This document shows positions 1 to 64,000 of a stretch of DNA of 64,000 bases, one piece after another (the first letter of the stretch is position 1; each line of letters opens with the position of its first letter). The DNA is from Candidatus Helarchaeota archaeon (GTDB taxonomy: Archaea > Asgardarchaeota > Lokiarchaeia > Helarchaeales > RDOG01). The DNA lies in contig JAHPZH010000003.1 of NCBI GenBank assembly GCA_019058315.1, forward strand, positions 169,669 to 233,668. The letters are read 5' to 3'. The notes beneath the pieces were generated by a model. That model ran no database searches. It had not been told where the DNA came from and was given only the letters and a program-made list of their open reading frames with translations. A program made the position numbers and the translations under genes.

Positions 1-383
1 AAATAAGCATGATTGATAATGATAGCTTTAGCATCAGAATGATTTAAAATGTAAGTTAATCCCTCTCCTTTTAGACTTGTATTAACTAATGGTGTAAAAG
101 TTCCTAGTTTAAAGGTAGCAAAAACGGTAAACAAGAATTCTGGAGAATTTGGCTCCATTAATGCAATCCCATCTCCCTTTTTAAGACCTAAATTTAATAA
201 TCCATTTCCTAAACGATTAGAAAATAAATGCATATCCTTATAAGAGTAAGTTTCATCCAGCCTTTTATCAAAATCAACAATAAAAGTTAACCATTTTTTA
301 TCTCCTAAAGTCTCCGCCTTATTTTTTATTACTTCTCTAAATAAAGTCTTACTGCCCAATCTAAATTTTTTCTTTTTTGACAT
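1..383 (-). CDS. AMP-dependent acyl-CoA synthetase (CaiC-like), N-terminal part; runs off the window start
   Basis: Manual translation from ATG at 383: MSKKKKFRLGSKTLFREVIKNKAETLGDK...YSYKDMHLFSNRLGNGLLNLGLKKGDGIALMEPNSPEFLFTVFATFKLG...VNTSLKGEGLTYILNHSDAK. This is a typical ANL-family N-terminus; it is not in the ORF track. Confidence 0.85.
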   Translation of the reverse strand, partial: MSKKKKFRLGSKTLFREVIKNKAETLGDKKWLTFIVDFDKRLDETYSYKDMHLFSNRLGNGLLNLGLKKGDGIALMEPNSPEFLFTVFATFKLGTFTPLVNTSLKGEGLTYILNHSDAKAIIINHAY

Positions 384-446
384 TTTTTATTATCTCCTTT
401 TTAAATTTAAAAAAAAATTGATGAAATATTTTTTAATTCAATTGTA

Positions 447-1529
447 TTATTTTTGTATTTCAGGTTCTTCCTTTCCTTCTCGGAACCAAGTTACGGGTCT
501 GTATTCACGTGATACAATTCCTTTTTGCTTGAATTTTGGGTACCCAATACACAATGCACTGGCGATCTCCCAACTCTTTTTAATACCGAGTTTTCTCCTT
601 AGAGGTGTTTGATTTAGCAACACACCTACAAACCCATTCCAACAAGCTCCAAGTCCTAAAGAATATGCCACTAAAGTCATATTCTGACCACATATACCCA
701 TATTCATCTCTAATGATCCAATAGATCTTGTATCTCCAACTAATAGTATTATTACAGGAGCAAGTAGAGATACAGGTGAAAAAGGATATCCTGAGCTTTT
801 TATTTCTTTATTTGCTAACCAATCATCCCATAGTGTCGATTGAGGGTCTAATTTGTTTTTAGCTATAGATCCCATTCCACCGAGAACAATACGTGGATCG
901 GCATTACCAGGCATACCTTCGATTACTGGTGCTAATGTATTTACTATTTCATCATTTATGTAAGTATTATAAAAGAAATCAATAACCTTTGTAACTTCAT
1001 CATTCATCTCTTTGATAAGAGCTTTATTGGTGACTACAATAAATTTCCAAGGTTGACAATTTCCACCACTTGGAGCAAATCTACCAGCTTCTAAGATCCT
1101 TTGTATTAAAGTTTCTGGTACAGGTTTATCTAATTTGAAATTTCTCACACTTCGGCGATTAAAAACAGTTTTTTCAATCGTATTCCATTCTGTTGGATTC
1201 CCATCCTCATCCTTAGCCTCAAGAGGCTCTTTATAAGGTAGAGGATTAGGTAGGGTTTTGAAATACCCTTCGTCCACATGATATGTATCAACTATTTGAA
1301 CTGCTTTATTTGGACAAGCCACTAAGCAGTTCATGCAGCTAAAACACTCATGTATCTTCTTAACCACAGGGAAGCCGTTTGGACCTATTTCCCAGGCTCT
1401 GAAAGGACAGTTCTCCATAGCAAAGCAAACTTCGCATTTTTTGCACTTACTTTCATCGACTTTCATTTGTCCCATATGAACTTGTTCCATATCCGGACGT
1501 AAAATTTTTTGTAATTTTTTAGAAACCAT
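447..1529 (-). CDS. Nitroreductase with N-terminal 2x[4Fe-4S] ferredoxin domain
   Basis: CKKCEVC...CP and CFSCMNCLVACP clusters; RRSVRNF, APSGGNCQPWKF and GLGACW nitroreductase motifs. Confidence 0.9.
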   Translation of the reverse strand: MVSKKLQKILRPDMEQVHMGQMKVDESKCKKCEVCFAMENCPFRAWEIGPNGFPVVKKIHECFSCMNCLVACPNKAVQIVDTYHVDEGYFKTLPNPLPYKEPLEAKDEDGNPTEWNTIEKTVFNRRSVRNFKLDKPVPETLIQRILEAGRFAPSGGNCQPWKFIVVTNKALIKEMNDEVTKVIDFFYNTYINDEIVNTLAPVIEGMPGNADPRIVLGGMGSIAKNKLDPQSTLWDDWLANKEIKSSGYPFSPVSLLAPVIILLVGDTRSIGSLEMNMGICGQNMTLVAYSLGLGACWNGFVGVLLNQTPLRRKLGIKKSWEIASALCIGYPKFKQKGIVSREYRPVTWFREGKEEPEIQK

Positions 1530-1661
1530 AATTCATTCCTTTCCTTTTATAAATTATTAAAAATCCTTTATAATTATCATAATTTAGTTTGATTTTATTA
1601 AAATTTTTCATGATAATTGAGTTCAATAAAAGAACGTCTTGATGGTATTTGAGAATAGATT

Positions 1662-2243
1662 TTATTTGTTTTTTAAATAGAGATTGCCATATTGGTTAAG
1701 GTGTGTTACCTTTTTTAATTTATATCTATGGGTTGGGCTAGGATGCTCTGCTGGTCTTCCTATTGGAATTAAAGCTATAGGACGAATCCCATCTGGAGTT
1801 TTTAGAATTTCTGCAACCATTTTATCATCGAATGCACCTACCCATACTGCACCATAACCATTTGCATGAATTGTTAGTAAGAGATTTTGTATTGCAGCAG
1901 CACTATCTTGATAACAATATAGATTAACACCACGACTTCTATAAGTTTTTGAAGCACGTATTTGATTTGCACAAACTGCGATTACAACAGGAGCTTTTCT
2001 AACTGATGGCTGTCTTAAAGCTGCATTAGAAAGTTGTTCTTTTATATCTTTATCTCTTATTACAATGAATTCCCAATCTTGTACATCTCCAGCACTTGGA
2101 GCCCATCTAGCGGCTTCTAAAAATTTGAGAACTAGATCTTCAGGAACATCTTCATCGGTAAATTTACGGATACTTCTTCTTTCTTTTATTATTTTCATTA
2201 ATATTTCAGCTGAATCTTCTATCAATTTTTCAGTAGATTCCAT
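1662..2243 (-). CDS. Nitroreductase family protein
   Basis: RRSIRKF, AARWAPSAGDVQDWEF and GYGAVWVGAF motifs. Confidence 0.92.
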   Translation of the reverse strand: MESTEKLIEDSAEILMKIIKERRSIRKFTDEDVPEDLVLKFLEAARWAPSAGDVQDWEFIVIRDKDIKEQLSNAALRQPSVRKAPVVIAVCANQIRASKTYRSRGVNLYCYQDSAAAIQNLLLTIHANGYGAVWVGAFDDKMVAEILKTPDGIRPIALIPIGRPAEHPSPTHRYKLKKVTHLNQYGNLYLKNK

Positions 2244-2400
2244 AATAATACCTCATAATTCTATTTATTACAGTTATTAAAACTTTAGAAAGTTCCAATT
2301 TAATCCTTAAAATAATGAATAATTTCGATCAAATTAGTAAAAATATAATTTTTCATAAAAGATACTTATTAAAAAATCAAAGAAATTTGGGATATAAAAA

Positions 2401-2880
2401 ATGTTAGGCAATACTCTTTATAACAAAAAATTGATAGAAGAATTTCTTAAAGATGTTTTAGAACAGCCAAGTATACGAGAAAAATTTGAGTTCGATTATA
2501 AGGCTGGACATACATCCTTTCACGCCCGAGTCTACTTAAAAATAACTTACAACGAATTAATCTATAAATTTTTTCCGAGGGGAACGCCAATGAATCCCAT
2601 TGAAGAAGAAAAACGAGTACAAATTCAAAAAAGATCATTAACAAAAGAAGAAGCTATAAACTTCATTAAAGGACTTATTAAGAATTCGGTTTGGGATTTA
2701 TTAAATTGTATGGATATTGTTGAACCAGATACAGCTTTATTGACTTTTACTATTAAAAAGGGAGAAAATATTATTTTTAAAACACAAATTTGGGAAGAAT
2801 GTCGTCATCGGGTTGAAAATATTAAATCTATCTTAGATTTATTACTAGAAATATCCCCAAAAGAACCTATGCCCCCTTAA
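2401..2880 (+). CDS. Hypothetical protein
   Basis: 159-aa ORF filling the gap between minus-strand genes; no motif recognised. Confidence 0.6.
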   Translation: MLGNTLYNKKLIEEFLKDVLEQPSIREKFEFDYKAGHTSFHARVYLKITYNELIYKFFPRGTPMNPIEEEKRVQIQKRSLTKEEAINFIKGLIKNSVWDLLNCMDIVEPDTALLTFTIKKGENIIFKTQIWEECRHRVENIKSILDLLLEISPKEPMPP

Positions 2881-2930
2881 TTTAGTGATATATACATTTT
2901 AAAATTGAAATATAAGAAACTATTATAGAT

Positions 2931-3416
2931 TTATTTCAGTTTTAATTCCAGTTCTATATGGTCAGGCTTAATAAAGCCGGCTTTTTTATAAATATTCATT
3001 CCATCTTCAGAAGGATGAAGGTTTAATAAGTTAATACCTAATAACTTAGCTTCTTTAATCAATTTTTTTAATAATTGGGTACTTATACCATTTCTTCTTG
3101 CTTCAGGGATTGTATACATATTAAGAATATATCCACGTTTTCCAGATTTAATATTATAATTGGCTGGAATTTGCCATACGACCATACCACTGATACCAAG
3201 TATCTTTCCATTGTATTCTGCTAACCAAGAAATAAAACTATTTAAAGGAATTTCTTTTGAGAAATATTGTTGTAACTCCATCTTTAGAATTTCAGTTTCC
3301 TCATCGTCTGAATGATTGAAAAATTCATTTAGAAATCGAACTCTATATTCAATTAAGATTTCAATATCATCAATCGTTGCACGACTATATTTGATTTTAT
3401 TTATCTCAATCTCCAT
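2931..3416 (-). CDS. GNAT family N-acetyltransferase
   Basis: NMYTIPEARRNGIS acetyl-CoA motif A and C-terminal IYKKAGF. Confidence 0.9.
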   Translation of the reverse strand: MEIEINKIKYSRATIDDIEILIEYRVRFLNEFFNHSDDEETEILKMELQQYFSKEIPLNSFISWLAEYNGKILGISGMVVWQIPANYNIKSGKRGYILNMYTIPEARRNGISTQLLKKLIKEAKLLGINLLNLHPSEDGMNIYKKAGFIKPDHIELELKLK

Positions 3417-3430
3417 TTTATCTCATAAAT

Positions 3431-4483
3431 TTATTTTAAATAATCAGTAAGAGATTTTGTTTTTTTACCTTTTATTTTTGACTGATCCATTAATTGATTT
3501 ATAATAGCATCTAAATTAGGATTTTGAATATTTAATGATTGTAAAGTCCTTTGGATCGTTTTTAATTTTTTTATATTTCCAAATTTCTTAATATCTAGTT
3601 GTTTATTAATTAATTTTTCATAAAAATTGATATTTATCAAAAAGTCATTTAAAATTTTAACCGATTTTTCCAAATCAGGGATTAGAACTTGATCTTGTGG
3701 AGTAAAATTGCTGTTTAATATTCTATCTTTTATTACATCAAGCTTTGGATATTTTTCATATCCAAATCCAGGAATACCAAGATAATGTGCAGCAGCTAAT
3801 GTACTACATGTTCCAGCAAACGGATCCAAGACATTATTAGCGTTTACTAATTTTATGCATCTAAATGGAATTTCAATAGGAAATGGAGCTTCATGCCCTT
3901 TTTTTATAGTTTTGCCAGTTGTTTTTGCATAATTTATCAACCAAACATTCCCTGCATCCCGTAAATCGTCTTCTGAATATCGACCAATGTTTGATTTATC
4001 TGCATATTTGATACCGATTGATTTTACATCAAGTTCATACTTTTCTCCTTTAGAAAATAGAAAAATATACTCCCAAATATTATTTAATCTCTTATTTCCC
4101 CCGCTTGGAGTATAATGACCTTTTCCTAGAATACTTTTTACCCATATAATTGATTGTATTCGGTTAAACCCAATATTTTCTGCTAATTTTGCAACATTTT
4201 CACTTTTTCCTTGATCATTTGCCGAATCACCTATGTTTAAAAAAAATACGGAATTATTTTTTAACACTCGATAACATTCAGAAAAAACTTTTTTTAGAAG
4301 CTCAAAATATTCAGATTCGGGCAATTTGTCATTATAATCGTCATCATAGTTTTTTCCTCGATTATAAGGTGGGCTAGTGACTATTGTATCTATTGATTTA
4401 TCAGTAATCTCAGTCATTAATTCTGAAGATTTAAAATAAATAATTTGATTAGCAATTTTAAGTTTATTAGATTTATTATCCAT
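3431..4483 (-). CDS. Site-specific DNA methyltransferase (beta class, probably N4-cytosine), orphan
   Basis: TSPPY catalytic motif precedes HEAPFP and VLDPFAGTCST (motif I). Confidence 0.9.
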   Translation of the reverse strand: MDNKSNKLKIANQIIYFKSSELMTEITDKSIDTIVTSPPYNRGKNYDDDYNDKLPESEYFELLKKVFSECYRVLKNNSVFFLNIGDSANDQGKSENVAKLAENIGFNRIQSIIWVKSILGKGHYTPSGGNKRLNNIWEYIFLFSKGEKYELDVKSIGIKYADKSNIGRYSEDDLRDAGNVWLINYAKTTGKTIKKGHEAPFPIEIPFRCIKLVNANNVLDPFAGTCSTLAAAHYLGIPGFGYEKYPKLDVIKDRILNSNFTPQDQVLIPDLEKSVKILNDFLININFYEKLINKQLDIKKFGNIKKLKTIQRTLQSLNIQNPNLDAIINQLMDQSKIKGKKTKSLTDYLK

Positions 4484-4581
4484 TTCTATTAATTTCCATT
4501 TTTAATTAGATAAATCTTGAAGTTATTTTTATATATAAATTTATGATAATTAATCAAATTAATTATTAAAAGAGTATTGGG

Positions 4582-5157
4582 ATGAATAACTTGACAGAAG
4601 GAATCCAAATTGCAAGTGAAGTATTTAAATGGATCAGTTTAGGCTTGGTTGCACTATGTATTCTTCTTTATCCATTAGCTATTGCTCGAATTGACGAAAT
4701 TTCTTTTCTATGTCTTACTTTGGCCGTTTTTGGTGCAGGAACAATTGCATTGGTAATGTTTTTATTGTTTTCACCTGTACTAGCATATGTTTCAATTGCT
4801 TTGCCAATAATCGCAGCGATATTATATGTCATATTTAATATAGTAGATAAAGAGGCATCGACTGCTGTAAAAACTTTAGACTGGATAGGAATGGCTATAA
4901 GTGGCGTAAGTGTGTTTTTTTCCTATTCCGGCTTTATAGCATGGGAAAATTTTCGGTGGACAGGATTTTTTATAGGAGTCATAGGAGATCGGGTTGCAAC
5001 AGTTCAGACGGCTGTATGGGCAGCGTTCTTGTTTATTTTCTACGGATTTTTCAAACCAAAAGTTGCAGTAATACTGACACAATTAATACTGGCAGGTGCA
5101 TGTCTTATAATGCTAATTGCTAGAATAATAGCATCAAGAGAGTTAAAATCGATTTAA
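4582..5157 (+). CDS. Polytopic membrane protein of unknown function
   Basis: About 6 hydrophobic segments in 191 aa. Confidence 0.65.
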   Translation: MNNLTEGIQIASEVFKWISLGLVALCILLYPLAIARIDEISFLCLTLAVFGAGTIALVMFLLFSPVLAYVSIALPIIAAILYVIFNIVDKEASTAVKTLDWIGMAISGVSVFFSYSGFIAWENFRWTGFFIGVIGDRVATVQTAVWAAFLFIFYGFFKPKVAVILTQLILAGACLIMLIARIIASRELKSI

Positions 5158-5182
5158 ATATATCTTAATTCTTTTTTTTCTT

Positions 5183-7147
5183 TTACTTCTGAAGTTTAGG
5201 AAGAATTTTTTCAAAGTAATCTAATGATTCTGGATTCATCAAAGCATCTCTATTTCTGACCGGTCTGCCATGAATAATGTTTGTAACTGAAATTTCCACT
5301 TTTTTCATGCTAAATGTATAAGGAATATCAGGTACTTTAATGATTAATGCTGGAACATGTCGAGGGGAAGCATTTTGGCGTAAAGTCTTTTTTATTTTAT
5401 TTTCTAAATCATTCGTTAAATCAAATCCTGGAGCAAGTTTAATAAAGAGGATAATCCGCTGATCTCCTTCCCAAATCTGGCCTATAGCTAAACTATCATC
5501 AATCTCTCTTAATTCTTCTACCACATTATATATTTCTGCTGTGCCAATACGTACTCCAGAAGGTTTTAAAATAGCATCAGAACGTCCAAAGAAAGTAATT
5601 CCTCCCGTTTCGCCATTTATTACTATGTAATCGCCATGTCTCCATACATTTTTATTGGGATAAAAACCAAAGTAAGCTTTATTATATTTTTCATTATCAG
5701 GATCATTCCAGAAATAAAGTGGCATAGATGGAGAAGGAGCTTCACATACAAGTTCTCCTTGTTGATCATTTATTGGATTACCTTTTTCATCATACGCCTT
5801 AACTTTCATTGCTAATGCTGGAGCTTGTAATTCACCAGCATACACAGGTAATATAGGACATCCGCAAGCAAAACAACCATTAATATCTGTACCACCCGAA
5901 ATGGAATTAAAATGTAAATCCTTTTTAATACTTTGATATATATATTCGAATCCCTCAGCGGATAAAGCTGAGCCGGTTTGTGAAATTTCTCTTAATGATG
6001 ATAAGTCAAAATTCTTTCCAGGTTCGATTCCTTGAGTTCTAAGATAATTTATATAAGTTGCACTACAACCAAAAATGGTTATTTTTTCATCTTGAATTAA
6101 TTTCCACATCGCATTTGGATCGGGATAGTTAGGATTACCATCAAATAATAGAATAGTTGCCCCTACCCCTAACGAGCTAATGAGCCAGTTCCACATCATC
6201 CAACTGCAACTAGTAATATACATTATTTTATCCGTTCGTTTTAAATCAGTATGTAAAATTAACTCTTTCAAATGATTGATAAGGACTCCTCCAGCACCTT
6301 GAACCATACATTTTGGCTTTCCAGTTGTTCCAGATGAAAACATTATATAAACTGGATGATTAAAAGGTAATGATTCAAATTTTATTTCTGGTTTTTTATC
6401 AGGAGCCAAAAAATCGTTATATAAAATTGATTTTGGGATAGAATTAATATTAGATTTGGAATCTAAATGTGAAATTACAACAACTTTTTCTAGCGATGGT
6501 ATTCCTTTGACAACTTTTTCCGCTTTAGATAAAATATTGAAAGTTTTTCCTTTATAGAAATATCCATCAGCAGTGATTAAAACTTTTGGATTTAGCTGAC
6601 CAAGACGATCTAATGCTGCTTGTGCTCCAAGATCTGCACCACAAGAAGCCCATGTAGCACCTGTACTGGTAGCTGCAAGCATAGTTATAGGAGTTTCTAC
6701 TAAATTAGGCATATATGCACATACTCGGTCTCCGGAACCGATACCCATCTCACGTAATGGTATAGCTAATCGTGCTACAGTATTATATAGTTCTGAATAA
6801 GTCGTCTTAACCGATTTATGGTTCTCATCTTTAAAAACAAATGCTATATTCCCATCTCTGTATCTCAAGAGGTTCTCTGCAAAATTGAGTTTAGCACCTT
6901 CAAACCATTTCGTCCCAGGGAACTCATTTAGATCATCAACTACCTTATTATATCCCTTTTGAGCAATAATTTCTCCAAATTCCCACATGCATGCCCAGAA
7001 ATCTGAAATATTTTCAATTGACCAATTATAAAGTTGTTTATAAGAATTAATAGAAAGATTATATTTCTTATTGATTAAGTCGATAAATTTAGTAATATTA
7101 GCATGTTTTCTGCGTTCTTCAGAAGGTTTCCAAAGTAATTTTGACAC
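5183..7147 (-). CDS. Acetoacetate--CoA ligase
   Basis: LWKPS N-terminus, WFEGAKLNFAENLL, YIMFSSGTTGKPK, WMMWNWL, SGGTDI and GVRIGTAEIY. Confidence 0.93.
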   Translation of the reverse strand: MSKLLWKPSEERRKHANITKFIDLINKKYNLSINSYKQLYNWSIENISDFWACMWEFGEIIAQKGYNKVVDDLNEFPGTKWFEGAKLNFAENLLRYRDGNIAFVFKDENHKSVKTTYSELYNTVARLAIPLREMGIGSGDRVCAYMPNLVETPITMLAATSTGATWASCGADLGAQAALDRLGQLNPKVLITADGYFYKGKTFNILSKAEKVVKGIPSLEKVVVISHLDSKSNINSIPKSILYNDFLAPDKKPEIKFESLPFNHPVYIMFSSGTTGKPKCMVQGAGGVLINHLKELILHTDLKRTDKIMYITSCSWMMWNWLISSLGVGATILLFDGNPNYPDPNAMWKLIQDEKITIFGCSATYINYLRTQGIEPGKNFDLSSLREISQTGSALSAEGFEYIYQSIKKDLHFNSISGGTDINGCFACGCPILPVYAGELQAPALAMKVKAYDEKGNPINDQQGELVCEAPSPSMPLYFWNDPDNEKYNKAYFGFYPNKNVWRHGDYIVINGETGGITFFGRSDAILKPSGVRIGTAEIYNVVEELREIDDSLAIGQIWEGDQRIILFIKLAPGFDLTNDLENKIKKTLRQNASPRHVPALIIKVPDIPYTFSMKKVEISVTNIIHGRPVRNRDALMNPESLDYFEKILPKLQK

Positions 7148-7407
7148 TTATATTCACTCCTCATATATTAGGAATTAAAATTAATTTGAATTTTTTCTTA
7201 AAATTTTTTAATCAAGTTATACAAAAAATTCGCCTCTATAGTAAATTCTGTAAAAATTTTATGGCTTCCTACCTATTTCATTATCTTTTTCGAATATTTT
7301 CATTTAATTAGCTTAGGAATTTATTTTAAAATATATTAAAATTCGAAAATAGAATTAACTAATGTTATTTTATGATCAAATTAAAAAAGAAAAAAGAAAG
7401 ATTTAGT

Positions 7408-8310
7408 TTACCATGTTTCAATAATATCTCCGAAATATTTTATGTATGCCGATAAGCATCCCCAAGCTAATACAAATAAACCTATTGCCCAAAAGATAAT
7501 AGGATATACATAATAATAGTAGAAACGCATATTTGGAGGAATAAAAATAGGAGTAGTCCTTGTGTAGTAAAGACTAAAGTAAATTATCAGTCCACCTACA
7601 GTTACCCATAGAATACACCAAAGAGCATATAATGCGGCTTTACCATATGCTTCTTCCCAGGTTATTTCTTGAAATGTTATAACATCACCAAGTTCTTTAA
7701 ATTCAGCAGCACTTATTCCCAAGATCATCAGATAGAGTGCAGTTATTATTACTAATATAAGAATTGTCCATTTAGTATTAATATCCAAATAAACTCGTCC
7801 AAGGTATATATTGCTAAACCCTATAATGAATCCACCAACGAGAAGCCAGAGGAGACACCAGCCGAACATATGTCCTGAAGCGCTCCATGCATTTTTGCCT
7901 TCAATTTCGTCGCCTGTTACCATTTTTCCAAGCGTTTGATAGTATGATGCCCGAATTCCGATTAAACCTACTATAACACCAGGAGAAAATGTGAAACATA
8001 ATAAGCCCCAACCTAGTGCTTGACTAAAATAAGATGCCGATCCACTAAATGCTTCTCCCCATAACGTATCAGATTTATTGACTGCTCCGGGAAAGAATTT
8101 AAAGAAAGCAGTATTATAAGGTAAACCAAATATGATAAACCCAATAATAACCAATACGAAACGAATTGGGATTTCTCTTGAATTAGCGACTGGTGTAAAT
8201 AATGATGATATAATTATTGATCCGCCAAGGAAAATCCAGAGGAAACACCAAGCTACACAGATTAATGATGTAAGAAAAGCTTTTCCCCAAGAAACCATTT
8301 TTTTCAACAC
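7408..8310 (-). CDS. Membrane protein made of four internal ~70-aa repeats
   Basis: Recurring W-x2-A(F/Y)...W(C/G)xLW-x3-GG-x-II...(F/Y)K-x-(F/L)GD-like units. Confidence 0.7.
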   Translation of the reverse strand: MLKKMVSWGKAFLTSLICVAWCFLWIFLGGSIIISSLFTPVANSREIPIRFVLVIIGFIIFGLPYNTAFFKFFPGAVNKSDTLWGEAFSGSASYFSQALGWGLLCFTFSPGVIVGLIGIRASYYQTLGKMVTGDEIEGKNAWSASGHMFGWCLLWLLVGGFIIGFSNIYLGRVYLDINTKWTILILVIITALYLMILGISAAEFKELGDVITFQEITWEEAYGKAALYALWCILWVTVGGLIIYFSLYYTRTTPIFIPPNMRFYYYYVYPIIFWAIGLFVLAWGCLSAYIKYFGDIIETW

Positions 8311-8425
8311 CCATTATTTAATAGAATATAATAACTATAAATTTGATCTTCATATATAATTTTCGATTTTAAGTTGGGATGTTTAAAAAAATCAAAGTTT
8401 AAGTAATTCTTAGGGATATATAACT

Positions 8426-8953
8426 TTATTTGGACATCATTTGATTACCATATCGCTCCGAAAAAAATAATTCATTAAATTCCTTTCTTGGTCGGGCTGG
8501 TGGTGATTGATTCGGTATTCCAATTGGTAATAGAGCAACAATTTTTAAATTATCAGGAATTTTTAAAATTTCTTTTATTGATTCCTCATCAAATGCGCCT
8601 ATCCAGCAAGTACCATAACCAAGTTCAGTTGCAACTAAAACCATATGTTCCATAGCTATCGCAATATCTACTTTATACCATTTTTCTCGTATAGGATCCC
8701 CCAAACCTATGATTATCACTGCAGCTTTAGAAATAAAAGTCTGATAATTTGCCATTTTTCCAATTTGTTTCTTAATTTGGGGATCTTGAACGATTATGAA
8801 TTTATATGGTTGCATATTCGAAGCTGAAGGTGCTAATTGAGCACAACTTAAAATTTTTATAAGATCTTCATTTGGAATTTCACTTTTTTTATATCTTCGT
8901 ATACTTCTTCTTGTTTCGATGACTTTAATTACAGTCATTTTAGTTTTTAACAC
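8426..8953 (-). CDS. Nitroreductase family protein
   Basis: RRSIRRY, APSASNMQPYKF and LGYGTCWIGAF; start is probably ATG 8938. Confidence 0.92.
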   Translation of the reverse strand: MLKTKMTVIKVIETRRSIRRYKKSEIPNEDLIKILSCAQLAPSASNMQPYKFIIVQDPQIKKQIGKMANYQTFISKAAVIIIGLGDPIREKWYKVDIAIAMEHMVLVATELGYGTCWIGAFDEESIKEILKIPDNLKIVALLPIGIPNQSPPARPRKEFNELFFSERYGNQMMSK

Positions 8954-9111
8954 CTCAAAACAATAATTTAAACCAATATTAAAAAGCTATTGTAAAAATA
9001 ATTTTCTAATATTTCTTATCTTCAAATTTATTATAATTAGGTTGAAAAACTCTTCGATATATTCAAATTAAAAATTATTAAAAAAAAGATTAAAAAGAAT
9101 GAATAGATACA

Positions 9112-9414
9112 TTATGGGAGTTCCTTGATTATGTCTATAGCTTTTTCGACTGGGATCGCTACTAAAGTTTCTGTACTTATCGTTCCAGCAATACCGATTG
9201 TTAATAGTGCTTTTATTGCTGCCTCATTGCTTGGTGCTTCAACTATTCCAACAAAATCGTAACGACCCATAGTAATATAAAGTTGTATATATTCTCCTCC
9301 TAATGATTTGGCTAATTTTTGCGATTGTTCCAATGCATCAGGTAATTTTTTAATGGTTTTAAGTCCTAGTTGAGTGAAATTGCCAAGAATTATATAAGTT
9401 GACATATATATCAT
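9112..9414 (-). CDS. GYD domain protein
   Basis: YIILGNFTQLG...YITMGRYDFV...STETLVA pattern. Confidence 0.85.
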   Translation of the reverse strand: MIYMSTYIILGNFTQLGLKTIKKLPDALEQSQKLAKSLGGEYIQLYITMGRYDFVGIVEAPSNEAAIKALLTIGIAGTISTETLVAIPVEKAIDIIKELP

Positions 9415-9544
9415 CCTCCAAATTTTATGTAAAAATATCTATAATTTAACTAAAATAAAAAAATTATGAATTATTAAATAAATTAAAATAAATCTTTAGA
9501 AATTTAAAGAAATTTTAAATTTCAAAATTAAGATATGATTTCTT

Positions 9545-9976
9545 ATGGAGCTAAAACCAATCGGAGTAATTCATTCTCCATTTAATTTTTCAAATGTTCC
9601 TTATCAAGGTAAAATTAGTGATAAAATCTGCGAAGTTGAAATTTTTAAGGAATATGCAGATGGTTTAAAAGATATTGAGACGTTTTCACACATAATTTTG
9701 ATTTTTTTTCTTCATAAACATAGACCAAATCTGCCATTAATTCATCCGACTCGGTGGGGTCCTGAACTTCGCGGAGTTTTTGCTACTCGTTCTCCATTTC
9801 ACCCCAATCCAATAGGTATAACTGTAGTAGAGTTAATTAAAAGGCAAATGAATGTATTAAAAATTAGAGGATGCGATGCGATTGATGGAACACCATTAAT
9901 CGATATAAAACCCTATGTCTCAAGATTTGATTGTGTGAAAAATGCATCAAATGGATGGTTAGAACAAAAATTTTAA
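9545..9976 (+). CDS. tsaA: tRNA (m6t6A37) methyltransferase TrmO/TsaA
   Basis: PIGVIHSPF, GVFATRSPFHPNPIG and DAIDGTPLIDIKPY. Confidence 0.92.
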   Translation: MELKPIGVIHSPFNFSNVPYQGKISDKICEVEIFKEYADGLKDIETFSHIILIFFLHKHRPNLPLIHPTRWGPELRGVFATRSPFHPNPIGITVVELIKRQMNVLKIRGCDAIDGTPLIDIKPYVSRFDCVKNASNGWLEQKF

Positions 9977-9980
9977 TATT

Positions 9981-11429
9981 TTATTTTGTCAATTTTTGAA
10001 AATTTTTTGCCATTGAATTACTTATTCTAACCTCAGCAAAGGGGTGAAGTGGGTGGTCTCTAAATGCAAGTTGACGAGCCCATTGCATTCCAAATCTCCA
10101 TACATCTTGGTTTAGGGCTTCAGCAATTTCTGGTTCTTCCTTAATTAAATTATTTTTTTCCTCTGGATCATTGATCATATCATATAATTCATCCATGCCA
10201 CCTTTTTCACCACGATTATCAATAAATTTCCAACGAGGAGTTCTACAACCAGCTCTAATTTGAAATCCACCCATAAATATTATATCATGAACTGCATCAA
10301 TCTTTGAATTCCTATCAATAATTGCAGGATTTAATGAAAGGGATTGCATTTCTTTGCGAATTTTCATTTTACCTGTTTCTAAGAAGAATCCTGAAATATC
10401 TACAGTTGTAAGTAATGTATCCATTTTTCTTCCTTTATCAAATTCAGGACCTTTAACAATAAAAGGAATTTTTGCCAGTTCATCATAAATAGGAACACCG
10501 TATTTTCTTATTGTTCCATGTTCACCATAAGGTTCGCCATGATCACTGATAACAATAAAAACTGTATCGTCCATTAATCCTAGGTCATCAATTTTCTGAA
10601 CAATTTTTCCAACTTCCATATCAACTTCATAATTTGTTCCGTGAACATGAGCAAGCAAGTTCTGAATCATTCCTTTTGGAAGAAGCGATGCATTAGCTGG
10701 AGGGAGAGGGCAATGTCCGACTGAATCATCCATTAAATGCTTAAAAGGCTTTAGAAATTCTTCTGGAGCCAGCCAAGGTTCGTGAGGCTCGAAATGGTCG
10801 ATCCAAAGAAAGAATTTGGCATTATCTTTTTCTAATTGATTAAGCCAATCCAAAGCCCAATTGGTGACTAATTCTGCACGTCTTAAATCTTGTGACTTTT
10901 TTAAATATATTTCATTTCCCATAGTTCCTTTGAAAATAGCTTGTTCAACTTGCCTAGATAATCTTCCAAATTCTTGATCAGCATCAAGTTGTTCTTCTGG
11001 CCAGAAATATTTCTCTGTATTTACTGATTTCATATCAGCCCCTGGAACAGGTGCAGAAACTTTACCATATATAGAATGCTTAAAAACATCAAATCCAATA
11101 TGACAATTATAAACACTAACTGTCATTGGGCTATCCCCAAAAAGAGCTGTTTTATATCCTTTCTTTTTAAAGCGTTTAGTAATATGGAAATCATGAGGAG
11201 TCATTGGTTTCCAAGTTCTACTAGTATGTGTATAAATTCCCGCCAATAGAGCTGTTCTTGTAGGTATTGTAATTGGATACTCAGCATAAGCATTAGTAAA
11301 ATTTATCCCTTGCTCAGCTAATCTATCAATATTTGGAGTTTTTGCCACTTCGCACCCATTACATCCTAAATGATCAGGTCTAAGAGAATCCAGCATGAAA
11401 ACTATAATATTAGGGCTCCTATTTGACAT
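9981..11429 (-). CDS. Sulfatase/alkaline-phosphatase superfamily hydrolase with Thr at the nucleophile position
   Basis: PNII...DSLRPDHLG, TPNIDRLA, TIPTR, EPHEP, SDHGE and ELYDMINDPEE. Confidence 0.88.
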   Translation of the reverse strand: MSNRSPNIIVFMLDSLRPDHLGCNGCEVAKTPNIDRLAEQGINFTNAYAEYPITIPTRTALLAGIYTHTSRTWKPMTPHDFHITKRFKKKGYKTALFGDSPMTVSVYNCHIGFDVFKHSIYGKVSAPVPGADMKSVNTEKYFWPEEQLDADQEFGRLSRQVEQAIFKGTMGNEIYLKKSQDLRRAELVTNWALDWLNQLEKDNAKFFLWIDHFEPHEPWLAPEEFLKPFKHLMDDSVGHCPLPPANASLLPKGMIQNLLAHVHGTNYEVDMEVGKIVQKIDDLGLMDDTVFIVISDHGEPYGEHGTIRKYGVPIYDELAKIPFIVKGPEFDKGRKMDTLLTTVDISGFFLETGKMKIRKEMQSLSLNPAIIDRNSKIDAVHDIIFMGGFQIRAGCRTPRWKFIDNRGEKGGMDELYDMINDPEEKNNLIKEEPEIAEALNQDVWRFGMQWARQLAFRDHPLHPFAEVRISNSMAKNFQKLTK

Positions 11430-11574
11430 TTAAAATCTCTCATTTTCTTTTTCTTAAATTATTATCTAGTTTTTATTTAGTTTTTTTTGTAAATTCCTAA
11501 ATTTTTTTATATTTTAATTTAGCTTATAATTATATAACCTTATTAATAGCTTTAAATGAAGGATTTGCGGGTCT

Positions 11575-12462
11575 GTGGAAAAAAAATTTGGAAAATTATT
11601 TGAAAAAGAAAAGATTGACAGGATTTTGAAACTTTTATCTGAATATTTTGAAAAAGATGATGAAGAATTATTATTAGAAAATATAGAATATCTTGAAAAA
11701 CTATGTTTTACAATTAAAGAGAAAGAATGGGTCTTTTCGAAAGATATTATTGATATCATAATTAAAAATTTGAATAATAAATGGTGGCATGTTCGTCAAG
11801 ACCTAATTATTCTTATCGGTAAAATAACTGAACTTTTTCCCAAAGAATTAATTCAGATAGATTTAGAGCCTATTATTGCTCAATTAAAAGAGATTTTTAT
11901 TAGCGATAATGACGAAGATAACAGATACCACGCTCTCAGAGTAATTGGAAAAGTTGGACTTATCGCACCTAATAAGTGTTTGCAATTCCTACTAAATCAA
12001 TTATATGATCCCAATCCTAAAATACAAGTATATTCTATTAATGCTTTGACTGAAATCGCAAATCAACATATAGGAGAAGTTAAGGAAATATTACCATTCC
12101 TTACAGAAAGCCTTCAAAAAGAGAATAAAGATCCTTTTGTAGTTCCAATTTTAGAAGAAGCAATAAAAAATATTAGTGAACATCTTTATGATGAGAAAAT
12201 TACCGACTTTATGACGACAGAGCTAATATCTTGTCCTTATTGTAAGGAATTTTATCCTGCTAAATCCGATGTATGTACAAATTGCGGAAGAGAAGTAGCT
12301 AAGTGCATAATCTGCGGACAAAAATTACAACATGAAACAGATATGAAACCATGTCCTTATTGCAAAACAATTTTCCATAAAAGACATATTCTAGAATGGG
12401 TACAAGACAAACATAATTGTCCCTCTTGTATGCGTTCCTTGTTTGAAGAAGATTTGAAATAA
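11575..12462 (+). CDS. HEAT-repeat protein with C-terminal zinc ribbon and RING-like domain
   Basis: HEAT units (WHVRQDLIILIGKI, DNRYHALRVIGKV, KIQVYSINALTEI); CPYC..CTNC ribbon; CIIC..CPYC..HKRHILEW..CPSC. Confidence 0.8.
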   Translation: MEKKFGKLFEKEKIDRILKLLSEYFEKDDEELLLENIEYLEKLCFTIKEKEWVFSKDIIDIIIKNLNNKWWHVRQDLIILIGKITELFPKELIQIDLEPIIAQLKEIFISDNDEDNRYHALRVIGKVGLIAPNKCLQFLLNQLYDPNPKIQVYSINALTEIANQHIGEVKEILPFLTESLQKENKDPFVVPILEEAIKNISEHLYDEKITDFMTTELISCPYCKEFYPAKSDVCTNCGREVAKCIICGQKLQHETDMKPCPYCKTIFHKRHILEWVQDKHNCPSCMRSLFEEDLK

Positions 12463-12522
12463 TCGATTCTTCTACATTCATATTGGATGATGTAATTAGA
12501 TTATTAAGGAGATAATGATGAG

Positions 12523-13068
12523 TTGAAACCTTTAGAAAGAAAATTATTTCCAAGTCGTGGTATATTTGAGATTATAATTGGAATATTTTGGTTAATGTTT
12601 AATTTCTTATTTTTAAGACAAAGATTCACTCTTCCATGGGATCCATTTTCATGGAAATATTTTATGAGCCTGCTTTTCTTTGGAGTATATTTTATATTTG
12701 AAGGGGTATTTAATCTAATTTATGCAATTCGCATATATTCCACTTATCAAAATTACCCAAGTGATGATTTGTGCGATCATTGTGGAGTTAAGGTAGAAAA
12801 TATTAAATTAAATGACTTTGGTGATATAAAAAAAATCCTTTGTAAAAAATGTCATATTAAGCATGAATTAATTTTTATCATAATTTTTGAGATTCTAGTG
12901 GTCGTATTTATTTTATTTTTAATATTTAATAATCCTCCAACTTCTAATATAAGTGAAATTTTATTTAACCTTTTTATAATTATAAGTTTTGCAATAGTTA
13001 TACCCATTTTATCTCTAATCCGTATAAAAAGAGGCGGGGCAATATTTGGAGAAAAGGAATTTGTTTGA
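12523..13068 (+). CDS. 4-TM membrane protein with a CxxC...CKKCH zinc-binding loop
   Basis: Two TM pairs flank CDHC...CKKCH; paralog at 27317. Confidence 0.7.
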   Translation: MKPLERKLFPSRGIFEIIIGIFWLMFNFLFLRQRFTLPWDPFSWKYFMSLLFFGVYFIFEGVFNLIYAIRIYSTYQNYPSDDLCDHCGVKVENIKLNDFGDIKKILCKKCHIKHELIFIIIFEILVVVFILFLIFNNPPTSNISEILFNLFIIISFAIVIPILSLIRIKRGGAIFGEKEFV

Positions 13069-13294
13069 TATTAATTATCAGGTTGCTTAATTTCTAAAGG
13101 AATATCTGGAATTTCATAGCAATATTGAAGAAGTATCCAAGTTGGAGAAGAGAATTGATAAATTAGAAAGAAAAATTATGAAATTAAATTAAAAAAAAAC
13201 TTCACTTTCTTATAGTTATATGATTTACACAATTTTCCTTCTTTTATACATTCTCTATTTGAAGAAAATTTGAACTGATTTGAATATTCCAGAA

Positions 13295-13657
13295 TCAACT
13301 AAAGATATTGTGAATCTTTCTAGAGTAACGAACCATGAGCCCCTTTAGAATTGGGCTTGCAGCATTATCAGTGATTGAAGCCAATAACATCTTTTTATTT
13401 GGAATATGCTTTATGTAGAGATTAACTCCATTTGTTAATCTGATTTTGGCTTCATTAGATTTAATCTTTTTGCTCATATGACGAAAAATTGTTGCTATAT
13501 GTGCAGAAATTTTTCTATTTTCGTATTTTTCACCTGGCAACTTTGACGATATGTGTAATCCATTGTCTCTTATTAAGATTGAACCTTTAATTTGCTTATG
13601 TTTATTCATTTTATTATGAATAATCTTCATTTTCTCTTCTACGTTTTTGTTATTCAT
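13295..13657 (-). CDS. Roadblock/LC7-like domain protein
   Basis: Helix, then IKGSILIRDNGLHISSKL (DG-x-I-x-S-like strand pair), KISAHIATI helix, three strands and a C-terminal helix; 120 aa. Confidence 0.7.
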   Translation of the reverse strand: MNNKNVEEKMKIIHNKMNKHKQIKGSILIRDNGLHISSKLPGEKYENRKISAHIATIFRHMSKKIKSNEAKIRLTNGVNLYIKHIPNKKMLLASITDNAASPILKGLMVRYSRKIHNIFS

Positions 13658-13732
13658 GTGTAAAAAATCAATTTTTAAATAGATATAGGGGAGGATTATC
13701 TAAATAGTACATAATCCAATTTAAGAAGTCAG

Positions 13733-14440
13733 TTAAAACAATCCAGATTCGAAATTTTTTCTAGCATCTTTAATTGCAGTTTCCAAAATATCAAAAATCT
13801 TAATTCCATCAGCTGAGCGAACGGCAAAAATAATTTCTGTAAAAGTACTGATAATATCTATTAATGTAATTCCACCCTGTGCTACTAAACCTGTTAAATA
13901 ATACATAATGCCAGGCACATCTACCATTCGAGGTGGAGTATTTACAATTAATATAGATAGATCATCTTCCTTTTGTAATATTTCACTCTTTTTATTTCCT
14001 AACTTATCTAGAATTAATTTTGCATTTTTTCGATTAAGCAGAACAGCAAGTTCTCCAGAGCTTTGAAAGAGATACATTCTTTCTCCTTTTGACCAATCGA
14101 TATTTTTATCATAAATCTCTGAAACAATTGAGTGATTTGAAAGATTGCGCCTTAGAGTAATAGAAACCATATCATTGGCTAGATTTAAGTCAAATTCTGA
14201 AACAATTTTTATAATTTCGTTCGATAAATGAGTATTTTTTAATTTTTCTGCATATCTATATATTGCCATAATTATAGCATTTAGATTTGGAGATTTTTGA
14301 TACTTTTTCTTTATTTCTTCTGAGAGTGTCCTAGCTAAATTTGAAAAATTAATAATATTATCTTTTAATAAATCTTTAATGAATGGTCTATAATCTAGGA
14401 TTTCATTAATTATCTTCTGAATACTTTTTGATTTTTCCAA
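13733..14440 (-). CDS. ACT-domain regulatory protein (N-terminal helical/HTH-like region plus aspartokinase-type ACT domains)
   Basis: INFSNLAR, AIIMAIYRY, VPGIMYYLTGLVAQGGITLIDIISTFTE. Start re-set to TTG 14440 because the track start overlaps dapA. Confidence 0.8.
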   Translation of the reverse strand: MEKSKSIQKIINEILDYRPFIKDLLKDNIINFSNLARTLSEEIKKKYQKSPNLNAIIMAIYRYAEKLKNTHLSNEIIKIVSEFDLNLANDMVSITLRRNLSNHSIVSEIYDKNIDWSKGERMYLFQSSGELAVLLNRKNAKLILDKLGNKKSEILQKEDDLSILIVNTPPRMVDVPGIMYYLTGLVAQGGITLIDIISTFTEIIFAVRSADGIKIFDILETAIKDARKNFESGLF

Positions 14441-14531
14441 TTTAACAAATTCCTTTATTTTTGTATGACCATTATCAAATATGTTAAATATTAATTTAAT
14501 ATAAAATTTTCTAAAATTCATAAATTGGTGA

Positions 14532-15440
14532 TTGAATATGGTTAAAGACGTTAAGCTAGAAGGTAATTTTGTTGCTTTAATTACTCCATTAGACAAAAAT
14601 TTAGAAGTTGATGAAGACGGAATACGTAAGCTTGTGGATCTTCAAATTAAAAATGGAATACATGGTTTAGTTCCTATGGGAACTACTGGTGAAAGTGCAA
14701 CCATGTCTCATCCAGAGCATAGAAAGATAATAGATATTGTTGTAGATCAAGCTAAAGGAAGAGTTCCAGTTATGGCCGGAACAGGATCTAATTCAACAGC
14801 CGAAGCTATTGGACTTACTCAATATGCATTAAATGCTGGAGCAGATGCCTCCCTATTGATTTCACCTTATTACAATAAGCCAACACAGAGAGGTTTGATC
14901 CATCATTTCACGAAAGTTGCAGAATCAGCAAAGGAATTACCAATTTGCATTTATAATGTACCTGGTAGAACTGGTCGAAATGTTGAGGCAGCAACGACTA
15001 TTAAATTATCAAAAATTAAAAATATTGTAGCAATTAAAGAAGCTTCAGGAAATGTTGGTCAAATCATGGATATTATCAATGGTACAGATGAAGATTTTAC
15101 AGTATTGTCTGGTGATGATTCTTTAACTTATACAATATGTACATTAGGTGGAAAAGGTGTTGTCAGCGTTGCTTCGAATGTCGCAACTAAACTTGTATCG
15201 GAGATGTGCGAAAAATTACTTGCAAACGATTTTATTGGGGCAAGAAAATTACATTATAAACTATTGGATTTGTTTGGGATTTTATTTATCGAAACTAATC
15301 CAGGACCTGTAAAAGAAGCTGCAAAATTAATGAACCTTGCTGGAATTTCAAATTGGTATTTACGCCCACCCCTAATAGCATGTACCCCAGAAAATTCTGA
15401 TAAAATTAAGAAAGTTTTACAAGATCTCAAATTACTTTAA
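14532..15440 (+). CDS. dapA: 4-hydroxy-tetrahydrodipicolinate synthase
   Basis: GTTGES, GTGSNST, PYYNKPTQ, IYNVPGRTG, IKEASG, SGDD and ETNPGPVK; GGTGA RBS suggests ATG 14538 as start. Confidence 0.96.
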   Translation: MNMVKDVKLEGNFVALITPLDKNLEVDEDGIRKLVDLQIKNGIHGLVPMGTTGESATMSHPEHRKIIDIVVDQAKGRVPVMAGTGSNSTAEAIGLTQYALNAGADASLLISPYYNKPTQRGLIHHFTKVAESAKELPICIYNVPGRTGRNVEAATTIKLSKIKNIVAIKEASGNVGQIMDIINGTDEDFTVLSGDDSLTYTICTLGGKGVVSVASNVATKLVSEMCEKLLANDFIGARKLHYKLLDLFGILFIETNPGPVKEAAKLMNLAGISNWYLRPPLIACTPENSDKIKKVLQDLKLL

Positions 15441-15455
15441 TTTAGGTGAGAAATA

Positions 15456-16268
15456 GTGATAAGAGTCTGCGTCAGTGGCGCTGATGGAAATATGGGATCG
15501 CTTGTAGTTAAATATGTAATTCAAGATCCGGAAACAGAGTTAGTTAGTGCTCTGACTATGCAAAATTCACCCAATATAGGCAAAGATGCTGGAACATTAG
15601 TAGGTCTTGAAAAAATTGGTGTTAAAATTTCCGATAAGATTTCTGAAGTGCTTGATGCTAAGCCTGAAGTATTTATTGATTTCACTGTTGCATCAGCTGC
15701 TGAGGCAATTGTTCCAAAAGTATTAGAAAGAGGAATTAATTGTATTATAGGTACTACAGCCTTATCTAAAGATTTTATAAAGAATTTCGAAGATACTGTA
15801 AAGAAAAAGGGAATTAAAGGAATGATATCTCCAAATATGTCATTAGGTGTAAATCTTTTCTTAAGTATTGCAGGAGTTCTCGCATCTAAATTGAGTGGTT
15901 ATGATATTGAAATAATTGAAGCACATCATCATCGTAAGAAAGATAGTCCTAGCGGAACTGCAGCTAAACTAGCTGGAATAATTGCTAAAGCAATTGAAAA
16001 AGATTTGGATTCTATTGTTAAATGGGGAAGACCTAAAGGAATGACAAAACGTAAAATTGGAGCAGAAGAAATTGGAGTTCATTCTATACGAGGTGGAGAT
16101 ATAGTCGGAGAACATACGGTACTTTACGCTGGACCTGGTGAAAGAATTGAATTAATTCATAGAGCTCACAGTAGAGAATGTTTTGCAGCAGGAACTGTTG
16201 AAGCTATAAAATTCATAATGGAACAAAAAAAACCCGGAATTTACCAAATGAGCGATTTGATTTCATAG
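15456..16268 (+). CDS. dapB: 4-hydroxy-tetrahydrodipicolinate reductase
   Basis: GADGNMG, IDFT, EAHHHRKKDSPSGTA and RGGDIVGEHTV. Confidence 0.96.
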   Translation: MIRVCVSGADGNMGSLVVKYVIQDPETELVSALTMQNSPNIGKDAGTLVGLEKIGVKISDKISEVLDAKPEVFIDFTVASAAEAIVPKVLERGINCIIGTTALSKDFIKNFEDTVKKKGIKGMISPNMSLGVNLFLSIAGVLASKLSGYDIEIIEAHHHRKKDSPSGTAAKLAGIIAKAIEKDLDSIVKWGRPKGMTKRKIGAEEIGVHSIRGGDIVGEHTVLYAGPGERIELIHRAHSRECFAAGTVEAIKFIMEQKKPGIYQMSDLIS

Positions 16269-16431
16269 GTTATTGCCAAATATTAAAAATATTTCTTAAT
16301 TTTTCTTTTTTAAGAAATAAAATTTGGTAAAATACTCAAATTTTTTTCTCAATTTTTATTTAAATTAATTTAAATTACATTAACTTATTAATAAGAATAA
16401 AATAAATCCTAGATTAATAGGAGCCTTCCAT

Positions 16432-17739
16432 ATGATAGAATTTTTAAAACAAAAGAATTTAGAAGTAAAAAAGAACCATCTATTTATTGGTGGTTGTGAT
16501 TGTGTTGAATTAGTAGAAAAATACGACACACCCCTTTATGTAATTAATAAAGACACAATAGTTCAGAGATATCATTCATTAAAAAATGCTCTACTTGAAC
16601 ATTATGATAAAATTGAAATCCATTATGCTGCAAAAGCCAATACAAATATGTCTATTTTAAAGTTATTAAATGAAGAGGGAGCCCATTTAGATTGTGTTAG
16701 CACGGGTGAAATTTATCTCGCTTTGAAAGCAGGATTTGCTCCCGAGAAGATTTTATATACAGGGAATAATTATAGAGATGACGAATTTCAATTTGCCTTG
16801 GAAAAGGGAGTTATGATAAATTTAGATGCTTTATCCCAAATAAAGAGGTTAGTTAATGTCTTAGATGCTGTAAATATGGAGAAACCATTGATTTCATTCC
16901 GTGTTAATCCTGAATTTGGTGGTGGATTTCATGATCATTGCATTACAGCGGGTCCAGATATTAAATTTGGTATTTTAGATAGTGAAATCATAGAGGCATA
17001 TAAAAAAGCTCAGCAATATGGGTTCACAAAATTTGGGATCCACACTCATATTGGTTCAGGGATATTAGATATAAGTACTTTTAAGGTTGCGGCTCAAAAA
17101 TATTTAGATATAATAAGTAAAATAAAAAAGAATCTTGATATTGATTTTGAATTTATTGATTTTGGAGGCGGACTTGGTATCCCCTATCGGCCATCCGAAA
17201 AGCCATTAGACTTGAATGAATATAGTACTTCAATTTTGGATCTATTTAAAAAGAAAATCGAAGAATTGAATTTAAATGGGCTAATATTTTCTATTGAACC
17301 AGGCAGATATCTCGTTGCTGAATCTACAATTATTCTTTCACAAGTTAATACTATTAAAGAAACACGAACTAAAAACTGGATTGGTATAGATGCAGGATTT
17401 AATGTGCTTGTAAGACCCACAATGTATGGAAGTTATCATGAAGTAGTTGTAGCTAATAGAGTGGGGGTAAAAGGTAAACAATTAAAATATGAAATAGCTG
17501 GGCCAATCTGTGAATCTGGTGATGTAATTGCCAAGGATAGAACCCTCCCAAAAATTGAAGAAAATGATTTAATTGCTATTTTAGATGCGGGGGCATACGG
17601 ATTTAGTATGAGTTCCTCGTATAATTCCAAATTACTTCCTGCTGAAATTATGGTAAGCAATGGAAAATCGCAAATCGTAAGAGAAAGACAAGTTTATGAA
17701 GATTTAACCCACCATCAACATTTTTACCAAGATTTATAA
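16432..17739 (+). CDS. lysA: Diaminopimelate decarboxylase
   Basis: YAAKAN, HTHIGS, DFGGG, EPGRY, GPICESGD and GAYGFSMSSSYN. Confidence 0.96.
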   Translation: MIEFLKQKNLEVKKNHLFIGGCDCVELVEKYDTPLYVINKDTIVQRYHSLKNALLEHYDKIEIHYAAKANTNMSILKLLNEEGAHLDCVSTGEIYLALKAGFAPEKILYTGNNYRDDEFQFALEKGVMINLDALSQIKRLVNVLDAVNMEKPLISFRVNPEFGGGFHDHCITAGPDIKFGILDSEIIEAYKKAQQYGFTKFGIHTHIGSGILDISTFKVAAQKYLDIISKIKKNLDIDFEFIDFGGGLGIPYRPSEKPLDLNEYSTSILDLFKKKIEELNLNGLIFSIEPGRYLVAESTIILSQVNTIKETRTKNWIGIDAGFNVLVRPTMYGSYHEVVVANRVGVKGKQLKYEIAGPICESGDVIAKDRTLPKIEENDLIAILDAGAYGFSMSSSYNSKLLPAEIMVSNGKSQIVRERQVYEDLTHHQHFYQDL

Positions 17740-17789
17740 TTAAAGAATAATAAAAAAATTAATCAATAATAAAGAATAATCGTGATGTT

Positions 17790-18590
17790 ATGGAAGAATT
17801 AAAAAAACGATTGGAAGAGAGAGAAAACGAATTAAATATTAAAAATAAACTTATAAAGAGCAAGACTGAAGAAATCGCTGAATTAAAAAAGGAAATAGAG
17901 GATTATAAGGCTGCAAAAGATGCAAAAACCATCAGTCAATACGAATCCAAGTTTAATACGTTAGAAGAGAGGATTCAAGATAAAGATGCACGAATTACCA
18001 ATTTAGAAAAAAGTATTAAACAATCAAATGACTTACTTTCGGAATATAGAGATTATAAAGAAAAATTCGAAAAATTACAAAAAGAATTTGATGAACAAAA
18101 TTCTAAACTCAAAGATCTGGAAAATATTAAAGCTGAATTAGAAACAAAGAATCGTGATCTAACTTATAAAGTTGAAAATTTGGAAGAGAGATTAGAGAGA
18201 GAAATAAAAAGTCTTAAGGCAGTTCATCAAAAAGAAATTGAAGAAATTGAAACAGCACACTCAGAAAAGGTAAAATCTTTAAAATATAAACTAGCACCAA
18301 CACAAATTTTTCTGAAATATGCAAATAAACAATTTGTAAGAGCAATGACACGTCCAAATGAGGGAATAATTCTAATATTGGACGAAACAAAGCAAAAATG
18401 GATACTTGATTATTCATTGGAACCAAATTTAATCGAACGAAGAACTGCTGAACGACAAGCGCGTAGTATTGCAAAAACAGGATTTAATATCGGTGGAAAC
18501 CGTGTTGGAGTAAGATATCAATTAGAAATAGCTGAACAAAGCATAGTTCCAGAAAAACTCCTTCGAGATCAACATAAATATAATGTTTAA
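17790..18590 (+). CDS. Long coiled-coil protein with a C-terminal globular domain
   Basis: About 165 aa of E/K/L heptads followed by a ~95-aa alpha/beta domain. Confidence 0.7.
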   Translation: MEELKKRLEERENELNIKNKLIKSKTEEIAELKKEIEDYKAAKDAKTISQYESKFNTLEERIQDKDARITNLEKSIKQSNDLLSEYRDYKEKFEKLQKEFDEQNSKLKDLENIKAELETKNRDLTYKVENLEERLEREIKSLKAVHQKEIEEIETAHSEKVKSLKYKLAPTQIFLKYANKQFVRAMTRPNEGIILILDETKQKWILDYSLEPNLIERRTAERQARSIAKTGFNIGGNRVGVRYQLEIAEQSIVPEKLLRDQHKYNV

Positions 18591-18704
18591 TTTTTAACTT
18601 CTTTTTAATTTTCACCTAAATAAAGTTTATAAAACAATTTAAAATTATTAAGTCTTACAACTGTATATTCTCCTAAAAATGAATTATGTTTAATTGGTGA
18701 TTTA

Positions 18705-19877
18705 TTGAAAATATTTTCTAGTGACCGCGTAAATGCTATAGGATCTTATGCTTTTGCTGAAGTTGACAAGATGGTTGAACATTTGATAAAAAAAGGTATT
18801 AAACCATTGGATTTTGGAGTTGGTGATCCACAAGCTCCAACACCAGATTTGATTAGAGAAGCTTGTAAAAAAGCTATTGATAATCGAAAGACAAGTGGCT
18901 ATCCAACATATACAGGAAGTCAAGAATATAGAGAAGCGATTTCAAAATGGATGAAAAAAAGATTTAATCAATATTTAAATCCTGATACAGAAATTACAAG
19001 TTCACTTGGTGGGAAAGAAGCGGTTTTTAACTTTCATTTTGGCTTTGTAAATCCTGGAGATATTGTTTTTGTTCCAAATCCTGGCTATCCTCCAGGGGAG
19101 CGTGGTACTATTTTTGCAGGGGGAAAACCGATTCTTCTACCTTTGAAGGAAGAAAATGATTTTTTAGTCGACTTAGATGCAATAAAAAAGGAACATGTAA
19201 AAAAAGCTAAAATTTTATGGATAAATTACCCAAATAATCCTACAGGAGCTGTCGCAACAGAAGAATTTTTTAAAGAAGTAATTGATTTTGGTCATGACAA
19301 TAATATTATTATAGCATCTGATGAAGTATATTCCGAACTCTATTATAAGGAAAAACCAAAGAGTATTTTAGAATATGATCGTGAGGGAATTGTTGTTATA
19401 CAATCATTATCAAAGAGAAGTTGTATGACTACATATAGGGTGGGTTGGCTTGCCGGAGATGAAAATGTTATATCCATAGTCAAAAAAGTAAAAACAAATA
19501 TAGATTCCGGAACTTGTTGGTTCATTCAAGATGCAGCTATTGCAGCCCTCAGTGATGAAGAGCATGTTAAAGTGATGCAAGAGGAATACAAACAAAAAAT
19601 GGATATCATGATCTATGCCTTGAATGAAGTTGGATTAGAAACAAGATATCCCAAAGCCACCTTTTATATATGGCAAAAAACTCCAGATAATATGTCATCT
19701 CTAGATTTTGCAAAAAAATTATTGCAAGACAAACTCGCAATCGTAACCACTCCTGGAGCTTGGATATCAAAAGAAGTTGATGGAGAAAACCCAGGAGAAG
19801 GATTTGTTCGTTTTGCTCTAGTTTCTTCTATTGAGCAGACGAAAGAGGCTGCAGAAAGGTTGAAAAAATACTATTAA
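18705..19877 (+). CDS. dapL: LL-diaminopimelate aminotransferase (class I/II PLP)
   Basis: YAFAEVD, GVGDP, NYPNNPTGA, DEVYSE and SLSKRSCMTTYRVG; sits in the dap/lys cluster. Confidence 0.8.
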   Translation: MKIFSSDRVNAIGSYAFAEVDKMVEHLIKKGIKPLDFGVGDPQAPTPDLIREACKKAIDNRKTSGYPTYTGSQEYREAISKWMKKRFNQYLNPDTEITSSLGGKEAVFNFHFGFVNPGDIVFVPNPGYPPGERGTIFAGGKPILLPLKEENDFLVDLDAIKKEHVKKAKILWINYPNNPTGAVATEEFFKEVIDFGHDNNIIIASDEVYSELYYKEKPKSILEYDREGIVVIQSLSKRSCMTTYRVGWLAGDENVISIVKKVKTNIDSGTCWFIQDAAIAALSDEEHVKVMQEEYKQKMDIMIYALNEVGLETRYPKATFYIWQKTPDNMSSLDFAKKLLQDKLAIVTTPGAWISKEVDGENPGEGFVRFALVSSIEQTKEAAERLKKYY

Positions 19878-20285
19878 TTATTTTAATTTATAATTACAAT
19901 TATAACAAATGTCCGAATAAGGTGAATTGGTAACTCCACAATTTAGGCATTTATATTTTTTCTCTTGCTCTTTTAACCATTGCTCTAAGCCAATTTCTTT
20001 TATTTTTAATGAATTTTCAATCAAGTCTATTTTATATTTATTTTTATAACGAGTATCTAGATATTTTCGTATCTTACAAGGAAAATCTTTACATTCATAA
20101 CAAAATGTCAGTTTATTTTTCTCTAAACAGCATTTTCGAATTTTACAATTCCATTTTGATATGCGTTTTTGTGTTTTATTTTGGGAAGCGCACCCATAAC
20201 AAGTCCCCTTTTTGTAAGAGGGACAGCCACCACAATAAACTCCGCAAGCTGAAGCTAGGCTTTGTGATTCAGTTCTATTTTTCAT
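19878..20285 (-). CDS. DUF3795-type Cys-rich protein
   Basis: ACGVYCGGC, CYGC, CKIRKCC and FCYECKDFPC. Confidence 0.85.
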   Translation of the reverse strand: MKNRTESQSLASACGVYCGGCPSYKKGTCYGCASQNKTQKRISKWNCKIRKCCLEKNKLTFCYECKDFPCKIRKYLDTRYKNKYKIDLIENSLKIKEIGLEQWLKEQEKKYKCLNCGVTNSPYSDICYNCNYKLK

Positions 20286-20376
20286 TTTCTTTCCAATTAA
20301 TTTAATTTATAACAAAAATTAAAGCTTAATTATTTTAATACAAATTACCATAATTTTTACGAAATGGTGATGGGCA

Positions 20377-22317
20377 ATGATTTTTGGAAATATGGGAAAA
20401 TATTTAAGGATCAATCTTTCGACTGGAGAAATTAAGCAGGATGATCTAAATGAAGATTTATATTTTAAATATTTAGGAGGATATGGGATAAATAATAAAC
20501 TTTATCATGATTTTAGAGTCCCGAAAATTGATCCATTCAATCCGGATAGTCCAATAATAATTGGGGTAGGTGCCCTAGTAGGCACAAAATTTCCCGGAAG
20601 TGGTAAAGTAGTTGCAACTTACAAATCACCGATTATTAGCAAACCTAAACAAAAAATTCATTTTATTGATAATGCAGTAGGTGGAAGTTTTTTATTTGGT
20701 AAAATGTTAAAAAAAGCAGGATTTGACCATATAATTATTACGGGGAAAGCAAAAAAGCCTACAACAATAAAAATTTTCGAAAATGATTTAGAGTTACTCG
20801 ATGCACGAGATGTTTGGGGATCTTTAGATTTATATGAAACCAGTTTTTTTTATAAAGATAAATTTCCGAATTGTGGTACAATTTCAATAGGTGAAGGAGG
20901 AGAGAAAAAAGTAAGATATGCTATATCCATAGTTGATTGTATGGCCACATTAGGAAAGTTCGGTTTTGGGGCAGTTTTAGGTTCGAAAAATATCAAATCT
21001 ATAATTACATATGGAAAAAAGAAAATTAAAATTAAAGAGAAAGATGAATTAACGAAATTAATAAAACCTATACAAGAAGGTGTTAAAAATATACCAATTT
21101 TAAGTCAATTTAGGAAATATGGTATAAATTCTGGATTTGATTTTCAAGCACCTTTAGTAAATGAAGGGAATTTTCCATTTAGGGAATGGAAAAAACTTTA
21201 TGGGCTCCGACAATTGAAAAAAGTAAAGGGCGATTTTAATATAGCTTGTAATGCTTGTCTTTTAAAGTGCAGAACAAGTTTTGAATTAAAAGATGGCCCA
21301 TATAAAGGATTAAAGAATTATTCTGGAAGTTTTTTTCTGCCAGCAAGGATTGGAAATCGTTTAGAGATTAAGGATGCAGATAGAATATCTAAAGTTGTAA
21401 AATTATATGATATTTGTAATAGGGCAGGAATTTGCTTTTTTACTGCAACTGGATTGATTAATTGGATTACAAGACTATATAATTCAGGTAAGATTGATCC
21501 GAATAAGATAAAACTTGATTTAAAAAGGGAATTTCCAATATATCTAAAAATTTTAGAAAAAATTTTACAGCGTTCGGATATTGGTGATATTCTTGCTGAG
21601 GGTTGGTACCCAACCGGAGAATATTTTAATGCAGATCCTGATTCTTTTGCCGAAGGCGTAGGCTTCTTTAAAGGAACAGACACAATTCAAGATGGCCGTT
21701 TCACCACCATAGATCCTCAACGTTTTACATATATTACTAATCCACGTCCCCATCATGGAGGAACACAATCAATATATACAATACCTAGAATGGGGATAAA
21801 GGTGCTTCAAGAAGATTTATTGAATATGGGAGTAACTAAAAAAGAATATGATAAAGTCTTCACTGAAACTCCTTATTATGGTCCATTTAATGTTGCTTTA
21901 TACGGAAAACATGCTGAGGATGTAATGGCAGTCCATAATAGTCTTGGAACTTGTATAGTCTATACTTTATTTAGTTTAATTTCAATTCAAGTCTTAGCAC
22001 CAATTTATTCCGCTATCACAGGTAGAAAAACATCCCCTAAGGAATTAAAGAAAATCGGTGAACGAAATTTCAATTTTTATAAGATGTTAAATATCTATGA
22101 AGGATTTTCTTCTAGAGATAAAAGCTCAAAAATTTGGTTAATGCCCCGGAACACTCCTGATGGAGCTTTTTCATTAAATAATTATTATAGGACGAAGGAA
22201 TTATCTTCTGAAGACATAGAAAATCTAATAGATGACTATTATAAAGAACGAGGTTGGGATTCAAACGGTAATCCTACAAAAGAAAAATTAAAAGAGCTAG
22301 AATTGAATTTTTTATAA
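20377..22317 (+). CDS. Aldehyde:ferredoxin oxidoreductase family protein
   Basis: LRINLSTG, YLGGYG, AGFDHIIITGKA, GAVLGSKNIK, CNACLLKC and YYKERGWD..GNPTKEKLKELEL. Confidence 0.92.
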   Translation: MIFGNMGKYLRINLSTGEIKQDDLNEDLYFKYLGGYGINNKLYHDFRVPKIDPFNPDSPIIIGVGALVGTKFPGSGKVVATYKSPIISKPKQKIHFIDNAVGGSFLFGKMLKKAGFDHIIITGKAKKPTTIKIFENDLELLDARDVWGSLDLYETSFFYKDKFPNCGTISIGEGGEKKVRYAISIVDCMATLGKFGFGAVLGSKNIKSIITYGKKKIKIKEKDELTKLIKPIQEGVKNIPILSQFRKYGINSGFDFQAPLVNEGNFPFREWKKLYGLRQLKKVKGDFNIACNACLLKCRTSFELKDGPYKGLKNYSGSFFLPARIGNRLEIKDADRISKVVKLYDICNRAGICFFTATGLINWITRLYNSGKIDPNKIKLDLKREFPIYLKILEKILQRSDIGDILAEGWYPTGEYFNADPDSFAEGVGFFKGTDTIQDGRFTTIDPQRFTYITNPRPHHGGTQSIYTIPRMGIKVLQEDLLNMGVTKKEYDKVFTETPYYGPFNVALYGKHAEDVMAVHNSLGTCIVYTLFSLISIQVLAPIYSAITGRKTSPKELKKIGERNFNFYKMLNIYEGFSSRDKSSKIWLMPRNTPDGAFSLNNYYRTKELSSEDIENLIDDYYKERGWDSNGNPTKEKLKELELNFL

Positions 22318-22343
22318 AAATATTAAGATGAACTGATAAGTAG

Positions 22344-23540
22344 TTACACTTCTTTTCTACATTTGGGACATTTATGTTGATCCCAAGCTAAAAGCCATCC
22401 ACAATGAGGACATTTATTTATAGAAGTATCTGCAGTCATTGAATCAAATTCAGTGCCTAGAATTTCAATATCCATTTCATCACGAATGTCACCAATTACT
22501 TTTTCTATAGCAGAATCGTCCTCACCAGTTTTTGTAGAAATTGGCTTCATGGTTGCTTTTAATGGTGTATAATCTGTGCCCTTAGATTCATAAGCTTTAA
22601 CTTTTGTCATCTTAAATTTAGGTTTCAATCTTTCTTCTTCTTCACGAAGGATTTCAGTAGCTGTTTTTTCTTTTATTCTTGGTTTTACTGCAACTTTGGG
22701 AGCTAATTTACTAGCTTTTGCTATTTCTTTTGTTTTTGCTGCGGGCGTTGTAACTGGAGTTTCAGGTTCACCTTCAATTTTAGAAATAGATTGTTTCTTT
22801 AATCGTGCTATATTTGGCAACAGTTCCTCGCCTTCTTCAGATATAGGCTGTTCTGATATAATTTCAGGTTTGGGTTCTGGTTTGATAATAGTAGGAATTG
22901 GTTTGGGCTTAAGTTCATCTTTTTTCTTTGGAATGGCAATAATTGGTTTTGGAACAGCTTTTTTTCCTGGTTCTGGAATACTTACTTCAGCTTTAACAAC
23001 TTTTGGCTCGGGTATAGCTATTTCTGGTTTGGCTGGCTTCGGTTCAGCTTTCGCAGGTTCCTTTTTCTCGAGCTCTGTAAATTCCTCTATTTTTGATTGC
23101 CATTGTTTAGCACTTTCATAAACTTTTTCTTTATTAGAAACCAGATTTTCTTCAAATAAAATGAAATAGAATATCTTAGAATTACTACTTATTCTTAATT
23201 TAGAGAATATTTGGTGTCTACGGCCAAATGTTTCATCATGACCAACAAAAATCTTATTAATTTTTGCCAAATCAATAGAATTTGTATATGGCTCTCCAAG
23301 TTTACATATAATTTTATCAGCAGGTTCTCGGATAGGACTCAATTCTTCAATATTAAATCCTTTAAAAATCATATTTTTATTTGTGAGGAAAACTTTTCCT
23401 AAATATTGTAGGTTTTGTGTCTTACTTCTCAATGCAGAGAATTCAAAATCATCAGCTGTTAGAGATGCAATGTTTGAGAGTAATATATTTTCGTCTTTTA
23501 ACTCTTGATCTTCTATTTTTACATTTTTTATTTCGTCCAT
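22344..23540 (-). CDS. PH/GRAM-like N-domain, Pro/Lys/Glu-rich linker and C-terminal zinc ribbon
   Basis: GKVFLTNKNMIF strand and AKQWQSKI helix; KPAKAEPKP low-complexity tract; CPHC...CPKC. Confidence 0.6.
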   Translation of the reverse strand: MDEIKNVKIEDQELKDENILLSNIASLTADDFEFSALRSKTQNLQYLGKVFLTNKNMIFKGFNIEELSPIREPADKIICKLGEPYTNSIDLAKINKIFVGHDETFGRRHQIFSKLRISSNSKIFYFILFEENLVSNKEKVYESAKQWQSKIEEFTELEKKEPAKAEPKPAKPEIAIPEPKVVKAEVSIPEPGKKAVPKPIIAIPKKKDELKPKPIPTIIKPEPKPEIISEQPISEEGEELLPNIARLKKQSISKIEGEPETPVTTPAAKTKEIAKASKLAPKVAVKPRIKEKTATEILREEEERLKPKFKMTKVKAYESKGTDYTPLKATMKPISTKTGEDDSAIEKVIGDIRDEMDIEILGTEFDSMTADTSINKCPHCGWLLAWDQHKCPKCRKEV

Positions 23541-23727
23541 TTTAATACGAACTCTCCTTCTTTAAATAACGTAAATAATTTTTAAAATCTTAATCGTATT
23601 TTCCTTAAATCCTATTTTAAAAATATAATTTGATTTAAATTAAAAAGTTTAGGTTATTAACAATAAAATTTTAATGATATGTATTTTTAATTTATTTTAA
23701 ATATAGTGTTTTGGAGGTTAGAATTAC

Positions 23728-24261
23728 ATGGATCAAAGCCATTTTAGTAATATGTTTAGATGTAAAAGATGCAACCAAGAATTCGTATTATATTTGATAA
23801 AGGCTGCAGGTAGAGTTCTTGTCATTAAATGTAGATGCCCAAACCATGGTAGTAAATCTATAAAGCTCCCGCTGGCACAAAAATCCCAATATATGTCAGA
23901 TCTACATTCAGGAACCTTTCGTTGTTATAAATGTGGTGCTCCAGCAAAACTTGACAAAATGAAACTTTCAGGACCATGGACATTGATTCGTATGGTTTGC
24001 GATATACATGGAAATAAATTACCAGTTCAAAAGATTTCAACTCCAATTTACAATGAGATGATGGCACAATCCATACCTCAGAAAACCATAACAACTCATA
24101 TTTCTCCTGGGGAAAAAGTTAGGGTTGTCGTCGATGTCCCATCTAGTTGTCCTTTTTGCAAAGCCCCAATTAATAGAGAGAATGTTCAATGGTCGGGTCC
24201 AATGAGTGTAAAATGTCCCTATTGTGAAAGATCAATTCCAGCTGCAGAAAGACATATTTAA
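23728..24261 (+). CDS. Multi-zinc-finger protein (2x CxxC...CxxH plus CxxC...CxxC)
   Basis: CKRC..CPNHG, CYKC..CDIHG and CPFC..CPYC; GGAGG RBS. Confidence 0.75.
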   Translation: MDQSHFSNMFRCKRCNQEFVLYLIKAAGRVLVIKCRCPNHGSKSIKLPLAQKSQYMSDLHSGTFRCYKCGAPAKLDKMKLSGPWTLIRMVCDIHGNKLPVQKISTPIYNEMMAQSIPQKTITTHISPGEKVRVVVDVPSSCPFCKAPINRENVQWSGPMSVKCPYCERSIPAAERHI

Positions 24262-24291
24262 TTATCTGTTTTTAATTTTTTAGGTGTATTC

Positions 24292-24924
24292 TTGAGATTC
24301 ATTGCTTTTTCTGACTTTCATGGGATGGAGTATAAATATGAACATGCAAAAACTACCGTAAATGAAATAATTCAAACAAAAAAGATTGATTTTATTATCA
24401 TTTGTGGCGATTTAACTACTAGAGGCGGTCCTAATGCGGCGCAAAGTTTATTAAAGGTTGCAAATTTTCCTGTTGATACTTACTTTGTTTTTGGAAATAT
24501 GGATTATTTTGAAAGAATTGATCAAGATTTAGAAAACGCAATTAATATCCATTTAAATCCTGTTAAAATTAATGGTTATGATATGTTAGGGATAGGTGGG
24601 GATACTCGTGATATTAAAAAAGATATCACAGCAGTCAGAGAGATTATAAAAACCTTAAAATCAAAAATTTTAATTCTAGTTTCTCATGTAGCTCCTCACA
24701 TGCATTGTGACCTAGCTTATAACGATAGACATATAGGAAGTAAACCTCTAACAGACTTGATTAAAAATATTCAAAAAAATAAGAAAATCCTTGTTTGTTG
24801 TGGACATGTTCATGAACAATGGACCTGTAATGCTAAATTAGGAAATGCAGAGATTTGGAATGTTGGACCTAATGGAATATTATTTGAAATTATTGATTCT
24901 AATATAACTGCTCAAATATTATAG
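24292..24924 (+). CDS. Calcineurin-like metallophosphoesterase
   Basis: SDFHG, CGDL, GNMD, SHVAP and CGHVHE. Confidence 0.9.
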   Translation: MRFIAFSDFHGMEYKYEHAKTTVNEIIQTKKIDFIIICGDLTTRGGPNAAQSLLKVANFPVDTYFVFGNMDYFERIDQDLENAINIHLNPVKINGYDMLGIGGDTRDIKKDITAVREIIKTLKSKILILVSHVAPHMHCDLAYNDRHIGSKPLTDLIKNIQKNKKILVCCGHVHEQWTCNAKLGNAEIWNVGPNGILFEIIDSNITAQIL

Positions 24925-24936
24925 GATTGATTAAAA

Positions 24937-25545
24937 ATCGGACATTTTCAAGAATATGAGGTCAAAATTCGTATATTAAATCCTTCTAAACTAATTTCCG
25001 ATATTAAAAAATTAAATGGGCAGCTTTTAAAGAATATTATTCAATATGATACTTATTTTGATAATTCTGATCATGAATTAACAAAAAATGACATCCATTT
25101 GAGGATTCGTAGAGAATTTAATGAAGAAATGAACTATTTGAGAGGGGAATTTAGTTATAAAGGGGCACACAGGGGAAAATTAATTGAAATAAGACCTGAT
25201 ACATCAATTGAACTCCTTTCTAAAGATGAAATGGATACATTAGAGTCCATTCTAAATCGCTTGGGTTATTATAAATTAGTCCTTTTTATTAAAAAACGTG
25301 AAAGATGGAAATTACAAAATATTGAATTTGAAATAGATAAAGAAGTAATTGGTGAAGTTGGAAATACAAAAATTAATCTGGGAAGTTTTTGTCAAGCTGT
25401 ATTCGAAACAGATGAATATCTGACTGAAGATAAAACAACAGACGTTTTATGGGATTCACTTAAAAAATTTGGCTATAATAAAAAAGATTTTGAAAAAAAA
25501 AGTTATATAGAATTATTTGTCAATAAAAAAAATAAAGGAATTTAA
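24937..25545 (+). CDS. CYTH/triphosphate tunnel metalloenzyme (CyaB-like)
   Basis: In-frame upstream of the track ORF: EYEVK (ExExK), QYDTYFD and LRIR; then KKRERW and EIDK. Probable non-canonical ATC start. Confidence 0.8.
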   Translation: MGHFQEYEVKIRILNPSKLISDIKKLNGQLLKNIIQYDTYFDNSDHELTKNDIHLRIRREFNEEMNYLRGEFSYKGAHRGKLIEIRPDTSIELLSKDEMDTLESILNRLGYYKLVLFIKKRERWKLQNIEFEIDKEVIGEVGNTKINLGSFCQAVFETDEYLTEDKTTDVLWDSLKKFGYNKKDFEKKSYIELFVNKKNKGI

Positions 25546-26021
25546 CCTCGCCATTCGCCTTCCTTATTTAACATTCCACCGATGAAAGCCAATCCAATAA
25601 CTAACCATATACCCCAGATCATTGACCCTGTGATTATAGCACCCAGATCATCCATCTTAAAAATGACTTCTCCTGGAATTGATGGTGCAAAAATCAAAGA
25701 TGCAAATCCTGAAATAATTAAAATACCTAATAGAGACCCAATATATGCACCAGCCCCAGCTATTAGACCATATAAAGGACCTTTAGCTATTAACCCTGCA
25801 AATAATCCACCGATAATGCATATAATTACCGAAATGTAAACATTCGCAGGAAGATGTTGATAATATGCGATTCCTAGTGCGAATGCTAATGCCCGTCTTT
25901 CCACTGGACTACCCCAATATTGTAATCCAACATTAACTCCAAATATTGTATCCAAAATTAAAATTATTAGTGCTCCAGCTATCGCACCACCAGTAAGCAT
26001 GTCTTTTCCCATAATTTTCAC
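25542..26021 (-). CDS. Small Gly-rich membrane protein
   Basis: Four hydrophobic segments with GGLFAGLIAKG..GLIAGA. Confidence 0.65.
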   Translation of the reverse strand: MKIMGKDMLTGGAIAGALIILILDTIFGVNVGLQYWGSPVERRALAFALGIAYYQHLPANVYISVIICIIGGLFAGLIAKGPLYGLIAGAGAYIGSLLGILIISGFASLIFAPSIPGEVIFKMDDLGAIITGSMIWGIWLVIGLAFIGGMLNKEGEWRG

Positions 26022-26109
26022 CTAAAATTTTAAAATCAATTTGTATAATATTATAAAGACTATTTATTTTTAAGAATTATTAATAAGGTCATCTAATGAT
26101 TTTTTTCTT

Positions 26110-27180
26110 TTATTTATTTAAAAGAAAGAGTCTTTTTTTAAAGAATAGGTGGAAATCTTTTGGTAGAGATTTATAATCCTCAAATTTTAATTTATTTACA
26201 AATTGGCTTAAATCTACTGAATTATATGTATTCCAAAATAATATTGGATCCTTATCTTTCTCTTTCTTAATATGATCTATCATTGCGGCACATGTTTTGC
26301 CTGTATATGTAGTGTCTAATTCAATATTTTCATATTTTTTCATAAGTTGAACTGCTTCTAGCCCTTCTTTTGTTATTTTTCCATACTCTCCACCATAAAA
26401 ATCATCTATTATTACACTTTTTTGAATTTGTATTTCTGGAATTTTATTAGAGAACATTTTGAGATTTTTCAGTGTTTTCTTTATGAGCCATTTAACAAGA
26501 GCAGGACTAGTGGTACTTTTATCAATTACTCGTACACCTATAACTTTAGTATCGATGTTAGCTAGTTTGATACCTATTTCTAGTCCTGCAAGTGTTCCAC
26601 CAGAACCTAAGGCTAAAAATATAATTTTTGGTATAGGTATTTCACCTTGCTCAATCTGATTTTTTAATTCAAATGTTGCATTAACGAAACCCAATATCCC
26701 AACTTGATCAGAACCTCCTCCAGTAATAAAATATGAATTTGGATATTGCTTTAATAGACCTTGATCCGCTTTAATAGTCTCCTCATAAAACATTTCTGCT
26801 TTAAAATATTGAAATAATAAAAGCTTTTTTTGGACATCAGGAGTTAAAGGTTGATTAAAGAGGATAATTGCGACTTTAAAACCTAGTTTTTGACCAAATA
26901 TTGAAGTGGCAAGACAATGGTTGCTCCCAAGACCTCCGATTGTAATGACTGGGTCTTTATTTTTTCTTCTGGCATCTGCAAATAAAAATTCTAATTTCCG
27001 AGGTTTATTTCCTCCATAAAATTCCGTAGTTTGATCATCTCTTTTAATCCATAGATTATCAGTCCCAAGATAATCTCCTAGAGCTTCTAATTTATGAACT
27101 TTTGTTTTTTTAATAAGCGGTAACCAAGCAATGGAATTTTCTAAATTAGGATAAACTTCAAATAATAATGGCTTTTTCAC
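26110..27180 (-). CDS. D-cysteine desulfhydrase/ACC deaminase family PLP enzyme
   Basis: LWIKRDD, YGGNKPRKLE, GSNHC, GSGGTLAGL and LDTTYTGK. Confidence 0.9.
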   Translation of the reverse strand: MKKPLLFEVYPNLENSIAWLPLIKKTKVHKLEALGDYLGTDNLWIKRDDQTTEFYGGNKPRKLEFLFADARRKNKDPVITIGGLGSNHCLATSIFGQKLGFKVAIILFNQPLTPDVQKKLLLFQYFKAEMFYEETIKADQGLLKQYPNSYFITGGGSDQVGILGFVNATFELKNQIEQGEIPIPKIIFLALGSGGTLAGLEIGIKLANIDTKVIGVRVIDKSTTSPALVKWLIKKTLKNLKMFSNKIPEIQIQKSVIIDDFYGGEYGKITKEGLEAVQLMKKYENIELDTTYTGKTCAAMIDHIKKEKDKDPILFWNTYNSVDLSQFVNKLKFEDYKSLPKDFHLFFKKRLFLLNK

Positions 27181-27316
27181 TTTTTTCCCTTACCTATTTT
27201 AATTTGATAGTACACTAAGTTATTGTGTTTGATTATATTATTTAAATTCTACAATAAATTCACCAATAGGGTTAAATGACAATGAATAAAATAGGTAAAA
27301 CTAAGGAGGAAAAAAA

Positions 27317-27820
27317 TTGATTCAATTTGAAAGGAATTTTGGCGAAAAAATTTCGAAGGTTTGGGGAGTTCTTGCAATGCTTTGGATATTTAATATGTGG
27401 CTCAATTCTTTGTTAAAACAAAATTTACTTACAATATTTGGGTCATTTGTACTTTTTAGTAATGTTATTATATCCGTCTTTAACAGCATTTTTACATTTT
27501 TCTATGGGAGTCACTTAAAAAAGCATTATGAGCAATATACGAATAATAATGTGTGTGATTATTGCGGAAAAGATGTACAAAAAATTAAAATAAGGAGTTA
27601 TATTCATTTTAAAACTATATTTTGTAAAAAATGCCATATAAATATCAACCTTATTTTTATTTTTTCCATGGAATTGATTGTATTTATCAATTTTTTAATT
27701 TTCTTTCTTTTTATTCCCCCTTCAGCAGATGGAAAATATTTTCTATTGGGATTTCTCTTCTTCCTAATATTATTTTCTATAACCTCTCTTTATGGTATTA
27801 TTAGGATATTTAGATATTAA
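27317..27820 (+). CDS. 4-TM membrane protein with a CxxC...CKKCH zinc-binding loop
   Basis: CDYCG...FCKKCH between TM pairs; AGGAGG RBS; paralog of 12523..13068. Confidence 0.7.
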   Translation: MIQFERNFGEKISKVWGVLAMLWIFNMWLNSLLKQNLLTIFGSFVLFSNVIISVFNSIFTFFYGSHLKKHYEQYTNNNVCDYCGKDVQKIKIRSYIHFKTIFCKKCHININLIFIFSMELIVFINFLIFFLFIPPSADGKYFLLGFLFFLILFSITSLYGIIRIFRY

Positions 27821-27860
27821 TTTAAAAAATGATTAAAAATATAAGGAGATATTTAATCAA

Positions 27861-28997
27861 ATGTCCCGTATAATAATGTGTGTGGACATGGACTCATTTT
27901 ATGCTTCTGTTGAAATACGGGACAATCCAAAACTGGTGGATAAGCCTGTAGCCGTGGGAGCGGGGAATATAGAAATGAAATCTGAAGGAGTCAGGTTAGG
28001 AGATTATAAAGAAATCTCTGGAGCAATAACTACATGTTCATATGTAGCCAGAAAATATGGCGTGAAATCTGGAATGAGATTAAGTGCTGTTAGAAAGTTA
28101 TGTCCTGATTGTATTCTCGTTCCACCTAGAATGCAACGTTATAAAGAAATTTCTGATCAAATAATGGAATTACTTGAAAATTTTGTTGATCACGAAAATT
28201 TTGAGGTCCGAAGTATTGATGAGGCATTTTTAGATATAACAGAAAATGTTAAGAATTTCGAAGAAGCTGAGCAGTTTGGATTTAATATTAAGAATGAGAT
28301 AAAGGAACAAATTGGACTTACTTGTTCGGTTGGTATTGGACCAACAAAGTCAATTGCCAAAATAGCATCAGGAACGAATAAACCTGATGGTTTAACCATT
28401 GTATTTCCTCGAAATGTTGAAGAATTTTTAAAAGATCTTCCTGTTAAAAAGATACCAGGAATAGGAAAAAAAACTGCAGAGCGATTAAAAAAAGAATTGG
28501 GTATAGAAACAATTGGTCATTTGGCATCAATTAAAGATTTGCAGAAATTGAAAAAATTGTTTGGAAAAAATGCAATATATTTCTATTACGTTGCAAATGG
28601 AATAGATCAATCTCGTGTGATGCCGAGATCTGGAATAAAATCAATTTCTAATCAAAAAACTTTTAGCAAGCCAATAGCGGATGAAAAAACAATTAAGGAG
28701 ACTATTTTAAAATTAGCAGAAAGAATATACAAGAGGTTAAAAAAAGGAAATTTGGAATTCAAAACCGTAACGATTAATATTCCTTTTGATGTAAAAACTT
28801 TTCATTCTAAAAGTATTTCATTAAAACATTACTCAAATTCCTTAGAAACTATTATAAATACTGCGAATCAAATTTGGGATGAAAATATTGCACCCGAAAT
28901 TACTTCAATAAGAAGACTTTCATTAAAAATTTCAAACCTTAGAAAAATTCAAACAAAACAAAAAGACCTAACATATTGGTTTAAAAATAATAAATAA
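27861..28997 (+). CDS. dinB: Y-family DNA polymerase IV
   Basis: VDMDSFYASVE, SYVARKYGVKSGM, SIDEAFLD, AKIAS..NKPDG and IPGIGKKT. Confidence 0.95.
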   Translation: MSRIIMCVDMDSFYASVEIRDNPKLVDKPVAVGAGNIEMKSEGVRLGDYKEISGAITTCSYVARKYGVKSGMRLSAVRKLCPDCILVPPRMQRYKEISDQIMELLENFVDHENFEVRSIDEAFLDITENVKNFEEAEQFGFNIKNEIKEQIGLTCSVGIGPTKSIAKIASGTNKPDGLTIVFPRNVEEFLKDLPVKKIPGIGKKTAERLKKELGIETIGHLASIKDLQKLKKLFGKNAIYFYYVANGIDQSRVMPRSGIKSISNQKTFSKPIADEKTIKETILKLAERIYKRLKKGNLEFKTVTINIPFDVKTFHSKSISLKHYSNSLETIINTANQIWDENIAPEITSIRRLSLKISNLRKIQTKQKDLTYWFKNNK

Positions 28998-29238
28998 AAC
29001 TTAAAGATATTATTTAGCATAAGACTAAAAATAGCTCAATATATACCTATTTTTCTAAATTTTGGTGTCATAGGTACATTCGCTATAATTTAATATATTA
29101 GGAAACGATTCATATATTGATATTTTTAAGATAGAAAACTAATTAATTTAGTTTGATCTAAAAAAATTTATTAACTTAATTTAATATTTTATTGACTTAG
29201 TTTAATTAATTTTAAACCCAAAGGGGGTTAAAAATTAA

Positions 29239-32200
29239 TTGTCAAAAAACGTTTTGGTGAGATTTACCATGAGAAAAATTAAGAGGATAGTAGTAATTTT
29301 AATTATATTACTTTTTCCGGCAATTTTGCAAAATTTTTTAAATAAATCACCCCTAATACCAAATTTTAATCATTTAACAAATCATAGAGAATCTATGAAT
29401 ATGTTAACTTGGGAAGATAATGGTACTGTCGTATGTAATGCAAGTAATACCCAAGCATTTTCTCGAATTTGTAGTGATGGGATAGGTGGAGCGATAATTG
29501 CATGGATGGATTTTAGAAATGGAAATTATGACATGTATGTACAAAGAATATTTGCAAATGGAAGTATTGCATGGACAACCAACGGTGTAGCAATATGTAC
29601 AGCGATAGATCACCAAGAGTGGGGTCAGATTTGTTCCGATGGGGCGGGTGGAGCGATAATAGCTTGGCAAGATGGTAGAGGGGGAAGTGATTGGGATATA
29701 TACGCTCAAAAAATACTCACAGATGGAAATGTTGCATGGACGGCTAATGGTATTCCGATATGTACGGCGATAAATGATCAAACAGCACTACAGATCGTTT
29801 CTGATGGATCTGGGGGTGCAATAATTACCTGGACAGATAGTAGGAGTGGGGCTGATATATACGCGCAGAAAGTATTCACAAATGGGACTGTTGCATGGAC
29901 AGTTGGCGGTACCCCTATATCTACAGCGAGTAATAACCAAAATTCTCCACAAATATGTGGTGATGGCTCAGGTGGAGCAATAATAACTTGGGGAGATACG
30001 AGAGATTTTACAAATGATGTATACGCACAAAAAATATTTGCAAATGGAAGTGTTGCATGGATAAATAATGGTGTTGTAATTAGTAATGCAAGTTATCAGC
30101 AATCAACCCCTCAGATTTGTTCCGATGGGGCAGGAGGGGCAATAATAACTTGGAGGGACAGTAGATTTGGAATCAATTTCGAGGTATATGCACAAAAAAT
30201 ATTTGCGAATGGAACTACAGCATGGTTGGCTAACGGATCTGAAATATGTACTTCAGTATATGATCAAGATTATCCTGAAATTTGCAGTGATGGGGCAGGT
30301 GGAGCTATTATAACTTGGAGGGATAATAGAAGTGGAATTACTTGGGACATTTATGCTCAAAAAATATTTACAAATGGAAGTATTGCATGGTCACCCAACG
30401 GCATCCCAATATGTACAGCAATTGATAGACAAGAACTTCCTCAGATTTGTTCCGATGGGGCTGGTGGGGCAATAATTACTTGGAGAGATAATAGAAATAG
30501 TAATTATGATATATATGCTCAAAAAGTATTTGCAAATAAAAGTACTGCATGGACAATTAACGGCATCACTCTATGTAATGCGAGTGATAGCCAAGATGGT
30601 CCCGAAATTTGTTGCGATGGAATGGGCGGGGCAATTATTTCATGGATGGATTTTAGAAATGGTCTTGATCATGATATTTATGCACAATTAATTGATGAAA
30701 GCATTCCCGTAATACTCGGTATAGAGCAAATCCCTATTTCACCAGATAATATAGATTCAGTGAATATAACTGCACATATAACAGATAATGTGGGTCTTAG
30801 TCTCATTACAATAATTTCAAACCACACCGGTATTCCAACAGATTATAGTATGGATTTATTATCAGGTTCAGCTCAAGATAGTTATTGGAACTATACCATA
30901 CCATCTGTAATTGCAGGAACTACGGTTACATATTCGATCTGGGCAAATGACACTTCTAATAACCAGATTATCGATGGACCATATCAATACACTGTGGGAG
31001 ATGGCGAGAATCCTAACATTATTTCCATTTCAAGAGAACCAATAAATCCAAATAACACAAACATAGTAAATGTTTCTGTCCATATAACAGATAATGTAGG
31101 AGTGAGTACTGTTTTATTAAATTCAAATTATACAGGCACTTCATTAGATTACGTCATGGAATTTTTATCGGGAACAGCTCAAGATAGTTATTGGAACTAT
31201 ACTATACCATTTGTAGTTGCAGGAACTACGGTTACATATTCGATCTGGGCAAATGACACTTCTAATAACCAGATTATCGATGGACCATATCAATACACTG
31301 TGGGAGATGGCGAGAATCCTAACATTATTTCCATTTCAAGAGAACCAATAAATCCAAATAACACAAACATAGTAAATGTTTCTGTCCATATAACAGATAA
31401 TGTAGGAGTGAGTACTGTTTTATTAAATTCAAATTATACAGGCACTTCATTAGATTACGTCATGGAATTTTTATCGGGAACAGCTCAAGATAGTTATTGG
31501 AACTATACTATACCGCCTATAGCTCTAGGAACTACGGTTACATATTCGATCTGGGCAAATGACACTTCCAATAATCCCGATACAGCAGGACCATATCAAT
31601 ATTTAGTAAGTGATAATGAGAATCCAGATATAGTTAGTACAACAAGAGTTCCATTAAATCCCGGTAACCTAAACACTGTAAATATCACGGCACATATAAC
31701 CGACAATATAGGCACAGATGTAGTTATAATAAGTTCGAATCACACAGGTAGTCCTACAAATTACAGCATGAATTTCCTATCGGGAACAATTCAAGATGGT
31801 TATTGGAACTTTACCATTCCTGCCATTGCTGTCGGAACGACGGTTGAATATTCAATTTGGGCAAATGACACTTCTAATAATTCCGATACAGCGGGACCAT
31901 ATCAATATTTAGTTAGTGATAATGAGAATCCGAATATAATTGGCATGTCAAGAGTTCCATTAAATCCCGGTAACTTAAACACGACAATCATCTCGGTCCA
32001 TATAACTGATAATGTAGGCGTTGACGTAGTTTTAATAACATCAAATCATTCTGGTATAATTTTAAATTATCCCATGCTTTTCTACTCTGGTACACCACAA
32101 GATGGTTTTTGGAACTTTACCATTCCAACCGTTACTGCTAGAACAACGGTTGAATATTCAATTTGGACAAATGATACTTCCAATAATCCCGATACAGCGG

Positions 32201-32991
32201 GACCATATCAGTATTTAGTAAGTGACAATGAGAATCCTGATATAGTTAGTACAACAAGAGTTCCATTAAATCCCGGTAATCTTAACACTGTAAATATAAC
32301 AGCATATATAACCGACAATATTGGCATAGATGTAGTTATAATAACTTTGAATCATACAAGTAGTCCTGCAAATTACAGCATGGATTTCCTATCGGGAACA
32401 ATTCAAGATGGTTATTGGAACTTTACTATTCCAACCGTTGTTGCTGGAACAACAGTCCAATATTCAATTTGGGTAAATGACACTTCTAATAATTTCGATA
32501 CAGCTGGACCTTATCAATATTTAGTTAGTGATAATGAGAATCCTAAAATATTAATTGTTTCAAGAGACCCAATTCGACCAGGTAGCCAAGATATAGTCAA
32601 TATCACGATACATATCACAGATAATATAGGCATACATACAGTACTGCTTGTTTCTGACCACAATGGGACTTTTAACACCTTTGAAATGACTCTTCTTTCA
32701 GGTATTAACCAAGATGGTTATTGGAATATTACTATACCCCAATTACCTTCAGGAACTACAGTTAACTATTCAATTTGGATAAATGATACAAATGATAATA
32801 ATGTTAGCTCGATTTATTACCAATATACCGTTCGTGTCCCAAGCAAAGCAGATTTTTGGCCTTTGACTTTCTTATTAACACAAATGGGATCTGGCGGTTC
32901 GATGTTCGTTCTTTTTTTTACAATAATAGGTGCCATAGCTGCAGTAGCTGTAATTTCAGCATTTATACTTTTAAAACGGAGTTCAAAGTAA
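29239..32991 (+). CDS. Large cell-surface protein: N-terminal signal/TM, seven ~60-aa beta-propeller-like repeats, seven ~102-aa Ig-like repeats, C-terminal TM anchor
   Basis: Repeats ICSDGxGGAIIxWxDxR...DIYAQKI and HITDNVG...YWNYTIP...YSIWANDTSNN; many NxS/T sequons; start is probably ATG 29269. Confidence 0.85.
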   Translation: MSKNVLVRFTMRKIKRIVVILIILLFPAILQNFLNKSPLIPNFNHLTNHRESMNMLTWEDNGTVVCNASNTQAFSRICSDGIGGAIIAWMDFRNGNYDMYVQRIFANGSIAWTTNGVAICTAIDHQEWGQICSDGAGGAIIAWQDGRGGSDWDIYAQKILTDGNVAWTANGIPICTAINDQTALQIVSDGSGGAIITWTDSRSGADIYAQKVFTNGTVAWTVGGTPISTASNNQNSPQICGDGSGGAIITWGDTRDFTNDVYAQKIFANGSVAWINNGVVISNASYQQSTPQICSDGAGGAIITWRDSRFGINFEVYAQKIFANGTTAWLANGSEICTSVYDQDYPEICSDGAGGAIITWRDNRSGITWDIYAQKIFTNGSIAWSPNGIPICTAIDRQELPQICSDGAGGAIITWRDNRNSNYDIYAQKVFANKSTAWTINGITLCNASDSQDGPEICCDGMGGAIISWMDFRNGLDHDIYAQLIDESIPVILGIEQIPISPDNIDSVNITAHITDNVGLSLITIISNHTGIPTDYSMDLLSGSAQDSYWNYTIPSVIAGTTVTYSIWANDTSNNQIIDGPYQYTVGDGENPNIISISREPINPNNTNIVNVSVHITDNVGVSTVLLNSNYTGTSLDYVMEFLSGTAQDSYWNYTIPFVVAGTTVTYSIWANDTSNNQIIDGPYQYTVGDGENPNIISISREPINPNNTNIVNVSVHITDNVGVSTVLLNSNYTGTSLDYVMEFLSGTAQDSYWNYTIPPIALGTTVTYSIWANDTSNNPDTAGPYQYLVSDNENPDIVSTTRVPLNPGNLNTVNITAHITDNIGTDVVIISSNHTGSPTNYSMNFLSGTIQDGYWNFTIPAIAVGTTVEYSIWANDTSNNSDTAGPYQYLVSDNENPNIIGMSRVPLNPGNLNTTIISVHITDNVGVDVVLITSNHSGIILNYPMLFYSGTPQDGFWNFTIPTVTARTTVEYSIWTNDTSNNPDTAGPYQYLVSDNENPDIVSTTRVPLNPGNLNTVNITAYITDNIGIDVVIITLNHTSSPANYSMDFLSGTIQDGYWNFTIPTVVAGTTVQYSIWVNDTSNNFDTAGPYQYLVSDNENPKILIVSRDPIRPGSQDIVNITIHITDNIGIHTVLLVSDHNGTFNTFEMTLLSGINQDGYWNITIPQLPSGTTVNYSIWINDTNDNNVSSIYYQYTVRVPSKADFWPLTFLLTQMGSGGSMFVLFFTIIGAIAAVAVISAFILLKRSSK
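30911..31514 (+). repeat. Intragenic direct repeat with 306-bp period (30911-31208 and 31217-31514)
   Basis: The two copies appear identical by eye over ~298 nt. Confidence 0.85.
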
Positions 32992-33088
32992 AAATAAGAA
33001 AATCAATAATATTATCCCTTTTTTTATTTTTAAGTTGGGAAATAAGAAATATCAACTATTTTTTATATAAATATTATATAATTTAATT

Positions 33089-33445
33089 ATGATAGAGTGG
33101 ATTACTCAAGATATATTTCCTAACTTCATTCGAATGAATGAGAACGTAGTTGTTTACTTTTTCTCTCCACATTGTGGGGCATGTGCAATTCAGAAACCAA
33201 TTCTTGAACAGATTGCAAATAAATTTGGAAATAAACTTCATATAGGAGAAATAGATGTTATAACAAATGGTAGAATTGCAATGGAGTATGGAATTACAGC
33301 TACACCAACTCTGATGTTTTTTAAAAAGGGGAAAAAGGTAAGATTTAAATTTAAGGGAAATAGAGTCGACCGATTATTGGGAGCCCAAGATTTTAATCGG
33401 CTTCGGGGAGTAGTTATTTTTCTAATAAATATGAAAATTAATTAA
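33089..33445 (+). CDS. Thioredoxin family protein
   Basis: FFSPHCGAC active site and cis-Pro TPTL motif. Confidence 0.88.
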   Translation: MIEWITQDIFPNFIRMNENVVVYFFSPHCGACAIQKPILEQIANKFGNKLHIGEIDVITNGRIAMEYGITATPTLMFFKKGKKVRFKFKGNRVDRLLGAQDFNRLRGVVIFLINMKIN

Positions 33446-33449
33446 AGTC

Positions 33450-34277
33450 TCATGTAACATCGACTAAAGGAGAAATTTCTCCAATCGATTTTATTAAAGA
33501 TTCTTTATCTTCTAGCGAGATATCAATAGCTTTCTGTGGACAAACCTCTACACATCGACCGCATCCAATGCAGGCATTATTAATGATAGCACGTTTATAA
33601 ATTATTTTAATAGCATCAGCAATGCAAATTCCTTTAGTACATGTTTCACAGCCTACACATCGTTCGCTGACTTTTACTTTAACACCCGGCATTTTATGAA
33701 TCTTCGTACTAATTTTTGGTGATATATGGGGTAGCACACGCCAAAGACAACAACAAGGACAACAATTACAGATTGTAAGAAGTTTATTTCCAGGACTAAC
33801 ATTAAGCCAGACGGCATCCAATTTATTTCTTCCGATTACATGAACTAATCCTGCCTCTCGACAGCGTTTTACATGTTCCAACGCCTCTTCTTTTGTTACT
33901 TGTCTTCCTAACTGTGGATTGATACCTAAAACTGCCTCACCCAAGAATAAGCAACCTAAATGTCTTGGATAATCTTCACATTTACTAGAATCGCGACATA
34001 TACAAAAATTCATAATCCAATGATATTTGGCTTTCTTAATAAAATATTCAACCACTTGAGAGGGCAGAACTGTTTCGCTTGGCTTATCAATTGATTGATT
34101 GATTTCTATAACTTGATCTTTCGGTAAATAAATTAAATTATCCCCCTCAAAAAGCATATGGTCAATAATTTTTCCAATAATTGGAACCTTTGTTAATTTT
34201 GCAATTAATTTAATTCGCGGAAAGGTTTTCTTTAATAATTCTACGAACCATAAAGGTCGACCCAAATAAAACACCAC
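33450..34277 (-). CDS. 4Fe-4S ferredoxin-type iron-sulfur protein
   Basis: CICR, ICNCCPCCC, CVGCETC and CIGCGRCVEVCP. Confidence 0.85.
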   Translation of the reverse strand: MVFYLGRPLWFVELLKKTFPRIKLIAKLTKVPIIGKIIDHMLFEGDNLIYLPKDQVIEINQSIDKPSETVLPSQVVEYFIKKAKYHWIMNFCICRDSSKCEDYPRHLGCLFLGEAVLGINPQLGRQVTKEEALEHVKRCREAGLVHVIGRNKLDAVWLNVSPGNKLLTICNCCPCCCLWRVLPHISPKISTKIHKMPGVKVKVSERCVGCETCTKGICIADAIKIIYKRAIINNACIGCGRCVEVCPQKAIDISLEDKESLIKSIGEISPLVDVT

Positions 34278-34368
34278 ACCAATAATACAATTAATTATGA
34301 AAATTCAAAATAATAATAATTAGATGTTCAAGTATTTTTGACTATTTTACTTTTAAAATGGAATTCGA

Positions 34369-35070
34369 ATGTTATTGGCTAAAAATATTTTAGAAGCAAA
34401 ATTTATTGAAAGACCAAATAGGTTTTTGGGTATTGTAGAATTAAATTCTTATAAAATTCAATGTTTTATTCCAAATCCCGGTAGAATGAGGGAACTTTTA
34501 ACCGATAATAGGAAAGTTTGGTTAAACTCTGTTCCAAACAAAAATAGAAAAACATCTTATGACCTAATTGCAGTCGAACATGAAGATAAAATTGTGTCGA
34601 TTGATTCTAGAGTGCCAAACAAATTTATTTTTAATCTATTACAAAAAAAATTTCTATTTGATTTTAAATTTGATGAAATAAAGCCAGAATACTCTTATCA
34701 AAATAGTCGTCTTGATTTCTTTTTAAGAAAAGAAAATGAAAAATATTTGGTTGAAGTTAAATCGTGTACACTCGTCAAAGATAAGATAGCACTATTTCCT
34801 GATGCTCCAACAGAACGCGGTGCAAGGCATGTTCATGAACTTATTGGAGCTTTAGAAAATGGCTATAAATCCTTTTTAATTTTTATAATACAAAGGGATG
34901 ATGCAGAATTTTTTAGCCCTAATGAAGAAACGGATAAAATTTTTAGTGAGAAATTAAAGCTCGCCGAAAAAAAAGGAGTCATCATAAAGGCTTTGACAAA
35001 TAGAGTTTTTATTGACCAAAATAATTTATATATTGAACCTTCTAATGAAATAAAGTTAAAAATTAATTAA
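34369..35070 (+). CDS. sfsA: DNA/RNA nuclease SfsA
   Basis: RPNRF, NPGRMREL, SRLDF, EVKSCTL and FPDAPTERG. Confidence 0.95.
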   Translation: MLLAKNILEAKFIERPNRFLGIVELNSYKIQCFIPNPGRMRELLTDNRKVWLNSVPNKNRKTSYDLIAVEHEDKIVSIDSRVPNKFIFNLLQKKFLFDFKFDEIKPEYSYQNSRLDFFLRKENEKYLVEVKSCTLVKDKIALFPDAPTERGARHVHELIGALENGYKSFLIFIIQRDDAEFFSPNEETDKIFSEKLKLAEKKGVIIKALTNRVFIDQNNLYIEPSNEIKLKIN

Positions 35071-35080
35071 ATGGGAGAAA

Positions 35081-35716
35081 ATGGTAATTATTAGAAAATG
35101 TCGCAAAGCTGATGCTAAAGGAATTATGAATGTTTGTTTTAAAACTGGATATATGGGAGAAGATGCTACAGGGCATTTTTCTGATGTTAAACTTTTCGGA
35201 CTTCTTTTTTGTCTTTATTATCCTAGATATGAGCGTGAGCACAGTTTTGTCGCAGAAGACAATAGAGAAATTGTGGGTTATATACTAGGTTCACCAGATT
35301 CTGAGCTTCAGGAACGTCTATTTTTAGCTAAAATTGGCTGGAGAATTCCTATTCGCCTCTTTTTTGTCACTTCTTGGCGATATTTTCAAGATATTAAAAC
35401 AATTCTACACTTTATTAGATTACCCCGTTCTAATCCAAATTTTAATATTAATAAAAAATATCCAGCTCATCTCCATATTGATATTTTGGAAAAATACCAG
35501 CGAAAGGGAATTGGAAGTAAATTAATGGATAAGTTTGAAACTCATATGCGAAAATTAGGTGTAAAAGGTATCCATCTCGGTACTTCAGAGGGAAATTATA
35601 AAGCTGTTCCTTTTTATAAAAAGAAGGGTTATAAAATAATACATAGAGATAAAATGGGTATGTGGCCTGATGCTCCCGAAAAGAGAGGTCTGCTTTTTGC
35701 AAAAAAGCTTATTTAA
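35081..35716 (+). CDS. GNAT family N-acetyltransferase
   Basis: YPAHLHIDILEKYQRKGIG and AVPFYKKKGY. Confidence 0.9.
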   Translation: MVIIRKCRKADAKGIMNVCFKTGYMGEDATGHFSDVKLFGLLFCLYYPRYEREHSFVAEDNREIVGYILGSPDSELQERLFLAKIGWRIPIRLFFVTSWRYFQDIKTILHFIRLPRSNPNFNINKKYPAHLHIDILEKYQRKGIGSKLMDKFETHMRKLGVKGIHLGTSEGNYKAVPFYKKKGYKIIHRDKMGMWPDAPEKRGLLFAKKLI

Positions 35717-35736
35717 TTTAATTTAAGTGTATAAAT

Positions 35737-36522
35737 ATGAAAGATATAATCCTTGCAATTGGAGCTCATCCTGATGATATTGATTTTTTTGCTGGGGGAA
35801 CAATTGCGAAATTCTGTGAGGAAGGTAAAGAAGCGTATTTTCTTATAACAACTGATGGACAACGTGGATCTTTGAGACCTGATACAGACCCTAAAACTCT
35901 TATTGCCACCAGAGCAAAAGAGGCAAGAGCTGCCGCAAAGGTTTTAGGTGTTAAAGAAGTTTTTTTTCTAGGTTATGAAGATGGTTTCTTAGATCGAACA
36001 CCACATCTCGAATTAAGAGAACATTATATTAAATATATTCGTAAACTTAAACCTAATATTCTTATGACATTCGACCCATGGAACCCATATGAACCACATA
36101 GTGACCATAGGAAAGTCTCTCTTGCTGCATTTGAAAGTTGCTATTTTTGTCATTATCCCCTTTTTCATCCGGAATCAAAACCAATTCATTTTGTATCGGA
36201 AATATGGCTCTTTCGATCTCCTAACCCAGATACTTGGATACAATTAAAAAATGTTCGAACTAAAATAAAGGCTTTGGCAAAACACGCATCCCAAATCCAA
36301 ATGTTACGAGAAGAAATATTAGGGCAATTAAAATCAGCAAATATCGAAACCTCGATATTAGAAGCACTTGATAATAAAACACTTCTTGATATATTTGTTC
36401 GCAATATGGCTGAACAAGATGGGAAAAAGCAAGGTTACAAATTTGCAGAGGCTTTTAAAGTGTTTAAAATAGGATATGTCGAAGATATAAGGGTAATCAT
36501 CGAAAAGATGAAAGAGTTATAA
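35737..36522 (+). CDS. PIG-L/LmbE family deacetylase
   Basis: AHPDD, TDGQRG, HSDH and ALAKHASQ. Confidence 0.92.
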   Translation: MKDIILAIGAHPDDIDFFAGGTIAKFCEEGKEAYFLITTDGQRGSLRPDTDPKTLIATRAKEARAAAKVLGVKEVFFLGYEDGFLDRTPHLELREHYIKYIRKLKPNILMTFDPWNPYEPHSDHRKVSLAAFESCYFCHYPLFHPESKPIHFVSEIWLFRSPNPDTWIQLKNVRTKIKALAKHASQIQMLREEILGQLKSANIETSILEALDNKTLLDIFVRNMAEQDGKKQGYKFAEAFKVFKIGYVEDIRVIIEKMKEL

Positions 36523-36758
36523 AAAAGATATTAAAAAATGATATTTTGCTCTTTTTCTTTAATAAAAAAATTTTTTTATAAAATAAATACACAAAATGAG
36601 TTTGCATTGTTTAATATTGCCAATATCATAACGCTTTTTAAGAATCATTAAGAATCAGTTCTAATGTAGGATTGGGAAAAATTCCTTTTTAAAGTAATTA
36701 AAAGAATTTGTAAACCTTCCAAATCTTGCTAAAATTAAAAATAAAAGGGTGAAACTTC

Positions 36759-37760
36759 ATGGAGAGAAGAGTAAAATTAGGGTTAGTAGTAGTATTAATT
36801 CTTTTTGCAAGTGGTGCAGGAATTACAGGACTGATCTTAGTAAGCACGAGTCAAGAATTCCCAGCAGGGTTACTGCTTTTAGGAGCTGCTCCACAACAAT
36901 CCAATGGTGGTGGGACCGGCCCAGGAACGCTAGGAACGCCAACAGGAGTAAGCGCTACTGATGGCACGTCAACATCGTATTCTACGGTAACATGGAACGG
37001 GGTTTCTGGAGCTGAATCATACCACGTGTATAGATCCACATCTCCCTCAGGAACATACTCGCATATAGGGCAGACAACATCCTTATCTTTTAATGATGTA
37101 TCTGCTGGACAGGGAACTCTCTATTATTATAAAGTAAGGGCATATTCACTGGAATTAGGTTATAGTGATTACAGTTCCTATGATACGGGCTTTAAAAAGC
37201 TAATTGCGCCTACTGGAGTAATTGCTACTAATGGTACATCAACATCATATTCTCGAGTAACCTGGAATAGTGTTACTGGAGCTGAGTCATACTATATATA
37301 TCGATCAACATCTTCCTCAGGATCTTACTCATATATAGGACAAACTTCATCATTATCTTACGATGATACATCCGCAGGACCTGGAACTCTTTATTATTAC
37401 AAAGTTAGAGCTCATTCCTCAGTATTTGGGTTTAGTGATTACAGTTCCTATGATACGGGTTTTAAAAAACTATCTACACCTACTGGAGTGTCTGCATCGG
37501 ATGGAACTTATTCTGACTGGGTGCGAGTAACATGGAATGCTGTACCTGGAGCTGATTTATATGGTGTATTTGTATTCAGTTCTAGTAGTATGAGTGATTT
37601 TCTTTATATGGCAGGAGAAACAGCGTCCCTATCTTTGGATGATACAATTGCAGGGATAATTTTTGATGGAATTGTTTTATACTATAGAGTTGCAGCAGCG
37701 TCTTTTTCATCTAACTCAACTAGTGACCTTAGTAGTTATAATACCGGATATACATTTTAA
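36759..37760 (+). CDS. Secreted or membrane-anchored protein with three fibronectin type III repeats
   Basis: N-terminal hydrophobic segment; 3x PTGVSA(T/S)DGT...VTWN.V.GA..Y...YYKVRA...S.YDTG. Confidence 0.85.
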   Translation: MERRVKLGLVVVLILFASGAGITGLILVSTSQEFPAGLLLLGAAPQQSNGGGTGPGTLGTPTGVSATDGTSTSYSTVTWNGVSGAESYHVYRSTSPSGTYSHIGQTTSLSFNDVSAGQGTLYYYKVRAYSLELGYSDYSSYDTGFKKLIAPTGVIATNGTSTSYSRVTWNSVTGAESYYIYRSTSSSGSYSYIGQTSSLSYDDTSAGPGTLYYYKVRAHSSVFGFSDYSSYDTGFKKLSTPTGVSASDGTYSDWVRVTWNAVPGADLYGVFVFSSSSMSDFLYMAGETASLSLDDTIAGIIFDGIVLYYRVAAASFSSNSTSDLSSYNTGYTF

Positions 37761-37892
37761 TATTTTAATTTTCCTTTTTTTTTCTAATTTTGGCAGTTTT
37801 TTTTCTTCCAAGGGATTGTTTTTTAATAGTTTTAGGAAATTAAAAATAATTAACTCATGTATTTTTAATCCTAAAAAATAAAATGAAGAAAA

Positions 37893-38063
37893 ATGCACGA
37901 ATTAGAGATTTGTTATATCTGTAAAAAAGAAATTACAGAAGATAGAGCTAATTGTGCTTATTGCAATACACCTTATCATAAAAAAGAACTAAATAATTGG
38001 ATAAAACGCTTTAAAAAATGTCCAAGATGTGGTAGGGAATTGAAAGAATTCGTAATTATGTAG
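37893..38063 (+). CDS. Stand-alone 56-aa RING-like zinc-finger protein (not in ORF track)
   Basis: Manual translation: MHELEICYICKKEITEDRANCAYCNTPYHKKELNNWIKRFKKCPRCGRELKEFVIM*. Confidence 0.8.
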   Translation: MHELEICYICKKEITEDRANCAYCNTPYHKKELNNWIKRFKKCPRCGRELKEFVIM

Positions 38064-38078
38064 ACGATTCCTCCTTTA

Positions 38079-38175
38079 CCTTGACTCTAAATTTTTTAAA
38101 TAATATTTAATTAAACTATATTGTATTATTTTGATAAAACAATTGAAGCAATTTTTGGTAATATTTCGGGGGTTT
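38079..38175 (+). promoter_or_regulatory. Conserved upstream/promoter block of TM-RING paralog A
   Basis: Closely matches 39582-39685 (actctaaattttttaaataatatttaattaaa...aaacaattgaag...atatttcgggggttt). Confidence 0.65.
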
Positions 38176-38197
38176 TTGACTGAAAACCAAAGATAAA

Positions 38198-39103
38198 GTG
38201 AAAGGAGTTTTGACACTAATAGGAATTATCATATTAATAATAGGCGTTTATTTAGTTTTAACATTCATTTTTATAACAAGGGATAATTATAGAATGCAAG
38301 GAGAATGGGGCATATTTTTAATTATTATTAGTTTATATCCAAATATCCCAGATCATATTAACTTGGGACTTACTCTTATAATTTTTAGGAATTTAAATGA
38401 AGGACGACTACCTTTAGGATCAACTTTAACATTTATGGGTATACTTTTATTGTTACTCCCATGGATTTCTGGGTTTAGAACTAAGGCTAAAGCGCAAAGT
38501 GTATTGACAATCATTGGAATTAGCTTGGAATTAATTGCTCTTAATTTACTATTAACAAATACCAATATGGGAGTAGTTTTTGCTTGGGGAGCGGGTTTAG
38601 GTGTAGTTGGAGCATGGATATTGGTTTTAACAAATGTCCATTGGAACTTAATGCAGACTGAGCGAGATCCAGGTTATAATCCAACCCAGCAAATTCGAGA
38701 AAGAATAAAAAAGCGTCCGTTCAAAATTAGACAAGACACAGAGAAAGTTCTAAAACTTTCAAAATGTCCTGTTTGTAAAGCTCCTTTAAAAGATAGTTCT
38801 AGTGACTTTTGTGAATCTTGTAATACAAAATTAATTAAATGTCCGATATGTAAACAACCGATTAACAAAGAAAACTTAATTTTCTGCCCATTTTGTAGTT
38901 CACCTTTTCATAAAACTGAATTTCTTGAATGGTTAAAAGTTCATGCTAATTGTCCTCGATGTAAAAATGAATTAGATATGTGGGAATTTCAAAAACATTT
39001 AGAGGAAAGTAAAAATGAGTTATCTAAGATTCAGTGTCCTGAATGTAAAAAATTCATACCAAATGATTGTAACTATTGTATCTTTTGTGGATTTAAAATA
39101 TGA
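38198..39103 (+). CDS. Membrane-anchored ZnF-RING-ZnF protein, paralog A (putative E3 ligase)
   Basis: About 5 TM segments; CPVC..CESC; CPIC..CPFC..FHKTEFLEW..CPRC; CPEC..CIFC. Confidence 0.8.
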   Translation: MKGVLTLIGIIILIIGVYLVLTFIFITRDNYRMQGEWGIFLIIISLYPNIPDHINLGLTLIIFRNLNEGRLPLGSTLTFMGILLLLLPWISGFRTKAKAQSVLTIIGISLELIALNLLLTNTNMGVVFAWGAGLGVVGAWILVLTNVHWNLMQTERDPGYNPTQQIRERIKKRPFKIRQDTEKVLKLSKCPVCKAPLKDSSSDFCESCNTKLIKCPICKQPINKENLIFCPFCSSPFHKTEFLEWLKVHANCPRCKNELDMWEFQKHLEESKNELSKIQCPECKKFIPNDCNYCIFCGFKI

Positions 39104-39130
39104 AATTATAATTACTAGATCTAATTCTTA

Positions 39131-39400
39131 TTAGCAGATTTGTTTATAAACAGGTGTAGTATCAACTAAAATAATTAATAAACACTTATTTTGTTGGAAG
39201 AGGTCTTTTGTATTATTCTCATCCAGCTTTTGAATTAATGTTATTAAATCTCCTTTTGAATCTTCAAGAAATTATATATTACTTTGGTAATCTTGTTTAA
39301 TGGATTCTGCAGTTTCAGTATTTATCAAGATAACACTAACAAAATGTTCCTTGATAGAAACTCGATTTTTCTCTTGAAAATGAACTTTAATTTCATTTTT
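39131..39400 (-). pseudogene. Truncated copy of the 3' end of the 882-aa beta-propeller gene (40655-40924)
   Basis: Colinear with 40655-40924 and ends ..DTTPVYKQIC*; TCA->TAA nonsense codon at 39272-39274; no 5' part. Confidence 0.88.
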
Positions 39401-39530
39401 GAACGCTAGGAACACCAACTGGAGTAAGTGCTACTGATGGCACGTCAACATCGTATTCTACGGTAACATGGAACGGGGTTTCTGGAGCTGAATCATACCA
39501 CGTGTATAGATCCAGATCTCCCTCAGGAAC
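39401..39530 (+). pseudogene. 130-bp internal fragment of the FN3 gene (copy of 36925-37054)
   Basis: About 4 mismatches in 130 nt; no start codon or continuation. Confidence 0.88.
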
Positions 39531-39581
39531 TTACGATTTAAAAAAATAACTATTATTTAACAATTTTGAAATTACCCTTTT

Positions 39582-39685
39582 CCTTAACTCTAAATTTTTT
39601 AAATAATATTTAATTAAATTATATTGTAATATTTTATATTTTATAAAAACAATTGAAGTACTTCTTTGAAATATTTCGGGGGTTT
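39582..39685 (+). promoter_or_regulatory. Conserved upstream/promoter block of TM-RING paralog B
   Basis: Homologous to 38079-38175. Confidence 0.65.
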
Positions 39686-39734
39686 GATTAAATATTAATT
39701 TTAATCCCACTCAATAACTTCATGATGATAAAAA

Positions 39735-40586
39735 TTGTCAAATAAAAGTATAAAAAATATAAGTTATGGAATTTTATACATTAATACTTATTTAACCTAC
39801 CTCTTATTTGTGGCATTTTTAACGTTAAGATCGTATAATAGGATTCGAAATCCTCAAAGTGTTGTATATTTGATTGGTATCATAGGTTTATTAATTTCCA
39901 CAATATTTCTTCTTTGTGGCTGTGATAATAAAAGAAGAAATATATTCTACTTTGGTTTAGGATTATTGGTTTTGGTCTCAATATTTTTAATAGTAAACGG
40001 AATCTTTATTTCTAATATTTATCCTAGTATATCAAGAATTCAAATTATATTATCTATTATAGCCTTAATTATTGCTTTTATCAGCTTTATTTTAAATAAA
40101 TATCAATGGGCAAGTGATTTATCTTATATAGAAGATAGACAGGATTATATTCCGATATCGAGATCTGGAGAAATTCGAAATCGTCCTTTTCCATATCATG
40201 AAATTAATACTGTTAAATCTGAAATAAATTTTAGATCAAAATACTTAATTTGTGATATATGCAATCATAAAAACGATATTTCCAATATCGTTTGTGCATC
40301 TTGTAATACAAAATTTAATAGATGTCCGATATGTAAACACCCGATTAGCAAAGAAGATTTAGTATTTTGCCCATTTTGTAATTCATCTTTTCATAAAACT
40401 GAATTTCTTGAATGGTTAAAAATTTATGCTAATTGTCCCCGTTGTAAAAAAGAATTAGATATGTGGGAATTTCAAAAGTATTTAGAGGAAAGTAAAAGTG
40501 AGTTATCTCAGATTCAATGTTCTGCATGTAAAAAATTAATACCAATTGATTGTAAGTATTGTATCTTTTGTGGAGCTAGGATCTAA
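39735..40586 (+). CDS. Membrane-anchored ZnF-RING-ZnF protein, paralog B (putative E3 ligase)
   Basis: 4 TM segments; CDIC..CASC; CPIC..CPFC..FHKTEFLEW..CPRC; CSAC..CIFC. Confidence 0.8.
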   Translation: MSNKSIKNISYGILYINTYLTYLLFVAFLTLRSYNRIRNPQSVVYLIGIIGLLISTIFLLCGCDNKRRNIFYFGLGLLVLVSIFLIVNGIFISNIYPSISRIQIILSIIALIIAFISFILNKYQWASDLSYIEDRQDYIPISRSGEIRNRPFPYHEINTVKSEINFRSKYLICDICNHKNDISNIVCASCNTKFNRCPICKHPISKEDLVFCPFCNSSFHKTEFLEWLKIYANCPRCKKELDMWEFQKYLEESKSELSQIQCSACKKLIPIDCKYCIFCGARI

Positions 40587-40654
40587 AAATATTATTATAA
40601 TATGTATTTCTTACCTAAAAACCAATTAGATGGTTTATTATAAGATTCAACTTT

Positions 40655-43303
40655 TCAGCAGATTTGTTTATAAATGGGTGTAGTATCTATTAAAACAATT
40701 AATAAGCACTTATTTAGTTGGAAGAGGTCTTTTGTAATATTCTCATCCAGTTTTTGAATTAAAGTTATCAAATCTCCTTTTGAATCTTCAACAAATGATA
40801 TATTACTTTGGTAATCTTGTTTAATGGATTCTGCAGTTTCTGTATTTATCAAGACAACACTGACAAAATGTTTCTTAATAGACACACGATATTTCTCTTG
40901 GAAATTAACTTTGATTTTATTTTCTAGCAATTCAATTGATTCAACTTTAGCTTTAACAGGGTTTATAGCAGGACCTTTAGCCTTTTCTAGACGATAAGTA
41001 CCAGCAGTCATAAAATTATTATCTTTGTTTTTAACGTTCATCAAATCCAAAATAGGACCGAATAGTGGAATATCTGTAACTGGTGTTTCAAAATAAGCTG
41101 TCGCACCCGTTTTTAATTCTTTTCTTTCATTGAATTGTCCAGATATTTTTAATAATTTGAAGGGCATTCCTACTCCTGCCCAATCTAATCTGAAACCGGA
41201 TGCGAATATCGAAAAAGTTCCATCATCATCATAAGTCAGATCGAGAGGAAATCGAAATGGTGTACTTGAAGGTTGAGCAATTACTTTATAAGAAGCTGGG
41301 CGAGGATCAGAATCACGTTCTATGCCTGTAATTTTTTCTCCCATCATACACCAGAATATATATCGCTGTTTATTTGGATCATGATAAACGGGTGAGGCAA
41401 TCAAGTAAACATCATCCATTGCAATTATTGATAAGTTCATTATTAGGGCTTCTTGCCAAGGAAAAATATTTCTCAAGACAAAAATGTCCCCAGGTTTCTG
41501 TGCTTCGGCATCACCAATTTGAATTAGCAGTTCATTTTTTGGTTTAATTGGCGTAGAATGAGCTGTTTTGAAAGTGAAATTAGTGTCAAATTTCCCTTCG
41601 GCTTTTTTACCACGCCAATATCGATCAAGTCTAACGGATCTCCAGCCATATTTTTTAGGAATAATATAATTACCGGTAATTTGAAGTGTGTAGGTTTCAC
41701 CAGGTTGAAGAAATTCCATTGGGACGATATTTATATAGCGTGCATCTGTTGAAATTTGAATGTGCATTTTAAATTCAATATCAGATTTCACTTCAACGTT
41801 TTCAATTCGTACATCTTGTAATTGACCTTTTTTGGTTACTATTAGACGGAAAAAAAGTGTATCAGACCGTCCAAGAGGTTGTTCAGCTTTAATATCATAT
41901 TTATCTTTATCAGTTCTTTTCAATTCTTCTAAAATTGGATGCCCTCCAGGACTAACACGAACAATATATATTCCATCTTCTGGCCAATCAGGGGTAGGAT
42001 TAAAGTTACAACGCAGATCTTGATGAGCTTTTTTAGATTCCATGTAAGAGAATGGAATATAATACAAATTTCCATTTTGATTAGATGCATATATTCCGCT
42101 TGGTGAGAGTGCAATCGAAGAAGGGACAAAATGATAGCGATCTAATTCATCAAATTCTTCGGATGCATTAAATTGATGACAATCAAAGCTCCAAATGCGG
42201 TTCCCATCTTTTCCAGATAATTTGTATATGTTTCCATCTCCACTTGCAATATATACATTATCATCTTGGTCCAAAACACACCCACACCGATTCGGTCCAA
42301 GAGTGGGAAAGGACCATTTCATTTTTCCTGTTTCTGCGTCTAACGCATAGACAATTCCATCGGAGGAAGAAACAATAACTGTGGATCCGTCATGTGTCAC
42401 TGTTGCTGATGACCATACATCACTCTTTGTATGGAATCTCCATTTAACTCTTTGATCTTCAGGAAGATCTTTTTCACTTCTAAAACAGTAAATATTATTA
42501 TTTCCTGACCCGATAACAACGCTACCATCATCAAGAATTGTGGGTGACGCACCTGCCATTCCATAAATAGGATATTCCCATCTTAATTCTCCATTATCGT
42601 CTACACTGCGAAAATATGTATCTAAACATCCAAAATAATGGTCACCTTCTGGGGCAAATCCAGTCGGAGACCCACTCCATATTTGATTACGAGTCATAAA
42701 CTCTGGAACAGCACGTTTCATAGTTTCAGGATCAATTTGGTAAAAAGCAAAATCATCACAAGGTGCTAATAAACGTCCAGTTCCAGAAAATGTAAAATCA
42801 GATTCAAACCAATTACATTTTGGAACACCCATAAATTTTTCGTCTATATAATGATCAGTAGCTTCAAAGGCTCCTATAATTTCTCCAGTTTGGCAGTCTA
42901 CTTTACGGGCGAAACCATCTGCTCCTGGGAAAAAAACATAATCTTTTTCTTGTCCAGTTTTTGGATCTGTCCTTCTGGCTATTACGGCTGCATCGTCAAT
43001 AACATTGTCTGTTTTAAATTTCCATTTTAAAGATCCATCTGGATTAATGGCATAAAAATAAGTATCAGCAGAACCTAAATATATGGTGCCGTCTGCACCT
43101 ATAACTGGAGCACAAGTAATTGCCTTACCGGTTTTAAATGCCCATGGCTTGTCCGGAAATTTTATATTCTTTGAAAAAATTTTATCTTTCCAATTCGGAG
43201 CTCTACCAGTATTTCGTATATCTGCTCTTAAACTCGGCCAAAATGCTTTTTCATCTAAACGCCAATAGGGTGATTTTAACTTTTTTTTTTTCATCTTTAT
43301 CAA
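40655..43303 (-). CDS. PQQ-like (BamB-type) beta-propeller repeat protein with a large C-terminal region
   Basis: Repeated DGSLKWKF, GELRWEY, TGKMKWSF and DGNRIWSF blades; no obvious signal peptide. Confidence 0.8.
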   Translation of the reverse strand: MIKMKKKKLKSPYWRLDEKAFWPSLRADIRNTGRAPNWKDKIFSKNIKFPDKPWAFKTGKAITCAPVIGADGTIYLGSADTYFYAINPDGSLKWKFKTDNVIDDAAVIARRTDPKTGQEKDYVFFPGADGFARKVDCQTGEIIGAFEATDHYIDEKFMGVPKCNWFESDFTFSGTGRLLAPCDDFAFYQIDPETMKRAVPEFMTRNQIWSGSPTGFAPEGDHYFGCLDTYFRSVDDNGELRWEYPIYGMAGASPTILDDGSVVIGSGNNNIYCFRSEKDLPEDQRVKWRFHTKSDVWSSATVTHDGSTVIVSSSDGIVYALDAETGKMKWSFPTLGPNRCGCVLDQDDNVYIASGDGNIYKLSGKDGNRIWSFDCHQFNASEEFDELDRYHFVPSSIALSPSGIYASNQNGNLYYIPFSYMESKKAHQDLRCNFNPTPDWPEDGIYIVRVSPGGHPILEELKRTDKDKYDIKAEQPLGRSDTLFFRLIVTKKGQLQDVRIENVEVKSDIEFKMHIQISTDARYINIVPMEFLQPGETYTLQITGNYIIPKKYGWRSVRLDRYWRGKKAEGKFDTNFTFKTAHSTPIKPKNELLIQIGDAEAQKPGDIFVLRNIFPWQEALIMNLSIIAMDDVYLIASPVYHDPNKQRYIFWCMMGEKITGIERDSDPRPASYKVIAQPSSTPFRFPLDLTYDDDGTFSIFASGFRLDWAGVGMPFKLLKISGQFNERKELKTGATAYFETPVTDIPLFGPILDLMNVKNKDNNFMTAGTYRLEKAKGPAINPVKAKVESIELLENKIKVNFQEKYRVSIKKHFVSVVLINTETAESIKQDYQSNISFVEDSKGDLITLIQKLDENITKDLFQLNKCLLIVLIDTTPIYKQIC

Positions 43304-43326
43304 AAAATAAGGGAGATTGAGGAATT

Positions 43327-43794
43327 CTAAACAATTACGATTTGATTGATTTTATCCCCTTTTTGAATGGCATCAACAACGTCTTGACCTTCAGTAACTT
43401 GACCAAAAACCGTGTGGACTCCATCCAGCCAATCTGTAGCTTTATGTGTTATGTAAAATTGCGCTCCATTCGAACAAGTTCCAGCAACTTTTCTTCCAGA
43501 AGGCTCATGTTTACATGTTCCAGCATGCGCCATAGCTAAACTACCGCGTTTATGTTTGATTTCTGGCTTGATTTCACATTCATTTTGGATTCCATCAGGA
43601 TGACCACCCATACCTGTTCCATGCATACATCCAGATTGAATCATGAAATCTGGGATAACCCTATGAAAAATTAGACCATTATAAAATCCTCTTTGGACAA
43701 GATCAAGGAAATTTTTTACGGTATTGGGAGTAGAGGTATCAAATAATTGAATTTTTATATCGCCTTTTGTTGTTTTAATAATCACATCTGTCAT
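43327..43794 (-). CDS. Cyclophilin-type peptidyl-prolyl cis-trans isomerase
   Basis: FYNGLIFHRVIPDFMIQ, GSLAMAHAG, QFYITH and WLDGVHTVFGQV. Confidence 0.95.
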   Translation of the reverse strand: MTDVIIKTTKGDIKIQLFDTSTPNTVKNFLDLVQRGFYNGLIFHRVIPDFMIQSGCMHGTGMGGHPDGIQNECEIKPEIKHKRGSLAMAHAGTCKHEPSGRKVAGTCSNGAQFYITHKATDWLDGVHTVFGQVTEGQDVVDAIQKGDKINQIVIV

Positions 43795-43867
43795 GAATTT
43801 CTACATCCATCAAAATTTTTAAATTATAACAATTTTTTTTAATTATTAACATTTTACATTTATTAAT

Positions 43868-44740
43868 TTGGTGTTTTTATTGAAAGCTTTAATAATTTAT
43901 TTCTCTCAAACTGGTGGAACTGAAAAAATTGCAAAACAAATACAGAAGGGAATTCTGAAAAGTGGCAATGAATGCGAAATGGTTCGAATCAAAGATGCAA
44001 AAAATAAAAAATTAGTTGATTTTGACTTAATTGGTTTAGGTTGTCCAACTTTTTATTACCGAGAACCTCTAAGTGTAAAATTATTCATACAAAATATAGA
44101 TAATGCAAATGGGAAACATTGTTTCATTTTTTGTACACATGGTTCTGTTATTGGTAATACATTTTATTATATGAACGAAGAATTGAATAAAAAGGGTTAT
44201 TTGGTTATAGGGGCATTTGATTCTTATTCTGAATCCTCCATTCAATTTTATCCCCAACCAATGCACACTGCTAAACATCCTGATGATATAGAACTTAGAG
44301 AAGCTGAGGAATTTGGTCAAAAGATATGTAACACCAGTCTAAGAATACAAAAGGGAGAAAAAAAACTAATTCCAAATTTTGAAGAAATTGAGAATACATG
44401 GTGGGCAAGAGACTCAAAGCTAGCGACACCTGAAGCATTAAGATCAATGACTCCTAAATTTATAATTAATATTGAAAAATGTACAAAATGTTTAACATGT
44501 CAAGACAATTGCCCTGGAGATGCTATTGACGTTGAAGCCGATCCACCAGAAATTCAAAAAGAAGGATGTATTTTTTGCTGGTTTTGTGAAAAATTATGCC
44601 CAGAAGAAGCTATTGAAGCAGATTGGACTTCAGCAAGAAAATTATTTAAGGGAAATTTGAGGAGATATATAAAGGAATTAAAAAAAGCTGAGGAACAAGG
44701 AAAATTTAGACCATATGTGGATTATGAAAAAATAAAATAG
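43868..44740 (+). CDS. Flavodoxin-like domain plus 2x[4Fe-4S] ferredoxin (EFR1-type)
   Basis: YFSQTGGTEKIA; CTKCLTCQDNCP; CIFCWFCEKLCP. Confidence 0.88.
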   Translation: MVFLLKALIIYFSQTGGTEKIAKQIQKGILKSGNECEMVRIKDAKNKKLVDFDLIGLGCPTFYYREPLSVKLFIQNIDNANGKHCFIFCTHGSVIGNTFYYMNEELNKKGYLVIGAFDSYSESSIQFYPQPMHTAKHPDDIELREAEEFGQKICNTSLRIQKGEKKLIPNFEEIENTWWARDSKLATPEALRSMTPKFIINIEKCTKCLTCQDNCPGDAIDVEADPPEIQKEGCIFCWFCEKLCPEEAIEADWTSARKLFKGNLRRYIKELKKAEEQGKFRPYVDYEKIK

Positions 44741-44755
44741 AATTTTTTAATCCAT

Positions 44756-45277
44756 TCATTTTTTTTGTTCAATATTACAAACTTGTTGAAAAATAATATC
44801 CCATAGTTCTCTTTCATTTAAATTATAATATCGTTTCATAACAAATGGAAAAAATATTCCCATACCAACTAAATATATTCCTACTATAAGGCATTCCAAG
44901 CTTGTTAGAAATAAACTTAAGTATTTTGTGTTGTTGATATTTTTAAATACCATATATATAAAAATCATCCCTATTACAAAAAGTATTGATGTAATTAGAT
45001 TAATTAAATATAATTGTTTTTTATTGAAACTTATTTTAATGTCTGTTTTTAGGGTTCCTTCTAATAATATTTTCCCACTAAAAGTGAAATTTTCATTCCA
45101 TCCGAAAATTCCCTTATATTTAATTTTATTCCAACTAAATTTAATTTCATCCTTATTTTGTTCCAATTTATTATGTTTGATATTATAAATTCTATCAATT
45201 TGTTGTAAGGCAAGCCAGATTTCCCCAAAACAAGTCTCTCTCTGCTTATTTACTGAATTTGAATACAAAATAATCAT
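44756..45277 (-). CDS. Hypothetical 2-TM membrane protein
   Basis: Soluble N-domain followed by two hydrophobic helices. Confidence 0.55.
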   Translation of the reverse strand: MIILYSNSVNKQRETCFGEIWLALQQIDRIYNIKHNKLEQNKDEIKFSWNKIKYKGIFGWNENFTFSGKILLEGTLKTDIKISFNKKQLYLINLITSILFVIGMIFIYMVFKNINNTKYLSLFLTSLECLIVGIYLVGMGIFFPFVMKRYYNLNERELWDIIFQQVCNIEQKK

Positions 45278-45463
45278 TCTACTGAATAGATTAAAATTTT
45301 ATGTTTCCCATGATGATAATCTTTTTTATAATTTAAATAAATTTACATTCTGGAATATAACAGAAAAAGGATTTTAATTGTATAATATTTTTTAATAGAG
45401 GGTAAATTCAATAACATAAATAGAACTATTTTAATATAAAAAACATTAAAAAAGCTTTTATGA

Positions 45464-46255
45464 TTAGATTTTAGATTTCCATTGGTCTACTTTTTTCCTA
45501 AATGCATCTATTGAGCTGGAGTCCATAGGAAGATCGGGAGCATGTTTTAATTTACCGCTAACTGTTCCAATATCTCGAATTATTGAAGAAAAGCCTATTA
45601 ATTCTGCAAGATCATCCCTAATATTTTCTAATATTTTTTGTAAATCATGAGTGGTTGTTTCTTCAGTAATTTGAGATTTGAGATTTTCAAGCATTGTTAA
45701 AGCTTCTGTATTTTGTTCTTTAGGTTCTAGTGCTTTAGGTTTAGGTTTTGCTTCGGGCTTTGGGGGTGGTGGAGGAGTTCTGGGTTTGAACTTCGAAGCA
45801 CCAGCTCGTTTTTTTAACACATCAACACTACTATAACGAGAGATTGTAGCAGATGTCGCAGTTTCACTTTTTATAGAAGGAGTACTTTCTTCAGAAAAAA
45901 TACTTACTGTTGTTGGAGCAGCAGTTGCTTCAACTGATGAAGGTTGTTTTTCTTTAGGACTAGTTAAAACATCTGTTAAACTAACCTTTGCCTCTGTAGG
46001 TCTTGCTGTGCTTACTGCTTTTTTTGTTGTACTTATAGGCTTAGAAATCTTTCCCCCTTTTAAATTCAGAATTTCTTGTTCTAATTCAGAAATTCTCTTT
46101 TCTTGATCAAGGATTATATTAATCAATTCTCTTGAAGATTTTCGTTGTTTTTTTTCTAAATCTAAAAGTAAATCATTGATTTCATCGTTTAGATCTATAA
46201 TTTTTTTTATTTCGTCCTTTGTCATTTTTAGATCCTTATTAACCAAATCAACCAT
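45464..46255 (-). CDS. Coiled-coil, Ser/Thr/Pro-rich linker and helical C-domain protein
   Basis: N-terminal heptads, low-complexity middle containing TPPPPPKP, helical C-terminus. Confidence 0.7.
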   Translation of the reverse strand: MVDLVNKDLKMTKDEIKKIIDLNDEINDLLLDLEKKQRKSSRELINIILDQEKRISELEQEILNLKGGKISKPISTTKKAVSTARPTEAKVSLTDVLTSPKEKQPSSVEATAAPTTVSIFSEESTPSIKSETATSATISRYSSVDVLKKRAGASKFKPRTPPPPPKPEAKPKPKALEPKEQNTEALTMLENLKSQITEETTTHDLQKILENIRDDLAELIGFSSIIRDIGTVSGKLKHAPDLPMDSSSIDAFRKKVDQWKSKI

Positions 46256-46422
46256 TTAATTAATATTTTACTAGAACTTATTCTTGATTTTAATTTTAGA
46301 TGTATAATTTAATGAATAATGCATATTTTTATTAAGAATTAAAATTAAATTTTAATTTTATAATATCATAATAAATTTGAAGCATGGGATAAGGCAGATT
46401 TGATATCAAGAGGTTAATTAAT

Positions 46423-47793
46423 TTGCAGAATTCTGAAATTAAAAGTACAAAAACTTCTTATGAAGATAAAACCGAGCTAATTACTCACGTAGGAATGATT
46501 TCACATCATGGATATTTTGCGGGTGATCCTCAATTAGGGAAAGTAGATACAGGAGGTCAAGTTGTATTTGTTTTAGAACTTAGTAAATATCTTCATGAAG
46601 TTTGCGATATGAAAGTTACAATATTCACTAGATTATTTAATGAAGACGAATCTCCAATTCATGCTAAGGTACTGGAACCTGTAAGTGAGGGTGTAAAAAT
46701 AGTTAGAATAGCTGATAAAATGAGCAAAAAAGGTTTTATTAGAAAGGAAGATTTATACCCTTATCTCTCCGAAACAGCTGAAAATATTGTGAAATGGATA
46801 AATAACAATGAAAAAATAGATATTATTCATTCCCATTATGTTGATGGGGGCATTTTAGGGGAGCAAGTTTCTAGGCAGCTTAATCTACCTTGGGCACATA
46901 ATTCCCATTCACTCGGAAGGGTTAAACGTGATGCATTTGTAAAGAAATTAAAAGACCAAGATGAAATAGAAGAAATTGATAAACACTTTAACTTCGATTT
47001 ACGCTTTAAAAATGAAGAAATGATTTATGAAAAATGTCATCAGATTTTTGCAGAATCTCTAGATGAAAAAACGAAATTATTGAAATATTATGGTCAAAAA
47101 TATGATGGAAAAACTGCAATAATTCCACCTGGAGTGAACATGGAAGTTTGGCATCCAAATCCAGTTAATAAGGACGAACATCCATTAAATAGTCTATTCT
47201 CGGTAAAGGATCATCGTTATGTTTTTTCCGTATCCAGAATAGATCCTAGAAAAGGTTTGGACTTGCTGATAGAAGCAACACCACTTCTTAGAGAAAAAAT
47301 TGATGAAGATATAAAAATAGTAATTGGTGGTGGTTCAAAAAAAGGAAGAACTTTAAAGCCATATGAAAAATCCCTACATGAGTTAGCCGCAGAAATTGAT
47401 CCTGATAAAGAATTTATCTATCTTACTGGTTATATTCCAGATGAGGATATTTTAGATTATTATAATGCAAGTGAAGTTTTTGTATTGCCAGCAAGATGGG
47501 AATTATTTGGAATTACGATGTTGGAAGCAATGGCTTGTGAAAAACCTGTCATAGTAACTAAATTTGGAGGACCAGCATCGATTATCGAAGATGGTTTTAA
47601 CGGTATATTAGTTGATCCAACGAATAAAGAAGAACTGTCATCGAAAATAATCAAGGTCTTAAATGATAGAGAATTAGCAAATAAATTGGGAAAAAATGCT
47701 TTAAAAACGATAATAAAAAAATATTCATGGTCTCATGTTGCTCAAGAATATTATAATTGTTATTTACAAACGACTAAATCATTTTATAAATAA
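46423..47793 (+). CDS. GT4 glycosyltransferase, sucrose-phosphate/mannosylfructose-phosphate synthase-like
   Basis: LGKVDTGGQVVFV, HSHYVDGG, HSLGRVK, SRIDPRKG and ELFGITMLEAMAC. Confidence 0.85.
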   Translation: MQNSEIKSTKTSYEDKTELITHVGMISHHGYFAGDPQLGKVDTGGQVVFVLELSKYLHEVCDMKVTIFTRLFNEDESPIHAKVLEPVSEGVKIVRIADKMSKKGFIRKEDLYPYLSETAENIVKWINNNEKIDIIHSHYVDGGILGEQVSRQLNLPWAHNSHSLGRVKRDAFVKKLKDQDEIEEIDKHFNFDLRFKNEEMIYEKCHQIFAESLDEKTKLLKYYGQKYDGKTAIIPPGVNMEVWHPNPVNKDEHPLNSLFSVKDHRYVFSVSRIDPRKGLDLLIEATPLLREKIDEDIKIVIGGGSKKGRTLKPYEKSLHELAAEIDPDKEFIYLTGYIPDEDILDYYNASEVFVLPARWELFGITMLEAMACEKPVIVTKFGGPASIIEDGFNGILVDPTNKEELSSKIIKVLNDRELANKLGKNALKTIIKKYSWSHVAQEYYNCYLQTTKSFYK

Positions 47794-47855
47794 TTGATTA
47801 ACTTATAATAGAATTTACAATTGATATATTTAATGAGGTTAATCAACTGGAATGG

Positions 47856-49427
47856 TTGTCAGAAGTCAAACAAGGAAAATATAAAGGAATTAAACAAGCC
47901 GCATTATATTATGAGAAAAGTTTTAAGAATCCAGAATTTAAAAAAATAACCATTGAGGAATTATTAAAAAAAATTGGCTCATCTATAATTGATGAACGTA
48001 TTGATGCTTCTTGGATGCTACTTAAAATCATTAATTGCCATCCATTAACACTTTTTGAGAATATTTCAAAGTTAAATTTTTTTTTAAAGGATGAAAGTAA
48101 AGAAGTTGTTCGGAATATAGCGAAAATTATTGAATTTTTAGCATATAAAGACCCTGTAAAAATCGCCACTTCGATTCCTAATCTTGTCGACTTGTTGGAT
48201 GACGAAGATACACAATTAAGATTCATTGCTTCACTTATTTTTAAAGCAATCTCACGTAAATATGATAAAATAATCCAAATTCCAAAATTATTGAATTTAC
48301 TTTATGATGTAAATGAAAAAACTCGTTTAAATGCTGTTAACACATTAATTGAAGTAACAGATGAGCATTTAGATAAGATTCTAGCGACATTATATCAGCT
48401 ATTAAATGACAAGAGATATCAAGCGGAAGTAATTGATATTATTTTTAAAATTTCTTCAAAATATCCAGAAAAAACTGTAATTTCACTTATTCCACATTTA
48501 AAAAATAAAAATAATACCATTCGGCGATTTACACTTGTGTTTCTAAATAATTTTGGTGGGAAAAATTTAGATTATTTAAAAAAAGCTATTCCTCAATTAA
48601 TTAAAATTTTACAAGATAAAGTTCGTAATAATCGAATATTAGTGAGTAATCTACTATTAAAGATTAGTCAAGATCACGGTCAAGATTTTAAAGATGACCT
48701 TCCAAAATTGCTTGAAAGTTTTAAAAAAGAAAAAGGTGATATTCAACTAAATATTTCAGCAATTTTAATTAATATTAATAGATATTACCCAGATCAAATA
48801 AAAATTATTTCAGAAATCTCAAAGAAATTGGAAAAGATTTCTAAATCATCAAATTTTAAAAAATCAAGTATTGCTAGAGAAAATTTAAGTACTATTTTAA
48901 AATGGAATGACGATTATGGTCCAGCCATAAAAATATGTCAAGAATTTATCCAAAAACATCCTTTAGAAGAAAATTTTAATTTATTGATAAACATAGCACA
49001 AATTTATCACATAATTGGAGATTTTAAGAATGCAATTCGTTATTTTTTAGAAGCATCAAGATCTTCAGATGCATATTTCAGATTATTATCTTTAATTATG
49101 TTATCATATGACTATATTCTTCAACATTTTTTCAAGGACGCATCAAAATTCTTAAAAAAAACAAATGAACAATATGAAAAATTAAGTGATTTATTATCTT
49201 TAAAACGAAATCAGCAAATTACCCTCATGATTTCATATATTAAAGAATTAATTCAATTCGATTTTAACAAAGCCAGGGAATATCTAACGAAACTTTCAAA
49301 TTTAAATAATTTTACTCATAAATGGGAAAAACGAGCTATAAAGAATGAATTTCAGAATTTATTTGATATTGAACAACATTACAAAATATATATAGCAAAA
49401 TCTTCAAAAAATAATAAAGTTTTATAA
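47856..49427 (+). CDS. HEAT-repeat protein with C-terminal TPR-like repeats
   Basis: LKDESKEVVRN, LLDDEDTQLRF, LYDVNEKTRLNA; NIAQIYHIIGDFKNAIRYF. Confidence 0.8.
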   Translation: MSEVKQGKYKGIKQAALYYEKSFKNPEFKKITIEELLKKIGSSIIDERIDASWMLLKIINCHPLTLFENISKLNFFLKDESKEVVRNIAKIIEFLAYKDPVKIATSIPNLVDLLDDEDTQLRFIASLIFKAISRKYDKIIQIPKLLNLLYDVNEKTRLNAVNTLIEVTDEHLDKILATLYQLLNDKRYQAEVIDIIFKISSKYPEKTVISLIPHLKNKNNTIRRFTLVFLNNFGGKNLDYLKKAIPQLIKILQDKVRNNRILVSNLLLKISQDHGQDFKDDLPKLLESFKKEKGDIQLNISAILININRYYPDQIKIISEISKKLEKISKSSNFKKSSIARENLSTILKWNDDYGPAIKICQEFIQKHPLEENFNLLINIAQIYHIIGDFKNAIRYFLEASRSSDAYFRLLSLIMLSYDYILQHFFKDASKFLKKTNEQYEKLSDLLSLKRNQQITLMISYIKELIQFDFNKAREYLTKLSNLNNFTHKWEKRAIKNEFQNLFDIEQHYKIYIAKSSKNNKVL

Positions 49428-49449
49428 AAACAAAAATGTTGTGAGAGTC

Positions 49450-49971
49450 TTATTCAAGCTTATTTAATTTAATTTCCAAAACTCCATTCTTATAAGAAGC
49501 AGAAATATTATCTTTGTCTACTTTACATGGTAAAGCTATTCTCTTATGGATTTTTCTTTTATGAACAGAAATTAAAATACTTGTACTTTTTAAATTGAGT
49601 TTTATATCATTTTTTTCTAAACCTGGTAAATCTACAATTATAATTAATTTTTCTTCATCATCTATAATATCAACTAAAATATCTTTAGAAATATAAGGTT
49701 TAGAAAGAGTAGCAGCTTTGGGTTTTAAAGGTAAATTATTTCCTGTAATTCTAAAAATATCGCTATCATTGAATTGATCCAAATTCAAATTACCTTTTTC
49801 TATTTGATCTTGAAATTGTGTAAAGAATTTTTCAAATTCCGGTAAAATTTTCTTGAAATTTTCAGCTAGATATTTGATAAGATCATTAAAATTTTCACTT
49901 GGAATATCATCTTCGTCTCTGTCATCTTTCCTATTTTTTTTCTTTTTATTTTCGTCGAAATCGTCTACCAT
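49450..49971 (-). CDS. Small heat-shock protein (Hsp20/alpha-crystallin)
   Basis: VDLPGLEKNDIKL and ASYKNGVLEIKL. Confidence 0.92.
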   Translation of the reverse strand: MVDDFDENKKKKNRKDDRDEDDIPSENFNDLIKYLAENFKKILPEFEKFFTQFQDQIEKGNLNLDQFNDSDIFRITGNNLPLKPKAATLSKPYISKDILVDIIDDEEKLIIIVDLPGLEKNDIKLNLKSTSILISVHKRKIHKRIALPCKVDKDNISASYKNGVLEIKLNKLE

Positions 49972-50125
49972 AAACTCACAACTAATATATCAAAGAAATC
50001 GTTTAATAAAATATTTATTATTAGGGCATTAAAAATCAAAAGATTTAAAGGAAATAAAAACCTTAATTTGTTAAGAATTTATAGAGAAATGATTTAACTT
50101 TTTATATATTAATGGAGCTAAAATC

Positions 50126-50302
50126 GTGCCAGGAAGTCATGGTAGCTTAACAAAAGCTGGGAAAGTGCGCCAACAAACTCCAAAAGTGGAGTCGAAGAAA
50201 GCACCTAAGCCTATACCCCGAATAAGGAATAAAAGGAATTATATTAAGAGAATAATTCAGGGGCAGAGGGTTGGGCAAGAAAAGTTTGATAGAAGAAGAT
50301 AA
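50126..50302 (+). CDS. rps30e: Ribosomal protein eS30 (not in ORF track)
   Basis: GTG start after GGAG: [44 protein letters not shown]...; contains the HGSLxKAGKVRxQTPK signature. Confidence 0.95.
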
Positions 50303-50502
50303 AAAACTTTTTATTTCTTGTAAATTTAACTTTTTTATTAACAACAATTTAGTTTTTTTTTTGAGTAAAGATGATGAAAAAAGTTTGTTGGAAGAAACTA
50401 ATAAAGACAGAGTACTTAAAATAAAAAAAGTTTAAAATCTTTTAGAATAGAGGATTTAAAATAAAGAAAAAAATGGCAAAAAGCCAATTTTTTGAAGCAA
50501 TT

Positions 50503-50793
50503 TTACTTTTTTGTTAATTCCAGCGTTATTTCGATTGTTGAAACAGAGAAATCGCCTCTATCTTTACTATGGATAGTTTCGGTTCCTGTCTCAATTTTTC
50601 CTATTTTGACTTGATTTTCCAAGAATCGAGATCTTAAGATTTCTGCTACATCTACAGCTCTTGAAATAGCTCTTCCTCTTGCTTTAATAACAATATCTTT
50701 AGAACCACCTTGAATTATTGCAAAACAAGCCATAACATAATTCATTGCAGATTTTTGTCCAATATATACCACATTATCATGGATTTTACTCAT
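50503..50793 (-). CDS. albA: DNA/RNA-binding protein Alba
   Basis: VYIGQKSAMNYV, IKARGRAISRAVDVAE and VSTIEI; AGGTGA RBS favours ATG 50793. Confidence 0.95.
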   Translation of the reverse strand: MSKIHDNVVYIGQKSAMNYVMACFAIIQGGSKDIVIKARGRAISRAVDVAEILRSRFLENQVKIGKIETGTETIHSKDRGDFSVSTIEITLELTKK

Positions 50794-51018
50794 TTTGTTT
50801 TTCACCTTTGTAGTTTTATGGTTTATGCACTAATTTTTTTTAGAAGATATTTTTTACCTTCGGATTTTTTTGGATTTGTTTTAGGTTTGCTTAATTTTAC
50901 AATTCTTTTAATTTCCCTTGGTAAGATCATAAAAAAATTGTATAAGACCTTAAAAGAAAAGTAATTATAAATATCTTTTTATTCAAATTTAGAATTATCT
51001 AAAGATTATAATTGATGA

Positions 51019-52002
51019 TTATAATTGATTTACAAGGTTAGGTGGCATTTCCCCTTTTAATGCCAATATAAGATTCTTTGCTGCTATTAACGCCATTTTA
51101 GTCCTTGTTTCATAAGTTGCAGAACCGATATGTGGTAATAATACAACATTTTCTAATCTAACAAGCGGGTTTTTTTCTGCATCAATTGGTTCACGAGTAT
51201 AAACATCTAATCCTACAGCAGCAATTTTCTTTTCCTTTAATACCTCAATTAATGCTTGCTCATCGATTACGGAACCTCTAGAGGTATTGATCAGAATAGC
51301 AGTTTTTTTCATTAAATTTAACTCTTTTTTACCTATCATCTTTTTAGTTTCATTTGTCAGTGGAACATGAATACTGACAATATCCGCTTCTTTCAATAGG
51401 GTTGTTAAATCCATAAATTTGGCTCCTAGTTTTTTTTCAATCTCTGGTTTTGGTGTTCGACTAAAATAAATTATTTGCATATTGAAGCCTACGGCTCGCC
51501 TTGCAACTGCAGATCCAATTCTACCCATTCCAATAATTCCCAAGGTCTTTCCATATAAGTCATAACCCAATAAAAGAGTAGGAGTCCATCTTTTCCATTT
51601 TCCAGCCCTTAAATATTTATCAGCTTCAATTAACCGTCTTGCAGTTGCAAATATTAACCCCCAAGCGATATCTGCTGTGGCTTCGGTTAATACCCCCGGT
51701 GTATTAGTTACCATTATTTTTTTCTTCGTAGCAAATTTAATATCAATATTATCAAAACCAACTGCATAATTACTGATTATTTTTAAATTTTTTGCAGCCG
51801 AAATTACTTCTCCATCGATCTTATCTGATAAGCTACATAATAATCCGTCAATATCCGCAATTTCGCGTTTTAGTTTATTCTTAGTCAAAATTTCTGCTTC
51901 TGATTGTATTTTAATTTCAGCATTTGGTAATTCTTTGCGGATTAAATCGATTCCTTCTGATAATATCTCTCGTGTGATAAATATTTTCAAGGCCAAAATC
52001 AC
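51019..52002 (-). CDS. gyaR: Glyoxylate reductase / D-2-hydroxyacid dehydrogenase
   Basis: AVGFDNID, NTPGVLTEATAD, GIIGMGRIG, INTSRG, LDVY and PHIGSAT. Confidence 0.88.
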   Translation of the reverse strand: MILALKIFITREILSEGIDLIRKELPNAEIKIQSEAEILTKNKLKREIADIDGLLCSLSDKIDGEVISAAKNLKIISNYAVGFDNIDIKFATKKKIMVTNTPGVLTEATADIAWGLIFATARRLIEADKYLRAGKWKRWTPTLLLGYDLYGKTLGIIGMGRIGSAVARRAVGFNMQIIYFSRTPKPEIEKKLGAKFMDLTTLLKEADIVSIHVPLTNETKKMIGKKELNLMKKTAILINTSRGSVIDEQALIEVLKEKKIAAVGLDVYTREPIDAEKNPLVRLENVVLLPHIGSATYETRTKMALIAAKNLILALKGEMPPNLVNQL

Positions 52003-52055
52003 CCCATTTGTAATGGCAATAATAAAAATAAAAAGAAGAGAGTTGAAATAAATAA

Positions 52056-53261
52056 TTAAATTACTTTCTTTTTCTTAAGAGCTTTTATTTCTTCATCATT
52101 ATATCCTAATTCGCTTAAAATTTCTTTTGTATGATGCCCCATTGGTGGTCCGGGGAATAAAAATTTCGCAGGAGTATCGGACAATTTTATTGGAAATCCA
52201 ATTTGTTTCATAGTTTCTCCATCGCCAATGGGCACGTCAATAACCATTTCTCTAGCTTTCACTTGAGGATCATCTTCAACTTCCCAAAGTTCATTCATGG
52301 GAGCTACACATGTATCGACTTTCCTTAATTCCTTAACCCAAGTATCTCTATCTTTGGTGAGAAATATCTTTTCAAATTGTTCGAACATCAAATCTTGAGG
52401 GGTTTTACCACTTCTTTCAGCTTCTTCTCTCGATATTTCCTTAACTCCCATTACTTTTATTAAATTCATATAAAATTTAGGTTCCAAGGCTCCAACTGTG
52501 ATGTATTTTCCATCTTTACATTTATATATCCAATATTGTGGAAGCCCACCTGATAACATATTTCTTGAAGGATCTTGCCTCACATTATCTACCAGGTATG
52601 AACTATAAACCATAGGAAGGAAACCAAGAGTTCCATCCATCATAGCTACGTCTATATACTGACCTTTTCCTGTTTTTTCGCGTGCAACTAATGCTATCAA
52701 TATACCTATGACCGCATGTAGTCCTCCACCAAACATATCTCCTATCTGAAGTCCGGGTACTATTGGTTTCTTAGTTTCTCTATCTCTCGTCACTGATGCT
52801 ACACCAGATGTTCCTATATAATTGAGATCATGTCCTGCATAGTCCCGATAAGGCCCATTTTGTCCATAGCCTGTAATCGAACAATAAATTATTCTAGGAT
52901 TTATTTTTGCTATAGTTTCATAATCCACACCTAAATTTTTTACAACTCCCGGTCTAAATTGCTCTACAATTACGTCAGCAGACTCTGCTAATTTATAAAA
53001 AATTTCTCTTCCTTCATCAGTTTTTAAATTTAGTGAAATATTTCTTTTATTTCGATTTAATGCATGATAAAGATAACTATCTTTTTTTCTAGTTCCGGGA
53101 ATGGTAACATGAGGTGGAGCCATACGTGCGTTGTCTTGACGAACTCTGGATTCAATTTTAATAACATCAGCCCCGAAATCTGAAAAATATCTTGTACCAA
53201 AAGGTCCTGGAAATAACATAGTCAAATCTAAAATTTTAATTCCTTCTAAAGCTAAAACCAT
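52056..53261 (-). CDS. CaiB/BaiF class III CoA-transferase (AMACR-like)
   Basis: GADVIKIE, NRNKRNISLNLK, FRPGV, GYGQNGPY..YAGHDLNY and GALEPKF. Confidence 0.93.
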   Translation of the reverse strand: MVLALEGIKILDLTMLFPGPFGTRYFSDFGADVIKIESRVRQDNARMAPPHVTIPGTRKKDSYLYHALNRNKRNISLNLKTDEGREIFYKLAESADVIVEQFRPGVVKNLGVDYETIAKINPRIIYCSITGYGQNGPYRDYAGHDLNYIGTSGVASVTRDRETKKPIVPGLQIGDMFGGGLHAVIGILIALVAREKTGKGQYIDVAMMDGTLGFLPMVYSSYLVDNVRQDPSRNMLSGGLPQYWIYKCKDGKYITVGALEPKFYMNLIKVMGVKEISREEAERSGKTPQDLMFEQFEKIFLTKDRDTWVKELRKVDTCVAPMNELWEVEDDPQVKAREMVIDVPIGDGETMKQIGFPIKLSDTPAKFLFPGPPMGHHTKEILSELGYNDEEIKALKKKKVI

Positions 53262-53470
53262 AATAATCGCCTTTTAGATTCCTTTCTCTAATCTTTAATT
53301 CTGAAATCATTTAAATTAAGGTCTAAAGATTTAAATTTTTTATTGTAGCATTTTAGTAATATTTGAAAATAATGAATTAATCGAATATATTCAATTAAAA
53401 AACTCAAAAAATTAAGAAAAAGTCGTAAATGGTGTATACTAATATAGTAGAGTAAGAGAATCTTTCAATC

Positions 53471-53686
53471 TCATTTTTTATCTTTGCTTGACAGATACCA
53501 GTCTAAATACTCTTTTCTTCGTTTTTCCTTTTCAAAATCCTTAGTTTTTTCGTGTTTGACTTGATCTCGAAGTTTTTCTTGTAAATCGTCAAGTTCGACT
53601 CTTGTAAGGCTCAAACCACAGCGTTTACAAGTGTATCTGTACAAGGCATACTTCATTTTGCCTGCGCACTCGGGGCACTTTGCCAT
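53471..53686 (-). CDS. Small zinc-ribbon protein
   Basis: CPECAG...CKRCG plus charged helix ending EYLDWYL. Confidence 0.75.
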   Translation of the reverse strand: MAKCPECAGKMKYALYRYTCKRCGLSLTRVELDDLQEKLRDQVKHEKTKDFEKEKRRKEYLDWYLSSKDKK

Positions 53687-53736
53687 TCAAAACATCTCTT
53701 CATCTATTTAAAATCTATTTCAAAACATCTCTTCAT
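53686..53736. repeat. 18-bp direct repeat ttcaaaacatctcttcat (53686-53703 and 53719-53736)
   Basis: Two exact copies 33 bp apart, immediately upstream of the zinc-ribbon gene. Confidence 0.75.
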
Positions 53737-53935
53737 TTATTCTATAAAAGTAATATAATAAAAGAATTACGATTTCAAAAAATTGGTAATATAAAAAACG
53801 GTGGAATTAGTTGTATATGAATTGTACGTTGAACAAATTACTCTCATTAAATATATTTTTATTAGATTGAATAAATTACAAAATAGTATAAATTTATCAA
53901 CAAAAAGTGTTTTTAAAAATAATAAGGTGTAATTC

Positions 53936-54943
53936 ATGGGCGGTTATGGTTCTGATTACGATTACTCTGACGATGATAGTGTTGTAAAAAAAAGTGCGGC
54001 TTCTTATAATATTGACCATGGACGAAAATATGAAACAAAAGGGGCTGTACCTCCCCCAGTTGGAAAACATTTAATAACTGAAGCGAAATTTCCTATAGTT
54101 GTTGCAGTAGATGTAACAGGCTCTATGAAAACGTGGCCTCAAATCATATTTGAAAAATTATGTATTTTGTATAATGAAGCGTTATTTTTCCTTCCCGATA
54201 CACTTAAAGATGATTTTGAAATCTCTTTTGCAGCAATTGGAGATGCATATAGTGATTCTGCACCTTTACAAGTCACGGATTTTGCAGAAGGGGCAGAGTT
54301 GGATGAAAATATAAAGGCTCTTTATCCTGAGGGGGGAGGTGGAGGACAAACACGCGAAACATATGAATTAGCAGCTTATTATTATTTAAAACACTGTGAT
54401 ATGCCCAATGCGCTTTCACAACCCAAACCCTTACTAATTTTTGTTGGGGATGAGGGATTTTATTCCAAAATTAACAGGAAACACATAATGGATTTAATTG
54501 GTGATAAAGTAAAAACTGACCAAATTGCAAAAAATATGTTTGAACAATTACGACAAAAGTTTAATGTCTACATTTTGAGAGTAAGATATGACTCTGAAGC
54601 ATCGAATAAAAGAATAAATGAAGATTGGGTAAAAGTACTAGGCGAAAATAATGTAATTTTAATGAAACAACCAAGAAGAATTGTAGATACAATTCTAGGT
54701 ATTATCGCAACAATAGTAGATGGATGGGATAAATTTAAAGATCGGATTGAAATACGTCAGACGCCTGAACAAGTTGATCAAGTTTATTCAACTTTAAGCG
54801 GTCTTCAAATAGAAAATAAAAAATATGTTTATAAATTTCAAGCTTTGCAATGTCCAAAGTGTGGTGGTGCATTGGATGAAGTTCCAGATTATAATAAACC
54901 CGTAAAGTGTCCTTTCTGCCAAATTCAACTTGTTCGAATTTAA
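53936..54943 (+). CDS. vWA domain protein with C-terminal zinc ribbon
   Basis: MIDAS-like DVTGSM, AIGDA, GGGGGQTRETYELA and FVGDE; CPKC...CPFC. Confidence 0.85.
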   Translation: MGGYGSDYDYSDDDSVVKKSAASYNIDHGRKYETKGAVPPPVGKHLITEAKFPIVVAVDVTGSMKTWPQIIFEKLCILYNEALFFLPDTLKDDFEISFAAIGDAYSDSAPLQVTDFAEGAELDENIKALYPEGGGGGQTRETYELAAYYYLKHCDMPNALSQPKPLLIFVGDEGFYSKINRKHIMDLIGDKVKTDQIAKNMFEQLRQKFNVYILRVRYDSEASNKRINEDWVKVLGENNVILMKQPRRIVDTILGIIATIVDGWDKFKDRIEIRQTPEQVDQVYSTLSGLQIENKKYVYKFQALQCPKCGGALDEVPDYNKPVKCPFCQIQLVRI

Positions 54944-54952
54944 ATGGTTTAA

Positions 54953-55540
54953 ATGCATTATATTGAAGACGCTTCAATAGAGAATATTTGGAAAAAAGCA
55001 AAGAATTTAATCCTAAATAAAGGATCAGAAATTCTTGATGAAAAAGAAGAATTATTTGAAATTCTTGACCTCTTTTTAATTATTAAACAGCCAGAGACAT
55101 CAGACCAAGAGAAACAAATTCATGATAAAGAAATGAAAAAATGGATGATGGAAAATTTTACTGAAATAAAGAATATTCCCGAATTACACGATACAAAGAG
55201 TTATGGTTGGAGATTATACAATTTTCAAGGAAAAGATCAAATTAAATGGATAATCAATAAGTTGAAAAAGAAAAAAGCTACCAAATCAGCAACGATAGTG
55301 ACTATAGAACCGAAAGATGAAAATTATATTCCATGCGTAAGTTTGCTAGATTTCAAAATTAGAAATGGAGAATTATTAATGTCTGTCACATGTAGAAGTC
55401 TAGATTTTGGTAAAAAAGCTTTGTATAATTTATATTTTTTATCTGATATAGCCCACGATGTTGCAAAAGAACTCAAAATCAATAATATTAAACTAAAAAT
55501 CTTTGTTATATCTGCTCATATTTATAAAAAAGATACGTGA
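54953..55540 (+). CDS. Thymidylate synthase-like protein (short archaeal ThyA type)
   Basis: SYGWRL, IPCVS catalytic Cys, RSLD, conserved Asn and SAHIY. Confidence 0.8.
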   Translation: MHYIEDASIENIWKKAKNLILNKGSEILDEKEELFEILDLFLIIKQPETSDQEKQIHDKEMKKWMMENFTEIKNIPELHDTKSYGWRLYNFQGKDQIKWIINKLKKKKATKSATIVTIEPKDENYIPCVSLLDFKIRNGELLMSVTCRSLDFGKKALYNLYFLSDIAHDVAKELKINNIKLKIFVISAHIYKKDT

Positions 55541-55711
55541 ATCAGCTTGGATGAAGAATACTGGCGGTAAAAGTCAAACATTATTTATTTTTCACAAGCC
55601 AATATAGGATAGAAAATTGAAATAATTAAAAAATAAATAGGGATACATGTTAATTTGGTCAAAGAATTTAAATGAAAATAATGAAGTGTTTCATGACTGT
55701 GGATTGAGATA

Positions 55712-56797
55712 ATGGAGCAAGAGATTTTATTTGAAGATAATCAATATGGAAGAATTAAATATAATATTAATGATAAACTATGGTTAAAAAGTAGAATCTT
55801 GATAAAAAAAGATAGTATAGAAATTTTCGATGAAGATGATAAGATATATATAACCATTCCTTTTCAAGATATTACTTTTTTTAAAAATTATAAAAAATAC
55901 TCTCAAATTAAATCAAATAAGGTCATAATATTTATACAATTTACAGCGAAAAAGAAATTACAAATTTATGAAAATTTTCTTAAAATTTTGAAGAAAAGCA
56001 TATTTGAAAATCTGTTTGATAAAAGTAACCCTAATTTCCAGATTTCAATTAAAGAATTCGCAAATAAATACGATTTTGATGAAGAATTAATAAACAATTC
56101 AATAAATAATGTGCTAGGAAATCATAAAAATAGAGGACAATTATATAAAGATAAATTTTTTTTATCCGATAAATTTCAAGGAGCAGTTTTATCGTATCTA
56201 AAACCAGTATATGAAACTACAATAAATACTATTGCAACTAAATTTAGAGTTGAAAATAAATTAGTTAAAAATTCAATTTTACAAATGATTCAAAATCAAA
56301 TAATTGATGCTAATCTAATTGATGAAAAAATTTTCTTCCCTAGGAAATTACAAGAAGCTGTTTTGAAGTATCTAGACCCAATTTATGAAATTTCAATAAT
56401 TAATATTGTAAATAGATTTAGGGTTAAAAAGGAATTAGTTATAGATTCATTAAAGAAGATGTTAAATGAGAAATTAATCAATGGTCAATTAAACGATGAA
56501 AGAATATTCTTTCCTGAAAAATTTCAAGAAGCATTTTTAAAATACATTGAACCATATGATGAATTTACCTTTAAAAATCTGGCAGAGAACTTTAAAATGA
56601 GACTAGAAACGGTAATAGAAGAAATTAAAATAATGATTGAAAAAGGTGTAATCAAAGGCAGATTAACCACTGATGGAGTTGTATTCAAACAAATTGAGTT
56701 GATTAAAATGGAGTGTCCTTCTTGTAAGGCACCTTTAGAAAAGTCTCCACCTTGTAAATGTGCTCATTGTGATTTTTTTATTGAAAAGATTGATTAA
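55712..56797 (+). CDS. Protein with four tandem PCI-like winged-helix repeats and a C-terminal zinc ribbon
   Basis: Repeats of ISIxxxAxxF...V...I..MI....I.G.L; CPSC...CAHC. Confidence 0.7.
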   Translation: MEQEILFEDNQYGRIKYNINDKLWLKSRILIKKDSIEIFDEDDKIYITIPFQDITFFKNYKKYSQIKSNKVIIFIQFTAKKKLQIYENFLKILKKSIFENLFDKSNPNFQISIKEFANKYDFDEELINNSINNVLGNHKNRGQLYKDKFFLSDKFQGAVLSYLKPVYETTINTIATKFRVENKLVKNSILQMIQNQIIDANLIDEKIFFPRKLQEAVLKYLDPIYEISIINIVNRFRVKKELVIDSLKKMLNEKLINGQLNDERIFFPEKFQEAFLKYIEPYDEFTFKNLAENFKMRLETVIEEIKIMIEKGVIKGRLTTDGVVFKQIELIKMECPSCKAPLEKSPPCKCAHCDFFIEKID

Positions 56798-56850
56798 GAA
56801 GATATTTAGTGTTTTTCAATCTAATTAAAAAATGATAAAAATCAAAATAT

Positions 56851-57666
56851 TTGATGTTCCATATGAAATTGAATGAAGAATATTGGCATAGAATACTTAA
56901 TTTATATGGAAAAAATTATAATAAAAACATAAGACTGCTCAAAGAATTCTTAAAATCAAATAGAGGATATATTTTCGAAAAACCTATAGACGAAACGGTT
57001 ATAATATTATGCTCTGGAGGTATGGATTCTACTATTCTTATTGATTTGGTTATTAACAATTGGAATTCTAAAGTTATAATCATATATTTTAAAAGGGATG
57101 CTAAAAATGAGGAGTGGGAAGAAAAAGCAGTCGATTATTTTTTTGAGTTTTATAGGGCGAGATATCCCAATAATATCGTAGATTTATTAAAATTAAAGGT
57201 TCAAATTCCTCTGAGAATCAATAAGGAATATCTAGATAGAAATCGTCAGAAAATATTAGGATTACCTATGAGAAATTCCACCATGTGGAATAATACTGTA
57301 GCTCAAGCAGTATATTTAAGTGGGAAATATAAAACTACAATACGAACTATATTAATTGGTTCTGTTAAAGATGATAGAGATAATCCTGAATCTGGACCAT
57401 TATCCCTTCTATCTCAGACTATAAATACTTGTATCTGCACAGCTATATGGAATTGGCAAGTATATTCTCCTCTTTTAGATGATTCTTTTAAAAAGGGAGG
57501 GTTTTCGAAAATCGACCTCATAAAATATGCACAAGAAAATGATATTCCTATTGAAAAAACAAGATCTTGTTTTGAAAAGACGGAAACTCCATGTGGAAAA
57601 TGTCTTGCTTGTGAAAATAGGATAAAAGCTTTTTCAGAATATAAAAATTCTCTTTTAACTGACTAA
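56851..57666 (+). CDS. QueC-family PP-loop ATPase (7-cyano-7-deazaguanine synthase-like), divergent
   Basis: SGGMDS, PMRN, SKIDLI and TRSCF-x6-CGKCLAC. Confidence 0.8.
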   Translation: MMFHMKLNEEYWHRILNLYGKNYNKNIRLLKEFLKSNRGYIFEKPIDETVIILCSGGMDSTILIDLVINNWNSKVIIIYFKRDAKNEEWEEKAVDYFFEFYRARYPNNIVDLLKLKVQIPLRINKEYLDRNRQKILGLPMRNSTMWNNTVAQAVYLSGKYKTTIRTILIGSVKDDRDNPESGPLSLLSQTINTCICTAIWNWQVYSPLLDDSFKKGGFSKIDLIKYAQENDIPIEKTRSCFEKTETPCGKCLACENRIKAFSEYKNSLLTD

Positions 57667-57675
57667 TTCGATCGT

Positions 57676-58287
57676 TTATTTATCAAGGCCGGATATATTT
57701 ATACAATAAACTAATCGTTTAAGAATTTTCAATTGTAAAATTAAAATAGTAACCGCAATAGGTAATGAAATTGCAACAAGTACAATTATATAGATTATTA
57801 GAATTGTCATTGGATTTTGAATTGAAAATATATTAGGACTAAATAGTGGTCTAATGGAGAAAGGTTTTATTATAAAAAGTAGTGGAAATAATAAAATAAT
57901 CATACCAAATAAGATTATTTGCCCAATAATTCCTATATAACTAAATATTTTTCCTTTTTTCTCTATATATAATATATCTTTTTCTTCCACACCGTGAGCT
58001 CCTAAAAATTTCATAATACTATTAATTGCCTTTACCCAATAAAGTTGTGTTATAATTGGAATCAATATACTTATGAGATAATTTCTAAAAACATCCTTTA
58101 ACTCTAAAGCGTCTGGGTTTTTGTATTTAAGCTCATTTAACTTTATTGCAATACCAATATCTTCTACCATCCTAATTGTTGAAAAAACCGTTCCGGCAAA
58201 TGGTATAAATATATATGGCAAAATTTTGATTAATCTATTCCAAGCATCGTTTAATCTCCACCATATATTTTTATTATTGTCATTCAT
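57676..58287 (-). CDS. Hypothetical membrane protein
   Basis: About 4 hydrophobic segments. Confidence 0.6.
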   Translation of the reverse strand: MNDNNKNIWWRLNDAWNRLIKILPYIFIPFAGTVFSTIRMVEDIGIAIKLNELKYKNPDALELKDVFRNYLISILIPIITQLYWVKAINSIMKFLGAHGVEEKDILYIEKKGKIFSYIGIIGQIILFGMIILLFPLLFIIKPFSIRPLFSPNIFSIQNPMTILIIYIIVLVAISLPIAVTILILQLKILKRLVYCINISGLDK

Positions 58288-58633
58288 AGTTCCTCGCCTT
58301 CATTGATATATAAGAATTAATACTTTATTAATTTATTATTTTATTTAAATTTTTAATCAAAAATTTTGGAATGAACAGCTTATAAATAGTAATTTCATTA
58401 TTTTAATTAATATTATACTATTTATAATTTAAATATCAAAAAAATCTATTCAATTTTAAAAAAAATACGATTTTTTTTATGACAGATGGAAATTTCGTTG
58501 CTTTAACTTGTGTAAATAAAATTATCGTATTTATTAATGATAAAAATATACCCCAATAATTAGGTTAAAAAATATACTTTCTATTTCTTTCGATGGAAAT
58601 TGACTTCCTAAAAATATTCTAAGGGATATAAAA

Positions 58634-59461
58634 ATGGAATTCTTAAAAAATAAAAAGTTTCTACAAATCTCGAACTTAGTGACATACTTTTTGACTATAT
58701 TAGTGAATTTTTTGGCGAATATTCTTCCATTAGGAGGTAGAACGACTGGTGGAGTATCCGACAGTTATCCAGATCTCTTTGCGCCAGCGGGTATCACCTT
58801 TAGTATTTGGAGTGTAATTTATGTTCTTTTAGGAATCTTTGTTTTTTATCAAGCCAGAGATCTTTTCAAGGACCAAGAAGATGATATTCCTTATATCGAA
58901 ACAATAAGTTTTTATTATATATTAAGCAATATCTTCAATATTATATGGCTATTCTCGTGGCATTATAATATAATTCCGCTTAGTTTTCTGTTAATGATTG
59001 GAATATTGCTCACATTGATTAAAATATATCTAAACTTAAATATTGGTCTTGAGGATATATCAACAAAGGATAAAATTTTAGTTCACTTGCCCTTCAGTGT
59101 TTATTTTGGATGGATTTCAATAGCAACAATTGCCAATACTACTGTTCTTTTAGTCGCAACGGGTTGGGATGGTTTTGGAATATCAGAGCCTATTTGGACT
59201 ATTATAGTATTAATTATTGCCTTAATTTTGACCTTATTGATGCAATATATCCGAAAAGATATTGCTTACAGCATAGTTGTCATATGGGCCTCTATCGGAA
59301 TAATTATTAAGCGATTAGCTCCAATTACGTTACAAGTATTATTCCTTAATCTAGGTGTAATTCTTGAGCCAATTTACTATGAAATCGTTATTACAGCAGG
59401 AATTGCAATATTAGTAATAAGCATTGGAATTATTTTAATAACAATTAAGAAATTTAAATAA
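58634..59461 (+). CDS. TspO/MBR-related tryptophan-rich membrane protein
   Basis: FAPAGITFSIWSVIY, NIIWLFSW and PFSVYFGWISIATIAN. Confidence 0.75.
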   Translation: MEFLKNKKFLQISNLVTYFLTILVNFLANILPLGGRTTGGVSDSYPDLFAPAGITFSIWSVIYVLLGIFVFYQARDLFKDQEDDIPYIETISFYYILSNIFNIIWLFSWHYNIIPLSFLLMIGILLTLIKIYLNLNIGLEDISTKDKILVHLPFSVYFGWISIATIANTTVLLVATGWDGFGISEPIWTIIVLIIALILTLLMQYIRKDIAYSIVVIWASIGIIIKRLAPITLQVLFLNLGVILEPIYYEIVITAGIAILVISIGIILITIKKFK

Positions 59462-59659
59462 TTTCTTATTTTAATTTTTTTTTAATCGATTAATTCTTTC
59501 TATAATTGCTTTTATTCTTTTAAAAAATCGTGTTTCTTTTGTAAAATAGGTTATTTTTAAAATGTAGGAAATGTGATAATTTTAAATATTATTACTTCTC
59601 CTAATTATAATTACAAATTCTAATTAGTTTAGAATATAAAAAACAAATGGGTGAATTTA

Positions 59660-59872
59660 TTGGCAGAATCGGTATATAAATTTATAGAATTAGTTGGTTC
59701 ATCTGAAAAAAGCTGGGAAGACGCTATCAGATTAGTTGTGGATCAAGCTGCGAAATCGTTACGTGATCTTCGGATGGTTGAGGTAGTAGAGTTAGGTGTA
59801 AAACTGGACGAAAGCAAAATAGTCTTATTTAGAGCTCGAGTCAAAGTATCTTTTAAATATGAAGGCAAATAA
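59660..59872 (+). CDS. Dodecin family protein
   Basis: SVYKFIELVGSSEKSWEDA...KVSFKYE; GGTGA RBS favours TTG 59660. Confidence 0.92.
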   Translation: MAESVYKFIELVGSSEKSWEDAIRLVVDQAAKSLRDLRMVEVVELGVKLDESKIVLFRARVKVSFKYEGK

Positions 59873-59924
59873 AATCTTAAATTTATTCTAATCTTTTTTT
59901 TCTATTTGTAAATCCTTTTTAATA

Positions 59925-60851
59925 TTATGAAAAATCTTCTAAGATTTGATCTAATATCCCAAGAGCACTTTTTATGGCATTTTCATTTTCACATACATGA
60001 TCTCCAATCATGAAATTCTTGTAACCTAATTTTATTCCAAAACCAATATCACACAAGTCAGAACATGACGGGATTGATTTTGGATTGAGGGTTGAAAGCA
60101 AAATTCTTGAAGCTAAAATAGCTTGGGGATCTTTTTCAATAATTAATTTCATTGCATTTAATATTTCATGGGGACGATCTATTTCGATATAAAGATCTCC
60201 TCTAGCAGCCAATAATTTCACTTTATCTTTGACTAAAGAATATCGAAATTTTATGAACTCTAACCCTTTCTCAGTTTCAATTTTTGCAACCATTTTTGCT
60301 TCGGGATCTAATTCCAAAACGTCCTTAACATCAGATATTTGCTCAACAAAGGAGATCATATAGTTGTGTATATCGCATTCTTTTGAGGCTTCGATATATT
60401 TAATGTCATTTTCTGTCAAATAACCATAAATTTTCAAAGAATTATCTGGGATATTGATAGATGCACCTTTGCCAAATCGAATCTCAAAATCTTCAGGGGC
60501 TTTTTTTGGAGTTTTTATTTTAAGTTTATTTCCATCAATTATTTCTTCGATTATTAAATACCTTTCTCCTTCATTAAAATACATTGCAGTTGGAAGTTTT
60601 ACTTCAATTTCATGATTAAGCGGAATTAATTCCTTTGGTACTCTCACATTTTCGGCGATTCTTAATTCTCTGCATTTTAAATCAATCCATAGTTCTTTGT
60701 TTTTCACTTTATTTTTCAAAATTTCAATAATTTCTTGAGGAGTTTGTGAAAACGGGATTGCAGAATTAAATCGTAATCCCACTATCCTGGGATGGCGAAG
60801 TATAGGATCAAGATAATCAGCAAATGGATGTATAGTTACAAATATACTCAA
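59925..60851 (-). CDS. Divergent pyruvate-kinase-barrel protein lacking the C-terminal allosteric domain
   Basis: SFVE, AKIETEKG and AARGDLYIEI retained; RFNSA, DLKCRELR and ASRIL are divergent. Confidence 0.75.
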   Translation of the reverse strand: MSIFVTIHPFADYLDPILRHPRIVGLRFNSAIPFSQTPQEIIEILKNKVKNKELWIDLKCRELRIAENVRVPKELIPLNHEIEVKLPTAMYFNEGERYLIIEEIIDGNKLKIKTPKKAPEDFEIRFGKGASINIPDNSLKIYGYLTENDIKYIEASKECDIHNYMISFVEQISDVKDVLELDPEAKMVAKIETEKGLEFIKFRYSLVKDKVKLLAARGDLYIEIDRPHEILNAMKLIIEKDPQAILASRILLSTLNPKSIPSCSDLCDIGFGIKLGYKNFMIGDHVCENENAIKSALGILDQILEDFS

Positions 60852-61170
60852 TTTAAGCCCTCTTTTTCGATTTGCCTATTTTTATTTTAATTAATGAATT
60901 CAGTTTATAATTTTTTTTAAAGTTTTTAATAACGAAACATCTAGAAATATATACAGTTATTTTACAAATTATTCCTTTTTAATAAATTTCCTTTCAAAAA
61001 ATCCCTCCCTTTTTACCTTTAAAATCCGCTCGTAATTAAAGCTCGATTTAAAAGCAGACTTTTATTTCAAAAAAATATTAAATAATGGTAGATTATGGAG
61101 CTTTTCTTCTTTTTACTCGCTAGACCTTCCAGAGGTCAACTGAATTTCATAAGTAGGACCTTATTGTAAA

Positions 61171-62049
61171 TTAATTATTAGAATGGTCAGCGATAATTAA
61201 TATTTGATGTTCTGGTACAAGAGGTTCATTCAATCCAAGATATTTCGTTTTAATTATATCATATCCATATGATTTCAGAATTTTATCCCATCCTTTTAGG
61301 CTAAGAAAATTAAGAGGTACAGTAATATCTTCATCTCCAATTACTCGATTGTAAAACCAATCAAAAAAGCAATTACACATCCTTATATCATCTTTTTCAA
61401 TATAGCCTTCAATAATTACTAATCGTTTTTTAGTTATTCTCGTTGCTTCCTTCAACAAATGTTCAGGGTCGTTCGCATGATGCAACACGGTATATAAAAT
61501 GGTAGTATCTACTTCTTTATCTGATAAAGGTATCTTTTTCTCTGGATTATATAAGATCAATGGTAGTTCTGTGTGATTATAATCCACAATATCAACCAGT
61601 ATTACATCTTTCTCGAGTTGTTTTTTTACTTCTAAGCCTAGAAACCCCTCTCCAGCACCGAGATCAAGTATTTTCTCTCCAATAAGATATTCTGCAATTA
61701 ATTTAAAACTCCTTTTAGCACGTTTATATGAATTACCCTTTCGATCTTTTTCATCATCAACACGTCTTCGGATAAATTTTCTCAGCGTTTCTTCGACTTT
61801 AATGAGAGGTTTTCCTTTTTTTAGTCCTTTATTTATAGTTCTATTTACATAGAACCAAAAAATATGTCTTTTAAAAAAATTCAAATTAGCATTTTTCATA
61901 GCAGATAGAAATAATGACCGAATTTTATTCCAATAGTGCTTTTCTTTTTTGTTTTTCTTAGAAAATATTGGATATATGATATTTTGTACAAGATCTATGT
62001 CGTTTTGATTAACAGGTTTGTGAAATTTTATCATTTCTTTTTGAATCAT
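61171..62049 (-). CDS. Class I SAM-dependent methyltransferase
   Basis: ILDLGAGEG, LVDI and VLHHA..PEHLLKEA. Confidence 0.88.
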   Translation of the reverse strand: MIQKEMIKFHKPVNQNDIDLVQNIIYPIFSKKNKKEKHYWNKIRSLFLSAMKNANLNFFKRHIFWFYVNRTINKGLKKGKPLIKVEETLRKFIRRRVDDEKDRKGNSYKRAKRSFKLIAEYLIGEKILDLGAGEGFLGLEVKKQLEKDVILVDIVDYNHTELPLILYNPEKKIPLSDKEVDTTILYTVLHHANDPEHLLKEATRITKKRLVIIEGYIEKDDIRMCNCFFDWFYNRVIGDEDITVPLNFLSLKGWDKILKSYGYDIIKTKYLGLNEPLVPEHQILIIADHSNN

Positions 62050-62072
62050 TTATTTGACACAACCTCTATTAG

Positions 62073-62118
62073 ATAAGTGAGCAATTACTCACTTATAAAG
62101 TTTATGAGTAATTACTCA
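62073..62118. promoter_or_regulatory. Two palindromic TetR-type operators
   Basis: ataagtgagCAATTActcacttat (62073-62096) and perfect tgagtaattactca (62105-62118), between the divergent MTase and TetR genes. Confidence 0.8.
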
Positions 62119-62130
62119 CTTAATATAATT

Positions 62131-62748
62131 ATGAAATCAAGTAAAAAATTTTCACGAAATAAACAAGAAAAAATTAATTTGATTTATGATACATTTTTTA
62201 AATTAATCTTAAAACAGGGATATCACAAAACAAGCACAAATCATGTTGCAAAATCAGCTAAAATTAGTATTGGAACCATCTACAAATATTTTCCGAAAGG
62301 AAAAATAGATATCATAAGAAGATATTTTGAAAAATCGATGGAAACGTTTTTAGATAGTCAACAATTAAGCAATATGAATGATGAAAATGTAAGAGATTTG
62401 CTCAATCATTTTGTATTAGATTTATTTGAAAATCATAAGAAAAATAAAGGATATAACCTAGCTCTTAGATCTGCAATACAATCAGATAAAATATTGCATG
62501 ATGTACATAAAGAGAAGATTTTCCATTTTTTTAAAGAGTTAGTGCAGAAATTAAGGAAATCAAATGAAAATTTTAAGCAAATCTCCGAAAAAAAATTAGT
62601 AGATGTATTTATTTTCATGTATAATCTTGTTAATGCAATTTTATATCATCATTTATCAATAATGGAATTATTTGATACAGATGATAAATTTATAGATTAT
62701 CTTTCAGACTTAGTGGCATTTTCATTACAGTATTATTTTAAAACATAA
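62131..62748 (+). CDS. TetR/AcrR family transcriptional regulator
   Basis: GYHKTSTNHVAKSAKISIGTIYKYFPKGK HTH; start re-set to ATG 62131. Confidence 0.92.
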   Translation: MKSSKKFSRNKQEKINLIYDTFFKLILKQGYHKTSTNHVAKSAKISIGTIYKYFPKGKIDIIRRYFEKSMETFLDSQQLSNMNDENVRDLLNHFVLDLFENHKKNKGYNLALRSAIQSDKILHDVHKEKIFHFFKELVQKLRKSNENFKQISEKKLVDVFIFMYNLVNAILYHHLSIMELFDTDDKFIDYLSDLVAFSLQYYFKT

Positions 62749-62798
62749 AGAAATTGAATCCATGGACTAAACAGAAAGTTGAATTAATTATCTCCGAT

Positions 62799-64000
62799 TT
62801 ATCCTTTAAGTTCAGAGATAAATTTTTCACAATTTGCACAATAAATTAGGAATTTTTTATAAAGAAATAGATAATCATCACAAAGTGGGCAAGTTCGTTC
62901 AAGAGGCTCCATTTCAGCCATCTTTAGTTGATCTTCTAAAGGATAGTTAGGATGAGATTTCAAATAATTATCAACTTTTTCAATACTACAATTAATTTCT
63001 ATATTATATTCATGCTTTGGGTCATTATACTGCTCTATATTGTCCGTACTTTCATCATATTCAACTTTTTCAATATTTTGAACTTCTACCTCCTCATCTA
63101 AAGATTGTACATTTTTTTCTTGATTTATGATCTCATCAAGTTCTTCTAACACTAGATCTTGAACTTCTGTATAATCATTTAGTATTTTAATAAATTCAAG
63201 TACGAAATAAAATCCAGGTACTAAAATAAAAAACGATAATAATGAAATATTTCTCAAACTAAGTAAAATATTATGGGGAATAACTAATAGTGATAAATAA
63301 AATAAAGGAATGCCCGGAATAAGTAGTCCTACACCAATTACTAGATATAGTATTGAAATTAATGGAAATTTAGTTGTTGGCGGAGATATTACGATTCTTT
63401 CTTGAGTTTGCCTATAAAAAACAAAACCAATTACTAAATTTATGAAAATTAGAGGAATATATGAATAAAGCATTAACGAATTAAAATAATTATATTCATC
63501 GTAAATAAAGACTGTAACAAACAAGTTTGAAAAAACTAATCCGATTATTCCCGCTGTTAAAGCACTAATACCAGTGCCTATAGATAGGATTCTATTCTTC
63601 ATATACTTATTGTAAACAATAAATTGGATACCTAGTAGGAAAAAAAATAATCCAAAGAAATTAAATTGAATTTGCCAAAGACGATTATTTAACATCAATG
63701 ATAAAGGACTATTTTTATCTTGTAATAATTCCAGTAAAATGAGAATATGTTGTGGATTATTTCTGTAAAAAATTATATAGAAAAATATATAAGACACAGG
63801 ATTTACAGTAGGTGCAACTAATTGATAAAAAAAGATGAAAACAAATAATAATCCTGATGTTATTGTCATTACAAATACAAATAAGGAAAGAATTTTCCCT
63901 TTTTCTTTATAAAATTGAAGAAAATAATCCCCCATTAGAATGATGCCTACACCAATTAGCAAAAAAATCCATGAATTTTGATAAATTGAATAGTAAGAAT
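62799..64000 (-). CDS. Polytopic membrane protein with acidic linker and C-terminal zinc ribbon; 5' end lies beyond the window
   Basis: At least 7 hydrophobic segments; CPLC...CANC; the frame stays open to the window edge. Confidence 0.7.
   Translation of the reverse strand, partial: SYYSIYQNSWIFLLIGVGIILMGDYFLQFYKEKGKILSLFVFVMTITSGLLFVFIFFYQLVAPTVNPVSYIFFYIIFYRNNPQHILILLELLQDKNSPLSLMLNNRLWQIQFNFFGLFFFLLGIQFIVYNKYMKNRILSIGTGISALTAGIIGLVFSNLFVTVFIYDEYNYFNSLMLYSYIPLIFINLVIGFVFYRQTQERIVISPPTTKFPLISILYLVIGVGLLIPGIPLFYLSLLVIPHNILLSLRNISLLSFFILVPGFYFVLEFIKILNDYTEVQDLVLEELDEIINQEKNVQSLDEEVEVQNIEKVEYDESTDNIEQYNDPKHEYNIEINCSIEKVDNYLKSHPNYPLEDQLKMAEMEPLERTCPLCDDYLFLYKKFLIYCANCEKFISELKG

Follow-up and report, generated by a model that had tools for sequence, protein, structure and literature searches.

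Eukaryotic transmembrane RING E3s include the MARCH/RING-CH, PA-TM-RING (RNF13/RMR) and Hrd1 types (reviewed in PMC4021871 and PMC4897099). These enzymes combine membrane helices with a cytoplasmic RING and form expanded paralogue families in which the non-RING parts vary, a general plan also recognizable in a tandem pair of genes encountered in an Asgard archaeal genome and analyzed here within a 64,000-nt stretch of DNA (the window). Both genes (gene 1, 38198-39103; gene 2, 39735-40586; both on the plus strand) encode a multi-pass membrane N-terminus followed by a zinc ribbon-RING-zinc ribbon tail. The likeness does not extend to membership at the sequence level, as the RING of genes 1 and 2 has a CxxC pair as ligands 3 and 4 and a Glu as ligand 6; it moreover lies between two zinc ribbons, and the host is an archaeon without known endomembranes. 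In MARCH/RING-CH proteins, an N-terminal C4HC3 RING-CH domain is followed by at least two TM helices, whereas here the TM helices precede the RING, Glu occupies the last-but-two ligand position, and RINGv is absent from the Pfam matches. One paralogue in the same genome (C3:1135961-1137757) comprises an extracellular-type propeller, one TM helix and a RING tail, and resembles receptor-type RING E3s.

Asgard archaea encode ubiquitin, E1, E2, small RING E3s and ubiquitin-binding ESCRT parts, while we know of no Asgard enzymes that mark membrane proteins. A membrane-anchored RING family with varied membrane and extracellular parts would be a concrete candidate for that role. The closest archaeal point of comparison is the small RING E3 encoded in Ub-E1-E2 operons, of which srfp from Caldiarchaeum (Hennell James 2017) is an example. 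Such operon RINGs are homologous to the RING described here, and the one in the C10 operon of the host shares its Cys/His layout, but with a His where genes 1 and 2 carry Glu. The operon RINGs are soluble proteins from single-copy genes linked to those for E1, E2 and ubiquitin, whereas genes 1 and 2 encode membrane-anchored products, are multi-copy and are unlinked to ubiquitin genes. Archaeal operon RINGs, including an Asgard RING E3, have been shown to act as E3s (bioRxiv 10.1101/2023.07.25.550441).

Organization of the locus

The pair is preceded by a gene for an FN3-like surface protein (36759..37760, plus strand) with a signal anchor and three 270-nt repeats, and by a stand-alone RING-like gene of 56 aa (37893..38063, plus strand; C-x2-C ... 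C-x2-C-x4-H-x2-E ... W ... C-x2-C), hereafter mini-RING. Upstream block 1 (38073..38175, plus strand) contains an A/T-rich TATA-like stretch and a conserved leader ending in ATTTCGGGGG. It is followed by the membrane part and linker of gene 1 (38198..38787, plus strand), with about five hydrophobic helices and a GTG start whose position is corroborated by the ATG found there in a related locus (L057, see below), and by the C-terminal module (38788..39103, plus strand), consisting of the second knuckle of zinc ribbon 1, the RING, a helix and zinc ribbon 2. Gene 2 has a TTG start and an N-terminus without ATG, a membrane part and linker with four hydrophobic helices (39735..40270, plus strand) and a zinc ribbon-RING-zinc ribbon module that is the donor copy (40271..40586, plus strand). 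Convergent with it lies a gene for an 882-aa PQQ/BamB-like beta-propeller protein (40655..43303, minus strand).

The spacer between the two genes is a patchwork. Behind gene 1 lies a scar of the last 88 codons of the PQQ gene (39127..39399, minus strand; 273 nt, 90% identical to 40651-40923, with one nonsense codon), the 3' end of that gene being its source. It meets, at the junction 39399|39401, a 134-nt scar of the FN3-like gene (39401..39534, plus strand) that is 96.3% identical to its source, bases 36925-37058. The following 41 nt (39535-39575) could not be assigned to any origin when one was sought. Upstream block 2 (39576..39685, plus strand) is a copy of block 1 with 84.5% identity and a 7-nt insertion, and a final scar (39685..39718, assigned to neither strand) preserves the terminal codons of an ancestral RING gene with their stop and then the tail of a convergent 103-aa zinc-ribbon gene, reading VIEWD-stop on the minus strand. 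Rfam models searched over 36500-41000 gave no credible family, and a scan for sigma-70 promoters and terminators, using models not applicable to archaea, remained at chance level.

Self-BLASTN and a repeat search delimited two shared stretches: the upstream blocks (38073-38175 and 39576-39685; 84.5% over 110 columns, one 7-nt indel) and a longer one (38788-39399 and 40271-40923; 83%, one 41-nt indel), in which unbroken homology takes in the module, the spacer and the 3' end of the PQQ gene. The DNA of the two modules is 88% identical, and their core (38816-39091 versus 40299-40574) aligns gap-free with 249 of 276 nt identical. The sequence-only reading had pointed to a common upstream block of about 100 bp and to a gap-free 276-nt ZnF-RING-ZnF segment, and both are real, the blocks measuring 103 and 110 nt; its coordinates, however, fell short of the full extent of the shared DNA, which runs further, into the PQQ scar that abuts the FN3-like one.

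Between these flanks, the membrane-coding parts (38198-38787 versus 39735-40270) are unrelated at the DNA level: the best 60-nt diagonal window contained 35 identities, compared with a mean of 33.9 and a maximum of 37 after shuffling. In a forced alignment the N-termini shared 28% of amino acids, versus 72% for the modules, and local alignment gave z = 3.4. As a calibration, another pair from the family with 72% module identity (C2:109771 and L059b) still had 59% identity in the membrane part. Ordinary gradual divergence would have left N-termini that align by profile methods, but hhalign returned a probability of about 1%, and the gene pair is for that reason considered a true mosaic; the dissimilarity of the TM-encoding regions noted from the letters thus holds for DNA, protein shuffles and profiles alike. 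Neither part had a match elsewhere in the 5.8-Mb genome DNA, tblastx found no cryptic source in any frame of the host genome, and no usable match for either N-terminus came from a feature search of the ESM Atlas. Relatives of the gene 2 membrane part were not found outside the host genome in word-indexed searches at near and shorter lengths, nor among genome contigs or metagenome contigs. Within the genome, this part may be distantly related to the N-terminus of the paralogue C2:109771-110916, to which it aligned pairwise in a collinear manner (z = 7.7); a three-sequence profile gave no confirmation of this kinship.

The C-terminal module and its probable function

The genome encodes ten full zinc ribbon-RING-zinc ribbon modules, many of them in tandem arrays, and was the only one with the full three-part module among 151 class relatives searched. 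The module alignment retrieved weak, mostly zinc-ribbon-only matches from metagenome contigs and none from genome contigs. Fifteen zinc ligands, E57 and W61 are invariant or nearly so in the alignment. Seven Cys/His ligands of the RING are invariant (C31, C34, C46, C49, H54, C68 and C71), with the equally invariant Glu E57 as ligand 6. The classic order of eight Cys/His ligands (C-x2-C ... C-x-H-x2-C/H-x2-C ... C-x2-C) was not found, as ligands 3 and 4 form a C-x2-C pair. In the AF2 model of the module (pLDDT 82.5), the central domain is predicted to have a RING fold: Foldseek retrieved RNF165 (rmsd 1.3 Å over 46 residues, TM 0.78 by target), EL5 and RNF126, and the module profile matched the RINGs of RNF126 and Arkadia at about 4e-5.

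As a unit, the three-part module matched no curated family. The best RING-type Pfam model was Prok-RING_1 (PF14446; 22-27 bits, with 22.2 and 24.7 for the two proteins, under the cut-off of 29.1), while zf-RING_2 scored 21.4 and 20.3 bits (cut-off 27.3); the RING from the ubiquitin operon of the same genome scores equally low with the Pfam RING models. DZR (PF12773) was above its cut-off of 27.3 on both proteins (34.7 and 35.9 bits), and DUF7575 in gene 1 only.

The host possesses the partners that a ubiquitin ligase would need. E1, E2 and ubiquitin are all present in the genome, with five matches to PF00179, three of them full E2s, three matches to PF00240 over the cut-off, and two E1-like ThiF proteins in two operons. 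The RING of the C10 Ub-E1-E2 operon (87 aa; C-x2-C ... C-x2-C-x4-H-x2-[H/E] ... W ... C-x2-C) is matched by the module HMM with 57 bits. The second operon has the order Ub-E1-E2-JAB-(5TM+RING)-GTPase, and its polytopic TM-RING protein is likewise matched. Judged from sequence, genes 1 and 2 probably encode ubiquitin ligases. The tail would be cytoplasmic and the RING would recruit ubiquitin-charged E2, with the membrane part setting the location of the ligase and the membrane proteins it meets.

Alternatively, the module could be a structural or interaction zinc scaffold, or a membrane-tethered zinc-ribbon array binding nucleic acids or lipids, rather than a ligase. The best structural matches are the zinc finger and RING domains of IFT-A (IFT144/WDR19) and GATOR2/SEA (Foldseek E 1.6e-4, profile E 1e-4 to 4e-3), among them non-catalytic scaffold RINGs; this likeness spans zinc ribbon 1 and the RING together, and the module profile aligns with the IFT144 C-terminus over 90 columns. 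In structural work on GATOR2, the C-terminal zinc finger and RING domains are reportedly mainly structural glue. In keeping with such a role are also the Glu in place of Cys/His at ligand 6 and the Pfam outcome, with the RING models under cut-off and only DZR and, for gene 1, DUF7575 passing. The IFT-A and GATOR2 domains, however, are the soluble ends of propeller-solenoid proteins, whereas genes 1 and 2 encode membrane-anchored proteins, and the similarity of such a small cysteine-rich domain may reflect only a shared fold. Against a scaffold further speak the residues that we take, on textbook grounds, to be the usual E2 contacts, which are present in both genes (Ile between ligands 1 and 2, the helix Trp, and Pro after ligand 7). 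The module HMM also matches the RINGs of both ubiquitin operons, and archaeal operon RINGs of this kind work as E3s (10.1101/2023.07.25.550441). We therefore regard a purely structural role as rather unlikely, and probable ligase function as the preferred reading.

Relatives and history of the locus

The locus is a variable island flanked by conserved genes for PIG-L and cyclophilin, and only two related loci were found, L057 (assembly GCA_048940975.1) and L058 (assembly GCA_013375355.1). The nearest named relatives of the host are labelled Candidatus Hodarchaeota. The order in L057 is PIG-L, mini-RING, upstream block and a gene 1 orthologue (80% identity in nucleotides, 60% in amino acids), within which the contig stops; membrane part 1 is retained (80% nt), the mini-RING directly upstream is kept with 86% amino acid identity and a dN/dS of 0.18, and the FN3-like gene is missing. 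From this order and identity it follows that block 1 and membrane part 1 represent the ancestral state of gene 1, and the conservation of the block upstream of the orthologue marks block 1 as the original copy. For the module and the sequence behind it the direction is the opposite, the gene 1 side being the copy since the intact PQQ gene adjoins gene 2. Orthologues of the PQQ gene in two genomes of the same order lie in other contexts and without a RING neighbour. None of the other genomes searched yielded a gene of the gene 2 type.

L058 carries a degraded remnant of gene 1, no gene 2, and an intact convergent 103-aa zinc-ribbon gene directly behind the remnant. Its end-of-gene and tail sequence is identical to 39685-39718 of the window in 34 of 37 positions (shuffle maximum 26), and this segment was its best match genome-wide (E 1.5e-7). 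From this single 34-nt scar we infer that gene 2 would once have stood directly behind a gene-1-type gene. The idea that the gene 2 N-terminus was ancestral and gene 1 the newcomer was dropped, as L057 and L058 both carry gene 1 orthologues at the syntenic place.

Proposed rearrangement

We consider a local rearrangement of two intact membrane RING genes, whose tails would be cytoplasmic and whose RINGs would recruit E2, to be the best explanation of the shared flanks, with a probability of roughly 0.65. Gene 1, with its upstream block, membrane part 1 and its own tail, would be the long-standing occupant of the locus. Gene 2, comprising membrane part 2 and tail 2, would have come directly behind it together with the convergent PQQ gene, displacing the small convergent zinc-ribbon gene. 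A segmental duplication with one end within the FN3-like gene and the other within the PQQ gene, after which redundant pieces were deleted, could have produced the present arrangement, as could a single multi-step template-switch repair. By either route, the original tail of gene 1 would have been swapped for a copy of the gene 2 tail and the PQQ 3' end, and an FN3 fragment and a copy of the gene 1 promoter and leader would have been set before gene 2, presumably giving it a promoter of its own.

The arrangement resembles segmental duplication with reciprocal deletion or template switching of the FoSTeS/MMBIR type in that the distal end of the unit meets its proximal end at the junction, in the several short patches copied from within 2.5 kb, and in the scars of flanking genes. 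It differs in that the patches are unequally diverged (FN3 scar 3.7%, PQQ scar 9.9%, upstream block about 15%), and microhomology does not separate the mechanisms. One event followed by neutral decay does not fit this unequal divergence. The PQQ scar and the gene differ at about 25 sites (codon positions 9/3/13; dN 0.054, dS 0.315, dN/dS 0.17), and the mostly synonymous differences hint that some of the copied DNA was still functional when it diverged, as it might have been in another strain.

These values lend themselves to a different account, by which tail 1 and the PQQ scar, and perhaps block 2, came from the locus of a diverged sister strain and were integrated beside the resident copy. 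The differences between copies would then record strain divergence and not the time since an in-place duplication, and the account could be combined with a local rearrangement. Between a dead scar and a live gene, a dN/dS of about 0.5 rather than 0.17 would be expected, the patches are unequally diverged, and relatives at 86-95% identity occur in other sediment samples and assemblies. On the other hand, the counts are small (25 differences; by our own estimate, p is about 0.02 against the neutral-scar expectation), a nonsense codon interrupts the PQQ scar, no strain carrying that allele was found as a donor, and gene conversion from intact genes could also yield uneven divergence. An origin in another strain appears unlikely to us.

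Diversification of the family

The gene pair belongs to a young, lineage-restricted, fast-evolving archaeal family and not to a dedicated cassette-swapping system. The gene 1 membrane part shows a dN/dS of 0.74 when orthologues are compared, versus 0.06-0.07 for the flanking genes, and its dN is about five times that of the neighbours. One could speculate, at a distinctly low probability, that the family consists of rapidly diversifying membrane E3s whose fast-evolving membrane parts and ectodomains pick targets (own, viral or foreign) for ubiquitin-ESCRT or proteasome routes. If true, duplication, module shuffling and promoter capture would be a source of new specificities, and the family an archaeal counterpart, in relatives of the eukaryotic ancestor, of MARCH/TRIM-like expansions in eukaryotes.

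The sequence-only reading had gone further and proposed a polymorphic cassette locus, in which membrane modules are swapped between a constant promoter and a constant RING module and which could form a diversifying system of membrane surveillance or antiviral ubiquitylation. The sharp homology boundaries on either side of unrelated membrane parts, the fast gene 1 membrane part, the paralogue family with its diverse N-termini and tandem arrays, and the position in a variable island could all be accommodated by such a system. The flanks nevertheless hold scars left by the two neighbouring genes and by one that was lost, as duplication with deletion predicts, and the upstream block occurs at these two places only in the genome. 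The neighbours are the FN3-like, mini-RING and PQQ genes, and neither spare or silent cassettes, nor a recombinase, nor repeated recombination sites were found. Of the two related loci found, L057 has the same membrane part at ordinary divergence, in a contig that ends inside the gene, and L058 a degraded gene 1 without gene 2. Exchange of the TM module on a constant E3 scaffold is not supported by L057 and L058, which point the other way, to constant parts that were copied onto two older, different genes. In PADLOC, gene 1 had only a weak zinc-ribbon match (PDC-S64, E 7e-4, 17 bits) and gene 2 and the mini-RING had none; the antiviral reading lacks support because there is no defence-family match. 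A dedicated cassette system is thus quite improbable, and of the proposed diversification what stands is the fast evolution of the gene 1 membrane part.

The local rearrangement makes the locus a clear, datable case of family growth by module copying and promoter capture without cassette machinery. More generally, conserved flanks around unrelated cores can come from duplication and reciprocal deletion between older neighbours, and scars in the spacer, together with those of relatives, can expose such a history.

Plain tandem duplication of one gene whose membrane part alone then diverged very fast, for which the fivefold dN and the weak residual N-terminal similarity (z = 3.4) could be cited, is refuted in practice by the abrupt boundary: at about 38796-38808, which separates the two knuckles of zinc ribbon 1, identity is about 35-45% on the membrane side and at least 88% on the tail side, a drop to random within about 12 nt, while with tails at a dS of 0.22 the membrane parts should remain well over 50% identical, and the scar at 39685-39718 and the unequal helix numbers do not fit either.

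Equally little credence is given to an assembly artefact, in which two strain alleles of one locus had been joined in tandem, a concern raised by the metagenome-derived genome with its estimated contamination of 6.6%. The sequencing runs X2, X4 and X6 covered the window only in small pieces; a joint in X2 skipping the FN3-like gene (side 22) and a loose X2 end at 39742 were too weak to use. One short-read contig from the source sample, 173 nt long (39287-39459, no mismatches), spans the novel PQQ|FN3 junction at 39399|39401, and short-read contigs over membrane parts 1 and 2 have equal depth (about 20), the same as the flanks. The independent junction and the equal depth establish that the pair is not an artefact of assembly.

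A tandem gene pair with copied flanks and unrelated membrane parts

Gene 1 (38198-39103; 301 aa) and gene 2 (39735-40586; 283 aa) are intact, co-oriented open reading frames in a genome of 5.79 Mb (12 contigs, 30% G+C; window at G000:C11:169669-233668), with an FN3-like surface-protein gene (36759-37760) upstream of gene 1 and a PQQ/BamB-like propeller gene (40655-43303, minus strand) convergent with gene 2. In both proteins, an N-terminal set of hydrophobic helices (from hydropathy only, about five for gene 1 and four for gene 2) leads through a basic linker into a C-terminal module, in which two zinc ribbons enclose a RING-like domain followed by a helix. The FN3-like gene contains three 270-nt repeats (36926-37735), the first two being 77% alike.

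The sequence-only reading had described a shared upstream block and a gap-free 276-nt C-terminal segment enclosing membrane-coding regions without detectable similarity, and both points were confirmed. The upstream blocks (38073-38175 and 39576-39685) share 84.5% identity with one 7-nt indel, and 249 of the 276 positions are identical. The left edge of the tail similarity is abrupt: across 38784-38808, the matches per 24-nt window climb from 7-11 to 21-23, an edge that separates the first zinc ribbon's two knuckles. The membrane-coding parts were no more alike than shuffled DNA (best 60-nt window 35 matches; shuffle mean 33.9, maximum 37), and neither matched the rest of the genome by blastn or tblastx. 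Local protein alignment of the N-termini gave z = 3.4 (1/300 shuffles), and profile comparison yielded no alignment, as a profile of gene-1-type N-termini did not find gene 2 (hhalign probability about 1%). The original observation is right, and stronger than it was stated.

Ordinary divergence was rejected as an explanation, the membrane parts of the two genes sharing 28% identity (forced global alignment, about chance level) despite 72% in the module, against 59% and 72%, respectively, for the orthologue pair of C2:109771 and a family gene in a Hodarchaeota MAG (L059b). For the tandem pair C2:110913 and C2:112007 the values were 35% and 62%. In a tree of ten modules, only this pair (97/95) and gene 1 with gene 2 (96/97) were supported.

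Scars of a probable local rearrangement

On the 3' side, the homology passes the stop codon and spacer into a 273-nt copy of the last 88 codons of the PQQ gene (39127-39399, 90% identical to 40651-40923, with one nonsense codon). Abutting this scar at 39399|39401 is a 134-nt copy of FN3 DNA (39401-39534, 96.3% identical to 36925-37058), followed by 41 bases without assigned origin and then upstream block 2. Tandem segmental duplication characteristically leaves a junction of this kind, in which the two opposite ends of the unit meet. The FN3 scar is closest to FN3 repeat 1 (96%) and 80% identical to repeat 2. The arrangement is real in the reads, since in Logan contigs from the source sample the junction is spanned without mismatch by a 173-nt contig (39287-39459), and depths of 21 and 19 over membrane parts 1 and 2 resemble those of the flanks (17-18); the assembly probably derives from this same sample, so the check does not depend on the assembler but does depend on the sample.

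An exhaustive HMMER search found only two outside relatives of the gene 1 N-terminus, both at the syntenic locus of related assemblies. In GCA_048940975.1 (L057), SfsA, GDT1, acetyltransferase and PIG-L genes are followed by a gene for a 56-aa RING protein and then by the orthologue of gene 1, which runs to the end of the contig; the FN3-like gene is absent, the upstream block is conserved, and the orthologue starts with ATG where gene 1 has GTG. In GCA_013375355.1 (L058), PIG-L is followed by three glycosyl-enzyme genes (two glycosyltransferases and a GH130 glycoside hydrolase) next to a degraded gene 1 that has lost two helices and the whole RING, then directly by a convergent 103-aa zinc-ribbon gene and a cyclophilin gene, with neither a PQQ gene nor gene 2 at the locus. 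Because relatives of gene 1 occupy this locus in both assemblies and the block is conserved in L057, upstream block 1 and membrane part 1 are judged to be its old residents.

The last codons and stop of the L058 RING gene, together with the tail of the 103-aa gene, recur at 39685-39718 (34/37 against a shuffle maximum of 26). Genome-wide, this is the best match to that stretch (E 1.5e-7), and it sits immediately behind upstream block 2, a short way ahead of the gene 2 start. The membrane part of gene 2 therefore once lay immediately downstream of a gene-1-type stop codon, and block 2 was placed before gene 2 later. As the intact PQQ gene adjoins gene 2, the copy is the set beside gene 1, made up of the module, the spacer and the PQQ scar. 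The 103-aa gene itself (L058:10342-10653, minus strand) is Cys-rich and zinc-ribbon-like, belongs to no Pfam family, and is absent from the window's genome save for its last five codons and stop (39701-39718).

The pattern is thus explained by local rearrangement of two older neighbouring paralogues, the tail being copied one way and the promoter the other. The ancestral order would most likely have been the 56-aa RING gene, gene 1 with its own tail and the convergent 103-aa gene. In the window's lineage, the FN3-like gene would then have been inserted upstream, and the 103-aa gene replaced by gene 2 and the PQQ gene, leaving its tail behind. The last step could have been a duplication from 36925 (in FN3) to 40923 (in PQQ) followed by three deletions of redundant halves, or one repair event with four template switches, replacing the tail of gene 1 by a patchwork of three pieces (a copy of tail 2 with the PQQ scar, the FN3 scar and a copy of block 1). 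Both routes would yield exactly the present gene order, and we do not choose between them. The rearrangement is younger than the split from the L057 and L058 relatives, since the tails differ by dS 0.22 (dN 0.126) against the larger 0.45-0.82 for most flanking genes compared between this genome and L057 or L058, and the FN3 scar requires an FN3 gene, absent in L057.

Recombination with a sister strain possibly supplied some of the copied DNA, and may coexist with the local rearrangement: divergence differs among the patches (3.7%, 9.9% and about 15%), and the PQQ scar differs from the PQQ gene mainly at synonymous positions (dN 0.054, dS 0.315), a weak hint, from about 25 differences, that part of the copied DNA may have diverged while still under selection. 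The proposal that membrane modules are exchanged on a constant E3 module does not hold, and nor does the antiviral system suggested with it, the local rearrangement accounting for the pattern.

The stretch from PIG-L to cyclophilin is a variable island whose content differs in all three related genomes: FN3-like, RING and PQQ genes in the window (36525-43326), the 56-aa RING gene and gene 1 in L057 (2522-3342), and two glycosyltransferases, the GH130 hydrolase, the degraded gene 1 and the 103-aa gene in L058 (4390-10714). The stand-alone 56-aa RING-like gene (37893-38063) carries the H-x2-E variant of the membrane family; as L057 conserves it immediately ahead of its gene 1 orthologue (86% aa identity, dN/dS 0.18), it is probably a real gene, and possibly a partner of gene 1. 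Membrane part 1 also contains an internal repeat (38185-38263 and 38479-38557, 69.6% over 79 nt), and the segment between its copies is deleted in L058, which suggests removal by recombination between them.

A variant RING-fold module

In an alignment of ten modules, 15 Cys/His positions are invariant or nearly so, as are E57, E60, W61, L62 and K63. Searched against PDB sequences, the module profile matched the RING-H2 ligases RNF126 (4.1e-5) and Arkadia (4.4e-5), then RNF24, RNF38 and RBX1 (1e-3 to 5e-3). With an AF2 model (pLDDT 82.5), Foldseek placed IFT-A and GATOR2 C-terminal domains on top, followed by many RING E3s (RNF165, rmsd 1.3 A over 46 residues). In contrast to the RING-H2 pattern, ligands 3 and 4 are paired as C-x2-C and Glu is invariant at ligand 6, where the genome's own ubiquitin-operon RING has His. 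Pfam RING models stayed below cut-off on both proteins; those above it were double zinc ribbon (both) and DUF7575 (gene 1 only). Given RING matches in profile and structure, yet altered ligands and sub-threshold Pfam RING models, we class the module as a variant, predicted RING-fold domain outside the curated RING families. Ile33, Trp61 and Pro69, presumed from textbook RING-E2 structures to be contact residues, are present, and the last ligand is followed by a basic residue.

The module profile aligns with IFT144/WDR19 C-termini across zinc ribbon 1 and RING, and both sequence and structure align this region with the zinc domains at the C-termini of IFT144/WDR19 and GATOR2 subunits. The paralogue at C3:1135961 unites a propeller with a zinc ribbon-RING tail; together, these likenesses may bear on the origin of protocoatomer C-terminal RINGs.

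The RING family and candidate ubiquitin partners

The genome encodes ten full modules (113 profile positions, >125 bits), many of them closely packed in tandem (three genes on C2, pairs on C3 and at C11:141260, plus genes 1 and 2), as well as partial and soluble forms. The N-termini include several unrelated multi-helix types, HEAT-like soluble domains and, at C3:1135961, a signal peptide with a propeller and one helix. A 295-aa soluble protein (window 12223-12441; G000:C11:181243-182130), helical and HEAT-like by sequence, ends in a zinc ribbon and RING scoring 70 bits to the module HMM; a similar protein lies at C9:155862-156719. Among 151 genomes of the class, no other genome held a full module above 80 bits; relatives from the same order got no further than about 60 bits, with matches confined to zinc ribbon 1 and the RING. 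Scans of metagenome and species-representative collections gave no close relative. The nearest named homologue of the family is in a MAG labelled Candidatus Hodarchaeota, an Asgard lineage. A Hodarchaeota MAG (L059) carries a tandem, overlapping triplet of the family (L059:8001-10684), the third gene of which duplicates the membrane part of the second and has lost zinc ribbon 1 and RING by internal deletion. Duplication, internal deletion between CxxC-coding repeats and loss are thus recurrent in the family. Compared with L057, the membrane part of gene 1 gave dN 0.247, dS 0.333 and dN/dS 0.74, and the acetyltransferase and PIG-L genes dN/dS of 0.06-0.07; judged from two sequences, membrane part 1 evolves fast, under relaxed constraint or positive selection. 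RING E3s are among the listed Asgard eukaryote-like proteins (PMC13734099), but full-text searching turned up no publication describing a membrane RING family of this kind in Asgard archaea.

The claim that this organism combines a ubiquitin system with a family of membrane-anchored RING proteins stands, the genome encoding E1, E2 and ubiquitin. UQ_con matched five places, three of them full E2s, and ubiquitin three places over cut-off. Genes for an E1-like protein, an E2, an 87-aa RING and a ubiquitin with a terminal GG are clustered on C10. A co-oriented cluster at C2:151500-158800 encodes ubiquitin, a ThiF E1, an E2, a JAB protease, a five-helix protein of 422 aa ending in a RING, and a Rab-like GTPase, and looks like a membrane-directed ubiquitin operon. 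The family module HMM matches both operon RINGs. Elsewhere, an Asgard E1/E2/RING cascade has been reconstituted in vitro (bioRxiv 10.1101/2023.07.25.550441), and parts of Asgard ESCRT-I/II bind ubiquitin (PMC9192718). Given these partners, HMM matches and precedents, a role as putative membrane E3s is the best functional guess for the products of genes 1 and 2.
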